Source: Chiloscyllium plagiosum
Lineage: Eukaryota
DNA: 62,413 nt
Reading direction: 5' to 3'
NCBI RefSeq assembly: GCF_004010195.1
Contig: NC_057717.1
Span: 103,481,026 to 103,543,438, forward strand
Made by a program: the position numbers and the translations under genes. Shown here one piece after another: positions 1 through 62,413 of the stretch. A model generated the notes under the pieces. The model saw only the letters and a list, made by a program, of their open reading frames with translations, was not told the origin of the DNA and did not search any database. Positions within the stretch are counted from its first letter, which is position 1. Every line of letters starts with the position of its first letter.

Positions 1-1370
1 ATTTGGATGTGAACATAGGAGATATGGTTAGTACATTTGCAGATGGCAATTGGTGGTGTAGTGGACGGCAAAGGAGGCTACCTCAGAGTACAACTCCTTG
101 ATCAGATGGGCTGATGAGTGGCATTTGGAATTTAATCTAGATAAATGTTGAGGTGTTGCATTTGGAAAGGCAAATCAGGGCAGGGACTCATACAGGCTGA
201 GCGTGACCTTACAGAGGTTTATAAAATTATGAGGGGCATGGAAAGGGTAAATAGAAAAGGTTGCTTCCTTGGGGGCTAGAATTGGAGGGTATAGGTTTAG
301 GGTGAGAGGGGAAAGATTTAAAAAGGACCTAAGGGGCAACTCTTTCACGCAGAGGGTGGCGCGTGTATGGAATGAGCTGCCAGAGCAAGTGATAGAGGCT
401 GGTACAGTTACAACATTTAAAAGGCATCTAGATGGGTATATGAATAGGAAGGGTTTGGAGGGGTATGGGCCAAGTGCTGGCAAATGGGACTAGATTAATT
501 TAGAATATTTAGACGGCATGGACGATTTGAACCGAAGGATCTGTTTCCATGCTGTACATCTGTATGACTCCATGTATCTAATGGTAAGGTCCTATGGAGT
601 GTTGTTGAACAGAGATACCTTGGAGTGCAGGTTCATAGCTCCTTGAAAGTAGAGTCACAGGTAGATAGGATAGTGAAGAAGGCCTTTGGTATGCTCGCCT
701 TTATTGGTCAGTGCATTGAGTATAGGAGTTGGGAGGTCTTGTTGTGGCTGTACAGGTCATTGGTTAGGCCACTTTTGGAATAGTTCATGCAGTTCTGCTT
801 TCCCTGAAGGGATGACCTTATAGAGGTTTATAAAATCATGAAGGACATGGTTAGGACAAATAGCCAACATCATTTCCCCAGCATAGGTGAGTCCAAAACT
901 AGAGGGCGTAGGTTTAACGTGAGAGGGGAAAGATATAAAGGGGACCTAAGGGGCAACATTTTTATATAAAGGGTGGTGCGTGTATGGAACGAGTTGCCAG
1001 AGGAAGTGGTGGAGGCTGGTACAGTTACAACATTGAAAAGTTTTCAGGATGGGTACATGAATAGAAAGGGTTTGGAGGGAATTTGGCCAAATGTTGGCAA
1101 ATGGGACTGGATGAGTTGAGGATATTTGGTTCTTCTCAGAGAGGGTGGTTTGTGTGTGGAATGAACTGCCAGAGAGAGGAAGTGGTAGATGCAGGTACAG
1201 TAGCATCATTTAAAACACTCTTAGACAGGTACATGAACGGGAAAGGTTAAGAGGGATATGGACCAAACGCAGCCACGTGAGAGCAGTTTAGTTCGGGAAC
1301 CTTGGTCAGCGTGAAAAAGTTGGACTGAATGGTCTGTTTCCGTGCTGTACAGCTCTATGACTTCATAGCT
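1..1370 (+). mobile_element. Cluster of truncated CR1 (HER1-like) LINE 3' fragments
   Basis: RT C-terminal peptides (RFRVRGERFKKDLRGNSFTQRVARVWNELPE) and repeated 3' tails ending ctgtttccatgctgta...ctatgact. Confidence 0.9.
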
Positions 1371-1939
1371 GAAATACTCCACCCCAGGCAACATTCTGGT
1401 TGCAAATGACTGTCCATTTTCAGTGGTTAGAAATACTTTTCAACAGCTTGAGGATCACTTTGTCATCCTCGCATCTTAATGTGACATTCCCCTGGGGTCC
1501 AAACTGAACCAGTTAATTCAAATATATATGGTTAAATTTGGGAGCAGATTTATTTCCAACACAGTTCATTCATCTTTGGAAGCTATCTGTATCTGACTTG
1601 TGCTCAATGACGCACATTACATCAGTGTACTGTACTTGCAGGACATGCTTAGATTTCATTTTTCAATTGATTTTGTCCTGCCATACATATCTTGTCTACT
1701 AACCCCAATTTGATCCATTAGCTGGTTAAATCTGTGCAGATTTAATTATAAAATTGCAGTGATAACATTTCCTGTGCTCTCTTTCCCTCAAAGCAAGATT
1801 GCTGAAGGTTACGATCCTTCACAATGGACAGGAAGGAAGACAATATATGCTCTTGCATTGCACCTGAGATGTAAAACCGGGCACGTCTTACGCTAATCCA
1901 GGCTCTCTATAAATGCAAGTTGACAATGCAGCCACAGTC

Positions 1940-2165
1940 AGCTTAGGTCACACTGTCATCTCTGAGTCAGAAGATTGTGTGTTCCAAAACCACCCCAGGG
2001 CTCTGAGCGCAGTGAATGAAGGCTTCATTCGCGCTCTCTGGAAGATGTGCAAATTGAGGGAGTCGTCCCGATACAATGCCTAATATTTACCCCTCAATCA
2101 ACAGGATACAGAGGGTCACGATCACGTAGCTATTTGTGGGAGCTTTTATGTGCACAAATTACAGT
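1940..2165 (+). mobile_element. Degenerate DeuSINE-like SINE
   Basis: tRNA-like head remnant followed by a Deu-domain-like segment (taatatttacccctcaatcaaca...tttgtgggagc). Confidence 0.5.
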
Positions 2166-2384
2166 ATAGTCACAACACTGGCATCTACCTGACAATGTGG
2201 AAAATTGCCCAAGTGTATCCCGTGCATAAAAAGCGGTCTGAGGTTACCATGAAGGATTCTCGCTCCCAACCTCACCCCTCGCCTGAGGGATGGTGACCCT
2301 CAGCTTAAATCGACGCCAGATGTCTCTCTTTAATAAGGGAGCAGTAAGGCTATGGTGGTTTTATCTCTATAGTGTACAACAGAG

Positions 2385-2785
2385 AATTTGATTTATTCTT
2401 GTCACATGTACCTAAGTACAGTGAAATGTTTTGTTTTGTGTGCAGTAAAGGCAGATCATACCATACAGAGATCATGAGGTGATTGAACAGAGTGAGGAAT
2501 TCAGCTGCAGGGAAGGAGCACTAAAAATAAGATCAACATTAGATTTGAAATTTGAGAGGTCCATTCAGAAGCCTAATAACAGCGGGGAAGGAGCTGTTCT
2601 TGAATCAGTTGGTGCATGTGTTTAAGTTTTTGTATCTTCTGCCCGATGGAAGAGGTTGGAAGAGAGTATACCAAGGAGGGGTGAGGGGTCTTTGATGATG
2701 TTGGCTACCTTCCCGAGGCAGTAGGAAGTGTAGATGGAGTCAGTGGATGCGAGGCTGGTTAGCGTGATGGACTGGGCGTGGTCCT
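2385..2785 (-). mobile_element. Rex1/Babar-like LINE 3' fragment
   Basis: Same family as 35155-35720, with RT C-terminal remnant and aataaatcaaat tail. Confidence 0.7.
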
Positions 2786-3102
2786 ATCAGTGAAAACCAG
2801 GCTGCAGCATACCCCTGATGCCTGATTTGCAATATCACGAAGGATGAAAAATCCTTCTTCCGAATCGCAGTGACTGGAAAGGCAGACTCCATGGGAGAAT
2901 ACCTGCTATTGGACAACAACTGAGTGGCAGAGAAGAAAATAGTAGAGTTGTACAGTCGTGTCAAATAATTGCCATCAAATAACATGCAACACTTTCAGTG
3001 CTTTCCACTTAACAGTAATACAGAACTTCTCAAGATTAAAGAAAACTACTCATGATTCTGAAAATGTCATTTGGACTCGAAACGCCAACTCGGTATCTCT
3101 AT

Positions 3103-3192
3103 GGGTGTAAGTTTGTTTGCTGAGCTGGAAGGTTTGTTTTCATGAAAATGAACCTTCCAGCTCAGCGAGCAAACCTACATCCAGAACCTCCT
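3103..3192. mobile_element. Penelope-like element terminal fold-back remnant
   Basis: Inverted arms gtttgtttgctgagctggaaggtt / aaccttccagctcagcgagcaaac. Same terminus family as 24445-24708 and 60320-61168. Confidence 0.7.
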
Positions 3193-3224
3193 ACCGCCCA
3201 ACTGCGGTGGTGCTTACTTTCCCC

Positions 3225-3583
3225 CAGCACCCATGTTGCACGTGTGCAGGTGTGAGACACAGTGAAAGACACATGGTGCACAAATCTTTATTCAGTTTTC
3301 ACCACCAGGAAGAAAGGAAACACCCAAGTGGCCAGTGACAAGCAACTCTCCTGTTTATAGCTGTCAGCTAGGGCTCCCTAATTGGACCTAATTAACAGCC
3401 CCAGTCAGGGAACTCAGATTCTATGAGGTCCACCAGGTTGACCTCAATACAATCACCAACTATGCAAAGAGTGATGAGAATGTCGAACTTGCTGTTTTGT
3501 CAGTGGCCCCAGCCCGTGTACTGTGCATGTATAAATAAAAGGTCACTTGGTGAAGGGATACTGGCCTCTGTGCACTTATTTCA
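3225..3583. mobile_element. Rearranged pieces of a short solo-LTR family
   Basis: 3340-3458 is the reverse complement of the 5' half of the LTR at 9648-9875. 3500-3583 matches its 3' end (aataaa...acttggtga...tatttca). Confidence 0.55.
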
Positions 3584-3644
3584 GCAAAGTCTGATCCAGT
3601 ATCTGTAACCGCAGGAGGATTTGGATTTGGATTTGGATATGAAT

Positions 3645-6140
3645 GTTGAAAGATGCAGGACATTTAGGAAGACCATAAAGCTGGAGAAGGTGGAGGTGTA
3701 GCAGTGTTAATTAATGACGGCATTAGCACAATAGAGAGCAATGACTTAAGTTTCGGAAAGCAGGGTAAAGAAGTGGTTTGGGTAGAGATGAGGAATCATA
3801 AAGGCAAGAAGTGGGGTTGTGGGAGTGGTCTACAAGCCTTCCACCAGTAACTACATGGTGGGATAGACAACGAGAGAAGAAATAATGGGAACCCATCAAC
3901 AGTGAGAATCATGGAGGATTTTAATTTACATATAGCCTGGAAAAAATCAGATGGGCAAAGGTAGCCTAGATGACAAGTTCATAAAATGTTTTCAGGATAG
4001 CTTCTTAGTGCAGAAGGTAGCCAAGAGCACTTTGGGTGGATGGGGGTGGGAATGAAGGTGATAGGTCTGAGCTGGAAGGTTGGAACTGAGGAAACTGGTG
4101 AAGTCCACATTGATGCCCTGGGGTTGAAGTGTTCCGAGGTGGAAAATGAGGCGTTCTTCCTCCAGGCATCGGGTGGTGAAGGAGGCCCGGACCTGCATGT
4201 CCTCGGCAGAGTGGGAGGGGGAGCTGAAATGTTGGGCCACGGGGTTGGTTGGTGCGGGTGTCCCAGAGAGGTTCCATAAAGCGGTCTGCGAGGAGGCGTC
4301 CAGTCTCCCCAATGTAGAGGTGACCGCATCGCGAGCAACGGATACAATAAATGATATTGGTGGATGTGCAGGTAAAACTTTGATGGATGTGGAAGGCTCC
4401 TTTGGGGCCTTGGATGGAGGTGAGGGAGGAGGTGTGGGCGCAGGTTTTGCAATTCCTGCGGTGGTAGGGGAAGGTGGGCCAGTAGAAAGTGAGAATGTGG
4501 AATTAATAATGGAAAGCAAGGTAGGAGAATTGAACAGACCTTTTTTGTATTGGTTTTCTGACGGGATAAAAGTTACCTCCCAGAAATAGCGAGAAGCTTG
4601 AAAATAACTTGAAGAGAAGACTGAAGAAAAGGGAAATGGTTTTGAGTAAATTGTTGGAGCTGCAGGCTGAGGTCTTTGAAGAAAAAGCTGCTTAGATAGT
4701 TAATGCCTTAGTTTTATTATTTAAGATCTGTGGATCTGGGGAAGGTTCTAGTAGAATGGAAACCAGCCAGTGTAACTCCATTCTTAAAAAACAGAAGGTG
4801 ATATCAAACAGGAAACTACAGGTCAGTTAGTTTAACATCTGGCATACAGAAGACATGTTATTGTGGGACATTTAGAAAAGTGCAAGATTATCAGACAGAA
4901 TCAACATAGTTTTGTCAAAGGGAAATCAAGTATGACCAATTTATTGGAATTCTTTGAAAAGCAACACGTGTTGTGGAAACAAAGCATAGTTGTAGATATA
5001 CTGCACTTCAATTTCAAGCAGGCATTTGATAAGGAGGTTCTTCAAAGGTTAATTTTGAAAATAAAAGCTCATTGTGGAGGGAGAAGGGATAGGAATTTGG
5101 CTGGCGAACTGAAAATGAAGGGTCGTAATAAATCAATCATTTTTTTCAGTTGGCAGTTGTGCGACAGAGAGATCAGTACTGGACCTCAATGTTTGAAAAG
5201 TTAAATAAATGGTCAAAATTATGGTTGTTATATTTGCTGAGGACATAAAAATAGTTGGGAAGATGAATTCTGAAGAGGAAATAAGGAGGCCACAAAGGGA
5301 AACGGATAAGTTAAGTGAGTGGACAAGGATATGGAGAATGGGGCAGATGTAGGAAAACATGAAATTGTCAGTACTGACAGGGAAGTGAAAAAGCATGATG
5401 TCTAAATGATGAAAGGTCACAGAGCTCTGAGAATACAGAGGAATCTACTGTCCAAGTGCATGAACTGCAAAAAGTTAGTATACAGATACAGCAAGTAATT
5501 GGAAAAATTAATAGAGTAATAGCATTATTGTGAGGGGAATTGAATATAAAATCAGGAAGGTTATGCCTCAGTTATACAGAGCACTGGTGAGGCCACACCT
5601 GGAGTACAGCACACAGTATTTGTTCATTTATTTAAAGAAGCATGCGAATGTATTAGAGGCAATTCAATATAGGTTCACTCAACTAATACCTAAAATTTGT
5701 AGATTTTGAGGAAAGCTTGGAGGGAATAAGCTTGTAACCACCGGAGTTTAAAAAGGTGACTTAATTAAAACAGGTAAGATGCCGAGGGGTCTCTTGATCA
5801 AGTAGATATGGAGGGGACGTTTCTTGTGGAAGAACCGAGAACTAGAGCTCACTGTTTAAAAACAGTTTTAAAGTTAATTTAAGACTAGGGTGAGGCAAAA
5901 TGTTTTCTCTCAGAATGTTGAGAGTCTTTGGAACTCTCTTCCTGAAAGGCAGTGAAAGTAACATCTTTGAATATTTTAAAATAGAGATAGAGACGGATCC
6001 TTGATAACGCAAGGGGTGAAAGGTTGTCTGGGGTAGATAGGATTGTGGAGTAAGCAGATCAGCTAGGATATTATTGAATGGTACAACAGATTGGGAGAGT
6101 TGAGTGGTCTACTGTTGCCGTGAATTCATGTTTGTATGAT
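3645..6140 (+). mobile_element. Old degenerate CR1 LINE (ORF2 remnants), interrupted by a PLE fragment
   Basis: Peptides QNQHSFVKGKSSMTNLLEFFE and FKQAFDK, with many stops and frameshifts, and a CR1-type 3' end. Confidence 0.85.
4033..4465 (-). pseudogene. Penelope-like (Neptune-type) GIY-YIG endonuclease fragment
   Basis: Minus strand reads CKTCAHTS...SFTCTSTNIIYCIRCSRCGHLYIGETGRLLADRF, then after a frameshift PVAQHF...EERLIFHLGTLQPQGINVDF. This is a GIY-YIG motif preceded by a Cys-rich linker. Confidence 0.88.
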
Positions 6141-7382
6141 TTGCCCTATGTTAGCACTAATTAGAGAATGATTCCTCTGTAACTATAACAACACCCTTGA
6201 TGTGATAACTGCAAAATAAGACTTACCTAATTATTGATGACCACCTCAAAGGCAATGCTGACTGTATATAAGGCTCAAACTGCACAATAAGAATTACTTA
6301 TTCATCTTGTTGCTGTCAGACTCCCCACTGGTGACCAGGGCAGTTTAACCTCTTCCTGGAAATACAGAAACGATAGTTCATGCATTTGCCTTATGGAGTA
6401 TCTCACACAACTGGAACCCACAACATGAATGCTTTCATTACAAAGATGTTGGATTCAGAACTTTAAGATGGAGAGCAGTACTTCAACTCTCTGAGGATTA
6501 ATTAGAGATCTGAAGGCATGCAAAAGTGTCTGTTCTTGGATTAAAAATAGACAGATTGTACTGTGCTGAACATTTCCCTTAGTCCATCGTTTGAACCTTT
6601 GGCTCTCTGATGGACTTAAACTCCAATAAAAACAGATGGCCAAAACAGTTACCCTGACAAACATGTTCTGAGGTATTTCATCTCCAAATTTAAGCATTGA
6701 ACCATTCCCTCGTCTGTCTTTTCTTCACCCATTCGTGTAAAAACCTCAGTGGGCAGACTATGGATGAATGCGTAGTGCTAAGTTTAATTGTGACCTATTT
6801 GACTGTTGCCAGATACCACAACTGGAGTGGTGCTGTTACTAGTCAAAAAGCCATGAGTTCAAGACCCACCTTAGGCAGCATATGGATTTCAAATGATTTT
6901 GAAAAAGTGCAAGGATCAGATCAGTAAAAACGAGAGGAACCTGTTGGGGGTGAGGGTCACTATCATAAATAAAACCTGCTGTCCTTGCCTAGCCTGAGGC
7001 TTAACACCAAGTACCCTTCAGTTACGTCAAAGTCATACCACCATCTTCACAAAGCTGAGCAATAAATGATAATCTTGTCAGTCAAGTCCTCATGCTGAGA
7101 GTTAATATTTTAGAATCTCCATACAAACTGATCATATTTCATAACAATGATGCAGACTTACCTTGCAAAAAAGCCCTGAGCTCAGGAGCATCCCTGCTCC
7201 TCAGATTAAGGTGAGGAGCAGGGACAGGGAGAAAAAGCAGCACTGAGGTCATCCCTTTCTAAACTTTGCCCAAAAACATTTACTGAATCTACTTAATTAC
7301 TTTTTAACACACAGTCTCTTCTAATGTGGGATATACAGCAGCCTTTTTGCCTGATTAGTCTCATAGAATCGAGGGTAATAGA

Positions 7383-7387
7383 CAGAT

Positions 7388-7449
<62 letters not shown>

Positions 7450-7472
7450 GAAGAAAGAAAGGAAGGAAGAGA
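7383..7472. repeat. (GAAA)n/(GGAA)n microsatellite
   Basis: Read directly from the sequence. Confidence 0.97.
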
Positions 7473-7651
7473 GAAGGAAATAAATTGGCTACCTGTATTT
7501 GCAAAAATACAGTAAAAACATGTATAGATCGCTACAAAAGAGCACCATTTAATACCATAAATTATACATTTAAGAAAAGACAATTCAACAAATGACATTT
7601 ATTCCATTCATTCCATGGCCTCTTGGCTTCACACATTGACCACCACCAAGG

Positions 7652-8620
7652 ACTGGGGCTCATCCAACTGTCGATGACCAGGGCCTATCCAACTCTCGAT
7701 GACCAGGGCCTATCCAACTGTCGATGACTGGGGCCGATCCAACTATCGATGACTGGGGCCTATCCAACTGTCGATGACTGGGGCTTATCCAAATGTCGAT
7801 GATTGGGGTCTTTCCAACTGTCAATGACCGGGGCTTATTCAACTGCCGAGGACTGAGGCCTATCCACTGGCAATGACCAGGACCTACCCAACTGTCGATG
7901 ACCAGGGCTTACCCAACTGTCGATGACCAGGGCCTACCCAACTGTTGATGACCGGGGCTTATCCAACTGTCGAGGATCAGGGCCTATCCAACTGTCAAAG
8001 AACAGGGCCTATCCAACTGTCGAGGACTGGGGCCTATCCAACTGTTGATGACCGGGGCCTATCCAACTGTCGATGACCGGGGCCTATCCAACTGTCGAGG
8101 ACCGGGGCCTATCCAACTGTCGATGACCGGGGCCTATCCAACTGTCGATGACCGGGGCCTATCCAACTGTCGATGACCGGGGCCTATCCAACTGTCGATG
8201 ACCGGGGCCTATCCAACTGTCGATGACCGGGGCCTATCCAACTGTCGATGACCGGGGCCTATCCAACTGTCGATGACCGGGGCCTATCCAACTGTCGATG
8301 ACCGGGGCCTATCCAACTGTCGATGACCGGGGCCTATCCAACTGTCGATGACCGGGGCCTATCCAACTGTCGATGACCGGGGCCTATCCAACTGTCGATG
8401 ACTGGGGCCTATCCAACTGTCGAGGACTGGGGCCTATCCAACTGTCAATGATCAGGGCCTACCCAACTGTCGATGACCAGGGCCTATCCAAATGTAGATG
8501 ACAGGGGCCTATCCAACTGTCGATGACCGGGGCCTATCCAACTGTCAATGACCGGGGCCTATCCAACTGTCAATGACCAGGGCCTATCCAACTGTCGATG
8601 ACCAGGGCTTGTCCAACTGC
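7652..8620. repeat. 25-bp minisatellite (ACCGGGGCCTATCCAACTGTCGATG)n, ~39 copies
   Basis: Period 25. The centre (~8100-8400) is perfect and the edges are divergent. Confidence 0.97.
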
Positions 8621-9224
8621 AGAGTACCAGGGTATATCAAAACCACAGTGGACCAGAGCATGTCGAAGCCGCTTAGGCCTGGGGCATGTTGAAGCCGCTG
8701 AGCACTGGCGCATGTTGAAACCAATAAGGACAGGGGCACATTGAAACCACTGAGGTCCTGAAGCCCAACAAAATTTCAGAGGACCGAGATCTGTCCAACC
8801 AAAACTGCCCCACCTCATCAACAGAAAAAAGTAAAGCTGAACTTGATACAAAAGGTGAAATTAAGAAATAATAAAAATAAGAAGGAATAATTTAGAAAAG
8901 AAGGTTGTGTTTGGACAGCCAAAAGGGAGCTGATGGGCCAGGGTCCCAGACATTACCTAACCTGCTGTCAGTCCCATATTGTCAATGGAGTCATGGTGAT
9001 GTCGCTGGGTTAGTAATCCAACAACCCAATCGTAACACTGGGGTTAAAATCCCATTACTGCAGCTGATGGAAGCAAAGCACTGGCCATGCTAAATTACCC
9101 ATAGTGCCCAGGGATGTGCAAGTTAAGGTGGATTGGCCATGCTAATTTGCCACATAGTGCCGAGGGATGTGCCTGGGGGCTGGACTTTCAGATTAATGTT
9201 TATTTGAGTGAGATTATTAGTGAA

Positions 9225-9545
9225 AATAACAAAGAACTGTGGATGCTGGGAATCAGAAATTTCTGGGAAAATTCAGCAGGTCTAGCAGAATCTGTGGAGA
9301 GAGAAAGTGGAGTTAGTGTTTCGGGTCCGAGAACATCCATCAATAGCATGTGGTCCACCGTAACTTCAAGTGATGTCTCACACACAATCTTCCTCTTTTC
9401 AGCTCACATTTTACAGAGAATCACCAGAGATGCTCCAAAGATGAAGAACACCCTCATCAGACTCGAAACATTAACCCTGTTTCTCTCTCCTTGGACACTA
9501 CCAGACCTGCTGAGTTTCTCCAGCACTTTCAGTTTTTATGTATGA
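9225..9545. mobile_element. Penelope-like fold-back element (degenerate)
   Basis: Inverted termini (ctgggaaaattcagcaggtctagcag / ccagacctgctgagtttctccag) with a decayed hammerhead remnant (gactcgaaacattaac). Confidence 0.65.
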
Positions 9546-9647
9546 AAATCTCATCGATGGTTGTAAAAAATTAACCATTTGATGAACGGCCTTTAGGGAA
9601 GGAAATCTGCCGTCCTTACCCAGTCTGTTCTAAGTTGTGCTGACCAT

Positions 9648-9875
9648 GTAGTGATTGTAACTGGATCAGTCAGGTGGACCTCATAGAATCTGAGTTCCCT
9701 GAGTGGGGCTGTTAACCTGGTCTGGTCAGGGAGCCCTGGCTGACAGATATAAACAGGAGGGTCAGAGGTTTTGTTCACTCAGAAAGCTGGCTCTGAGGGA
9801 GCTGGATCAGTGCCAAGGACTGTATATAAAGGGAGACTTGGTGACAGGTTATCAACCTCTCTGGAGCTATTTCAC
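9648..9875 (+). mobile_element. Short solo LTR (family also at 46325-46647 and 55710-55936)
   Basis: Starts TGTAGTGATTG and ends TATTTCA, with a TATA-like tataaa. Sister copies carry AATAAA near the 3' end. Confidence 0.6.
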
Positions 9876-10109
9876 ACTAAGCTCATAAATATATTTCAAC
9901 AAAGAATGAAAAGTTCCTAGCAAATACCAGGGGAAATAATTTTAAAGAAAGGTTTTATTGGTTAATAAAAATAAGGTATTAAGCAAAGTAGAATCATTAA
10001 TTTGTAAAATTGGTTCAATGTTGCGTGTATTGAGAACCCATTATTGCATCATTGGTATCTACAAGCTCTTTTGCTCTTTTTATTGGCCTTTGGCCATTGC
10101 AGACAAGAC

Positions 10110-10465
10110 TCACACTTATTCTTCTTTCCTCTTTGTCCTTGAGGTGGCGGTAGTGAGGCACCTGTGTCTGAGTGGCTTGCTCGGCCATTTTGGAGGAGAG
10201 TTGACAATCAACCACATCTCTGCAGGTCTGAAGTGACGTGTAGGTTAGACCAGGTAACAATGGCAGATTTCCTTCCCCCTTCCAATTGAGAAAGATTTCT
10301 GTGGCAATCCTGCAGTTTCAAATGAACTAGAGTTGTCATTAATTAATTGAATCTAGATTCCTGCCCTAGTGAGATCTGAACTCGCCTTTCCAGATTTTGT
10401 TTTTCACCCAGACGTCTGGATTACTCGTCAAGTTACGTCTGGTATCATCCAGCACTCACCTAGAA
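10110..10465 (-). mobile_element. tRNA-derived SINE, MetaSINE/SlmI-like (copies also ~6820-7110, 13955-14260, 27240-27765, 49070-49460, 55300-55650)
   Basis: Shared core on the element strand resembles GGAAGGAAATCTGCC..TTACCTGGTCT..CCTACA..TCCAGACC..CAATGTGGTTGA. The 3' tail is shared with the LINE at 15500-16160. Confidence 0.6.
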
Positions 10466-10667
10466 TCACAGAATCAAAAAGTAGAAAAGAGACCATTCAG
10501 CCCAACAAGTACAGCCAAAAATATGCTACTACCTACTTTAGTCCCAATTTCCCAAACTAGGCCCACAGCCCTGAATGTTATGACACTTCAAGTGCTTATC
10601 TGGTACTGTACTGGAAAGTGTTACCCAGGTTATATTCAAGACTCATGTGGGATTTCAACCCAACCAT

Positions 10668-11657
10668 CATAGATTCCCTACAGTGCAGAAAGAGGCCATT
10701 TGATCCATCATGTCTGCGACAATCCCACCACACCTAGTCCCCTATCCTATCCGTAGACACCGCAGACAAATTAGCATGGCCAATCCGCCCTAACCTGCAC
10801 ATCCCTGGGCACTATGGGGCAAATTAGCATGGTCAATTCACCTTAACTAGCACATCTCTGGGCCCTATGGGTAATTTAGCATGGCCAATCCACCTATACC
10901 TGCACATCCCTGGGCACTGTTGCAATTTAGCATGAGGTAAAAACAATGACTGCAGATGCTGGAAACCAGATTCTGGATTAGTGGTGCTGGAAGAGCACAA
11001 CAGTTCAGGCAGCATCCAAGGAGCTGCTGTGCTCTTCCAGCACCACTAATCCAGAATCTGGTTTCCAGCATCTGCAGTCATTGTTTTTACCTCGTTGATT
11101 TTAACCCTACTGCGAATCCTCTTGCAAGGATGCCTGCCTTGAAGAAGTTTTCCTCCTCTCTCTACAAGAATCTCAGGGAGTCCCTCTCCCACTGCAACTC
11201 CCAGGTCATTTCCTATGCTACTTTCTCCCCACCCCCACCCTCCTCTAGCTTATCTCTCCACGCTTCAGGCTGCCTTTATTCCTCATGAAGGACTTTTGCC
11301 TGAAACATCGATTTCGCTGCTCCTTGGATGCTGCCTGAACTGCTGTGCTCTTCCAGCACCACTAATCCAGAATGCAATTTAGCATGGCCAAACCACCTAA
11401 CCTGCACATCCTTGAAACCCAGCATTTCCCATGGCCAATCCGCCTAACCTGTATATCCCTGGGCACTATGGGTAATTTAGCATGGCCAATCCGCCCTTAC
11501 CTGCATATCCCTGTTACCCAATATTTCCCATGGCCAATCCACCCCGACCTGCACATCTTTGGTCTGAGAGGAAACCCACACGGACAATTGCCCAAAGGTG
11601 GGATTGAACCCAGGTTCCTGGCACTGTGAAGCAACAGCTGTAACCACTGAGCCACCC
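10668..11657 (-). mobile_element. HE1-like V-SINE with an internally tandem-amplified ~52-nt segment, interrupted by a PLE
   Basis: tRNA head at 11590-11657, CR1-like tail at 10668-10710, and about 7 copies of aattagcatggccaatccacctaacctgcacatccctgggcactatggg. Confidence 0.85.
10935..11372. mobile_element. Penelope-like element with inverted and direct pLTR pieces; 14-bp TSD
   Basis: TGCAATTTAGCATG at 10921-10934 and 11373-11386. Fold-back at 10935-11093 and a degenerate hammerhead at ~11281-11312. Confidence 0.85.
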
Positions 11658-12617
11658 TTTTGAACTCTGAGTTGAGGGTGCTACACACTGCGTCAAGGCT
11701 AGGACTCAGGCCAGGTACAGGCTGATCTGTAGTTCCCATTGTCTGGCTCTGCCGATCCTGAAGACTCTTGTGTGTGAACAGAAAGGGAAATCCAACCCGA
11801 ACTGGAAAGGGCAGGCCCCCGTGTGTGGTGTTATCGGCTGCAGGGGGAGTCAGCCTTGAACCCTGACACTCAGTGCATGTTTGTACATTATGCCTGCTCC
11901 ATTTTGTTTGGGAGAGCTTGCAAGGCAGGATGATCGATGATATTGTGGGACCTTGGATGAACTGGAAGGCAGTAAATCACGGGGTTGTCGCCTCTGCAGT
12001 TAGACAGAGGGTCACAGTCAATCACAGTACCAATAGCCTTGGAGGAATGTTGCAAACACAGGTTTCTTTGACGCTGTGAGAAATGGTGCATTTTAATCAT
12101 GAGCAAATCTATAGCCAAGTATAGACTTGGCACTGCACATCCCACCTTTTTTGAAAAGGGTCAAATAACTATCCTAGAGATTCAGTTCACATAAGAAGCC
12201 AAACTTTATTATTTCATACACAGAATTTTAAAATGCTCTTTCTTTTCCAACTCATTTTATCTCTCTCCAGTGCTCTGAATTGAATGGAATGATTTATTGC
12301 CGCTTGCCTTTTTACAGTGAATAATGCAGTAAAATACAGTGAAAAGCTTCAACCGCTGCCTCATTCTGGTACCATTTCGAATAGTTTGAGAATAACATGG
12401 TACAACTGAAAGTGAGTCCATCTTCATTCTGATCAGTTTCACCACTGAGCACTGAGCTGCTCACTAGCAATGTCTGTGCCACCATTCCTCCCCCACCCAC
12501 CATTTACACTGGGCCCCACCAATATCAGAATCACTACTCTCCAGGTGCCATCTCTTTGACTTCACTGCTGCCAAGTCCCGTAACCAGGAGTCCCCACTCT
12601 GGGGCTGTCACGACCAC

Positions 12618-13040
12618 AATCAGGGTACCCCGCTCAGGACATACCGCACTGCCATCACCGTCTCACCAATGCCAGAGGTCCCCAATCTGGACATCCCACA
12701 CTACCATCACCATCTCGCCAATACCAGGGGACCCCGCTGGGGACATACTGCATTGCCATAACTGTCTCATCAATCCCAGGGGTCCCGAATCTGGATATAC
12801 CCTATTGCCAATACCGTCTCGTCAATGCCAGGGGTCCCCGCTCAGGACATACCATACTGCCATCACCGAGTCACCAATGCCAGAGATGCCCGCTCAGGAC
12901 ATGCAGCACTGCCATCACCATTTCACCAATGCCAGGGGTTCCCACTCCAAACATACTGCACTGCCATCACTGTCTTGCCAATGCCAGGGGTCCCTGCTCA
13001 GGACATGCTGCATTGCCATCACCATCTTGCCAAAACCAGG
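12618..13040. repeat. 52-bp GC-rich minisatellite, ~8 diverged copies
   Basis: The anchor 'aat(g/a/c)ccag' recurs at 12668, 12720, 12772 and 12824 (period 52). Confidence 0.92.
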
Positions 13041-13045
13041 GCAGA

Positions 13046-13435
13046 CCTGCCCCTTAAGTCCCTTTTACATCTTTCCCGTCTCACCCTAAACCTATGCCCT
13101 CTAGTTCTGGACTCCCCCACTCCAGGGAAAAGATCTTGTCTATTTATCCTATCCATGGCCCTGATGATTTTATAAACCTCTGTAAGGTCACCCCTCAGCC
13201 TCCGACGCTGCAGGGAAAACAGCCCCAGCCTATTCAGCCTCTCCCGATAGCTCAAACCCTCCAACCCTGGCAACATCCTTGTAAATCTTTTCTGAACCCT
13301 TTCAAGTTTCACAGCATCCTTCCAATAGAAGGGAGACCAGAATTGCACATAATATTCCAAAAGTGGCCTAACCAATGTCCTGTACAGCTGCAACATGACC
13401 TCCCAACTCCTGTACTCAATGCACTGACCCATAAA
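13046..13435 (-). mobile_element. CR1 LINE RT C-terminal fragment
   Basis: Encodes QCIEYRSWEVMLQLYRTLVRPLLEYYVQFWSP...RRRLRGDLTEVYKI. Confidence 0.93.
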
Positions 13436-13885
13436 TGATGTTGCTGGGAATGGAGTGTTTGAGATATAAGGAAAGGCTGAAAGGGCTGGGTTTGTTTTCA
13501 TCAGAGGGTAGGAGGGTTGAGGGGTGACCTTACTGAGGTTTATAAAATCATGAGGGACATAGACAAGTTGAATGGCAGGTGTATTTTCCTGAGGGTGGAG
13601 GATTTCAAGACGAAAGGGTCATTTTTTACGATGAGAGGCGAAAGATTTTAAAAAGACATGAGGGTCAATCTTTTTCCACAGAGAGTGATTCGTGTGTGGA
13701 ATGAATTTCCCGAGGAAGTGGTGGAATGTGGATACAGTTACAACATTTAAGACATTGGGATAAGGACTCAAATAAGAAATGTTTGGAAGGACATGGGCCA
13801 GGAACAGGCAGATGGGACTAGTTTAGTTTGGGATTATGGTCGGCTGGACCAAAGGGTCTGTTACTGTGCTGTATGACTCTATCTC
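13436..13885 (+). mobile_element. CR1 LINE 3' end
   Basis: RT C-terminal remnant plus 3' tail ctgtgctgtatgactctat. Confidence 0.9.
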
Positions 13886-14393
13886 TGGTGTAGTGGGGGA
13901 ATATAGGAACTAATCCATTTGTTGTAAGAGACTGGGATGGTTTGGGGGAAATACTTTAATTCCTTCCGTGAGATATGGGCACCATTGGCTACGCCAGCAT
14001 TTGTTACGCATCCCTTAACATTTGAACATCAACCTCATTGCTGGGGGTCTAGGCTGATCAGATAAGGACAACTGACTTCCTTCCCTAAGGGGTAATAAAG
14101 AGAACCTGGTGGTTTTTTTTACAACAATGGTTTCATGGTCATTATCATTGAATTAAAATTCCTTCATCTGCTGTGGTAAGTCTTTGAACACAACTCCCCA
14201 AGAACACTAACCGGGCTGTTAGATGGTTAGTCCAGCAACAATACCATGATACCATCACCTCTGTTTTCAACGGGACACTTAGGGAGAAAGTGCGAGGAAT
14301 CATTGAACAATTGCCAGTGGGTATCTGTGTCCCTGAATGCATGGCCAATGTGATCAAGCAGGACATAAACCTCAGGATTGTTACTGGGAGACT

Positions 14394-14580
14394 GGCCCCT
14401 TAGGTCCCCTTTAAATCCTTCCCCTCTCACACTAAACCTATGCCCGCTCGTTCTGGACTTCCCTACCCTGGGGAAAAGACCTTGTCTATTTACCCTATCT
14501 ATGCGCCTCATGATTTTACAAACCTCTATAAGGTCACCCCTCAGCCTCCGACACTCCAGGGAAAATAGTGCCAGCCTGTT
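14394..14580 (-). mobile_element. CR1 LINE fragment
   Basis: Encodes LFSLECRRLRGDLIEVCKIMRRIDRVNRQGLFPRVG. Confidence 0.9.
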
Positions 14581-14947
14581 CAGAGAGTTGCAGCGATGAA
14601 TTGAAATGACACAAGAAACCCTCATTCAGTACACGGTAACAGATTGCAGCTTTAAACCAGATCTCCTTCGGAATCCTTGCATTTTATTAAATTTCCGAAT
14701 TCACAACTGATGCCAAGAATTTCATCAAATGTTACCCAGCTCTTGTGATCTCATTTGTTATTGGTTTCATTCTCAATGTTTCATTCACACCAGCAGGAGG
14801 TTGGTTAATAAGCAAATTATCATTGCTTATTGTGGAGCTGCTGTTTTCGCTGTTAATTAATCCATGCTGTTCCATTCATTCCCAAACTAGCCCAACTTGG
14901 GGTTTTTATTTTGGTGGCTTACAAAATGAGATTGAGATTGAGAACAA

Positions 14948-15222
14948 TGGGTGGCATGGTGGACCCAGGTTCGATTCTGGCCTCGGGCAACTCTCTGTGT
15001 GGAGTTTGCACATTCTCCCTGTGTCTGTATGGGTTTCCTCCAGGTGCTCTGGTTTCTTCCCACAATCCAAAGCTGTACAGGTTAGAGTGCACTAGCCAAG
15101 GGAAATGTAGGGCTACAGAGATAGGATGGGGGATTGGGTCTGCATGGGGTGCTCTTTGGAGGGTTGGTGCAGACCCGATGGACTGAATGGCTTTTTTCCA
15201 CACTATGAGAATTCTGTGATTG
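14948..15222 (+). mobile_element. HE1-like V-SINE (head partly deleted)
   Basis: Core gtgtggagtttgcacattctccctgtgtctgtatgggtttcctcc...cccacaatccaaag and a CR1-like tail. Confidence 0.88.
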
Positions 15223-15499
15223 TACAATGGGTCTGTATACTGTGAAATTTAGGCGAGGATTCTATAGATTCCCTCCTCCCCCCACCCCCCACCCCCCCCC
15301 TTCTCTCTGCTGAGCGGTTTCTCAGTGAAACAATATTTGAAATTATTGAATACCTACAGTTTGGGAACAGGCAATTTGGCCCATCAGGTCCACACTGACC
15401 CTCCAAACAGCATCCCTGCCAGACCTGCCCCTGTACCCTATTCTTGTAACCCTGCATTTTCCAACAGCCAATCCACCTAACCTGCACATCTTTGGATTG

Positions 15500-16160
15500 T
15501 GAGATGGTGAGTGGCATGGAGGGGAGCTTCAGGTGGTGATGTTCCTATGTATCTGCTCCCGTTCTAGATAGAAGTCATCATGGGTTTGGAAGGTGCTGTC
15601 TGAGGACCTTTGGTGAATTTCTGCAATGCATCTTGTACTGGTATACACCGCTGCTACTGAGCATCGGTGGTGGAGGGAGTGGATGTTTGTGGGTGTGGTG
15701 CCAATCAAGCGGGCTGCTTTGTCCCGGATGGTGTCAAGCTTCTTGAGTGTTGTTGGAGTTGCACCCATCCACTCCTGACTTGTGCCTTGTAGATGGTGGA
15801 CAGGCTTAGGGGAGTCAGGAGGTGAGTTACTCGCTGCAGTATTCCTAGCCTCCGACTTGGTCTTGTTGCCACTGTGTTTATGTGATAAGTTCAGTTGAGT
15901 TTCTGGTCAATGGTAACCCCAAGGATATTGATGACAGGGGATTCAGTGATAGTAAAACAATTGAATTTAGGGGCGATGGTTAGATTGTCTCTTATTGGCG
16001 ATGGTCATAGCCTGACATTTGTGTGGCAAAAAGGCTACTTGCCACTTGTCAGCCCAAGCCTGGATATTGTCCAGGTCTTGCTGCATTTGAACTGACCTCT
16101 GGACAATTAAGGATGGACAATAAATGTTGGCCTGACCAGTAACGTCCACATCCCACAAAC
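15500..16160. mobile_element. CR1-group non-LTR retrotransposon RT fragment (Crack/Daphne-like, minus strand) with an adjoining 3' tail
   Basis: Encodes MQQDLDNIQAWADKWQVAFLPHKCQAM and TTLKKLDTIRDKAARLIG...IHSLHHR. The same family recurs at ~47890-48360. Confidence 0.75.
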
Positions 16161-17381
16161 AAATATAGACAAATCAGGAATTGAAAGCTATCTCAAGAAC
16201 ATCAAATTATCATTGATTATAAAAATCAGCTTCAGGTCATGAAAGCCCTTTGAGATTCAAAAGCCAACAGTGTTGCTGAGGTGGTCTCCATGCAATGCCA
16301 GACCTATCGTGATGGCATTGACTCTCAACTCTGCTCCTGGGCAGAGAGGAATGGACAATAAATGCTGGGTTTGCCAGAGTTGTACGTATCCTGTAAGCAA
16401 ATCTCTTTTTTTTTAAATTGGCAAGTCAACCGAGAGTGCTAGTGTCCATAGAGACTAAGTCTAAGGAGGGAACAGTACCATTTGCCACACTGTTCCCACT
16501 GTTAATCAAAGATTGGATATGAAAGTCGAGCAGAGATGAAGGGAAGGGAGGAATAGAAAAACTTTTATTTATGCAGCACCATTCAACTCTTGAAGACATG
16601 CCCAAAGCTCCTTACAACCGACGAATTATGTACAAAGATCAATCAAAGTTGTTTGGTTAGCAGATGCCACCTTGCACAGCGAGTCTGGTATGAGAGCTTA
16701 CATCAAAGCTGTGAGGAGAGCCTGAGGATGCCTTTGAATAGTGGGGGAACTAAGGGGCACGAGTTTGGGATGAAGAGTGAACATGTGGAATAGATAAAAG
16801 TACTTGGGTGTTGGGGAGGGGGGGGCGTTGAATTCCTCGCTTGCTTCCACCAGGGAAAGAAGGGTCATTAATTACCGAGGAAACTTTAAACTGAGACTCG
16901 TGGTGTATGAAATCACTCTCTTCCATGTATATATTCAGGTTTCTCTGCTGATTTTCACTACATGTGACTTTGAGTATGATCCTCACTGTCCCCATCATCT
17001 TCCCACTAGCCATGAGTTGCCATATTGCCAATCAGATACCTGCATGTTACATCAATGAGTGACGGGGGATCATTCAGTTGATCGATGAGTTGCAATGTGG
17101 CACAGCACCAATGGCACAAATACAATTCCTGTACTGGATGAAGTCTCTGATTTACTGTAGTAAGTGTTATCAAGCCCCATCACCGGGGGATCATACTTGT
17201 CTTTGACCTCGGCAGGTCCCTGACCAGGTGAGACTTAGCTGTGAAACTCAGAAACAAGCCTTTCAATTACAAACAAAGACTATTTGATTGAATCATATGG
17301 TGTAGAGGAGGCCCATCAACACTGAACTATTTTTGTAAGGACTGTCTTTTAATATCTTTTTTTCATTTTTCCTAAGATTTT

Positions 17382-17698
17382 CATAGAATCCCTACAGTGT
17401 GGAAGCAGGCCATTTGGTGCATCATGTCCACATCAACCCAGAAAAGATTATCCTGCCCCATCTACCATATCCCTGCCTTTTCCATGGCTGAGCTACCTAA
17501 CCTGCACATCCCTGAACACTATGGACAATTTTGCACAGCCAATTCACCCTGACCTGCACATCTTTGGACTATGGGAGGAAACCGGAGCACCCGGAGGAAA
17601 CCCACGCAGAGAATGGACAAACTCCACAAAGACAGCTGCCCAAATGTGGAACCGGGTCACTGGTACTGTGAGGCAGCAGTGCAAGCCACCATACCATC
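17382..17698 (-). mobile_element. HE1-like V-SINE, near full length
   Basis: Reverse complement of tRNA head, V-domain and tail. Confidence 0.9.
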
Positions 17699-18586
17699 AC
17701 TATTTTGTACTGAGGTATGTTTGTACCTAAGATGGCACCAGAATTGGTGACTTTGTACACATTTCACTTTACTTATTTATCCCCTGTACTTATGTACACA
17801 CAACAATAAAATCTAATTCTAATTCTAAATCTACCTGGAAACCACTTTGTGTTTCCCTTGTGTTTCTGCAAGCATAACTTTTAAATCAAATTCTTAGTTT
17901 TGTGAGCGCGCTTAGCCAAAGTCATTTTCGATCTGGCAGGCTAAGTGGACAATGAAGATGAACACAGCATCGTCATGGTGATAAAAGCAAAAAGTACTTT
18001 GTACTTGCTAAAGTAAGAGTGTTACAATGATGATGTGTTAAACTTTGCAGTGATGCAAATTTACAACCATGGTGTAAAAGGCAGCGATGTTACTTTTACT
18101 TTTTGCTTGTGGATAATTCATCAATGTGAATGTTTTTGTCTGGCATTCACAGTAAAATGCTGCACCCCCCACCAACACTTCAATCCCCACTGCCAAATTA
18201 AGCCATTCCTCTTCCAACGAATCCCTCGTACTGGAAAGATTTAGGTCAGAGTGTCTCGAACAGGCCATCACAATTCTTCTTCATTACCTGGGGAGCCATC
18301 GATTCTTGGTAATGTACCTCAAGGCACAGCCAGTAACTCACTCAAACTGTCAAACGACTTATAAAATTGCAAACAAATGGCATGCTTTAGCAATGCAGTT
18401 AGTGAGGTCTCATTAAACACTCAGGAAACACCTAAATCCTTTTAAATTGCCCCATTCTCAAGTGTCACACATAATACTTTTCCAGGGCTAAAAATCCTGG
18501 TGTGAGATCAGCCTGACAGAGAGAGGAAGAACACTTAGCATTTGATAAATTGAGATGGGCTGCTCTACAGATAAGAAACAGTGCTG

Positions 18587-18712
18587 TATGTGTTTGTGTG
18601 TTTGTATGTGTGTCTGTGCCTGTGTGTGTGTGTGTGTCTGTGCCTGTGTGTGTGTCTCTGTGTGTCCGTGTCTGTGTGTGCGTGTGTGTGTGTGTCTGTG
18701 TCTGTGTGTGCC
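18587..18712. repeat. Compound (TG)n/(TGTGTC)n microsatellite
   Basis: Read directly from the sequence. Confidence 0.95.
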
Positions 18713-18811
18713 GACAGCAGCACTGTGCAGATGGAAAGCTCAGCAGGAATAGGAGTGAAAGATGAAGAACGTAGGGCTCAGGAGCTGGAGTGGGCCATTC
18801 TGCCCTTCAGA

Positions 18812-19145
18812 TCTAGAATAACCAACCTCATCAAAGACCCATCCCAACCCAGTAATCCTCTCTTCAAACCTCTTCCGTCATGCAGAAGCTTGAACACACG
18901 CACTAACAGATTCAGGAACAGCTTCTTCCCTGCTGTCATTAGACTGCTGAATGGACCTCTCTAATTTCAAATAATGTTGACCTTGCTTCTGTACACCTAC
19001 TGTGCAGCCATAACCCTGCAAGCCTCGTTCTGTCCAAGCACCCTCTGGTCTGTATGTCCTTCTTCACTATGATCTGTCTGCACTGCTTGCAAAATCAAGC
19101 TTTTCACTGTACTCAGGTACGTGACAACAATAAATCAAACCAGAT
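18812..19145 (+). mobile_element. Rex1/Babar-like LINE 3' end
   Basis: Encodes NLIKDPSQPSNPLFKPLPS..SLNTRTNRFRNSFFPAVIRLLN, then tail aataaatcaaac. Confidence 0.75.
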
Positions 19146-21343
19146 AAGAGGTGGTCTCAGCTCCACTTTCCTGCCTGTCCCACATAAACCCTATTCCCCT
19201 ATCAGTTATAAATCTATAATACTCGAACATATTTGAAGACCTGGTTTTCAAAGATTCCATAGACGGATGATACTTCAAGAGAAAAAGTACCCTTATATTT
19301 GTATTAAAAAAAGACCCTTTTTTAAATGAATTCTGGTGTTGTCCAGTTCAGAATTGATTGCCTGTCCGTGGTTGCCCTTGAGAAGGTGTTGGTGAGCTGT
19401 CTCCCTGATCTGCTGTAGGAAAGGAATCAGCCAGCCTGCATTCAGCAATATCCCACATGCAGCAAATGTGGCCACCATCATATAATCTGAGCTTCTGTGT
19501 TGATGATTAAGGATAAATACTGGCCAGTTCACGCAGCAAAACTCTATTTCAAAAAGTTTCACACACACCTAAGAGGGCAAATGGAAACTCCGACGAGAAT
19601 CTAGGTATTTCTGTAGCCATGGTGACTTTTTTCAAAGCAAATGTGAGAGCAAGACTGGTTGGATTTTTGTTTATGTTAAAGGTTACACGTAAACAATGTC
19701 AGCATTCGAGCATTAGAGATGACAGGGATCGATTTTTTTTCTCTCTCTTTGTTGACTCGCAGAAACACATGTAGTCCTAAAAAATCAAAGGCCACTTATC
19801 AGTCAGTTTCAGATTCGAGGTTCAATAGGCTGAAACAGCACGTTTAGAGCAAATTTTCCTGAGAAAGACAAAAGATAATTTAGAAGTATTAAAAATAGCT
19901 TACCTTAGTGTAAGGAGTTTGATAAATGTTTCTGACCAGAAATGTTCGGTTAAAACCCGATGGGATTATTTGAAACTGAGAAAGTTTAAGCTCCATGGAA
20001 TGAAGGCTCCGTGGAATGAAGGTTCCAGGAAGAGGCTATCAGATTCTCCAGAAGGGGAGTTGTGGTCACAATTAAATTTATAAGTGATAGAGAAGGTAAT
20101 TCTCTGGTGCTTGGGGGAATTGCTGGGGTTACATTTTTGTTGCGTTTTTAAATCATTAAAATTATGACACACATAAATAATTCAATTTATTCTAGTTTAT
20201 CTTTAATTTTACATGTAATATCTGTGTTAGCATTAAAACCAAATTTGCAACATTTTGTGCTTATGGTTCAGTGAAAGACAACCTCATTAAAACTTTAAAA
20301 AAGATTGACCAAGCCAGATGTCAGTCTGGTATCTGAATTGTCCAGTAATAACATCAACAGGAATCAGAGGAATGCAGAATCAATACTTCCATTATCCACA
20401 CAAATGATACAATGTCATAAGGCATTGCCACTCAACAGGGAATGAATGGCAGCCATTCACACGAGCTTGTGATGAAATAGTTTCTTGACAGTCTTTTTTA
20501 TTAGATTTGAGTTTATGGACACAAGTCTGGGTGTCACCCCTCTGGTTATGTTTCTATAAATATCCAGATGACAGGACATTTAAATTCCACATGTCAACTG
20601 CATCCTGTATGTCTGTCCATATTTACATTTCAATGACTTTCCAGGAAGATGAATTACCTCCTGTCAGAACAGTAATTACAAAATGTCTCCTGACCCCAGG
20701 AAGCCATCTTGGGTCAAGGTAAATTATTAATATTCTTTGCTGCTTTAATGAAATGTAGAAATGTCCATAATATTCATACATTTATATGCATTTACTGTAA
20801 GCACCACAACCTATAAAAACATATTAACCAATAGAGTTAAGAGTTATACATTTATTACATTTTCCTTTGTGAATAAATAGAAAACAGAGTAAAGGTTGAT
20901 GTCTGGTCTCCTCCTTCATCAGTGTGCTGTAAGAATAGAATGGCTGGCATGATAAACTGAGAGATTTGAATTGGATTTGAACTATATTATTTCCAGGTCA
21001 AAATTAGGGAGCTTTATTCTCAGTCTAATTATTGAATCGTTGAAGTACATGAAATTTTACAGGGCTCAACAGGATAGAAACTGACAGGATGTTTCCCCTG
21101 GTGGGAGTGAGCTCTCTGGTGAAGGACTGAGATGAGAATGAACTTCTTTACTTAGACAGGTGAATCTTCGGAATTCCCTGCCCCCGTCTTTGAGTACATT
21201 CAAGACAGAGATCAAAAGGTTTCTAGATATTAAAGATATCAAGGGATATTAGAGGACAGTGAAGAAGGTTTCTCAAAGTATCAGATGGACCAATGGGCCA
21301 AGGAGTTGTTGTGGTTCTGTTCGCCGAGCTGGAAGTTTTTGTT

Positions 21344-21383
21344 GCAAACGTTTCGTCCCCTGGCTAGAGGACATCATCAGTGC
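21344..21383 (-). ncRNA. Minimal type-I hammerhead ribozyme motif (PLE pLTR), intact core
   Basis: GCA-CUGAUGA-U-GUCCUCU(AGCC)AGGGGAC-GAAA-C-GUU-UGC. A second copy at 21819-21858 has one helix II mismatch. Confidence 0.8.
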
Positions 21384-21477
21384 TTGGGAGCCTCCTGCGA
21401 AGCGCTTCTTTGATGTTTCCTCCGGTGTTTATAGTGGTCTGTCCCTGCCGCTTCCGGCTGTCAGTTTCAGCTGTCCG

Positions 21478-21781
21478 NNNNNNNNNNNNNNNNNNNNNNN
21501 NNNNNNNNNNNNNNNNNNNNNNNNNNNNNNNNNNNNNNNNNNNNNNNNNNNNNNNNNNNNNNNNNNNNNNNNNNNNNNNNNNNNNNNNNNNNNNNNNNNN
21601 NNNNNNNNNNNNNNNNNNNNNNNNNNNNNNNNNNNNNNNNNNNNNNNNNNNNNNNNNNNNNNNNNNNNNNNNNNNNNNNNNNNNNNNNNNNNNNNNNNNN
21701 NNNNNNNNNNNNNNNNNNNNNNNNNNNNNNNNNNNNNNNNNNNNNNNNNNNNNNNNNNNNNNNNNNNNNNNNNNNNNNNNN
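21478..21781. other. Assembly gap (304 N)
   Basis: Run of n characters. Confidence 1.
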
Positions 21782-21969
21782 TGTTGTGGTTCTGTTCGCC
21801 GAGCTGGGAGTTTTTGTTGCAAACGTTTCGTCCCCTGGCTAGGCGACATCATCAGTGCTTGGGAGCCTCCTGTGAAGCCAGGGGACGAAACGTTTGCAAC
21901 AAAAACTTCCAGCTCGGCGAACAGAACCACAACAACGAGCACCCGAGCTACAAATCTTCACACAAACTT

Positions 21970-22765
21970 TGGGCCAAGGAGTGGCAGATGGAGTTTAATT
22001 TAGATAAATGTGAGGTGCTGCATTTTAGAAAGGCAAATCAGGCACTGACATACACAGTTAATGGTAAGGTCCTGGGGACCATTGCCGAACAAACAGTCCT
22101 TGGTACAGGTTCATAGTTCCTTGAAGGTGGAGTCACAGGTAGACAAGAAGGCAGTGAATAAGGCATTTGGTACGCTTGCCTTTATTAGTCAGTGCATTGA
22201 GTACAGGAGTTGGGAGGTCATGTTGCAGCTGTATAGGACATTTAAAGTTTGCTTTCAATTCTGGTCTCCCTGCCATGGGAAAATGTTGTTAAATTTGAAA
22301 GGGTGCGGAAAAGATTTACAAGGATGTTGCTAGGGTTGGAGACTTTGGGCCATAGAGAGAGGCTGAATAAGCTGAGGGGTGCCCTTATAGAGGTTAATAA
22401 AATTGTGTCGAGCATGAGTAGTGTGAATAACCAAGGTTTTCTCCCCCCTCCCCAGAGTAGGGAAGTCCAACACTAGAGGAGCATAGGTTTAAGGTGAGAG
22501 GGGAAAGATTTAAAAGGGACCTTATGGGCAGCTTTTTCACACAGAGGATGGTGCGTGTATGGAATCGGCTGCCAGAGGAAGTGGTGGAGGCTGGTATGAT
22601 GACAAACTTTAAAAGGAATCTGGATGGGTATGTGAACAGGAAGAGTTTAGAGGGTTATGGATCAAATGCTGGCAAATGGGACTAGATCAATTTATGATAT
22701 TTGGTCAGTGTGGATGAGTTAGACCAAAGAGTCTGTTTCCGTGCTGTACATCTCCATGACCCGAT
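21970..22765 (+). mobile_element. CR1 (HER1-like) LINE 3' portion
   Basis: Encodes WAKEWQMEFNLDKCEVLHF...FFTQRMVRVWNRLPEEVVEAG, followed by the 3' tail. Confidence 0.93.
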
Positions 22766-23135
22766 ATGGGGCCAGTGCGGTAAAATAGTTTGAGATGGAA
22801 AATGAGCAAATATCCATTTGTATGGACTATCCCTTTAATCCTAACCCTCTGTCATTGCTGACTCAGCATCTTTCCACTCTTTGCTCTAGCAAAGGAGCTT
22901 TGATTACTGTAAAGTTTGCAAAGAAAAATAAATTTACTGCCAGCAAGAAATGACAAGAATGCAAAGGATTAATCACCCCTTCAATCCAATTCCTGTCTGG
23001 AAAATAAAATTGCGCTCAATATATCACTTGTGTTGCCTATCCAAATTGCCCTTGACCTATTGACCTGTACCATTTTGCAGGAATCACATGTGGACCACAA
23101 CCGGTAAGGACAGCAGATTTCCTTCCCTAAACTAT

Positions 23136-23405
23136 CATGGTGGCTCAGTGGTTAGCACTGCTACTTCACAATGCCAGGGACTCGGGTTCAATTCCACCCT
23201 TGGACGACTGCCTGTGTGGAATTTGCACATTCTCTCTATGTCTGCGTGGGTTTCCTCCGGGTGCTCCGGTTTCCTCCCACAGTCCAATGATGTGCAGGTT
23301 AGGATGGATTGGTCAAGCTAAATTATCCATAGGGTCCAGGGAGGTGCAGGCTAGATGAGCTAGCCACGGAAGATGCAGGGTTACAGGGATAGGGCATGGG
23401 ACTCT
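23136..23405 (+). mobile_element. HE1-like V-SINE inserted in a MetaSINE-like element
   Basis: A-box ggtggctcagtggttagcactgct, B-box gggttcaattcc, and V-domain. Confidence 0.9.
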
Positions 23406-24444
23406 CTTCAGAGAGTATGTGCCAGTTTGCACAGCTAAGGGATTGTAAGATAAAGGGCACAGGCATACCAGATTGGATTTTAGAACAGTAAATGATAGTT
23501 TCACAGTCACCCTTACAGAGATTAGCTTTCAGTTCCAGATATTCTGTCGTCAACCAGCTCAGAGATATCACACACCACTGGACTAGTGGGACTCAAATGC
23601 AGGCCTCTTGGCCCAGAGGGAGGATCACTACCACTGCACCACCAGAAAAGGATTTCCAGAATTTATTAATTGAATTTAAATTCTGCCAGCTGTTGCAAAG
23701 GGATTGAAACCCACGTCCCCAAGATCATTTATTTGTGTCTCTAACTTGCTAACATTACCATGACACCCACAGTAAACTGTTGAACTCCCTTCGTTAACTT
23801 AATTACTGCTGAGGTTGGTGGTCATAGATCATTCTAAATTCACTCTCCATTTTCCATGAGGAAAATAGCCCCACAGGAACAGAACAGAACCGGACCCTTC
23901 CCAGTGAAGTGAGTGCTAGTCCCCATTCCCATTCACCTATCCCTGACAATGGCTTTGGTGACAGTAACTAGCCTACACGTGATGCCTAATTTCAAAGTTA
24001 AATCAGCAGGACGCTATATCCGCCAAAGGGCTCTTCATAATAGCCGGACTTAACTTCTGACTTTTCATCCTCAATGCAGTGAATAAGATAGATAGGTTAA
24101 TTATGAACCACGTCACAGCTGTTAACCTTTGTGACTTCTTCCACTTTAAGATTCATGAAGTATTAAATAATTTGTACAATCCATTTCAGTCATTATTAGC
24201 CCACTTCAAATTCTTTGACGTCCCCAACTATTATGATATGCATAAATCATCATTCTTTTACAGCAGATTTCCTGAGTGTTTTTGAATCATTATTAATAGC
24301 ATTCACATTTGATATTGAGAGGTGTAGTGGACAGTGAAGAGGGTTACCTCAGATTACAAGGTTAGGCCACTGTTGGAATATTGTGTGCAGTTCTGGTCTC
24401 CTTCCTATCGGAAAGATGTTGTGAAACTTGAAAGAGTTTAGAAA

Positions 24445-24708
24445 TTCCAAGTCAATGTATATGTTAATAGAGTTGACTTGGATTCAATTTACCACCGTCT
24501 GAGAAAAATAACAGGAAATAATATCACTATAGGAAATGATGTCACCACAGGACATGACATCACCAACCCAAGGAAACCCAAACATATAAATAGAAAGCGG
24601 GCTACATCACCAGTGCTTCATTCGGAGATTCACTGAAGATGTTACCTAGTTTGGTGATGAAACATCTGAAAATGAACCTTCCAGCTCAGTGAGCAAACCT
24701 ACATCCAT
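24445..24708 (+). mobile_element. Penelope-like 3' end/pLTR with hammerhead motif at 24629-24670
   Basis: UUCA-CUGAAGA-U-GUUACC(UAGUUU)GGUGAU-GAAA-C-AUC-UGAA, and terminus aaccttccagctcagtgagcaaacctacatcc. Confidence 0.8.
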
Positions 24709-24709
24709 T

Positions 24710-25125
24710 AAAGAACTTATCTATCTTAGTCTTAAAAGTACTCAATGACCTGGCCTCCACAGCCCTCTGTGGCAATGAATTCCATAGATTCCCCATTCTC
24801 TGGCTGAAGACATTTCTCTTTATCTCCGTTCAAAAATGTCTTCCCTTTAAGGCTGTGCCCTCAGGTCCTAGTCTCTCCTACCAATGAAAACATCTTCTCA
24901 ACATCTACTCTGTTAAGGCCGTTCAGTATTCTGTAAGTTTGAATTAGATCCCCCCCGCTTAGCCTTCTAAACTCCATCGAATATAGACCCAGAATCCTCA
25001 AACGTTCCCCATTTGTTCAGCTTTTCATTGCTGGGACATTCTTGTGAACCTCCTCTGAACACACTCCAAGGCCAGTCCATCCTTCCTGAGATATGGGGCC
25101 CAAAACTGGGCACAATACTCTCAGA
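24710..25125 (-). mobile_element. CR1 LINE fragment
   Basis: Reverse complement of a CR1 RT C-terminus (caaaactgggc...ggccagtccatccttcctgag). Confidence 0.8.
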
Positions 25126-26875
25126 TCTGGTTTCTGGAGCCTCACTCCAGAAAGGAAACAATATCTTCAGGAGGGATGTACAGAGAGAAGGTGATGAAAG
25201 CCAGCCCATAAGAAGGTAAAATGTGTGTAGACTAAGCCATTGGTTCCAAGCTCTTACAGAGATACTCTTCTGGCACAGTGTGTTTTATATCACAACATTT
25301 TCATTATTCATTCCCAATCAGCTGTAACCCAAGAACTTTGGAGTGACTGGGCTGGTAAGCAAAGGCCTATTGAAATGATTAAAACTCACAAAACATTGCC
25401 GATTACAGCAAGAATTATTCCTTCATAAAACATGACCACTGTCAAAATTTGAAGTTGAATTTAGGGGAATGTTTAAACTCCAGTGAGAAGCAGCTGTAAG
25501 CCACATTTGCAGGCAAAGATTCTCCAAGGCTTAGAGTTTGCTGTAATTGATAGCAAGAGCATGGAAGGGACAGTATCAATGTCAGCTCTAGATCTTACCC
25601 ATTACTCATCCTCTGAAAGCATGGGGTGACCATGCAAGGCTCTGGGTTACGGATTGCATTTCAGTCTTTCAGCCATAACCTCAGGAGGAACAGCTAGACA
25701 GAATTGGTGATTTCAGCCAGAAAATCAAGGTGTTTCTACTTGGTGATGACATCACTAAGATCGCCCATGTCTGTAACGTCACCCGACATGGTCTGTCTTA
25801 GCTCATCCACTGATGAGTTCCTCCCTCCTGCCTTTACATATAGACCTGACCATTCCAACACACTGGTCTCCCACTTCCTGGGCTGACAGCAAACCCCATT
25901 CCCCTGTGCTCACACGCTGCTATCCAACAGAAGGAACTTCAAACTTCTCAACCAAGTTTCTAAACGCATCCCACCTTGACAAAACTCCTCCGTGCTCCAC
26001 TCGTCCATGCCCACCACCCTCCGTGATACCTGTATTCCCTTAATGCATGCCTCTTGTGCATCCTCAGTTTCAGTCAGTTTACCAATGGTGGCCGTACTTT
26101 CAGGTGGCAAGGTCCAGGCTCTTACACTCTCCCCTAAACTTCTCCACCACACTTTCCTCTGTGGATTCACTCACTGAAACCTACTTCTTTGACGTAGCTC
26201 ACACCCACCTGACCTCATTGTAACGCTCCAGAGGAGAATCCTGCAGAATGTTTTCATCAGATGAAAGTACATAAGGACAAGTTATTATAGTTCTGGACTC
26301 TTACTCTGATCTGACCATCCACTACGGTGGTGTAAAACTAAGTCAATCTACTTGGCAGGTTGGGTAGCTCAGTGACTGTCACCTACCTGGGGTACCACAG
26401 CTATTTCAGGTATTACTGGTACCAAATATCATGGGTACCACAGATATCTTGGAATGCCTCAGGCTACCCTGTGTAAAGCACCTCCTGTCCACTCGAACAT
26501 GTGGAAAACATGCTGAAGATACTTGACAGATGTGTCGGCATTTGTGGTTAATATTTCAGGAAGGTGACCTCTCAAGACAACAGTATAGAAACACGAACTC
26601 AGTCGCCCCCACCCCATCCCCCTCCTCCCCACCCCCCCCCACTTCCACCGACACTGACCTGCTGAGCATTTCCAGCATTTGCTCTTTTTATTACAGATTT
26701 CATGAGTCTACAGCCTTGACCAGAGCAAGTTATCTTCACCAGGCCAGGAAATCAGAGCCCCACTGAACAGCCAAACACAGAGCCAAGCCACAGGCTGTCT
26801 GTGAGAGTGCGGGGATACATCTCTCTGCAAATTCCTCTCAGAAACTGCAGGAATCATATTGGCTGTTCCTTCAGT

Positions 26876-27203
26876 ATCATAGAATTCCCTACAGTGTGGG
26901 ATCAGGCCATTTGGCCCAACAAATCCACACCGACCCTTCGGAGAGTAACCCACCAAGACCCATTCCCCCATCCTGTTACTCTACATTTACCCTGACTAAC
27001 GGCACTAGCCTACACATCTATGATGGGGGCAATTTAGCGTGGACCAATGCACCTAAGCTCCACATCTTTGGACTGTGGGAGGAAACCTATACAGACACAG
27101 GGAGAATGTGCAAACTCCACACAGACAGTCACCCGAGGCTGGAATCAAACACAGGTCCCTAGTGCTGTGAGGCAGCAGTGCTAACCACTGAGCCACCGTG
27201 CCA
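26876..27203 (-). mobile_element. HE1-like V-SINE, full length
   Basis: Head gcacggtggctcagtggttagcactgctgcctcacagc on the minus strand, with tail at 26876. Confidence 0.92.
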
Positions 27204-27436
27204 CTGGGTTGAAATGCTGAAAAGTACTGTAACATTTGATTTATTCATTCACAGGATATGGACATCATTAGTATTTATTACTCATCCCTAATTGCCCAGA
27301 GTCAACCACAATGCTGTGGGTCTGGAGTTATATCTAGGCCAGACCAGGACAGTATTTCCCTTCCTGAGATGACATTTAGGAACAAAAATGTATGTGTCCA
27401 ATATTCATTTCATGGTCATTGTTAGCCTTTTAATTC

Positions 27437-27650
27437 CAAAGTTAAAAATCACACAACACCGGGTTGTAGTCCAACAGGTTTAATTGGAAGCACTAGCTTT
27501 CAGAGCACTGCTTCTTCATCACAGCCACCCGATGAAGGAGCGTCGCTCCGAAAGCTAGTGCTTCCAATTAAACCTGTTGGACTACAACCTGGTGTTGTGT
27601 GATTTTTAACTTTGTATACCCCAGTCTAACACCAGCATCTCCAAATCATA
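27437..27650. mobile_element. Penelope-like fold-back (84-bp arms, 10-nt loop) with mutated hammerhead
   Basis: Arms at 27437-27520 and 27531-27614. Motif ccGATGA-A-GGAGC(GTC)GCTCC-GAAA-GCTAGTG. A half copy lies at ~40538-40630. Confidence 0.85.
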
Positions 27651-28654
27651 ACTCTTAATTACAGATTTTTTTAAACACTGAATTCAAATTCTACCATAGC
27701 AGCTCTTGAATCCAGACCCCAAGAACATTGCAAGGTGCTGGTATCAACAGCCACGAGATAATACCAGAGTCTGGGGGGTGGCGGTGGGGGAGGAGGGGGG
27801 GTGGTGGGGGCGACTGGGTTCGTGTTTCTATGCTGTTGTCTTGAAAGTATCTTCAGCATGTTTTCCACATGTTCGAGTGGACAGGAGGTGCTTTACACAG
27901 GGTAGCCTGAGGCATTCCAAGATATCTGTGGTACCCATTGTCTCCCAACTGTGCAATGAGGCAGATCACCACCTTCTTCAGGGCAATTAGAGCTAGCCAC
28001 GCCTGTGAATGATTAAAAAACTGGTCTAATCCAGATTCTTTTTTGCACCCAATTGCAATCAACAGTTTGTCAAACTCTTTCATAATTACCTGAAACCTTG
28101 AAATGAGAGGGAAATATTAATCCTCAGAGAGCCACCTGCTCACATCATTAAAACATCCTAATCATCTGTACAGTTAATAGAGAAATGAACCTCAGTTGTA
28201 CCATTTCCAGAGCTGTCAGTTATTCCTTCTCTTTGAGGTATTATTCACGCTGTCCTTTTACAGGATAAATTTGCATTAAAATATTGCAATTGAAACTCAG
28301 ATCACATCATCCTCTGACAGACTACTGCAACATTGAGCAGAAAACTAGAAAACGTAAAGGACAGGGAAAATTTCACTGAACCTAGATTGAGTTTATCTTA
28401 ATTGTGGAAGATATTCAGTTGATTAAACATGAGTTTTGTGAAGCATTAATTCTCGAACTCCTGTGTGCACCAGAGTAAATCGATTATGATAAGGCAGGAG
28501 CACCTTGCCGTGTGTGGTGTCACAGCCTTCAGCACAGCATTGATGATGAAGACTACAGCAGTCGAGTGTCAAATCCTAAAAGCTGTTATTGTACATTGAT
28601 GGCTGAGAGCAAGTGAAAGAGGTATGATAACTATTCCGGTAAACTCCACTAGCT

Positions 28655-29660
28655 CTTACACCCTTCCTAACTTTGTAACCTCCTCCAGCCCCTACACCCC
28701 CTCCCTAACTCTGTAATCTCCTCCAGCCCCTATACTCCCTCCCTGTATGTCACCTCCTCCAGCTCCTATCCCCCTTCCTGTCTCTGCCCCTATACCCCCC
28801 TCCCTATCCCTGTCATCTCCTCCAGCTCCTACACCCCCTATCTCTGTAACCTCCTCCAGCCTCTATACCCCACCCTATCTCTATAACCTCCTCCAGCCCC
28901 TACACCCCCTCCCTAACTCTGTAATCTCCTCCAGCCCCTATACTCCCTCCCTGTATGTCACCTCCTCCAGCTCCTATCCCCCTTCCTGTCTCTGCCCCTA
29001 TACCCCCCTCCCTATCCCTGTCATCTCCTCCAGCTCCTACACCCCCTATCTCTGTAACCTCCTCCAGCCTCTATACCCCACCCTATCTCTATAACCTCCT
29101 CCAGCCCCTACACCCCTCACTATCTCTGTAGCCTCCTCCTGCCCCTACACCCTCCCTTTCTCTGTAACCTCCTCCAGTTTCTATATCTCTGCCAATCTCT
29201 GTAACCTCCTCCAGCCACTATATCCATCCCAATCTCTGTAACCTCCTCCAGCTCCATCTCTCCCAATTTCTGTAACTTCCTCCAGCCCCTACACCCCTCC
29301 CTATCTCTGTAACATCCTCCAGCCCCTACAATAGACAATAGGTGCAGGAGTAGGCCATTCTGCCCTTCGAGCCTGCACCACCATCTAGCTCCTACACCCC
29401 CTCCGTATCTCTGCAACCCCCTCCAGCTCTTACACACCTTCCCTATCTCTGTCACCTAATCCAGCTCTTATGCACCTCCCTATCTCTGTTATCCCCTCCA
29501 GCCCCTGTACCCCTCTCTATCCTCGTAAGTTCCTCCAGTCTCTATACCTCTCCCTATCTCTGTAACTTCCTCCAGCGCCTCCCTATCCCTGTAATCTCCT
29601 CCAGCCCCTCCCTATCCCCGTAACCACTGCCAGTCCCTACATTCCTCCCTATCTCTGGTT
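28655..29660. repeat. ~38-39 bp C-rich minisatellite (ctctgtaacctcctccagcccctacacccctccctat)n with an exact 208-bp higher-order duplication
   Basis: Read directly; 28681 and 28889 start identical blocks. A short CR1 tail is inserted at ~29329-29385. Confidence 0.93.
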
Positions 29661-30616
29661 TGTCACATTTCGTGTTGAAGGGAAGCTGGGAATGATAGGA
29701 AAGGTCAGATGAAGATAAGAGATGAAATTGTTTAGCTCTCTATAGTTTGTCTTGGGAGTGGGAGGGAGGTGTCAATGAAAACTGAGATAATTTGTTGGAC
29801 TAAAGCTACCCTTTTGATCATTTCCTTAGCATTGTAACAATCTTAAAAATGTTACTGATTATGAGCACACACTTGAGCTGTTTTGTTTAATACAATTTAA
29901 TAACGTTAAGCATCAAAGATTGATGCGATAGTTACATGTATAGACAATTTTGTAGTGCACTATATGAAACCTGACACAGTAAATCTGACTGCGATGTCTA
30001 TTGGAGTAAACTCTCGAATGAATACAAAGTTAAAACTGATGGCAAGCAATAAGACAAAGCTATTTGTGCTTGAGAAATATTTATGGAATGTTAATTGTAA
30101 CTCTATTTGCACTGAGCCCTGCCTCACATATAGACTTTTAACCCAACTATTATGAGGTTACTCTTCAAGAGAGAAGTTAATTTGTTTCGCTGTCTGTTTA
30201 AATTAATTTTATCCAATTGAATTGAATTTAACTAAGTTTAAGTCCTTTGTACCATTCCATATTATTGAATGATTACAGAGGCACTGGAGATGGTGCAGGA
30301 AGGTTTCACAGAGGTGGATGGGCATAGGTTCCAGAAAAACCAGACAAGCTTGAGAGTATGTCTGTGGAAGGCTGAGCTGTGATGATAGGAACCTTCAAAC
30401 TTTTCAGGGGGTTTGGAGGGAGAGATGTCGAGTGCAGGTTTCAAATTATGGGAGAGTCCAAAGCAAACAGTAAGATAAATATATGACAGTCATTGTGTTT
30501 GGACTGTTGTGGCACAGTGGTAATGCCCCCACCTCTGAACCTGGAGGCCTGGGTTCAAGTCCCACTGGTTCCAGAGGGTATATAGTAACTTCTCTGAACT
30601 GGCTGATTAGAAAATC

Positions 30617-31015
30617 AGGGTGGCTCAGTGTTTAGCACTGCTGCCTCGCAGCGCCAGGGACCTGGGTTCAATCCCACCTTTGAGCGACTGTCTGAGTGGA
30701 GTTTGTTTCAAACTCCTATGTGCTTCAGAATAAATCGATTATGATAAGGCAGTAGCATCTTGCAGTGTGTAGTGTCACAGCCTTTGGTACAACATTGACA
30801 AAGAAGCCAATATTGTGTGTCAAATCGCAGGTTTTCTCCCACAGTCCAAAGATGTGCGCTTTAAGTGGATTGGCCATACTAAATTATCAATAGTGTCCAG
30901 GGATTGTGCAGACTAGATGGGTCAGCCATAGGAAATGCAGGGTTACAGGGATGAGATGGGATGCTATGCTGATGGGCTGAATGACCTGTTTCCACATTGT
31001 AGGGATTCTATTCTA
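30617..31015 (+). mobile_element. HE1-like V-SINE carrying a foreign 121-nt insert (30706-30826)
   Basis: Head and body are interrupted after 'gtggagtttg' and resume at 'ggttttctcccacagtccaaagatgtgc'. Confidence 0.88.
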
Positions 31016-31892
31016 TGAATATAAGTCATTGATAAATCCAACAGAGCGGTTTGGAGAAATTGATAGGGTTCGTGGTAACAAAGGATGTGATTGAGGTGAA
31101 CAACGTGAATCTATTTGAGTGGAAGCTGACTAAAGACACAAGGGAGAGAGTGGGACAAAGGGAAGCTGATGGCATGAGATGAAGTAGGGTGGGAGGAGAC
31201 TCGAGTGCAGCATAAAGACCAGATGGGCCAAATGGCCTGTTGCTGCGTTGTAATGGTACGTGGTTTCTATGTCACTCTTTAGATATTCCCTCTTTACTGA
31301 TGCAATCTAAAACAATTTCTTTTCTTTGTCTAACAGCAGACAATTGCTCCTGTATTTTCTTTTATCTCAAATGAACATCGGCAAGACTGTGAAACACAAG
31401 ATTGTGAAATGCAGCATTTGAAATGAACATTACTTAGCAGTCAATTTCAACTGGCTCACCCTGTCCACCCAACCTCATCTCGAGCCATTAGAAGCACATT
31501 GTGCCGCTGTTGAATCACTCAACAAGCCAGCGCCGCACTGATTGAGCACTCACATTTTCCACAACCAATTTACTTCCGTAATTAATCAGTGGCTATTTAA
31601 ATCAGTTTGTGAACCGCACAAAAATGAAAATGTAAAGCAAGCATTGCCGGATGTACATTCACAATAAATCTTGCCGAAATTGCTCTCATTTGCATTCCAA
31701 GTTGTTTGTTTTAAACCTTCCCCAAATAAATAAGTTGCTGAGGTTGGCTTTTCGTTTCCATTGCGATGGGTCTTTGCAAATAGTAATCTCCCCACACAGT
31801 TGCAAGTTTACATCCTCTCTAAATCTATGGGACATCAAGAAACTGAGCATTTCTCGATTAAATAAACTCCATATCTTCTCTGTGACAAAACG

Positions 31893-32650
31893 ATGTTGCC
31901 AGAGTTGGAAGGTTTGAGCTACAGGCAAAGACTGAATAGGCTGATGCTTTTTTCCCTGGCGCGTCGGAGGCTGAGGGATGAACTTAGAGAAGTTTATGAC
32001 ATTATGAGGGGCATGGATAGGGTGAACAGCCAAGGTCTTTTTCCCAGGGCAGTTGAGTGCAAAACTGGAGGGCATAGGTTTAAAGTGAGAGTCATAGAGT
32101 CATAGAGATGTACAGCACAGAAACAGACTCTTCAGTCCAATTCATCCATGCCGACCAGATATCCTAAATTAATCTAGTCCCACTTGTCAGCACTTGGCCC
32201 GTAGCATTCTAAACCCTTCCTATTTATATACCCATTCAGATGATTTTTAAATGCTGTAATTGTACCAGCCCCTCCACTTCCTCTGGCAGCTCATTCCATA
32301 CATGTACCACCTTCTGCGTGAAAACGTTGCCTCTTTGGTCCCTTTTAAACCTTTCCCCTCTCACCCTAAACCTATCCCCTCTAGTTCTGACTCCAGGGGA
32401 AAGATTTAAACGAGACCTAAGGGGCAACATTTTCACGCAGAGGATGGTACATTGTATTGAATGAGCTGCCAGAGGAAGTGGTGGATGCAGGTGCAATCAC
32501 AATATTTAAAATGTGCCTGGATAGGTATAGGGATAGAAAAAGTTGAGAGGGATATGGGCCAAATGCTGGCAAATGGGACTAGATTGGATTAGGATATCTG
32601 GTCAGCATGGACGAGTTGGACCAAAGGACATCTCTATGACTCTATGACCC
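31893..32650. mobile_element. Nested CR1 3' ends (+/-/+) forming a long inverted repeat
   Basis: A plus fragment is split at gtgaga|ggggaaag by a minus-strand CR1 3' end (~32091-32394). Confidence 0.88.
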
Positions 32651-32839
32651 AGCCTATCTCATACGACATTCAACCATATTTAACTCCAGTCTTGCCCAAA
32701 TAAAAGCAAAATACTTCAGATGCTGGAGATCTGAAATAAAGCCAGAAAGTGGCTGGAGAAACTCAGTGGGTCTGGCAACATTTGTGGAGAGAAAAAAGAG
32801 TGAGTAATAATGCATGACAGAATTCTTCATTAAGATGGA

Positions 32840-34025
32840 GAGTCAGGTAGCTCATTCCCGAGACTAAGTTCCTGAATCTAAATAGAGGAAACTACAATGA
32901 GGCACAAACTAGCTATGATAGATTAGAGACGCTACTTAAAGGAATGACGATAGCAACGACATAAACTTGTGAACTGCAGCAATTGTTCATTCCTGCCTGG
33001 CACCAAAGTAAAATGGAAAATGTGAACCAACCATGGTTACAAAGGAAATTATAGATAACATTGGATCCAAAGAAGAGGCATACAAATTGGTCAGAAAGCA
33101 ACAGCCAACTTGAGGAGTGGGAGCAGTTTAGAATTCACCAAAGGAGGACAAAGGGTTTGATGAAGAAAGGGAAAATGGACTGCGCAAGGAAGCTTGTGAA
33201 GAACTGACTGTAAAAGTTACTACATGAATATGAAGAGAAGCAGATTGGTGAAAACAGATGTAGGTCCCTGACAGTCAAAACCAGGGAAATTTATAATAGG
33301 GTACAAAGAAGTGGCTGCCCAACTAAATACATATCTTGGTTCTGTGTTCACAAAGGACAATACAATTAATATATCAGAAATGTTGAGGTGGGAGAAGGAT
33401 TTAGCGAGAAGGAGGATCTAAAGGAAATCAGTATGAGTAGAAAACTGTTGTTGGGGAAATTGATTGGCTTGAAGGCCACTAAATCCTCAGGGTCTGATAA
33501 TCTAATTCCCAGAGTATATAAGGAAGTAGCCCTAGATACCATGGATGCATTGGTGGCCATCTTCCAAGACTGTATAACTCAGGAACAGCTACTACAGATT
33601 GGAAGGTAGCTAATGTAACCCTAATGTAATGTATTTAAAAAGGGAGGTAGAGAGAAAACTGGTATTTATAAACCAATCATCATGATGTTGGTAGGGGTTG
33701 GAGTCCATTATAAAGGATTTAATAACAAAGCACTTGGCAGGATCAGAAAGAGTTGGCATGGATTTATGAAAGGAAAATCATGCTTGGCAAATCCAATGGA
33801 ATTCTTCAAGAATGTAACTTACAGAGTTGATGAGGGGGAGCTAGTAGGTGTGGTTCAGTTGGACTTTCAGAAAACTGTTGACAGACTCGTACATAAAAGA
33901 TTGGCATCTAAAATTAAAACACATAGGATTGAGAGGTGGTGTACGAAAATAGATTTTTTTAAAAAACTGGCTGGCAGACAGGAAATGAAGAGTAAGAATA
34001 AATAAGTAATTTTTTCCCAGATGGC
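32840..34025 (+). mobile_element. Old CR1 LINE internal fragment
   Basis: Encodes HGFMKGKSCLANPMEFF...VVQLDFQKTVD. Confidence 0.85.
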
Positions 34026-34089
34026 AGGCAGAGAGAGATGGATAGAGAAAGATACAAGGAGGGAGATAGGCGGAAAGATAGTGAGTACG

Positions 34090-34120
<31 letters not shown>

Positions 34121-34136
34121 AAGATAGACAGATAGA
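34090..34136. repeat. (GATA)n microsatellite
   Basis: Read directly from the sequence. Confidence 0.95.
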
Positions 34137-35154
34137 AGAACCATTGAGGGTGAAGTAGGGAATGGAAACTCTCAGCACTCTCTATGTCACTATTTCAGGA
34201 ATTGAGGATGATAATGAAGAGCTAGCTGATGATTGCAATGCAGCAAAGCTGCAGCCTCTGGAGAATTACTGAGTTGGGAGGTGTTGTCATTTCAGTATCA
34301 TATGATAGCAGCTGTCCATGATGCTCCCATGGTGTACTACTGGGGATAGTCTTCATACACTAGACACCTATCACAGAGCTGTCAACTACTCAGAGTTTGC
34401 AACTGGGGCATGTCACATACTGAAGAAGTTCTCCTGTGGCGATACTCATGAATATATTTGGAACCAGAGCTACTATCAATCAGAGTAGCTGCTGTGAATG
34501 GACAAGCTTTAATAGGCTTGTCTCCCCTAACCAATGCTTTCCCTTGTTGCTTGCTTGTAGTCAACTCATTTGTTGCTTCAGCCCCAAAACAGCTGTGAGT
34601 GTGCACACTGGAGAGACACAGCAAGCAAAAAAGAGGAACATAGCAGCAAGGGCTGGTCATTCAGCACCACTATTCAATTCGACCACAGTAATCTCTCCCT
34701 TAACTCCATCCACCTGGCTTGGTTCTTTAGTAAAGTATTGGACTCAGAAACAGGCCATTCGGCCCAAGATACCATGCTGGTGTTAATGCTCCAGACAAGT
34801 CTACTCCATTCTTTACTAACTCTACTCTGCCAACTGTAAGATGTGGGATCATAAGAAAATAGGCCATTCAGCCCATTGAGTCTGCTCTGCCTTACAATGA
34901 CATCATGGCTGATTTAAGAGTCCTCAACTCTACTTTTCTTACCTTTTCCCCACAAACCTTGAATCCCTTGCTGATTAGAATCTGTCTATCTCAGCCTTGA
35001 ATATACTTCACGACCCCTCCTTTTTCACGTACCACCCTCTGCGTGAAAGACTTGCCTTGTAGGTCTCTTTTATATCTTTCTCCTCTCACCCTAAACTTGG
35101 GTGAAGATTTTTTTTCTGAATTCCCTGTTGGATTTCTTGGTGACAGCTTCTAGT

Positions 35155-35720
35155 TCTGATTTGATTTATCATTGTCACACGTTCTGAGATATAGTGAAAA
35201 GTGTTATTTTATGTGCTAATCATACCTTACATAAGTACGTCAGTGTATTGGAACAGAATACAGAATATAGTGTTATAGCTGCAGAGAAAGATCAACTCTA
35301 ATACATGAGGGGTCAGTACCACAAGTATGACAACAGCGGGAAAGAAGCGTTCTTAAATCTGTTGGTACGTGTTTTCAAACTTTTGTATCTTCTGCCCAAT
35401 GGAAGAGGTTGGAAGAGAGTGTAACTGGGGTGGGAGGGATCTGTAATGATGTTGGCTGCTTTCTTGAAGCAGTGGTAAGTGTATGTGGAGTCAATGGATG
35501 GGAGGCTGGTTTGTGTGATGGACTGGGCTGTGCTCATAACTCTCTGTAGTTCTTTACAGTCTTGGGCAGAGCAGTTGTTGTACGAAGCCGTGATGCATCC
35601 ACATTGGATGTTTTCTATGTTGCATCCATAAAATTAGTTGGAATTATTATAGACATGCTGAATTCCCTTAGCCTTCTGAGGAAGTCGAGGTGTCAGTGTG
35701 CATTCTTGACTGTAGCAGTA
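35155..35720 (-). mobile_element. Rex1/Babar-like LINE 3' end
   Basis: Encodes AQSITQTSLPSIDS...KAANIITDPSHPSYTLFQPLPLGRRYKSLKTRTNRFKN. Confidence 0.8.
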
Positions 35721-35869
35721 CTGCTCCATCACACAAAAGGAAACATTGTCTCTGTATCCATGCTGTCAAAACCTTTCATCATTTCAAAGTTCTCAATTAA
35801 GTCACCCCTTGCTAAAGAGAAGTGGGACTCAGCCTGTGAATCATTTCCTAATGTACAAACTCACACATG

Positions 35870-36686
35870 TGTTATGAAGGTGAAACGTGTACTGTTCCTT
35901 TAAGAGAGTGAAGGACTGAGCAGGCTGGAGAATTTACAATGTAACATTTGATCCAGCAGCTAGCACTGGCTGAGTTGCTATGAGACAAAAAAAACAAATT
36001 TGAATTCAGGCCAATCAGGTTAAATTATACCCCAAAATACCAACCTCCAATCAAGTTTGAATTTAATATATTGACAATATTAAAAACCAATGAAACAATC
36101 CAATGCTTTGGGTATAAGACCAGGGAAAAATTGAACAGTTAAGGGGAGAACTGCCAAGCCACCAGCATGTACAGACTGCACGAACTACAACTCTCTTGAC
36201 AATATTAAAAACCAATGAAACAATCCAATGCTTTGGGGTATAAGACCAGGGAAAAATTGAACAGTTAAGGGGAGAACTGCCAAGCCACCAGCATGTACAG
36301 ACTGCACGAACTACAACTCTCTTAAAGGTACCTTTATTGATCAGTGACCTATGAAACAGAAATCCCTATGAAGAAGAAAATCTACAGAGGAAGATAGAAA
36401 GGAAAGATTCGACAGCTACCTGGTTTTGAAATTTGAATTTTTGGTAAATCTTACTCAGAGGTTTTATCGGACTAGTATTATAGAAGGGAAAGTAAAAGAT
36501 AGGTTAGAGGAAGGAATTATTGATAATTAATTGTTAATTACATCTGTTATACTTTAAGAAATAAAGTTGTTAATTTTTACTTTAAATAGTTCTTGGCCTC
36601 ACAAATTTTCACAGATTACTGCACAGGATAAATCTTTTCTGTGTTGCTGGTTTAAATTAAGCAAGGGGGTTTAACTGTGTGGAACA
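35870..36686 (+). mobile_element. Solo LTR (817 bp), TGTT...AACA termini, 4-bp TSD CATG
   Basis: CATG at 35866-35869 and 36687-36690. CCAAT boxes, TATAAGA, and AATAAA at ~36560. Confidence 0.8.
36071..36321. repeat. 125/126-bp tandem duplication inside the LTR
   Basis: 36071-36195 and 36196-36321 are identical except for one extra G. Confidence 0.95.
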
Positions 36687-37394
36687 CATGCCTGGTATCA
36701 TGCTCTCTGCACCCTCTCCTGAGCAATAGAAGGGTTACAGAGACTAGAAGGCAATGGACAGTTGAGGCCACAATGAGTTCAGCCGTGACGTTATTGAAGG
36801 TTGCGACAGCTTCGAAGGGCCGAACGGTCTTCTCCTACTCCCAACTCACATTGTTTGTCTACACCATGTATGTGACTGGTGAACAGTTTGATAGGAGTGA
36901 GTTCCAGATTTTCGCAGTCCTTTGTGTGAATAGCCAGTCTCACCCAGAGCAACCCAGAGATCAGAGTATTCCACTGTAGTAGTAAGCACCATTGTTCCCT
37001 ATTCATTACTACAGAAAGTAGCTGATGCTAAGACATTGAATTTATTCAAGAGGTGGTTAGATATAGAGATGGGGAGAGTGGGGGAGAACAGGATTAGGCT
37101 ATTGACTTGGATGATTGGCCATGATCGTGATGAATGGCAGAGCAGCTCCAAGAGTCGAATGGCCTCCTCCTGCTCCTATCCTCTATGTTTCTATACCAGT
37201 CTCTGTGTAGTTATTTCAGGGGGATTTGAACATATGTTCCCAGAGGATTAGATTAGGGTTCTAGATTACTAATCCAGTGACATTACCACAACAACACCAC
37301 TTCCTCCCTGTAAGGATAGTCCGTGAAAGCGTGCAAAAAAGACATAGCATAAATGCAATTGGTGTTGATGAGGAGAGATTACACAAATTAAGCT

Positions 37395-37780
37395 AGTTTT
37401 CTCTCAAAATTAGAAATTTAAGAGGTTCTTTGATCAATATATTATCAGGGAATGACAGGGTAGATAAACTATTTCCACTGGTTGGGGACTCTAGAACTAG
37501 GGAGCAGAGCCTGAGAATTAGGGCCAGACCGTTCAGGAGAGATGTTCGGAAGCACTTCCACACACAAAAGAGTGGGAGAGGTTTGGAGCTCTCTTCCACA
37601 AGTGGCAGTGGATGCTGGATCAGTTGTTAATTTTAAATCTGAGACAGATCATCTTTTGTAAATCAAAGGGAAATGGGTCAATGGCAGGTACATGGAGTTG
37701 GGCCACCAATTGGCCATGATCTCACTGAATAGCAGAACAGGCTGGAGGGGCTGATTGGCCTACTCCAGTTCCTACGTTGA
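37395..37780 (+). mobile_element. CR1 LINE 3' end
   Basis: Encodes DRVDKLFPLVGDSRTREQSLRIRARPFRRDVRKHF. Confidence 0.85.
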
Positions 37781-38734
37781 GAGATGCTAAGTTAAACCAA
37801 ACTGGATGCAATAATCTCAAAGTCAGATGGTAGCAACTGTAACATTTGAGTATGATTGCCACTGACATATATCCCAATACTAACTAAAACAGTCCAGCGA
37901 CACATTGACATTATTGGGCAGTGCACGTTTTTCAACCTTATAATATCCCACTGCTTTCTGACTTGCAACTCTGCGATCTCATTGCAATTCATAAACTCAT
38001 TTTCACGGTGCCTTTTTATTGCTCCTTATAATTGATCAGCTGCTTTTCTAAGTTATCACCACACCACTGCAAAGAATCAAGGGGATTATTGGAGAAAGGG
38101 AAACTGATGTGACAGCAGCAAGATAAGCTCAGTTGAATAATTACTCAATCGACATGAAAATGGAATATATTTTCATATCAATGAGAATTGGAAGGCTTTC
38201 ATCACTTGAATATAATTGCTGTAATTATATCACCCAAGAAATTAAAAAAAGTCTAATTTTCTTTAATGTATTCAGAATTGAATTACTGCGTGCAATTTTC
38301 ACTTTCTCATAAATGAATTAAGAGTTAGAACTTTTGGGTTATTTCAAGAATGTAAATGGAATAATACATTTACTTTACAGAGGATTAAGCAGAACATTTC
38401 AAACCAATGAAACTAGAGTGTGTACATATAATTAATATATTAGTCCATTCAGAGACTGTGCCAAGACCATCGTAAATTATAACGACAAACGTAATGGCTA
38501 AAAATGGAAGAAAATCTCCCTTTAAGAAAAATGTTCAAGGGATTATCTTTCTCTAAATGTCTCCTTCAAAGCTTCTGATGAGTTATTACACAGGTTCCTT
38601 CAGGATTGACCATCATCTGGATATTTCTAATGGTCAGTTTACCTAATATGAGAGCAATTAGGGACATACAATAAATGCTAGCCAGCCAGCAACTCCCAAG
38701 TCCCTCAAGCAATACCAATATCATCCAATTTAAG

Positions 38735-40300
38735 AATGTAAGAACTAGGAGCAGGAGTAGGCCATCTGGCCCTTCAAGCCTGCTCCAGCATTCAATACTC
38801 AGCTCCACTTACCCGCCCGCTCATCATTACCCTTAATTCCTTTACTGTTCAAAAATCTATTTTGCGTTAAAAACACTCAACCGAGGTAGCCTCAACTGCT
38901 TCACTGGGCAGAGAATTCCAGATTCACAACCCTTTGGGTCAAGAAGTTCCTCCTCAGCTCAGTCCTAAATCTGCTCCCCCCTTATTTTGAGGCTATGCCC
39001 CTGAGTTCTAGTGCCAACCTCCAGTGGAAACAACCTCCCTGCTTCCATTTTATTTATTCCTATCCTAATTGTATATGTTTCTGTAAGATCCAACCTTATT
39101 CTTCTAAATTCTAATAAGTATAGGCCCGGTCTACTCAATCTCTGCTCAAAAGCCAACCATCTCAATTGCAGAAACAACCTGGTGAACCTCCTCTGCATCC
39201 CATCCAGTGCCAGTACATCCTTTCTCAAGTAAGAAGACTAAAACTGCACACAGTACTCCAGGTGTGGCCTCACCCAGCACCTTATACAGCTGCAACATAA
39301 CCTCCCTGCTTTTAAACACAATCCCCCCCAGCAATGAAGACAATATTCCATTTGCCTTTTTAATTACCTGCTGCACCTGAAAGCCAACTTTTTGTGATTT
39401 TCGCACAAGGACACTCAGGTCTGTGCTGCAGTTTTTCACCATTTAAATAATAGCCCATTTTGCTGTTATTCCTGTCAAAATTGATGGCCTCTCATTTACC
39501 AGCATTGTACTCTATCTGCCAGACCCTTGCCCACTCCTTAACCTATCTATATCTCTCTGCAGACTTTCAGTGTCCTCTGCACACTTTGCTCTAACACTCA
39601 TTTTAGTGTCATCTACAAAGTTTGACACAATACCCTTGGTCCCCAACTCTAAATCATCTTTATTAATTCTAAACAATTGCAGTCCCAGCACTGATCCCTG
39701 AGGCACACCACTAACCACTAACCACCAAACAGAAAAACACACATTTATCCCCACTCTCTGTTTTCTGTTAGTTAAGCAATCCTCTATCCATGATAAGACA
39801 TTACCTGTAATGCTGTGAACCTTTATCTTATGCAGCAGCCTTTTATGCAGCTCCTTGTCGAATGCCTTCTGTAAATCCAGATACACCACATCTACTGGGT
39901 CCCCATTGTCCACTGTGCTCATAACATCCTCAAAGAATTCCAATACATTAGTTAAATATGACCTGCCTTTTATGAACCCATGCTGTGTCTGCCCAACAGG
40001 ACAATTGCTATCCAGATGTCTCACTATTTCTTTATTGATTATAGATTCAAGCATGATCCCCCCTACAGAAGTTAAGCTAATGGGCCTATAGTTACCTGTC
40101 TTTTGTCTACCTCCTTTTTTAAACAGTGATGTCATGTTTGCTGTTTTCCAAGCTGCCAGAACCACCCCAGAGTCCAAAGGATTTTGGTAAAATACAACAA
40201 GCACATTTACTATGTTTCCCCATCATCTCTTTTAGTACCCTGGGATACATTCCATCAGGGCCAGGAGACTTGTCTAACGTTAGCACCATTAGCTTGCTCA
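38735..40300 (-). pseudogene. CR1 LINE ORF2 reverse-transcriptase pseudogene (5' truncated, with 3' tail)
   Basis: Encodes WKTANMTSLFKKGGRQKTGNYRPISLTSV, QHGFIKGRSYLTNVLEFFED, YLDLQKAFDK, SGVPQGSVLG and FVDD, with frameshifts. Confidence 0.95.
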
Positions 40301-40639
40301 ACAATAGTCCCACTTTCTTAGGTTTGGATATATTTGGAACAGTCACACAGGCAGGCCGAGAGGTAGGTGGTCAATATTTATCCCAGCATTAGGTTATGAA
40401 CTCTGGTTGGTCATATTCCTGAAGGTCACACTAATTATTTCCCATCAGTGTCCTGTGTTACTGTTATTAGTTAGCAATCCATCTTCAGGACACTTTCTTG
40501 CATCAATTGGTTACTCACTTGGATGATTCGTCATAGTCAAAGTTAAAAATCACACAACACCAGGTTATAGTCCAACAGGTTGATTTGGAAGCACTAGCTT
40601 TTGGAGGGCTGCTCCTTCATTAGGTGATTGTGACAACCA

Positions 40640-41330
40640 CTGAGTCGCCCATCGTAACTCACACCAAGTAATTTTAGTTCTTAGAGACAGGTAGACAAAG
40701 AAGCTGAAATTTTTTTAAAAGAAGTTTTTTTTTGCTTTGCTTGCCGGAGTTTCTCGGAGATAGAACTTGAATCCTTGGAGACTCCAGCTCCACTCGGGAG
40801 GATTTGACAATTTCATCCCAGAATGAAGCAACCTTTTCTAAGGCTGTTGAGCAAATTGGAGAGAGGGGAATAGGTATTCGTGTCACGCGGCACATCTCAA
40901 CTCTGCAATCTACTGAGGATCTGTGTAGATGACATGGGACTCAGCAAAGAGTCAACGTGAATTCATAAGGACAGCGGCTCACCAGTTCACGTTATCATTG
41001 CCACACGCCTCTCCAAAGTGACAAGTCCCTGTCAGGAGGGAGCCGAAGTAATATCGAGCTGTGTCGTCTCTTAAGAGGGGACAGTGACAGCGCACAGTAC
41101 AGCTGTCACATCTCACAGAGTCTGTACAACACAACTGCCACCTTGTTCGTGCTGCTGACATTTCGTGCGCCAATGAATGTATGTTTAAGGCGAAGCTCCT
41201 GTGATTAATACTGCAGACAAAAGCAGAGCGAATGCTTTCCTTTCCAATATAGAAAACCAGCCTCTCCTGGCCTGTGGTGTATATCTGTCGAGGCTGGTCT
41301 GAGAAGCGCACATTTCTCCAAGTGCAGGCA
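40640..41330. promoter_or_regulatory. Candidate promoter/enhancer or non-coding first exon
   Basis: Repeat-free and locally CpG-enriched, with several TGACAG/CTGTCA motifs, CCAAT boxes, and minus-strand donor-like sites at 40662 (GTGAGT) and 40982 (CTG|GTGAGC). Confidence 0.3.
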
Positions 41331-41919
41331 ATTCTCAGTGGTCCCCGTGGCCCTACATGTCTTTGATTTTGTTGGTTTTCACATTTCTGCACCCAAACTT
41401 ATCATCTTCCTAAGAAGGTGATAAGTGCAATGGGGATTAATCACATGGCACCTCCCCACGGATACTACCTTATCTTGAGCAGACTGCCAATCAGGTAGAG
41501 CACCAGGGAGGCTATTTGGCTTGGTGGGGCAGATTCATCCCCGAACTGTGCTCGCTTTCCAAACGCTGTGACTGGCCAGTGAGCAAGGGAGCTGAAAGGG
41601 GTGTGTTAATTACTAACTAATTATTACCCCTGAAGTTTTACTCTTCAATTTATTACCCACCAGTTCAGGTAGTCTAAGCAGAATTTGTTTCCTTGCCCTG
41701 CTGATATCTTTGCTACCAATAGGAACCATGACAACTGGATCCATTCCCCCCCCCCCCCACCACCACAAGTTCCTGTCCAGCCCTAAGCAGATGGTCCATA
41801 TCCCTAACACATTTGTCTGGACCCATGCTCCTTGCTACAAAGAATGGTGCCAATTACCCTTACTACATTATCACATATTCCATCTTGTTCTCCCACGGCT
41901 GAATGGTTTCCTGTACTAG

Positions 41920-42540
41920 AGAGTCATTTATCTCAAGAGGGTTAGAATATAAAAGCAGCGATGTACTTCTGAGACTTTATAATGTTCTCGTTAGGCCCCA
42001 TTTAGAATACTGTATCCAATTTTGGGCCCCACACCGCAGGAAGGACATATTGGCACTGGAGCGTGTCCAGTAGAGATTCACACGGCTGATCCTTGGAGTG
42101 GTAGGCCTAACATATGATGAACGGCTGAGGATCCTGGAACAGTATTCATTCGAGTTTAGAAGGTTGAGGGGAGATCCAATAGGAACTTACAAGATAATGC
42201 CTGGCTTAGAAAAGGTGGACGCTGGGAATTTGTTTCTTTTCGGTGGGGAGACTAGGACCCGTGGGCATAGCCTTAAAATTAGAGGGGGTCAATTTAGAAT
42301 GGAAATGAGGAGACATTTCTTCAGCCAGAGAGTGGTGGGCCTGTGGGATTCATTGCCACGGAGCGCAGTGGAGGCCGGGACGTTAAATGTCTTCAAGGCA
42401 GAGATTGATAAATTCTTAATCTCACAAGGAATTAAGGGGTAAGGGGGCAGTGGAGTTGAAATGCCCATCAGCCATGATTGAATGGTGGAGTGGACTCAAT
42501 GGGCCGAATGGCCTTACTTCCACTCCTATGTCTTATGGTC
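41920..42540 (+). mobile_element. CR1 LINE 3' end
   Basis: Encodes YDERLRILEQYSFEFRRLRGD...FFSQRVVGLWDSLP. Confidence 0.92.
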
Positions 42541-42756
42541 ATTGTCAGTTAGCTCATCCAGCCTGTAGTGGTCACTCTCCCAACCAGCAGAGAGAATATT
42601 AAACACTGTCCTTGGACAATTGCAAAGGCGGTGGCTCCTACACTCTTGCCCTTAGGGTACCCATAGCTCTTTCATTCACAGCCACATCCTACCCAATACA
42701 CCCCCACCCCCACCACCACCCACTCCCCAAACCAATTCAGAAGATGCTACCTTAAG

Positions 42757-43080
42757 CGGCACCATGGCTCAGTGGTTAGCACTGCTGCGTCACAGCACTG
42801 GGGACCTGGGTTTGATTCCAACTTCGGGTGACTGTCTGTCTGGAACTTGCACAATCATCCCCTGCCTGTGTGGGTTTCCTCCCACAGTTCACAGATTAGG
42901 TTAGGTGGGTTGGCTGTGCCAAACTGCCCCGCAGTGTCCAGGGATGTGCAGGCTAGGTGGGTTAGCTATAATAAATGTCGGGATTCAGTAGGGGAGGGGG
43001 CTGGATCTGGGCGGGGTGTTCTCTGGAGAGTTGATACTGTCTTGATGGGCCGAATGGCCTCTTTCCACTTTTATGAGTTA
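42757..43080 (+). mobile_element. HE1-like V-SINE
   Basis: Head atggctcagtggttagcactgctgcgtcacagc. Confidence 0.88.
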
Positions 43081-44009
43081 ATCAAATGACCGATTATCAA
43101 GGATCATCCAGGTGAGTAACCAATTGCTGCAAGTGTCCTGAGCATGGATGCTCTTCGGTGTGCACTTGATGGGCTGAATAGCCTGCTTCCACATTGTAGG
43201 AATTCTATGATCTGAAAGGGGCATAACTCCAGCTGGTGCAAAGTATCCCTTTTGATGTGACACAATATTTGCTGTTTCGGCTCCAGCCCAAAACTTCTGA
43301 GCCAGAGCTACTTAAGCAGTAAACATTTACTGAGTGCAGACATGTCTGTCTTGGATTACACTGGCATCCAGGAACCCCCACATTCTGTAGCCGTGATACA
43401 TCTCCTCTCCCACCATGGTTCATAATTTTGTTAAATTAACCACTTAAATAATATATGCAAATTATTTGCTTCTATTTTCCCATATATCTTATTAATCGCA
43501 CCAGCAGAGGATAACGAATCTGTGGAATTCTTTACTGAGAGGGTTGTCGAGGCTGGGTCACTAAAGTTTATTCAAGGCTGAAATCTTTCAAATCAGTGAG
43601 GGAATCACGGTTTTTGGAAGAGGACGGCAGGAAAGTGGACAATCAGATCAGATGTGATCTTGTTGAATGATGGAGCTGGCTCAATGGGCAGAATGGCCAG
43701 TTTCTGCTCCCAGTCCTTATGCTCTGACCTGTTCCTGTGCTATTGTAAACCTTAGAGATTAAGTGGAATATTGAAAGAAGGCAGATGATATGGGACATAA
43801 CACTGATGGTTGCAATTCATTTCCACTGAACTTCAGAAAGTACTTAATGGGTTGCAAACATTTTGGGTCCCCTTATCTGCAAAAGGTGCCTTATAAATTA
43901 ATAATTTCATTATTAATATAACAATTAATAACCAACTTGTCCCTTTACCCAAGAGGAAAGTGCTTTACTGGCATGCAAGGGATCTCGCTTGGATGACTAA
44001 ACACTGAAC

Positions 44010-44335
44010 GACGAGTCAAAAAGTGTGGCACTGGAAAAGCACATCCGGTCAGGCAGCATCCAAGGAGTAGGAGAATCGACGTTTCGAACATAAGCCCTTC
44101 ATGTGGAAACTGAGATAAATGTGAGGGGGATGTGTCTGAGGAGAAGGTAGCTGAGAATGCGACAGGTAGATGGAGATGGGGAGGTGATGGTGATAGGTCG
44201 GAGCGGATAGGTGGGAAGGAATATGGACAGGTCAAGAGGGCAGTGCTGAGTTGGAGGATTGAATCTGGCAGAGGGAGGGGAGATAAGGAAACTGGTGAAA
44301 TCGACATTGATGCCGTGTGGTTGGAGGGTCCCAAC
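44010..44335 (-). mobile_element. Penelope-like (Neptune-type) 3' end and pLTR
   Basis: Encodes VGTLQPHGINVDFTSF, followed by a pLTR with a decayed hammerhead (..ttcgaaacgtcgattctcc). Confidence 0.82.
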
Positions 44336-45419
44336 AAACAAAAGATGCCACAGAAAATGTGACCCCTTTCTCTGGGTCATTGACTCCTGGCATCTTCCAA
44401 AAGCTCCCAGGCCCTGGATGCTTCACTCAAACGGTCACCCCTCCATCTTCTCAGGGTACCTTGGCAAGGCCAATAAACACAGTCTTCCCAACATTATGCC
44501 TGCTGAGCCCCAAAAGACAACCACACTCAGGAAAATTGTCGAGACAATTCAGCCTCCCTCCTGTGTGATGACTGATTCAAATTCAAATTGCAATTTTCAT
44601 CTGATAGATGCAGTTTGTTTCCAATAAGACTGAAATAAACAGCATAAAAAGCCACATTTGATTGACGCACCAGAATGCCAAGGGCTCTCAAAAGGCTGCA
44701 TTATATACTTGACATTTAAATCCCATTCTCAAGTAGAAGGTTTTGAATATTCATGTGCTTTGGTTAATCAGCATTAACACAGTGATGTCAACATCATTTT
44801 TAAAAACATCCTGATCCTTTCTAAACTGTTCTTTTAGTTGTTTTTTAACCAATTGCTTGCCTGGACTTGAAACGTCAAGAATCAAAAAGTAAAGTTGCTG
44901 CAGTGTAATTGGGTCATAGTACTGCTCTCTCATTAGAGAGGGAGGAGACACCACTGATGGTGGTTTAACCCGAGGGTCACCACACCACAAACAAGGGGAG
45001 AGGTTGCTCTGCCTGAAACTCGTTGGTCTTCCAGAGCAAGGAGTTGACCATGACCGAGCGCTGCTGACTGGCACATTCCAAAGTCCAGGATTACATGCTT
45101 TTCACTAAAGCTTGGGGTAGCTGCTGCCAAGGTACAGTGAGGTCTTTCTGCTGAAGCTAAATGGGAGTCTGCCCAGTTATCAGAGCCTCCTGGTCCTCAA
45201 ATACATGTACCTACAGTCTTGTACAGGTAACAAACGGTTTGGCTCATTTGCTGGGTAGTCAAAATCCAAACCATGTTTCTTCATAAGCTACTGTACAGTT
45301 CTGAACTGCTTTAGTGACTGTGCATGCAAGATATTTTTGAATGAAGTATATTTTTGAAATAAAAAAGGAGGTTGAGAACTGTATAGAACTGCTTTGGTAC
45401 AGTACACATGCATGTACAT

Positions 45420-45745
45420 AAAGGGCGCATCGGGGCTCACAATATCCCAGGAACCGAGGTTCAATTCCACCCTCACACTGTCTGTTCTCCCGCGTCTGTG
45501 TGGGCTTCCTCCCACAGTCAAAAGATGTGCAGGTTATGGTGGATTGACTATAATAAATGTGGGGTTATAGTAGGGGGGATGGTCTCCAGAGGGTTGGTAC
45601 AGACTTGATAGACTGAATGGCCTCTTTCTGCACCGTAGCCATGGTAAATGCAGGATTATGGGGATAGGGTGGGATGCTGCTCAGAGAGTCAGGGCAGACT
45701 TGATGGGCTGAGTGGCCTCTTTCTGCAGTGTGGAGATTCCATAAA
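45420..45745 (+). mobile_element. Degenerate HE1-like SINE with duplicated tail
   Basis: Core cccacagtcaaaagatgtgcaggtt and two copies of the tail cagacttgat..gctga.tggcctctttctgca. Confidence 0.7.
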
Positions 45746-46989
45746 TGTAATCTTCATGAATAAAGTATATTTTCGCAATAAAATCCTTCCAGGAATTGCT
45801 GGGAACTACTGAGATAAAAGTATCGTTATGGGGGTCCACTTATAATTCTTACCTCAGGCAATGCAATATTTTGGGTGTCCTTTTTCATTCAGAAGGATCC
45901 TTCTGTAGAAATGACTTGACAGTGACTTCAGGAATGAAATGGATCGATTTAGCAATACTGCCCTCTTATGGCTTGCTAGCTAAAAAACCATCACTGACAC
46001 AAAACGATAGCACTCATTCACTCGCATTACTGAGTGGACTTAAAAGACTTTAGCATTGGCGATTCCAAAAAGAAATCAATTGCAACATCGAAAAGGAACC
46101 GTGGAGAGTGATGCTTCAGTGCAAAAGGAACAAGATTGAGAAGGCGCAGATATAAAGTGATTTGCAAATGAAACAGGAGTGATATGAGGAAAACTTTTTC
46201 ACACAATGGGTCATTAGGGTATAGAATGCACAGCCTGGAAACGTGGTGGAAACAGGTTCAAATGAGGCATTCAGAAGGACATTGAATGCTTATTTATATT
46301 TTTAAAAATAACATGATAGGGTATATAGTGATTGGAACCAGGGCCAAATGGGGCTTGACTGGGGCTGCTAACCTGGATCAAACAGAGAGCCCCAGCTGAC
46401 AGATAAGTATGGGAATGTGCTCTCTCCTGTACAGAGGGGCTCAAGTCCCACCTACACCAGAGGTGGGCAAAAGCATCTCTGAACAGGTTAATTAAAAAAA
46501 ATAGAAAAAAATATAAGCATGGCTCTCAGACAGTCTCCTCATTGTCAGGACTAGATCTGAGCTGCCTGTTCAGAGCCAATGTATTGTGCACATGTAAAAT
46601 AAAGGGAAACTTGGTGATAGGATACCAGCCTCCAGGAAGTTACTTCAGGGGAAAAGCACGAGATTGTCATTGGGTAATGCTGCTCATTTGAAGAGGTGAT
46701 ACAGGCAAAACGGGCCAAATAGCCAATCTAAACGTCAAAAGAACAATGCAATTTTAATCGCTCGGTTTTGGTATTTCATCAGGGTCATTCACAGAACTCG
46801 CACTTACATCTTAAACAGATATTTTTGAAGAAACTTTATAAAAATATTACCTTTTCTTTGAAACTTTTGCCTGGGAATTCTGGATGCATACTGGGATAAC
46901 AGGGAGTTTACTCAATGATACGGCAAGCTCGGAAATAGCTTCAGTTTTTGAGACAGTAACTTTTATTAGCCTATTAGATTGGAGGAAAT

Positions 46990-47745
46990 ATCACAGAATC
47001 CCAATAGCGTGGAAACAGGCCATTTGGCCCAACAAGTCCACACCGACCCTCCGAACAGTAACACACCTAGATCCATTCCCCTACCCTATAACTCTACATT
47101 TACCCCTGACTCATGCACCTAACCCACACACCCCTGAACACTATGGGACAATTTAGCATGCTCAATTCACCTAAATCGCATGTTTTTGGACTAAGGGAGC
47201 AAACCAGCGCACTCAGGAGTCCCACGCAGACACAAGGAGAACGTGCAAACTCCACACAGGACCTGGCAACCTGGGCCCCATATCTCAGGAGGGATGTACT
47301 GGCCCTGGAGCATGTTCAGAGGAGGTTCACAAGAATGGTCCCAGGAATGAAAGGCTTAATACATAAGGAAAGTTTGAGGACTCTAGGTCTGTACTCAGTG
47401 GAGTCTAGAAGGATGGGGGGGGGGGGGGGGGGGGGGGGGTCGAATTGAAACACATAGAATACCGAATGGCCTGGATAGAGTAGACGTTGAGAAGATGATT
47501 TCATTAGTAGGAGAGATGAGGATCTGAGGGCTCAGTCTTAGAATAAAGAGGAGACCTTTTAAAACGGACATAAGGGGAAACCTCAGCCAGAGAGTGGTGA
47601 ACCTATGGAATTCATTGCCACAGAAGGCTGAGGAGGCCAGGTCATTGAGTATATTTAAGACTGAGATAGTTAGATTCTTGAGTATTAAGGGTTACGGGGT
47701 GAAAGTGAGAGAATGGGGTTGAGAAACCAATGAGCCATGATTGTT
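46990..47745. mobile_element. HE1-like SINE (minus, 46990-47265) fused to a CR1 3' end (plus, 47270-47745) containing a G25 run
   Basis: Encodes WAPYLRRDVLALEHVQRRFTRMVPGMKGL. Poly-G at 47415-47439. Confidence 0.85.
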
Positions 47746-49726
47746 TATTTTTAGATTAGATTACCTACAGTGTGGAAATGGGCCCTTCGGCCCAACAATT
47801 CCACACCGACCCGCCACCCTCCTCTGGGGAGAGCCTGCAAAAGGAGAGAAAGTTTCAAACTTGTTAATGAAGTAAAACTTAAGGAATTTTTATTTATCTC
47901 GAGAGGTGTGGGTGTCATTGGCTGGGCCTGCATTTATTACCCATTCGCAGTTGCCCTTGAGAAGGCAGTAGTGAGTTGCCATCTTGAATCACTGCAGTCC
48001 ACAGCAAATCGCGGTTAGGGAGCAAGTTCCAGGATTTTGACTCAGCGTCACTGATGAAATAGTGATATATTTCTAAGTCAGGACAGTGAACGGCTTGGAG
48101 GGGAACATGCGGTGGTGCTCAGAGAAGAAAATAGTCATGGATTTGGAAGGTGCTGTCTAAGGATTTTTGGTGAGTTTCTGCAGTGTATCTTGTAAATAGT
48201 ACACATAGCTGCTACTGAGCATCAGTAGTGGAAGGATTGAAAGTTTGAGGATGTGGTGCCATTCAAGCAGGTTGCTTTATCCTAGATGGTGTCAAGCTTC
48301 TTGAGTGTTGTTGGGGAGTCAGGCTTTGGGAACTCAGGTGGTGAGTTACTCACTGCAATATGGTATCAGGTAGTGCTTTAAGACTCAAATCTCCCAATGT
48401 GTATACTGTAAGTGAGTTGAGATGAAGGCTTGCACATGGCACAGAGGCTAATCCACAAGATGGACCACTGTCATATATGCAACGGGATTGTATACTTCTT
48501 TCAGAATAATGCTAACAGCTTGGGTACAACACCTATTCTGCTTAATTTTGGCTTACGACCGGCCTCTTGCCCTGTCTGAAAATGGATAGCAATGGAAAAC
48601 CAACACTGGCCAAAGTTGCCAAGGAAAAAACAGCTCAGGGTGAAGCATTAACAGAAAGTGAGTCAAGAACCTAACTTCAGCTGCAGCACATTGAATGAAA
48701 TGGAGTCTACTTGGGCAAGGTATTGATGGGTTGATCAAAGCCCTTGGAACTGCTATAACAGCCATCCCCTTCAAAGAGAGTTTCTACATTATTTTAATGT
48801 AAATGTCCTACTACCCACTCCAATAAATGGGAATATTTAAATGGTAATTAGGAGGGGGAAACAGCGTAGTAAAAGTACTGAAGCACATTCTCTTGCTGGC
48901 TGGGCCCAATTGTGATACAAAATGGTCACTACATTTACTCTTTTAGAACAAAATGACAAAAGTGACCAAGCTCACCAAATCATTATTGCAATTCTAATTT
49001 CACCAACTTTGTACATTCTTCAGGGTTTTTTTCCTAACACCAATGATCTTTTATAAGCATTAGGATTTTCATCTTAATCTTTCATGAGCTATAGATGTCA
49101 GTGAAAAGACCAGCATCTGTGGCCCATCTGTATTTGTCACTGTCCTGAGTGGTTGTCACATCATTTCAAATGGTTAAGACTGAACCACATTGCAATGGGT
49201 CTGGAGTTAGACCTAGGCCAACCCCGGTAAGACTGGAGATTTTCTTACCCAAAGGCATTCAGTGAACCAGATGGGTTTTACAATAATCATGATAGCTTGA
49301 TGGTCTGTACGAAGACTAACTTTGAGTGGTGGATTTTATTAATTGAATGTTTCAGAATGCCACCAACAGCTGTGGTGGGATATGAACCAGAGGTCCCCCC
49401 CTCCTCTCCCCTGTACCATTAGTCTGGGCTACCAGTCCAGCAAAATTACTCCTACACCATTTCTCCAACTATATTGGTGACCCCAATATGGAGGATATCA
49501 CAGCTCATTATGATATTGCCCTTGTATGAAATGCAAGCTTCGGCAAATTGCATCAGGGACCAGTGAGCAGAAGTCAAAAAAATGGAGAGGCTTCATGTGC
49601 TCCTCCTCCAGGAATACTGAAATCCGACTCTAAGGCACTTGCCATTGGCCATTCACAACAGATCAAGGCATAAACAGCTGCTTCAAACAACAAATTGAAA
49701 ACTCAAGCTGTGTTGTGGAGAATCTC

Positions 49727-49732
49727 TTTAAT
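49727..49732 (-). terminator. Candidate distal polyadenylation signal ATTAAA of PIN1 (~1 kb 3'UTR)
   Basis: Minus strand reads ATTAAA-gagattctccacaacacagc-ttgagttttcaatttgttgttt, i.e. hexamer, CA dinucleotides and a downstream GU/U-rich element. It lies at the end of a ~1 kb repeat-free stretch continuous with exon 4. Confidence 0.5.
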
Positions 49733-50629
49733 ATTTTGAATTAAAGCCAGACAAATAATAACCTTACATTTCCCATAACCTCAGTTTCTTTTTGCAGTTG
49801 AGCGCACCTTCAATGCGCTTTGAACTGTTGAAAAGAAATAAAGACAAGTATACCAGCTGGAAGGAACCATAAGCAACAGAAATTAATAAAGTTATTCAGT
49901 TCATAGTTTCTCACCAGTAGTTCAGATCTTGACAATTACTTCTCAGGGTTGTGTTTCCAGCAGTACCTTGTGGAAGGAATGGTCAGTGGAAAAATGCACT
50001 TACAAAGAGAACTGCTGTCAAACAGGAGACTTGAAATGGCTACAAGAACAGCAGAACTGTTGGGAATCAAAGAGCCAACCAAAACTTAGGGTGATCTAAA
50101 ACATTCCCTACATGCTGAGGGCTTGTGCATTTTTCTGGAGGTGATGGAGGGCACTGCTGCTAACTACCAACCAAACTTTTTAATGAATGCTACTGCCACC
50201 ATAAGATTTCAAACAGTTATACAATCAAACAGCTTGTGTATTAGTGCAATCTGATCACAAGTCAAGCAATGCTGCATGAAGATCTGAAATGATAATCTAT
50301 CCCAAAATTTCTCTGCATTGGGAAAATAAACAAATTTTGTGGAAATTATGCCTGCGTTACTCCAATAAAATTCAAACAGTCTCTTTTAACACAATGCATG
50401 GCAGAAGCGCTACAACAGTGTAAAAGCAATTACAGCTCAGTCTGGCACTAACTGCATGTCATCCTATACACCGAACCAACAGTTGAGTTGTTGTGAAGAG
50501 ACAGTGATATTTTAAACGTTCTGTTTCTATAACTATTAAGACCAGTTCTTTCCCTCTGTCTTAAGTGCCTGCAAGAGCGTTGGACAATGGCTAAAGACAA
50601 AGTTATTAAATACTGGGGAGAACAAGATA

Positions 50630-50635
50630 TTTATT
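50630..50635 (-). terminator. Candidate proximal polyadenylation signal AATAAA of PIN1
   Basis: TTTATT on the plus strand, about 84 nt after the stop codon, followed on the minus strand by U-rich sequence. Confidence 0.45.
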
Positions 50636-50718
50636 AGAATGTGACAGGAGTGGTTTTCACCAGGGTCTTCAATAGTGGCTGTTATTCACTTTGCAAAGAC
50701 AAAACAAAAGGAGGCACT

Positions 50719-50828
50719 TTAAGCAGTACGGAGGATGATATGAATACCAGAATCTGTAAATACTGGGTTACTCATCTCTCCAATTTTCAGGGAGTATGTG
50801 GCTTCTTCAAAAGGTCTCTGCATTTGGC
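50719..50828 (-). CDS. PIN1: PIN1 final coding exon 4 (PPIase C-terminus, stop TAA)
   Basis: Translates (G)[35 protein letters not shown]. Acceptor is cattacAG. It is in frame with exon 3. Confidence 0.97.
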
Positions 50829-50936
50829 CTGTAATGCAAGCAAAGACAATAAAATAAATGCAGTAGAGACAATGTATGCCCTTTTCCAGCTGTGAGCCTT
50901 TCATATTAAAAAATACAGACACAGCAAGGTCTAAGA

Positions 50937-51103
50937 CAGTGCTTCCCAAACTTACTCATTCTGTGGCCCCATTTCAAAGCTTGAAAATTGTCACAACCCC
51001 TCAGTGAGAAGTTCTGGAGAGTAAGACAGCTGTTGTAAATTGGTCAGAGCTCACAGTGACAATTACTGCCTCACAGCTTGTAACCTCCACTTGAGAAGCC
51101 CTG
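50937..51103. mobile_element. hAT-Charlie/MER5-type MITE in PIN1 intron 3
   Basis: Imperfect TIRs CAGTGCTTCCCAA ... TTGAGAAGCCCTG. Confidence 0.6.
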
Positions 51104-51176
51104 TTCCAAAGGTCTGCAAAAGCATCCTTACCTGTATGAAAGCAGTGTGCTTTCTCTCAAACATAACAATATAAAC

Positions 51177-51380
51177 TGGGAGAAAGTGAGGATTGCAGAT
51201 GCTGGAGATCAGAATCGAGAGTGTGCTGCTGGAAAAGCACAGCAGGTCAGGCAGTACCCGAGGAGCAGCCGAATCGACATTTCAGGCATGATTCCTGATG
51301 AATGGCTTATGCCCGAAATGTCAATTCTCCTGATCGTCGGATGCTGCCTGACCTGCTGTGCTTTTCCAGCGCCACACTCG
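51177..51380. mobile_element. Penelope-like fold-back element in PIN1 intron 3
   Basis: Inverted arms, motif CUGAUGA-A-UGGC(UUAU)GCCC-GAAA-UGUC at ~51295-51322, and a diverged TSD ataacaatataaac/ataacgatgtaaac. Confidence 0.85.
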
Positions 51381-51406
51381 ATAACGATGTAAACAGTCAA
51401 GTTTGC

Positions 51407-51570
51407 CTAAGGTGGCAAACTTAAAGTAGTGCAGATATCTTGGCAGGTTACAGGGCTGGGAGAGATGGCAGAGGTAGGAATCAATGAGGCTAGTAGAGGT
51501 TTAGAAACAATGAGAATTTTAAAACTGAGGTGCTGCTTAATTGAGAGCCAATGTAGGTTAGCTGAGGACA
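51407..51570 (-). mobile_element. L2-like LINE C-terminal remnant
   Basis: LHWLSIKQHLSFKILIVSK resembles the L2 motif LHWLP..QR..FKIL..FK. Confidence 0.6.
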
Positions 51571-51632
51571 GAATTACAACAATAAGACTGCCCATTTCCA
51601 CCTCTATAGGAAGTACAGGTTCTGTTATAATT

Positions 51633-51816
51633 AAAGGAGAAAGTGAGGACTGCAGATGCTGAAGATCAGAGCTGAAAATGTGTTGCTGGAAAAGCGCAGC
51701 AGGTCAGGCAGCATCCAAGGAGCATCCGGAGGAAGGGCTCATGCCCGAAACGTCGATTCTCCTGCTCCTTGGATGCTGCCTGACCTGCTGTGCTTTTCCA
51801 GTAACACATTTTCAGC
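51633..51816. mobile_element. Penelope-like fold-back element; 12-bp TSD
   Basis: TCTGTTATAATT at 51621-51632 and 51817-51828. Contains gggctcatgcccgaaacgtcg with a mutated CUGANGA. Confidence 0.88.
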
Positions 51817-52464
51817 TCTGTTATAATTGAAGTTTACCAAATGTGACACAAATGCTGTGTGAGCACTCTGGCTCAAATTTCATTGTCTGGAAGAGAGATG
51901 GTCAGCAACCAGGAAACATGAGTTTGTAGGGGAGAACAAAGACATTGACTTTATTCTTCCCAATACTGGATGGGATGCAATTGCTGCTTATCCACTATTG
52001 GACAGCAGGTAGGGTGCCTGACCAGTTAATAATGTGGAGTAGCTGAAAGGTAATGGTGTGCAACAATACTATTGTGAAGCTGTAGACTTTCCAACTGCTC
52101 CTAACCAATTAGGGGAGGAGGGGGTGGGAAGGAGGAAAGAGGGTGAGGCAGAGAACCAGAAGCAATTTCAACCAGGCAGCACAGGATAGAAAAGTAGTGC
52201 TGTGGGAGAGAAGTATGCATTGTGTATGGATGGGAGGGACAGTGGGGGGAATGTTGGGCAAAGAAACAGCATGAAATAAGTTTAACTGCTCCAACTACCA
52301 AAAGCATAATTGGCTGGGCCAACATAAACCCAAAATACTAACATACACTCGTTTTACACTTCTAGGTCCTCATTGAAAATATCCCTGATGCTTTTGCCTG
52401 CATCACAGCTACACGTGCATTATGAAAGAAAATAGATATATAGGATGTGCACACTCTGGGAAGA

Positions 52465-52692
52465 CTTTTTTCCAAGCAGAGGATGGTCCTTGAATGGAAT
52501 GAGCTGCCAGAGGGAGTGATGGAGGCTGGTACAATTACAACATTTAAAAGGCACCTGGATTGGGTATATGAATAGGAAGGAGTTAAAGGGATTTGAGCTA
52601 AATACTGGGACTTGATTAATTTAGGATATCTGGTCAGCATGGAAGAGTTGAAACTAAGGGTGTATTTCCATGCTGTACAACTCTATGACTCA
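52465..52692 (+). mobile_element. CR1 LINE 3' end
   Basis: Sequence tggaatgagctgccagag...tttccatgctgtacaactctatgact. Confidence 0.88.
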
Positions 52693-53208
52693 AAGGACCA
52701 AGTTTGTTCATGATGCTGGAACAGTGCACTGGAAGTTGCCAAGAGGGGAGAACAGCAAAAAAAAAAGTAGTAATTCAATCTGTCTAGATTAAATAGCCCA
52801 CAGATTCTTCAAAAGTGCCATCTTAATAAAGCTCCTCGAGGCTGGCTGCAATAACTTTCTTTTACTTTAAAACTTTATTTATTAAGGAAAAGGTAGCAGC
52901 CAGTTTGTTCGAAATTCAGTGACACAAAGTAATCATTGTGTAGGTGCTGGAAAAAGAGGGGTTTTGACTATTCAAGACAGGAGGTCGAGGGCTGCTAACC
53001 ACATGCAATCACATTTGAGAAAACACCCTCCTTGAATTTGATGCTCCTGAATTGGAATCTAGCATTATAAGATTATTATCGTTGTCATGCTGGCACAATA
53101 CAGAACACTTAACCCACTGGAGGCTGCTTAACAATACAATTGAAAAGAAATTTTTTTTAACAAAAAGATAGCCCAGCTTTATTAGTGATGGAATGGATCA
53201 TATCTTAC

Positions 53209-53319
53209 CTTTGCCAAAATAGCCCAGATCACCCCCTTCCTTTGCTGAGCTGCAATCACTGTATTTCGATGCTAAGTGTTCAAATGTTGCATCTCCAGAT
53301 TTGATCATTTGGATATATT
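53209..53319 (-). CDS. PIN1: PIN1 coding exon 3 (PPIase domain including catalytic Cys)
   Basis: Translates (E)[36 protein letters not shown](G). It is 111 nt, phase 1/1, with acceptor (TC)19-AG and donor AAG|GTAAGA. It is absent from the ORF track and was read manually. Confidence 0.97.

Positions 53320-53321
<2 letters not shown>

Positions 53322-53359
<38 letters not shown>
53322..53359 (-). repeat. (TC)19 microsatellite forming the polypyrimidine tract of PIN1 exon 3
   Basis: (GA)19 on the plus strand directly abuts the acceptor AG at 53320-53321. Confidence 0.95.
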
Positions 53360-53362
<3 letters not shown>

Positions 53363-53820
53363 ACAATTGGTTACAAACTGGGTCAACATTTTCTGGATGC
53401 ATACAGAAGATGTGACTTGAACCAGTTAAGATCATGTAGGCAACTTATAAAAACAAATCACTTAAATGTCTGACAGTTTAAGTGTCAGTTAAATGTCATC
53501 CTTGCTGTAATTGAGATGAGAGGGGAATTAATTAACTTTTAACCTGAATATGATTCTTATTCCAAAGTATCATCTCCATGTCCTAAAATAGGTTGAAAGG
53601 TTGGAATATTAATATTTATGGAAAGCACCGAAGGTAACTGGATTGGAACCAGCAGCTTGTAAAGAAAGAAATGTAGGCTCATAATTACTGCACGTTGTAT
53701 CCCCATATCCACTATCAGGCTTCAGGAATTCTTTCTTAAACCCAAAGTCCGATGGTGCAGAACATCAACATGTAATCTGATAGTTACTCTGTACACGATA
53801 CTAACTCAAATAAGGAGATA

Positions 53821-54009
53821 CAGGGCGACCATCGTATCCACGGAATCATTTTCCGCAGTCCGAACATATTATAGGGAACATTCTAGAACTGGGGGCTGCT
53901 GGGGAGGTAAAGTTTCCCATTGAAATGAATGGGTTTGCTCCAATCCGCGGTTTCAGGCTTCCGCGGTAGGTCTTGGAATGTATCCCCTGCGGGTACGGGT
54001 GGGCTACCA
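53821..54009. mobile_element. Tc1/mariner (pogo/Tigger-type) MITE in PIN1 intron 2
   Basis: TA-flanked, with degenerate TIRs cagggcgaccatcgtatccacgg / cctgcgggtacgggtgggctacca. Confidence 0.55.
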
Positions 54010-56037
54010 TATGTGGAAACTCCAGTGGAGATACAAGCCCATTAATGTTAGGTACATCAGTCAGAGGGAGATTGATCTGGGTGGGTTGCTCTTTGGAGGG
54101 TCGGTGTGGACTTGTTGGGCCAAATGGCCCGTTTCCACACTGTAGGGAATCTAAAACAAAATCTCTCAAGTTTCACATTGACAGATGGCACGCCCACATT
54201 AGTGCATACCTTGTCATGAACTCAACATCTATCACAAGCAGAATTTCATTCGTAAGTGCCCAGTTTGCACACTACAGTTCTTCCACACAGCATTGCTGAA
54301 ATTAACAACTTGGGCATGTGAGAAGTTAACACCATTTCACACTATGCTAGTTCACTCACACTCAAATGTTCCATCATACACCATCTATTCAACCTCCACC
54401 AACTCATTCAGAAAAGGTGATTATATATTTTGAGTTAAACCTAAGTGTTCTGTACAGTAAGAACAGAATTCCTGGAAACATAGAGATCAGGCAGCAACTG
54501 ACAACAGAGATTACAAATAAAAATATTCGCTAAAGGTAGACCTAGATTCTGATGAAAGAATAAAATGTCAGAGCCCACTAATTCTCCAAATATTCTGATA
54601 TTAACTTATGCATTTCTAACTTGCTTCTACATGTATGATCCACAAAAATATTTTCTTTCCCACCAATTTACATTTGGGTTAATGCTATGCCAAAGTTACC
54701 AGTCACTGTGCATGGCAGGAATAAATACCTCTGCATGTCAGATCTTTAAAGTAACATTGGTACAAACTAGACATTCTATTAGTTCTGTAATGTTTAACCA
54801 ATTCCAGAACAAAGTCTCCTCTGTGATAGCAAAACAGAAGAAAAACAGACAGTTCTCAATCACCAAGACAATACAAATCACGCCATCTCAAAATCCCAAT
54901 GCTTCACCTAGAATCATGTGCAGCAAGTTCCTCACCTCACTAGAACCGACATACAGGAGAGTCTTGCAAATACCAAGTTTTACTGAGGACAGGGGTTGAG
55001 GTCCATTAGAAGATCAATCATCCCTAAGAACTTGCACATACCTTCCTTGTGCCTAGTTGCAGAGTAACACTGATACATTAAGGGGAGCTCTCTCAACTAT
55101 CTTGGACCAGTGGGCTTGAGAATAACCCAAAAGTGGAGGTTATGTATTATATTTAAAATAAGAAATTCACATGCAATTACAGTCACTATTACAATTTGTT
55201 TGCAACTTGGTGCACTAGTAAATATACTATATTCAAGTAAATAAAAATCAAAATTCAAAATTAGTTTAAATCTTTGATTTATGTTATACTTTCAAGGGAC
55301 AGTGACATGAATGGTCAGGCCAGCATTTGTTGCTAATCCCTCATAGTCCTCGGATGGAATGACTTGCTAAGCTATTTCAGGTATTCGTTCTGTACATTGC
55401 TGTGGGCGCAGAGTCACATGTAAGCCAGACCAGTTATGGACAACTGATTTCCTTCGCTAAAAAAGCACATTAATGAATCGAAAAGGTTTTTACAACAATC
55501 CAATGATAGTTGTCATGATCATCATTATAGAGTGTTGTTTTTAATCTCAGTTTTATTGAGTTTAGTTTCCTTCAACTCTCACTCTGTGATTTGAATCCCT
55601 GTCGTGAGAGCAATCAGCCTTCACCTCTGAAATACTAGCCCATTGACATTTCCACAAAAACTGTCTTTGTTATAAAACCTCAAAAACCGTTCTGAACTAA
55701 AACAAGCATGGTAGTGATTGGAACAAGGGCCAGGTGGATCTTTTATGATATCCTTGATTGGGGTTGTTGACCTCAGATAATCCGGGGCCCTGGATGACAT
55801 ATAAAAAGGGAGATTCAGAAGGTCTCCCAAGTCTAGGGAATGGCTTGGAACTGGCTGGTCAGAGCCTAAGTACTGTGCACGTGTAAATAAAGGGGGACTT
55901 GGTCACAGGGATGCTGGTCTCTATGCAGCTATTTCAAACACATTTATGTTCTCCTCTTCTGTACCAGTAAGATGTTTTAACAGTACAAAAAGAGTCTTTT
56001 GTGCTTTTGGAAAGGTGCACATGTGTCATCAATTTAC

Positions 56038-56238
56038 CATTTAATGTCTCTAGTGCCTCCTCTTTGCTGCGTGTGATCTCCTCCTGTCTCCATGAAGAAG
56101 GTCTGCGTGACTGGTTGTGCTTCACTAACAGGTGGGAACAGCGAACTCTGTCAGGCTCACCAGAACTGTAATTCCCCCCAGCTTTTGGACGCTCCCATTG
56201 ACTCCGATTAGTTGTATGATTGAAGAAGTAAATGCGAC
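56038..56238 (-). CDS. PIN1: PIN1 coding exon 2 (WW domain C-terminal part, linker, start of PPIase domain)
   Basis: Translates (G)[66 protein letters not shown]. Acceptor is tttgcAG (plus-strand ct at 56239-56240) and donor is G|GTAAAT (plus-strand ac at 56036-56037). The exon is 201 nt, phase 1/1, matching vertebrate PIN1 exon structure. Confidence 0.97.
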
Positions 56239-56539
56239 CTGCAAAAGAAACATAAAATGCCATTTGAGACATCAACGCAAGCTAATCAATCAAGAACACA
56301 CCTTGCAGAACCTGACTTAAATAGTTTCTCCTTCCTTACTCCACTCCTGAAGAAATGGGGAGAACGATTCTGAAGTCTCAGATGCAGTTCCATGGGTTGC
56401 TGCCACATCATTCACTTCCAAAATTCACATTACAACAACTTGAATACTTACAATACAGCAATGGCTACATTTTGAAAGAAATGCAAAAGCATGGCATTAG
56501 AAAAATAAGATTACAACTGGATTTTTAAAAGTTTATCAA

Positions 56540-56765
56540 AAGCAATGCAGCTAGATGGATGAACATTGGCCAAGACACATTCCTGTTGCTAGAACTGACT
56601 GTCACAAGATGGCAGATGGAACATTATTCAATAATTTCAGCAAAGACATTTCCAACAGTGCACTCAATTTCAGCGTCAGCCTAGATACTGCAGTTACATC
56701 CTTATTCCAGAGCTTGAATTCCCAAACTTGGCTTTGACGAGATAGTGTTACCACTGTGCCCTGGC
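56540..56765 (-). mobile_element. Degenerate DeuSINE-like SINE
   Basis: Deu-like segment gatggatgaacattggccaagacac and tRNA head remnant ttaccactgtgcc. Confidence 0.5.
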
Positions 56766-59700
56766 TAAAACCAAAGAATGGACAACCCCAAAAGCATGTT
56801 GAAAGAGAGCATTCAGCAGGGCTGGATGCCATAGCTTATCTTACGTTATTCCATCATTTGCCATATGCATTTCATTAATGCAAATTCACTGACATGATTG
56901 ATGAACTGGGAACACTTTCTATAGCACAAACATTTAAAGCGAGTATTGGTTATAACATGATTCTGGCCCCATTAATTCAAGTAGTGCTACAATTATGTAA
57001 TTTTCTTTTAACAGTGTTGCACAAGAATAGAACAACTACATTGTAGCAGAACCAACTGTACATGCAACTACAGTATGGGTAATTGCACAGACAGCATTTG
57101 TGGCATCAAATCTTTGCAGCCATTTCTTCAAATTATTAAATATGAAAGCATAAAATTACAGAAACGACACACTATTACACAAAAACATTAGGAATTAATA
57201 ATGCAATGCTGCATCACTCAATGTTGCAGCATTGAGATATATTCATAAGATATTAAATATAAATGATACCTGCAGAAATCTACAGTTGTTGCTAGTCAAT
57301 AACTTATTTGGTGCCTAATTAAGCTTTTTTTTCCTTTGCTGGTCTTGGAGATCATTCACAGAAGTCTGCTTCTATCCAGTGTAAAGACTGCAGCCGCTGT
57401 ACAGATCAACTGTAAACTTAATCCTGGCAGCCATCACAGAACAATATTCAAACCTGACATAGAGCTTCCTTGACATGAGTAAGGAATTCCAATTTCAGTT
57501 GTTAAGGAATTTGGTACTATAGCCCTCTTATTCATAGGATCTTATTCTTCATTCTTAACAATTTGAACGATTAGACAATTTCATCTTTAGGACAAAACTT
57601 ATTGTAGATCATTGGAAATTCTATATGGACTTTTAGTAAGGCAAGGGACAAAGGATCTCTTTTAGAAGATAATACTATTCTAACATCTCCTTTGCCTTCC
57701 TACATTCACTAGACTGCAAGTGATCCTAATTAAATCAAGACTTGAGTGTTCAGCTAGGGTGTGTTGCCGAAGTTGTTTACATGCAGAGGTTTCTGGTACT
57801 TCATCGCAGGAAGCAATCTAGAGTGAGTGTTGCAATTAACAGTGAAGGCTGGACAGAACAAGTATATGTCCAGTTTGGAGCCCTGTGTCCACACTGCCAT
57901 TTACAACTTACAGGGTGAATCTAAGAGACCCCATCATGGACTCAGACTTCTGAAATATTACTGTTTTAGAACTTATTCTATATGAAACTATATACATGTT
58001 ACTTTACTCTGCTATAGTCACCGCAGTCCATGTGGCGCAGAGCCAAACAGTGTGCTGTTAGGGAGGAAGTGCCAGGATTTCAGTTTTTAATAATTTTATC
58101 AATAAATTTGCATTAAACAGACATCAATACAACTTGTCATCATGTGGTACCTTCAACTTTCATGAACTATATTTTTAATTTTCACTGCATAGTCCAGACA
58201 TTGTCATGCCTATATTTGCACTTTTTGAAAGTGCTTTTCTCATGAATGAAAAAAACAGGAGCAGGAATCTTTGGCCCCTGCTCTGCCAGTGTGATCATGG
58301 TGATCTTCTCCATTCACAGCTTTTTCCTGATGTATCATCGTACCCCTTTATACATTTAGAGATTTAGCAATCTGAGTCTTGAACTCTCCCAATGACTGAG
58401 CCACCAAACCCTTTGGGGCAGGGAATTCCAAGGATCCCACATTCCCTAAGAATCAGTCTGGACTGCACTACCTGGTCCTTCCCAGCAGCAACTTAATTCC
58501 ATTGAAGCGTGAGAGACAAATCACCTTCCTTAGAGCGGTATTTTTGCAATTCCTTTGGTACTGATTCACGGGATGAGCATCACAAGCTGGACTCATATTT
58601 GTCTGCCCATCCCTAATTGCCCTTAAGGTGGTGGTAGTGGCTTATCACTGCAGTCCCTGTATACAGGTGCAACCACAATACCGTTAGGGAGGAAGTGCCA
58701 GGATTTCAGTTTAGATTTACGTGTTCTCTCCTCCCTGTTAAATGAAAGCTAGATTGCACAAAATTTCCACTTGTTAAACACGCAGACAACAAACTGGCAC
58801 CACTGGGCACTTTTTGGATAAAAGCCACAAAGTAAGAAATGAGCAAACACAAAAGGAACTAAAGTTCACATAACAAATCAAATCAATATTCCGACAAACA
58901 CTATGAAATTATTCCACCATACCTATTACCATGCAATCTAAGAGCCCATGACAGTCTTAGAGAACAGATTATCAATGTACCTTGATGTTTTCACCCAAGG
59001 TCATGGGAAAGTGATATATAAATTTTAAAACCAATTATAAAGTCCTCAGCCAGGCTTATGACAAAAAGTCTATCAACAGATTATAGCAATAATACCAGGC
59101 ATGTACTTCACAGCATCTTTCACAATGACAAAATTAAAATTTTTGATATATTTGACATTGTAAAGCTACTGGAGCTCATTTCTAGCTTCCAGGTTGCAAT
59201 TTCAGCTGCTTTAATAGACAATTCCCTGTGCTGTGAATCTGGCCATATAATCCAATATGGTTTTCCTGGGGACCATTTTAATACTTGTGGAGAATGAGTA
59301 TTTTCATGCAGAGCCTAGACTCAAAGCTAATAAAACTCTGCTACTGAAATGCATGCCCACTGAGTGAAGAAAGGGAAAGAGCACCTTACAATGTCAGGAA
59401 ATACATCTTCCATATATACACTTTGTAATTTTAAAGTTACACTCTGGGCAAAGCAAAATAGATCTCGATGGCAACATCTTTATACTGCCTTAGCCTGAAC
59501 TTGAACAACTGGAGACTTATCAAGATTGTTGCCCAAGAAGAAAGGCATCAGTGAAGTTACGATCTGATTAGAGTTGTCTATTAGTTGCAAAACACGACTA
59601 TATTACATGAATTCAAATTAATATTCCAACCAGCTTTAAAAATGTCTGAGCGAATAGCTGAAAAGATTAGAGAACAGAAGTGGAAACCCACAAGACAAAT

Positions 59701-60378
59701 GAGTGAACAGCCATGCACCATAATATTAAGCAATGAATTCAAAATGCAAAAAGGCACGTCCATTCATCACTCATTTATAGTCAAATGTGTTGAAATAATT
59801 AAAGCCAGGTTAAGATTACAACTGCAATAGGCTGAGATTTTCATAATAATAGAAAGTTCTGGAATACATTTGGGTCAGGCAGGACCCTGTGGAGAAACAG
59901 ATAAGTTAATGTTTCAGGTCAGTAGCTTTGAAAGAAAGATCATTATTGAAAACTTCAATTGTTCTTCCTTTGTGATCTCCAGCATAAGAACAATTATTTC
60001 AAAGACTAAGATATCATTCAGCAATATCATCATTAACACTCATTATTTTATTCTCAGATGAAGGTCACAGGGCAGTTTCACTAACTAAGAGTAAGATCTA
60101 GCACTTTAGTACTTCCAGTCATGAACCACGAGAAACATGTTTAATGGGGCTACCTTATTTTGAATAATTCAAAAGATTGCAGGTACTTGGCAGCATCTAT
60201 CTTCAGAGGATCTTAAATGTACCAAATCTACCCCAGTGATTCAGCTAGAAAATTAACAACCATGCAGATGCGCCCATATTGCCAACCAGTCAGCAGTCTT
60301 CTCAGGCAGTATAATAGTTTTTTGCAAGGTATGTGATGGTTTGTAGCTCAGGTTGAGGTTTAGGATGAAGGTTTGATA

Positions 60379-60420
60379 TCCAGATGTTTCATTACCTGGC
60401 TAGGTAACATCATCAGTGGA
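60379..60420 (-). ncRNA. Minimal hammerhead motif on the PIN1 sense strand (inverted twin at 61089-61128 on plus)
   Basis: UCCA-CUGAUGA-U-GUUACCU(AGCC)AGGUAAU-GAAA-C-AUC-UGGA. Helix III is ACAU rather than ACGU. Confidence 0.7.
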
Positions 60421-60491
60421 GAAAGTGAGGTCTGCAGATGCTGGAGATCAAAGTTGAAACTTTATTGCTGGAACAGCACAGCAGGTCAGGA

Positions 60492-60527
60492 ATTCCTGAA
60501 GAAGGGCCTGTGCCCGAAACGTCGAAT
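60492..60527 (+). ncRNA. Minimal type-I hammerhead ribozyme motif, fully intact core
   Basis: AUUC-CUGAAGA-A-GGGC(CUGU)GCCC-GAAA-C-GUC-GAAU, with palindromic ACGU at helix III. Confidence 0.82.
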
Positions 60528-60544
60528 CTCCTGTTCCCTGGATG

Positions 60545-60980
60545 GCATGTCTTTGCTTAGCCTGTTCTCGGATAGATGTGTTGTCCCAGTCGAAATGGTG
60601 GTTTTTTTAATCCGTGTGTAGGGCTACGAGGGAGAAAGGGTAGTGTCTTTTTTGTGGCTAGCTAATGTTCATGTATCCTCGTGGCTAACTTTCTTCCTGT
60701 TTGTCCTACGTAGTGTTTGTGGCAGTCCTTGCATGGAATTTTGTAGATGACGTTGGTTTTGTCCATGGGTTGTACTGGGTCTTTTAAGTTTGTTAGTTTT
60801 TGTTTGAGAGTGTTGGTGGGTTTGTGTGCTACTAGGATTCCAAGGGGTCATAGTAGTCTGGCTTTCATTTCTGAAACTTCTTTGATGTATGTTAAGGTGG
60901 TTAGGGTTCCTGGCTGTGTTTGGTCTGCTTGTCGTGGTTTGTTCTTGAGGAATCTGCGGACTGTATTTTTTGAGTATCCG
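60545..60980 (-). pseudogene. PLE GIY-YIG endonuclease remnant
   Basis: Reads ...EMKARLL*PLGILVAHKPTNTLKQKLTNLKDPVQPMDKTNVIYKIPCKDCHKHYVGQTGRKLATRIHEH*LATKRH...HHFDWDNTSI, with in-frame stops. Confidence 0.92.
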
Positions 60981-61199
60981 CAAGAAAACGAACAGGAAAT
61001 GACATCGCCACAAACCCCAGGAACCCCATCCAGGACAAACTCATAAATAGAAAGCAGGAGACAACAGCTTCGCTTCACTTGGAGGTCGCCACTGATGATG
61101 TTACCTAGCCAGGTAATGAAACATCTGGATAGCAAACCTACAGCTCAGCGAGCAAACCTATACTCTAAAGTATAATAGTTGCCTGTCCTTTACATGTAT

Positions 61200-61292
61200 T
61201 TCTTGCACACTGTCCTGATGAGTGCAAGTCAAAAAGCTTTCACAGAATATGCCTCTTTTCAGCAATACCCAAGTTCTGGACCATCAAACCAC
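61200..61292 (+). mobile_element. Fourth PLE terminus family with decayed hammerhead
   Basis: ctgtc-CTGATGA-gtgcaagtc-AAAA-agctttc-acag, with GAAA mutated. Confidence 0.55.
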
Positions 61293-62057
61293 ACAGTTCT
61301 AGGTAAGGTTGCAAATGTGTGGAACGGGTGCATTTTCTATTGTCTTCAAGGCTGAGTTAACTGAACAGGAAAGAAAAACAGTGGACTTCCGCTTCCGTGA
61401 ACCCTACAAACAGAATAACAATTTTTGTTTTGGGAGGATGGGGGAAAGGAAAGTAGCTTGGAAAAGAGATTTGGTCATATTCAACAACATAATGCTGATG
61501 AGACTTCAACTAAGGCAGATAAAATCAAAGTAAAGTTGTAGAGAACCTTTTTCTCAATTTTCACGGTCAGAGAAAGCCAGAATTCACAAAGAAGAGAGCA
61601 ATTTCAATTTGTGTTCTGGGTAGTTGGTAACAGAGTGGAAGAAGAGATAGTAAGGGGTTAGTCAGATTGGTTGAAAGCACCTGTTTCAGCATTCCCCTGT
61701 CTGACAAACATCTAATCTCTCAACATTTCGAATGGTACATTATACAAGACAACTTTTGAGTGGGTGGGTTGGAGGCATGAAATCACTTCGACTCTGCATC
61801 CTTGTTGTCATAGTAACTGCAAAGCTTCAAAATATAAATGGAAAACTACAGCCAGAGAAATGTGGAAGGGAAGAAAACAAGACATCACAAGGCAGACTTA
61901 ACACAGAAAATGCTAGATGGAACCTGAACTCAGTTAAAAATTGTGAGGAGTTTGATAAAGGATGACCATTTCCACAATTTGCAGAATCACTATCCAGGGA
62001 TAACCAATTCAAGCAATCAGCAAAAGCATGATAAAAGTGGTAGTGCTTCCTAATGTT

Positions 62058-62367
62058 ATGGTACGTTTAATTGTAGAATTTATATAAAGTATGGCTCGCG
62101 CCCAGTGTTTGGAAAATCTCACGGCAGCAGGAGTGATGGCACAAACAATTACAGGAACGGATGGGGGAGGGGAGGGAAGGAGAGGAAAGGGAAGGGAACG
62201 GTTGTGGGGGGCATGGTACGTTTAATTGTAGAATTTATATAAAGTATGGCTCGCGCCCAGTGTTTGGAAAATCTCACGGCAGCAGGAGTGATGGCACAAA
62301 CAATTACAGGAACGGATGGGGGAGGGGAGGGAAGGAGAGGAAAGGGAAGGGAACGGTTGTGGGGGGC
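62058..62367. repeat. Exact 155-bp tandem duplication with G-rich tract near the 5' end of PIN1 intron 1
   Basis: 62058-62212 is identical to 62213-62367. Confidence 0.95.
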
Positions 62368-62413
62368 AAGAGGAGAGGAAGGGGATGGTGGTGGTGAGGA
62401 GGGCGAGAGGAGA

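Follow-up and report, generated by a model that had tools for sequence, protein, structure and literature searches.

Why does one intron of a PIN1-type gene of Chiloscyllium plagiosum carry a cluster of hammerhead ribozyme motifs on both strands, and has the host gene had any part in shaping them? We address this question in a stretch of 62,413 nucleotides (contig NC_057717.1, positions 103,481,026 to 103,543,438), here called the window; coordinates below are those of the window.

Minimal hammerhead motifs in intron 1 of a PIN1-type gene

The cluster lies within intron 1 of a PIN1-type gene on the minus strand, where the first-pass annotation had placed it: this location follows from a Rotamase match on the minus strand, from the exon peptides and from their Pfam assignments (WW and Rotamase). 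Exon 1 is found ∼5.7 kb past the end of the window, and the open frames of the other exons (all with Rotamase/WW evidence and exon peptides read) are:

50722-50955, minus strand: PIN1 exon 4
53201-53359, minus strand: PIN1 exon 3
55937-56281, minus strand: PIN1 exon 2

The window was scanned with a core definition of CUGANGA, helix II, GAAA, a one-pair helix III with a 2-nt loop, UH, and a helix I of 3–4 bp; 200 first-order Markov shuffles of the window, scanned identically, served as a chance control. With helix I of at least 4 bp, three motifs were observed in the whole window (mean of 0.02 in the shuffles), and with helix I of at least 3 bp there were six (mean of 0.065). All six required the setting that allows a one-base insertion, i.e. 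one unpaired base after A9. Three of them are found outside the cluster (21344-21383, 21819-21858 and 24629-24670), and the others are:

60379-60420, minus strand (PIN1 sense): minimal hammerhead in the tail of an older element, family A (scanner match)
60492-60527, plus strand (antisense to PIN1): intact minimal hammerhead (scanner match)
61089-61128, plus strand (antisense to PIN1): hammerhead of the inverted family A tail (scanner match at the 3-bp setting)

The intact motif has CUGAAGA, one unpaired A, a 4-bp helix II (with G10.1-C11.1), GAAA, the ACGU palindrome, GUC and a 4-bp helix I; its cleavage site is predicted after the C at 60523, and in silico the 36-mer, folded by itself, takes the hammerhead secondary structure as its minimum-energy state (−7.1 kcal/mol). 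The motif at 60379-60420 has a helix I of 4 bp, a helix II of 7 bp that opens with G.U, one unpaired U after A9 and ACAU in helix III (predicted cleavage after the C at 60383), while the one at 61089-61128 has a helix I of 3 bp and again ACAU (predicted cleavage after the C at 61125). The scan thus bears out what had been described for this locus: an intact motif with GUC and ACGU, an inverted pair with ACAU in both members and, given the strand of the gene, the minus-strand copy in PIN1 sense with the intact copy antisense.

A fourth motif had also been claimed. Three of the four are complete minimal hammerheads, recovered at the annotated coordinates to the base, but the supposed decayed hammerhead at 61210-61245 has only the heptamer, with no GAAA box and the wrong topology. 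CTGANGA sites are found 56 times in the window, this one included. Nor does the region belong to an adjacent third Penelope family with its own hammerhead, as had been suggested: it is part of an unrelated old repeat (78–88% identity, 275 first-look candidates), two readable relatives of which have different letters at the position of the heptamer.

61210-61245, plus strand: CTGATGA heptamer in the unrelated old repeat (∼61187-61293), outside the system (scan, repeat relatives)

A search with the Rfam hammerhead models, proposed earlier as a check, gave no match at the gathering score in the whole window, so that all three motifs miss this threshold; with E up to 10, no hammerhead family was found in 2001 bases or in 191 bases. 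The motifs share the letters of the catalytic core with the Rfam hammerhead families (types I, II, III, HH9 and HH10) but differ in helix III, which is down to one pair here, and none of these families matched at the thresholds tried. The hammerhead call is therefore a prediction that rests on our own descriptor and the published description of the minimal class rather than on a curated model.

This minimal class was described in the pseudo-LTRs (pLTRs) of metazoan Penelope-like elements (PLEs), with an unpaired base after A9, a long helix II, a short helix I, a palindromic helix III and pairs of motifs on opposite strands as its hallmarks (Cervera and De la Pena 2014, PMC4209133). The motifs at our locus resemble it in the core boxes and the one unpaired base between A9 and helix II, in the long helix II of family A (7 bp), in the short helix I (3–4 bp) and one-pair helix III, in the palindromic ACGU of the intact motif and most family A copies, and in their location in terminal repeats, both singly and in opposite-strand pairs separated by a few hundred bp, with massive copy numbers. 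They differ in that two of the three copies here have the decayed palindrome ACAU, in that helix II of family A opens with G.U and not G-C, and in the short helix II (4 bp) of the intact motif; cleavage here is predicted from sequence. The locus is an ordinary example of the motif class described in 2014.

At the G10.1-C11.1 position the intact motif has G-C; G.U stands there in the two family A copies of this locus and in 34 out of 46 aligned copies. ACGUC is found in 27 out of 40 other family A copies; ACAU, found in both copies here, is not palindromic. Inspection by eye shows paired changes between family A and the related motifs at 21344 and 21819, at two positions of helix II and one of helix I; copies inside each family are too alike for covariation analysis, and a tally over copies picked by a pairing-based scan would be biased.

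Two Penelope-like elements, one nested in the other

The two ACAU motifs belong to an 849-bp, 5'-truncated element that is flanked by an exact 12-bp direct repeat, so the earlier description of a PLE bounded by a target-site duplication holds. Its parts are:

60308-60319, no strand: left copy of the target-site duplication, AGTATAATAGTT (exact repeat of 61169-61180)
60320-60422, minus strand: 3' tail of family A, in the sense of both the element and PIN1 (matches the tails of other genomic copies)
60544-60980, minus strand: decayed C-terminal PLE frame including the GIY-YIG region, family A (tblastn)
60983-61168, plus strand: family A tail, copied in inverted orientation at the 5' end of the truncated element (opposite-orientation matches to the tails of other copies)
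61169-61180, no strand: right copy of the target-site duplication, AGTATAATAGTT (exact repeat of 60308-60319)

The frame in the window has in-frame stops and a frame change. Its identification comes from two proteins (P0004 and P0009), both with RVT_1 and GIY-YIG by Pfam, which match 60979-60544 on the minus strand by tblastn (E of 9e-33 and 2e-22, respectively). Pfam itself gave no GIY-YIG match for the decayed frame of the window or for the frame of an intact-looking genomic copy (L008). Family A is accordingly assigned by its homologues to the canonical EN+ PLEs, of which the window retains only a decayed C-terminal part. At the DNA level the frame region is 94–95% identical to copies such as L008, in which the hammerhead-bearing tail lies downstream of the frame, in sense; the element as a whole is 5–10% diverged from its relatives.

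Both a 5' truncation and an inverted 5' copy that forms flanking inverted repeats are present in the insert: the arms 60366-60422 and 61086-61142 (57 nt, 95% complementary) differ at three out of 57 positions. The same two-tailed form, with the tails in opposite orientations, is found at six other loci (L002-L007). An inverted 5' copy, a 30–40-bp tail and a hammerhead in the pLTR are given as PLE hallmarks in the available part of Craig et al. (2021, PMC8557442), and insertions of canonical EN+ PLEs are described there, and in the portion at hand of Frangieh et al. (2024, PMC11167929), as having partial tandems, an inverted 5'-truncated copy and such a tail. Family A agrees with these accounts in its 5' truncation, inverted 5' tail and target duplication.

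The intact motif has another source. It is located in a 127-bp pLTR piece of a second PLE, which sits inside family A and is identical at 127 out of 127 positions to present-day copies of its own family, in support of the nesting that had been proposed. The piece consists of:

60418-60544, plus strand: nested 127-bp pLTR fragment of the second PLE (genomic copies)
60418-60445, within 60418-60544 (plus strand): inverted 27-nt tail
60446-60489, within 60418-60544 (plus strand): inverted 44-nt arm
60490-60544, within 60418-60544 (plus strand): sense piece with the hammerhead

A 125-base query found ∼39 other scored places (37 at 100% and three at 99% identity). The 3' end of this retroelement carries the hammerhead, the 44-nt arm and the 27-nt tail in sense, and a 67-mer of this canonical end has 8,172 exact copies in the genome; the type of junction found at our locus occurs exactly 46 times. 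No separate target duplication flanks the nested fragment, and the outer arm, usually kept in the other 45 copies with this junction type, is missing from it. Among the first ten copies of the family on contig 1, taken as a sample, the 5' ends are variable, several copies have target duplications, and three have inverted 5' hairpins with differing junctions.

The motif of the second family lies ∼110 nt upstream of the start of a PLE-type reading frame, the ATG of which is ∼38 nt past the tail; this spacing is shared by a young tandem array (L086) and an old, diverged copy at 10940-11370 of the window. By exhaustive search, the N-terminal domain of this frame matches the N-termini of proteins of 880–950 residues that have GIY-YIG at the C-terminus (and, in two of them, also RVT_1); word-based searches found only one protein, with an unnamed domain, from a 52-residue piece, and no long relative from the N-terminal 175 residues. 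We thus assign the second family to PLE terminal repeats on this similarity, so that in both families the predicted hammerhead is in the terminal repeat, in element sense. Its two outward-facing ends (one with the full 27-nt tail, one cut 37–44 nt into the arm), its tandem units and its 3' end just upstream of a reading-frame start are like those of canonical EN+ PLE insertions, as far as the available parts of the two papers describe them, but most of its copies seen here contain no more than the terminal repeat.

Tandem hammerhead units derived from PLE terminal repeats are also the mark of the animal non-LTR retrozymes, according to the accessible portions of Cervera and De la Pena (2020, PMC7229834) and Li et al. 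(2026 preprint). The second family does form such arrays elsewhere in the genome: L086 is a head-to-tail array with a 224-bp period and a hammerhead per unit, all inside one target duplication, and the 224-bp spacing is seen too among the genomic matches of the canonical end. The copy in intron 1, in contrast, is a single fragment with no array, which sets this locus apart from the retrozymes as they are portrayed in those portions.

Could the intact motif instead be the antisense strand of a hairpin in the 3' untranslated region of a CR1-like LINE? Copies that are 100% identical over 1.6 kb join the hammerhead module to an open frame on the opposite strand, a putative C-terminus of a CR1-type ORF2. 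But this frame is a 5'-truncated fragment of ∼125 residues, carried as cargo between two hammerhead modules in units bounded by target duplications (L062 and L066), and Pfam assigns it to no family (chance-level matches only). The module is found in sense at the 3' end 8,172 times, against 46 for the antisense junction, and is followed by a PLE-type reading frame. This origin is extremely improbable, and we ruled it out on the two counts and the link to the PLE-type frame.

Very probably, then, the cluster consists of the remains of two retrotransposition events that hit intron 1 of the minus-strand PIN1-type gene. In the first, a 5'-truncated family A PLE would have inserted in the orientation of PIN1, creating the 12-bp target duplication, with an inverted copy of its own 3' tail placed at its 5' end, as is usual for PLEs; the tail hammerhead is therefore present twice, on opposite strands and ∼700 bp apart. 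The ACAU in both copies, where most family members have ACGU, is a CpG transition that either came with the source copy or arose later. In the second event, which we infer to be the later one, the 127-bp pLTR fragment would have landed between the family A frame and tail with a loss of ∼185 bp there, bringing the intact hammerhead on the strand opposite PIN1. In comparison with L008, ∼182 bp of family A are replaced where the fragment sits; it is conceivable that a later deletion has altered the fragment.

A single event would also leave such an arrangement if the reverse transcriptase had switched from family A RNA to RNA of the second family and back, making the 849-bp insert one chimeric copy with no nesting. 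Consistent with this are the missing target duplication of the 127-bp piece, the 1–2 bases of microhomology at its inner junction, the fact that it replaces family A sequence and is not added to it, and the ability of PLE enzymes to extend both strands and to start inside a template, as reported in the part of Frangieh et al. (2024, PMC11167929) available to us. The ages of the two sequences argue otherwise: the piece is fully identical to present-day copies, whereas family A is 5–10% diverged from its relatives and its arms differ at 3/57 positions, a rate at which ∼3 changes would be expected in 127 bp. The piece is moreover absent from that spot in 29 out of 29 other family A loci examined. 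A chimera is quite improbable, and we retain two successive insertions.

The sense-strand motif and the host gene

Within the elements themselves, motifs of this kind form part of the pseudo-LTR and have the same sense as the element RNA; they are thought to act as dimers in the processing of tandem transcripts. The three predicted ribozymes in this intron are most likely inert passengers: in PIN1 sense there is one solitary monomer, whose helix III palindrome is broken and which has an antisense partner upstream, and the other two motifs would be made only from an antisense transcript.

The first-pass annotation had offered another account, in which cleavage of PIN1 pre-mRNA is harmful, so that selection has neutralized the sense hammerhead (by loss of its palindrome and by pairing with its twin) and the intact motif is tolerated only as antisense. 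The orientations of the motifs are as claimed, and the sole sense copy does have a broken palindrome together with full twin pairing: in the minimum-energy fold of the insert RNA, 41 out of 42 nt of the sense motif are paired with the complement of the inverted twin, and the duplex of the two arms alone reaches −93 kcal/mol (both in silico). PLE insertion, however, routinely yields such a twin (Craig et al. 2021, PMC8557442, in the part available), and opposite-strand motif pairs 100–700 bp apart have been on record since 2014 (PMC4209133). As for the palindrome, ACGU to ACAU is an ordinary CpG transition. It is shared by the antisense twin and is thus not confined to the transcribed strand, and the same CpG is lost in nine out of 38 other family A copies that retain the site (four CA, four TG and one otherwise).

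The harm itself is doubtful too. Cleavage of a single minimal hammerhead was undetectable in vitro (Cervera and De la Pena 2014, PMC4209133), and the premise that one sense copy endangers the pre-mRNA is therefore weak. In the available portion of a 2026 preprint (10.64898/2026.07.22.740005), hammerhead-bearing retrozymes are mildly depleted from the introns of Xenopus, but 43.9% of the retrozyme copies are intronic. The PIN1 span itself holds one sense and three antisense core-bearing motifs, too few for statistics. With the lost palindrome explained by CpG decay, the twin by the insertion and no cleavage of monomers detected in vitro in that paper, selection against self-cleavage in this housekeeping intron is very unlikely, and we see no sign of the host gene having shaped the motifs.

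RNA reads give no firm indication on transcription of the PIN1 intron or on cleavage. In ∼2% of run X19, no pile of read starts or ends was seen; depth was low and nearly all reads came from other copies (303 out of 313 lie only partly on the stretch). Reads on the young repeat run in both directions and are derived from other copies, the unique flanks have zero depth at this ∼2% sample, and no reads of run X20 were placed on the stretch.

What the locus offers to the study of Penelope-like elements

The locus is a clean, well-resolved case of minimal hammerheads in PLE terminal repeats and of an insertion mechanism that leaves inverted pairs of them. It is also a worked case of how PLE minimal hammerheads escape the Rfam models, and of how what looks like a cluster of ribozymes can resolve into nested insertions.

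A wider form of selection can be imagined, in which a strand-specific filter across the genome acts on ribozyme activity and not on insertion, so that introns of highly expressed genes selectively lose or mask intact Penelope hammerheads on their sense strand. The pattern at PIN1 (a broken sense copy sequestered by its twin, with an intact copy in antisense only) would then be one instance of it. Such a filter seems quite unlikely to us, but the locus flags a very young and very abundant PLE family whose more than 8,000 near-identical copies would give unusual power for a test of strand filtering in introns. A strand filter, if real, would provide the first evidence of these weak ribozymes cleaving in vivo at a frequency that matters to host genes.

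Gene context and hammerhead motifs

The hammerhead cluster at 60320-61292 is an ordinary pair of nested Penelope-like element (PLE) insertions. Three of the four motifs in the first-pass annotation, the target duplication, the nesting and the gene context (intron 1 of a minus-strand PIN1 gene) are all confirmed. For the gene, the evidence is a Rotamase match on the minus strand (53198-53323), PIN1-type exon peptides in open frames in which Pfam detects WW and Rotamase, and the PIN1 first exon (MAEEEPLPPGWEKRMSRKSG) at a locus ∼5.7 kb past the window end (L061); from the exon positions and strand, the cluster therefore lies in intron 1 and the pre-mRNA strand is minus.

50722-50955, minus strand, open frame with PIN1-type exon peptide
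53201-53359, minus strand, open frame with PIN1-type exon peptide
55937-56281, minus strand, open frame with PIN1-type exon peptide

We scanned the window with our own descriptor of the minimal type I hammerhead: CTGANGA, 0-1 extra base, helix II (3 bp or more), GAAA, helix III reduced to one pair and a loop of 2-4 nt, T plus a non-G base, and helix I (minimum 3 or 4 bp). Three motifs of the cluster were reproduced to the base:

60492-60527, plus strand, minimal hammerhead (descriptor scan of the window)
60379-60420, minus strand, minimal hammerhead (descriptor scan of the window)
61089-61128, plus strand, minimal hammerhead (descriptor scan of the window, 3-bp helix I setting)

There are three further matches in the whole window, at 21344-21383 (-), 21819-21858 (-) and 24629-24670 (+). 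In 200 first-order Markov shuffles of the window the mean number of matches was 0.02 (4-bp setting) or 0.065 (3-bp setting), and the motifs are therefore not due to chance. All six matches require the extra base after A9, a trait that Cervera and De la Pena (2014, PMC4209133) count among the features of PLE minimal hammerheads, alongside a palindromic helix III, G10.1-C11.1, and helices II and I that are long and short, respectively; helix III is a single pair in the window motifs. The Rfam search proposed in the first-pass annotation returned no hammerhead family, either at gathering score over the whole window or with E relaxed to 10 on stretches of 2001 and 191 bases; the minimal class itself was discovered in 2014 by relaxed structure descriptors (PMC4209133).

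The motifs at 21344-21383 and 21819-21858 are minimal hammerheads of a related family in direct orientation, 475 bp apart with a 304-base N run (21478-21781) between them; both have ACGU intact and a GUU triplet, and they depart from family A (the older PLE of the cluster) at one position of helix I and two of helix II, the changes being paired. The motif at 24629-24670 (CUGAAGA, 6-bp helix II, ACAU) is a third related variant.

The fourth motif (61210-61245), described as a decayed hammerhead, is no hammerhead: CTGATGA occurs in it once (CTGANGA occurs at 56 sites in the window), the GAAA box is absent, and its sole stem is wrongly positioned, enclosing the heptamer rather than coming after it. 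The surrounding sequence is an old dispersed repeat (78-88% identity, 275 first-look candidates), two relatives of which have other letters in the place of the heptamer.

Two nested Penelope-like elements

The first element, an 849-bp insert of family A with complementary arms at 60366-60422 and 61086-61142 (57 nt, 95% complementary), is flanked by two exact copies of the 12-bp sequence AGTATAATAGTT in direct orientation (60308-60319 and 61169-61180). A search of the insert against its own genome gave 5543 first-look candidates, 40 of which were scored. The usual family A copy has the part 60543-60980, ∼80 bp, and then the sequence of 60983-61168, all in the same sense; six loci (L002-L007) carry a second, inverted tail at the opposite end, like the window copy. 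The tail hammerhead of the family is the motif at 60379-60420, and the inverted 5'-end tail supplies the copy at 61089-61128 (hereafter the twin). The minus strand from 60979 to 60544 aligns, with stops and a frame change, with two proteins that have RVT_1 and GIY-YIG by Pfam (P0004, E 9e-33; P0009, E 2e-22; both retrieved with the intact 297-residue frame of the family A copy L008), an alignment that, judged from sequence, identifies family A as a canonical endonuclease-bearing PLE, here 5'-truncated and in PIN1 sense. The relevant passages of Craig et al. 2021 (PMC8557442) describe 5' truncation as common in PLEs, flanking inverted repeats as the product of an inverted 5'-truncated copy, and hammerheads as located in the pseudo-LTR; the insert agrees exactly with them in all three respects. 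Opposite-strand pairs of PLE hammerhead motifs, 100-700 bp apart, have been known since 2014 (PMC4209133).

The stretch 60418-60544 is foreign to family A and stands in place of ∼182 bp found between frame and tail in L008. In it a sense hammerhead (60490-60544) comes after the inverted tail and arm, which occupy 60418-60489; the outer arm is absent. A 125-base query taken from it was 100% identical at 37 of 39 other scored places and 99% at 3. The 127 bp show zero differences from present-day copies, compared with 5-10% between the window family A copy and its relatives (with 3 of 57 positions differing between its own arms), and the piece is absent from all 29 other fetched family A loci. 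The simplest account is that a second-family piece would have inserted later into family A, with the loss of ∼185 bp of target; a single chimeric insertion through template switching is a minor rival to later nesting.

Elsewhere in the window, a 236-residue open frame with RVT_1 (E 6e-16) at 39515-40222 (-) belongs to another retroelement, and two tandem copies of a ∼150-bp block that runs from ggtacgtttaattgtagaattt to a G-rich end are found near the window end (62040-62375, +).

The young second family

A 67-mer spanning the hammerhead 3' side, the 44-nt arm and the 27-nt tail has 8172 exact genomic copies (4071 forward and 4101 reverse). In the first ten of these on contig 1 the module is at the retroelement 3' end, with variable 5' truncation points, inverted 5' hairpins with different junctions in three and target duplications in several. 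Some 38 nt past the tail, an ATG opens a frame with the N-terminus MPSLKK, both in an old window copy (10940-11370) and in L086, a young array of 224-bp units within one 14-bp target duplication. By exhaustive search, P0015, a named gene model with this frame, matches the N-terminal 150-210 residues of four proteins of 880-950 residues (P0049, P0063, P0081 and P0089), with C-terminal GIY-YIG in all four and RVT_1 in two. The 3'-end position, the copy counts and the PLE-type frame identify the module as the pseudo-LTR of a second and very young PLE whose hammerhead is in element sense, and 60418-60544 as part of a separate family tied to GIY-YIG/RVT_1 proteins. A LINE 3' end in antisense orientation was considered as the source, on the basis of several 100% identical copies that join the module to an opposite-strand open frame, putatively CR1-like. 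This frame is a fragment of ∼125 residues, carried as cargo between two modules in target-duplication-bounded units (L062 and L066); the LINE source is rejected on the 3'-end position of the module, on the PLE frame with its protein matches and on the 8172 copies versus 46 genomic occurrences of the window-type junction (hammerhead on the other strand beside arm and tail). Insertions of the second family have outward-facing ends on both sides, one a full 27-nt tail and the other cut 37-44 nt into the arm, which fits the PLE tail and two-strand extension treated in the pertinent sections of Craig et al. 2021 (PMC8557442) and Frangieh et al. 2024 (PMC11167929).

Several other copies have unusual structures. 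In L086 (G000:C1:26521800-26522850), a single insertion, a truncated unit precedes two head-to-tail units of 224 bp, and the final unit has a longer spacer (∼166 nt). Every full unit carries hammerhead, arm and tail plus the beginning of the PLE frame, which makes the architecture retrozyme-like. The copy at 10940-11370 (+) is old and diverged, ordered as arm, tail, ∼38 nt and the ATG of the frame MPALKKFSSSLYK, after which comes a decayed hammerhead region (11278-11358); it shows that the terminal-repeat-to-frame junction is ancient. Older palindromic copies of the module are found in PIN1 intron 3 (51179-51370 and 51636-51823), with the hammerhead region or its complement on both arms, and one of them retains a core with GAAAUGUC (51295-51322, +). 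In the target-duplication-bounded composites (L062, 102-1868; L066, 25-2831), two hammerhead modules surround ∼1.5-2.3 kb of debris from unrelated repeats, with an opposite-strand fragment in it that resembles a LINE ORF2 end. In most of 11 compared loci the composite units show 100% identity across 1.5-1.6 kb; open-frame lengths are unreliable in L063 and L068-L074, where long N runs directly adjoin the repeat. The cargo appears to have been mobilised by the PLE terminal repeats.

In raw RNA run X19, the one run with mapped reads, the young repeat is covered from both strands; 303 of 313 reads extend into other sequence, so these reads derive from other copies. With ∼2% of the run sampled, the unique flanks had zero depth and no pile-up of read starts or ends was listed. 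Transcription of the young family somewhere is thereby shown, with nothing firm on this locus or on cleavage. The 44-nt arm (60446-60489) contains AATAAA, and 33 X19 reads have a T run just before 60452; these may represent transcripts of the family with a polyadenylated end in the arm, or an artefact of the library.

PIN1 and the state of the motifs

The first-pass annotation proposed selection against self-cleavage in the intron. Its factual basis is partly right: the lone sense motif has ACAU and is predicted to pair with its twin, and the intact copy is antisense; none of this, however, needs selection. The predicted minimum-energy structure of the insert RNA pairs 41 of the 42 nt of the sense motif (60379-60420) with the twin's complement, and the two family A arms alone are predicted to fold at -93 kcal/mol; the intact motif (60492-60527), antisense to PIN1, is predicted to fold alone as a hammerhead at -7.1 kcal/mol. 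The twin, a product of the insertion mechanism, also has ACAU. ACAU arises from ACGU by a CpG transition, and among 40 other aligned family A tails, taken from the best matches to the window insert, 27 have ACGUC, two more keep CG, four have CA, four TG and one another sequence, the site being absent from two: the CpG is lost in 9 of the 38 tails having the site. In vitro, cleavage by a lone minimal hammerhead was undetectable and that by dimers only low (PMC4209133). The selection hypothesis is unsupported and mostly unnecessary. For vertebrate retrozymes, the pertinent part of a 2026 preprint (10.64898/2026.07.22.740005) reports only mild intron depletion, with 43.9% of Xenopus tropicalis copies intronic. 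The core-bearing motifs in the PIN1 span (one sense, three antisense) are too few for a strand test; the second family, very young and very abundant, would permit a well-powered one.
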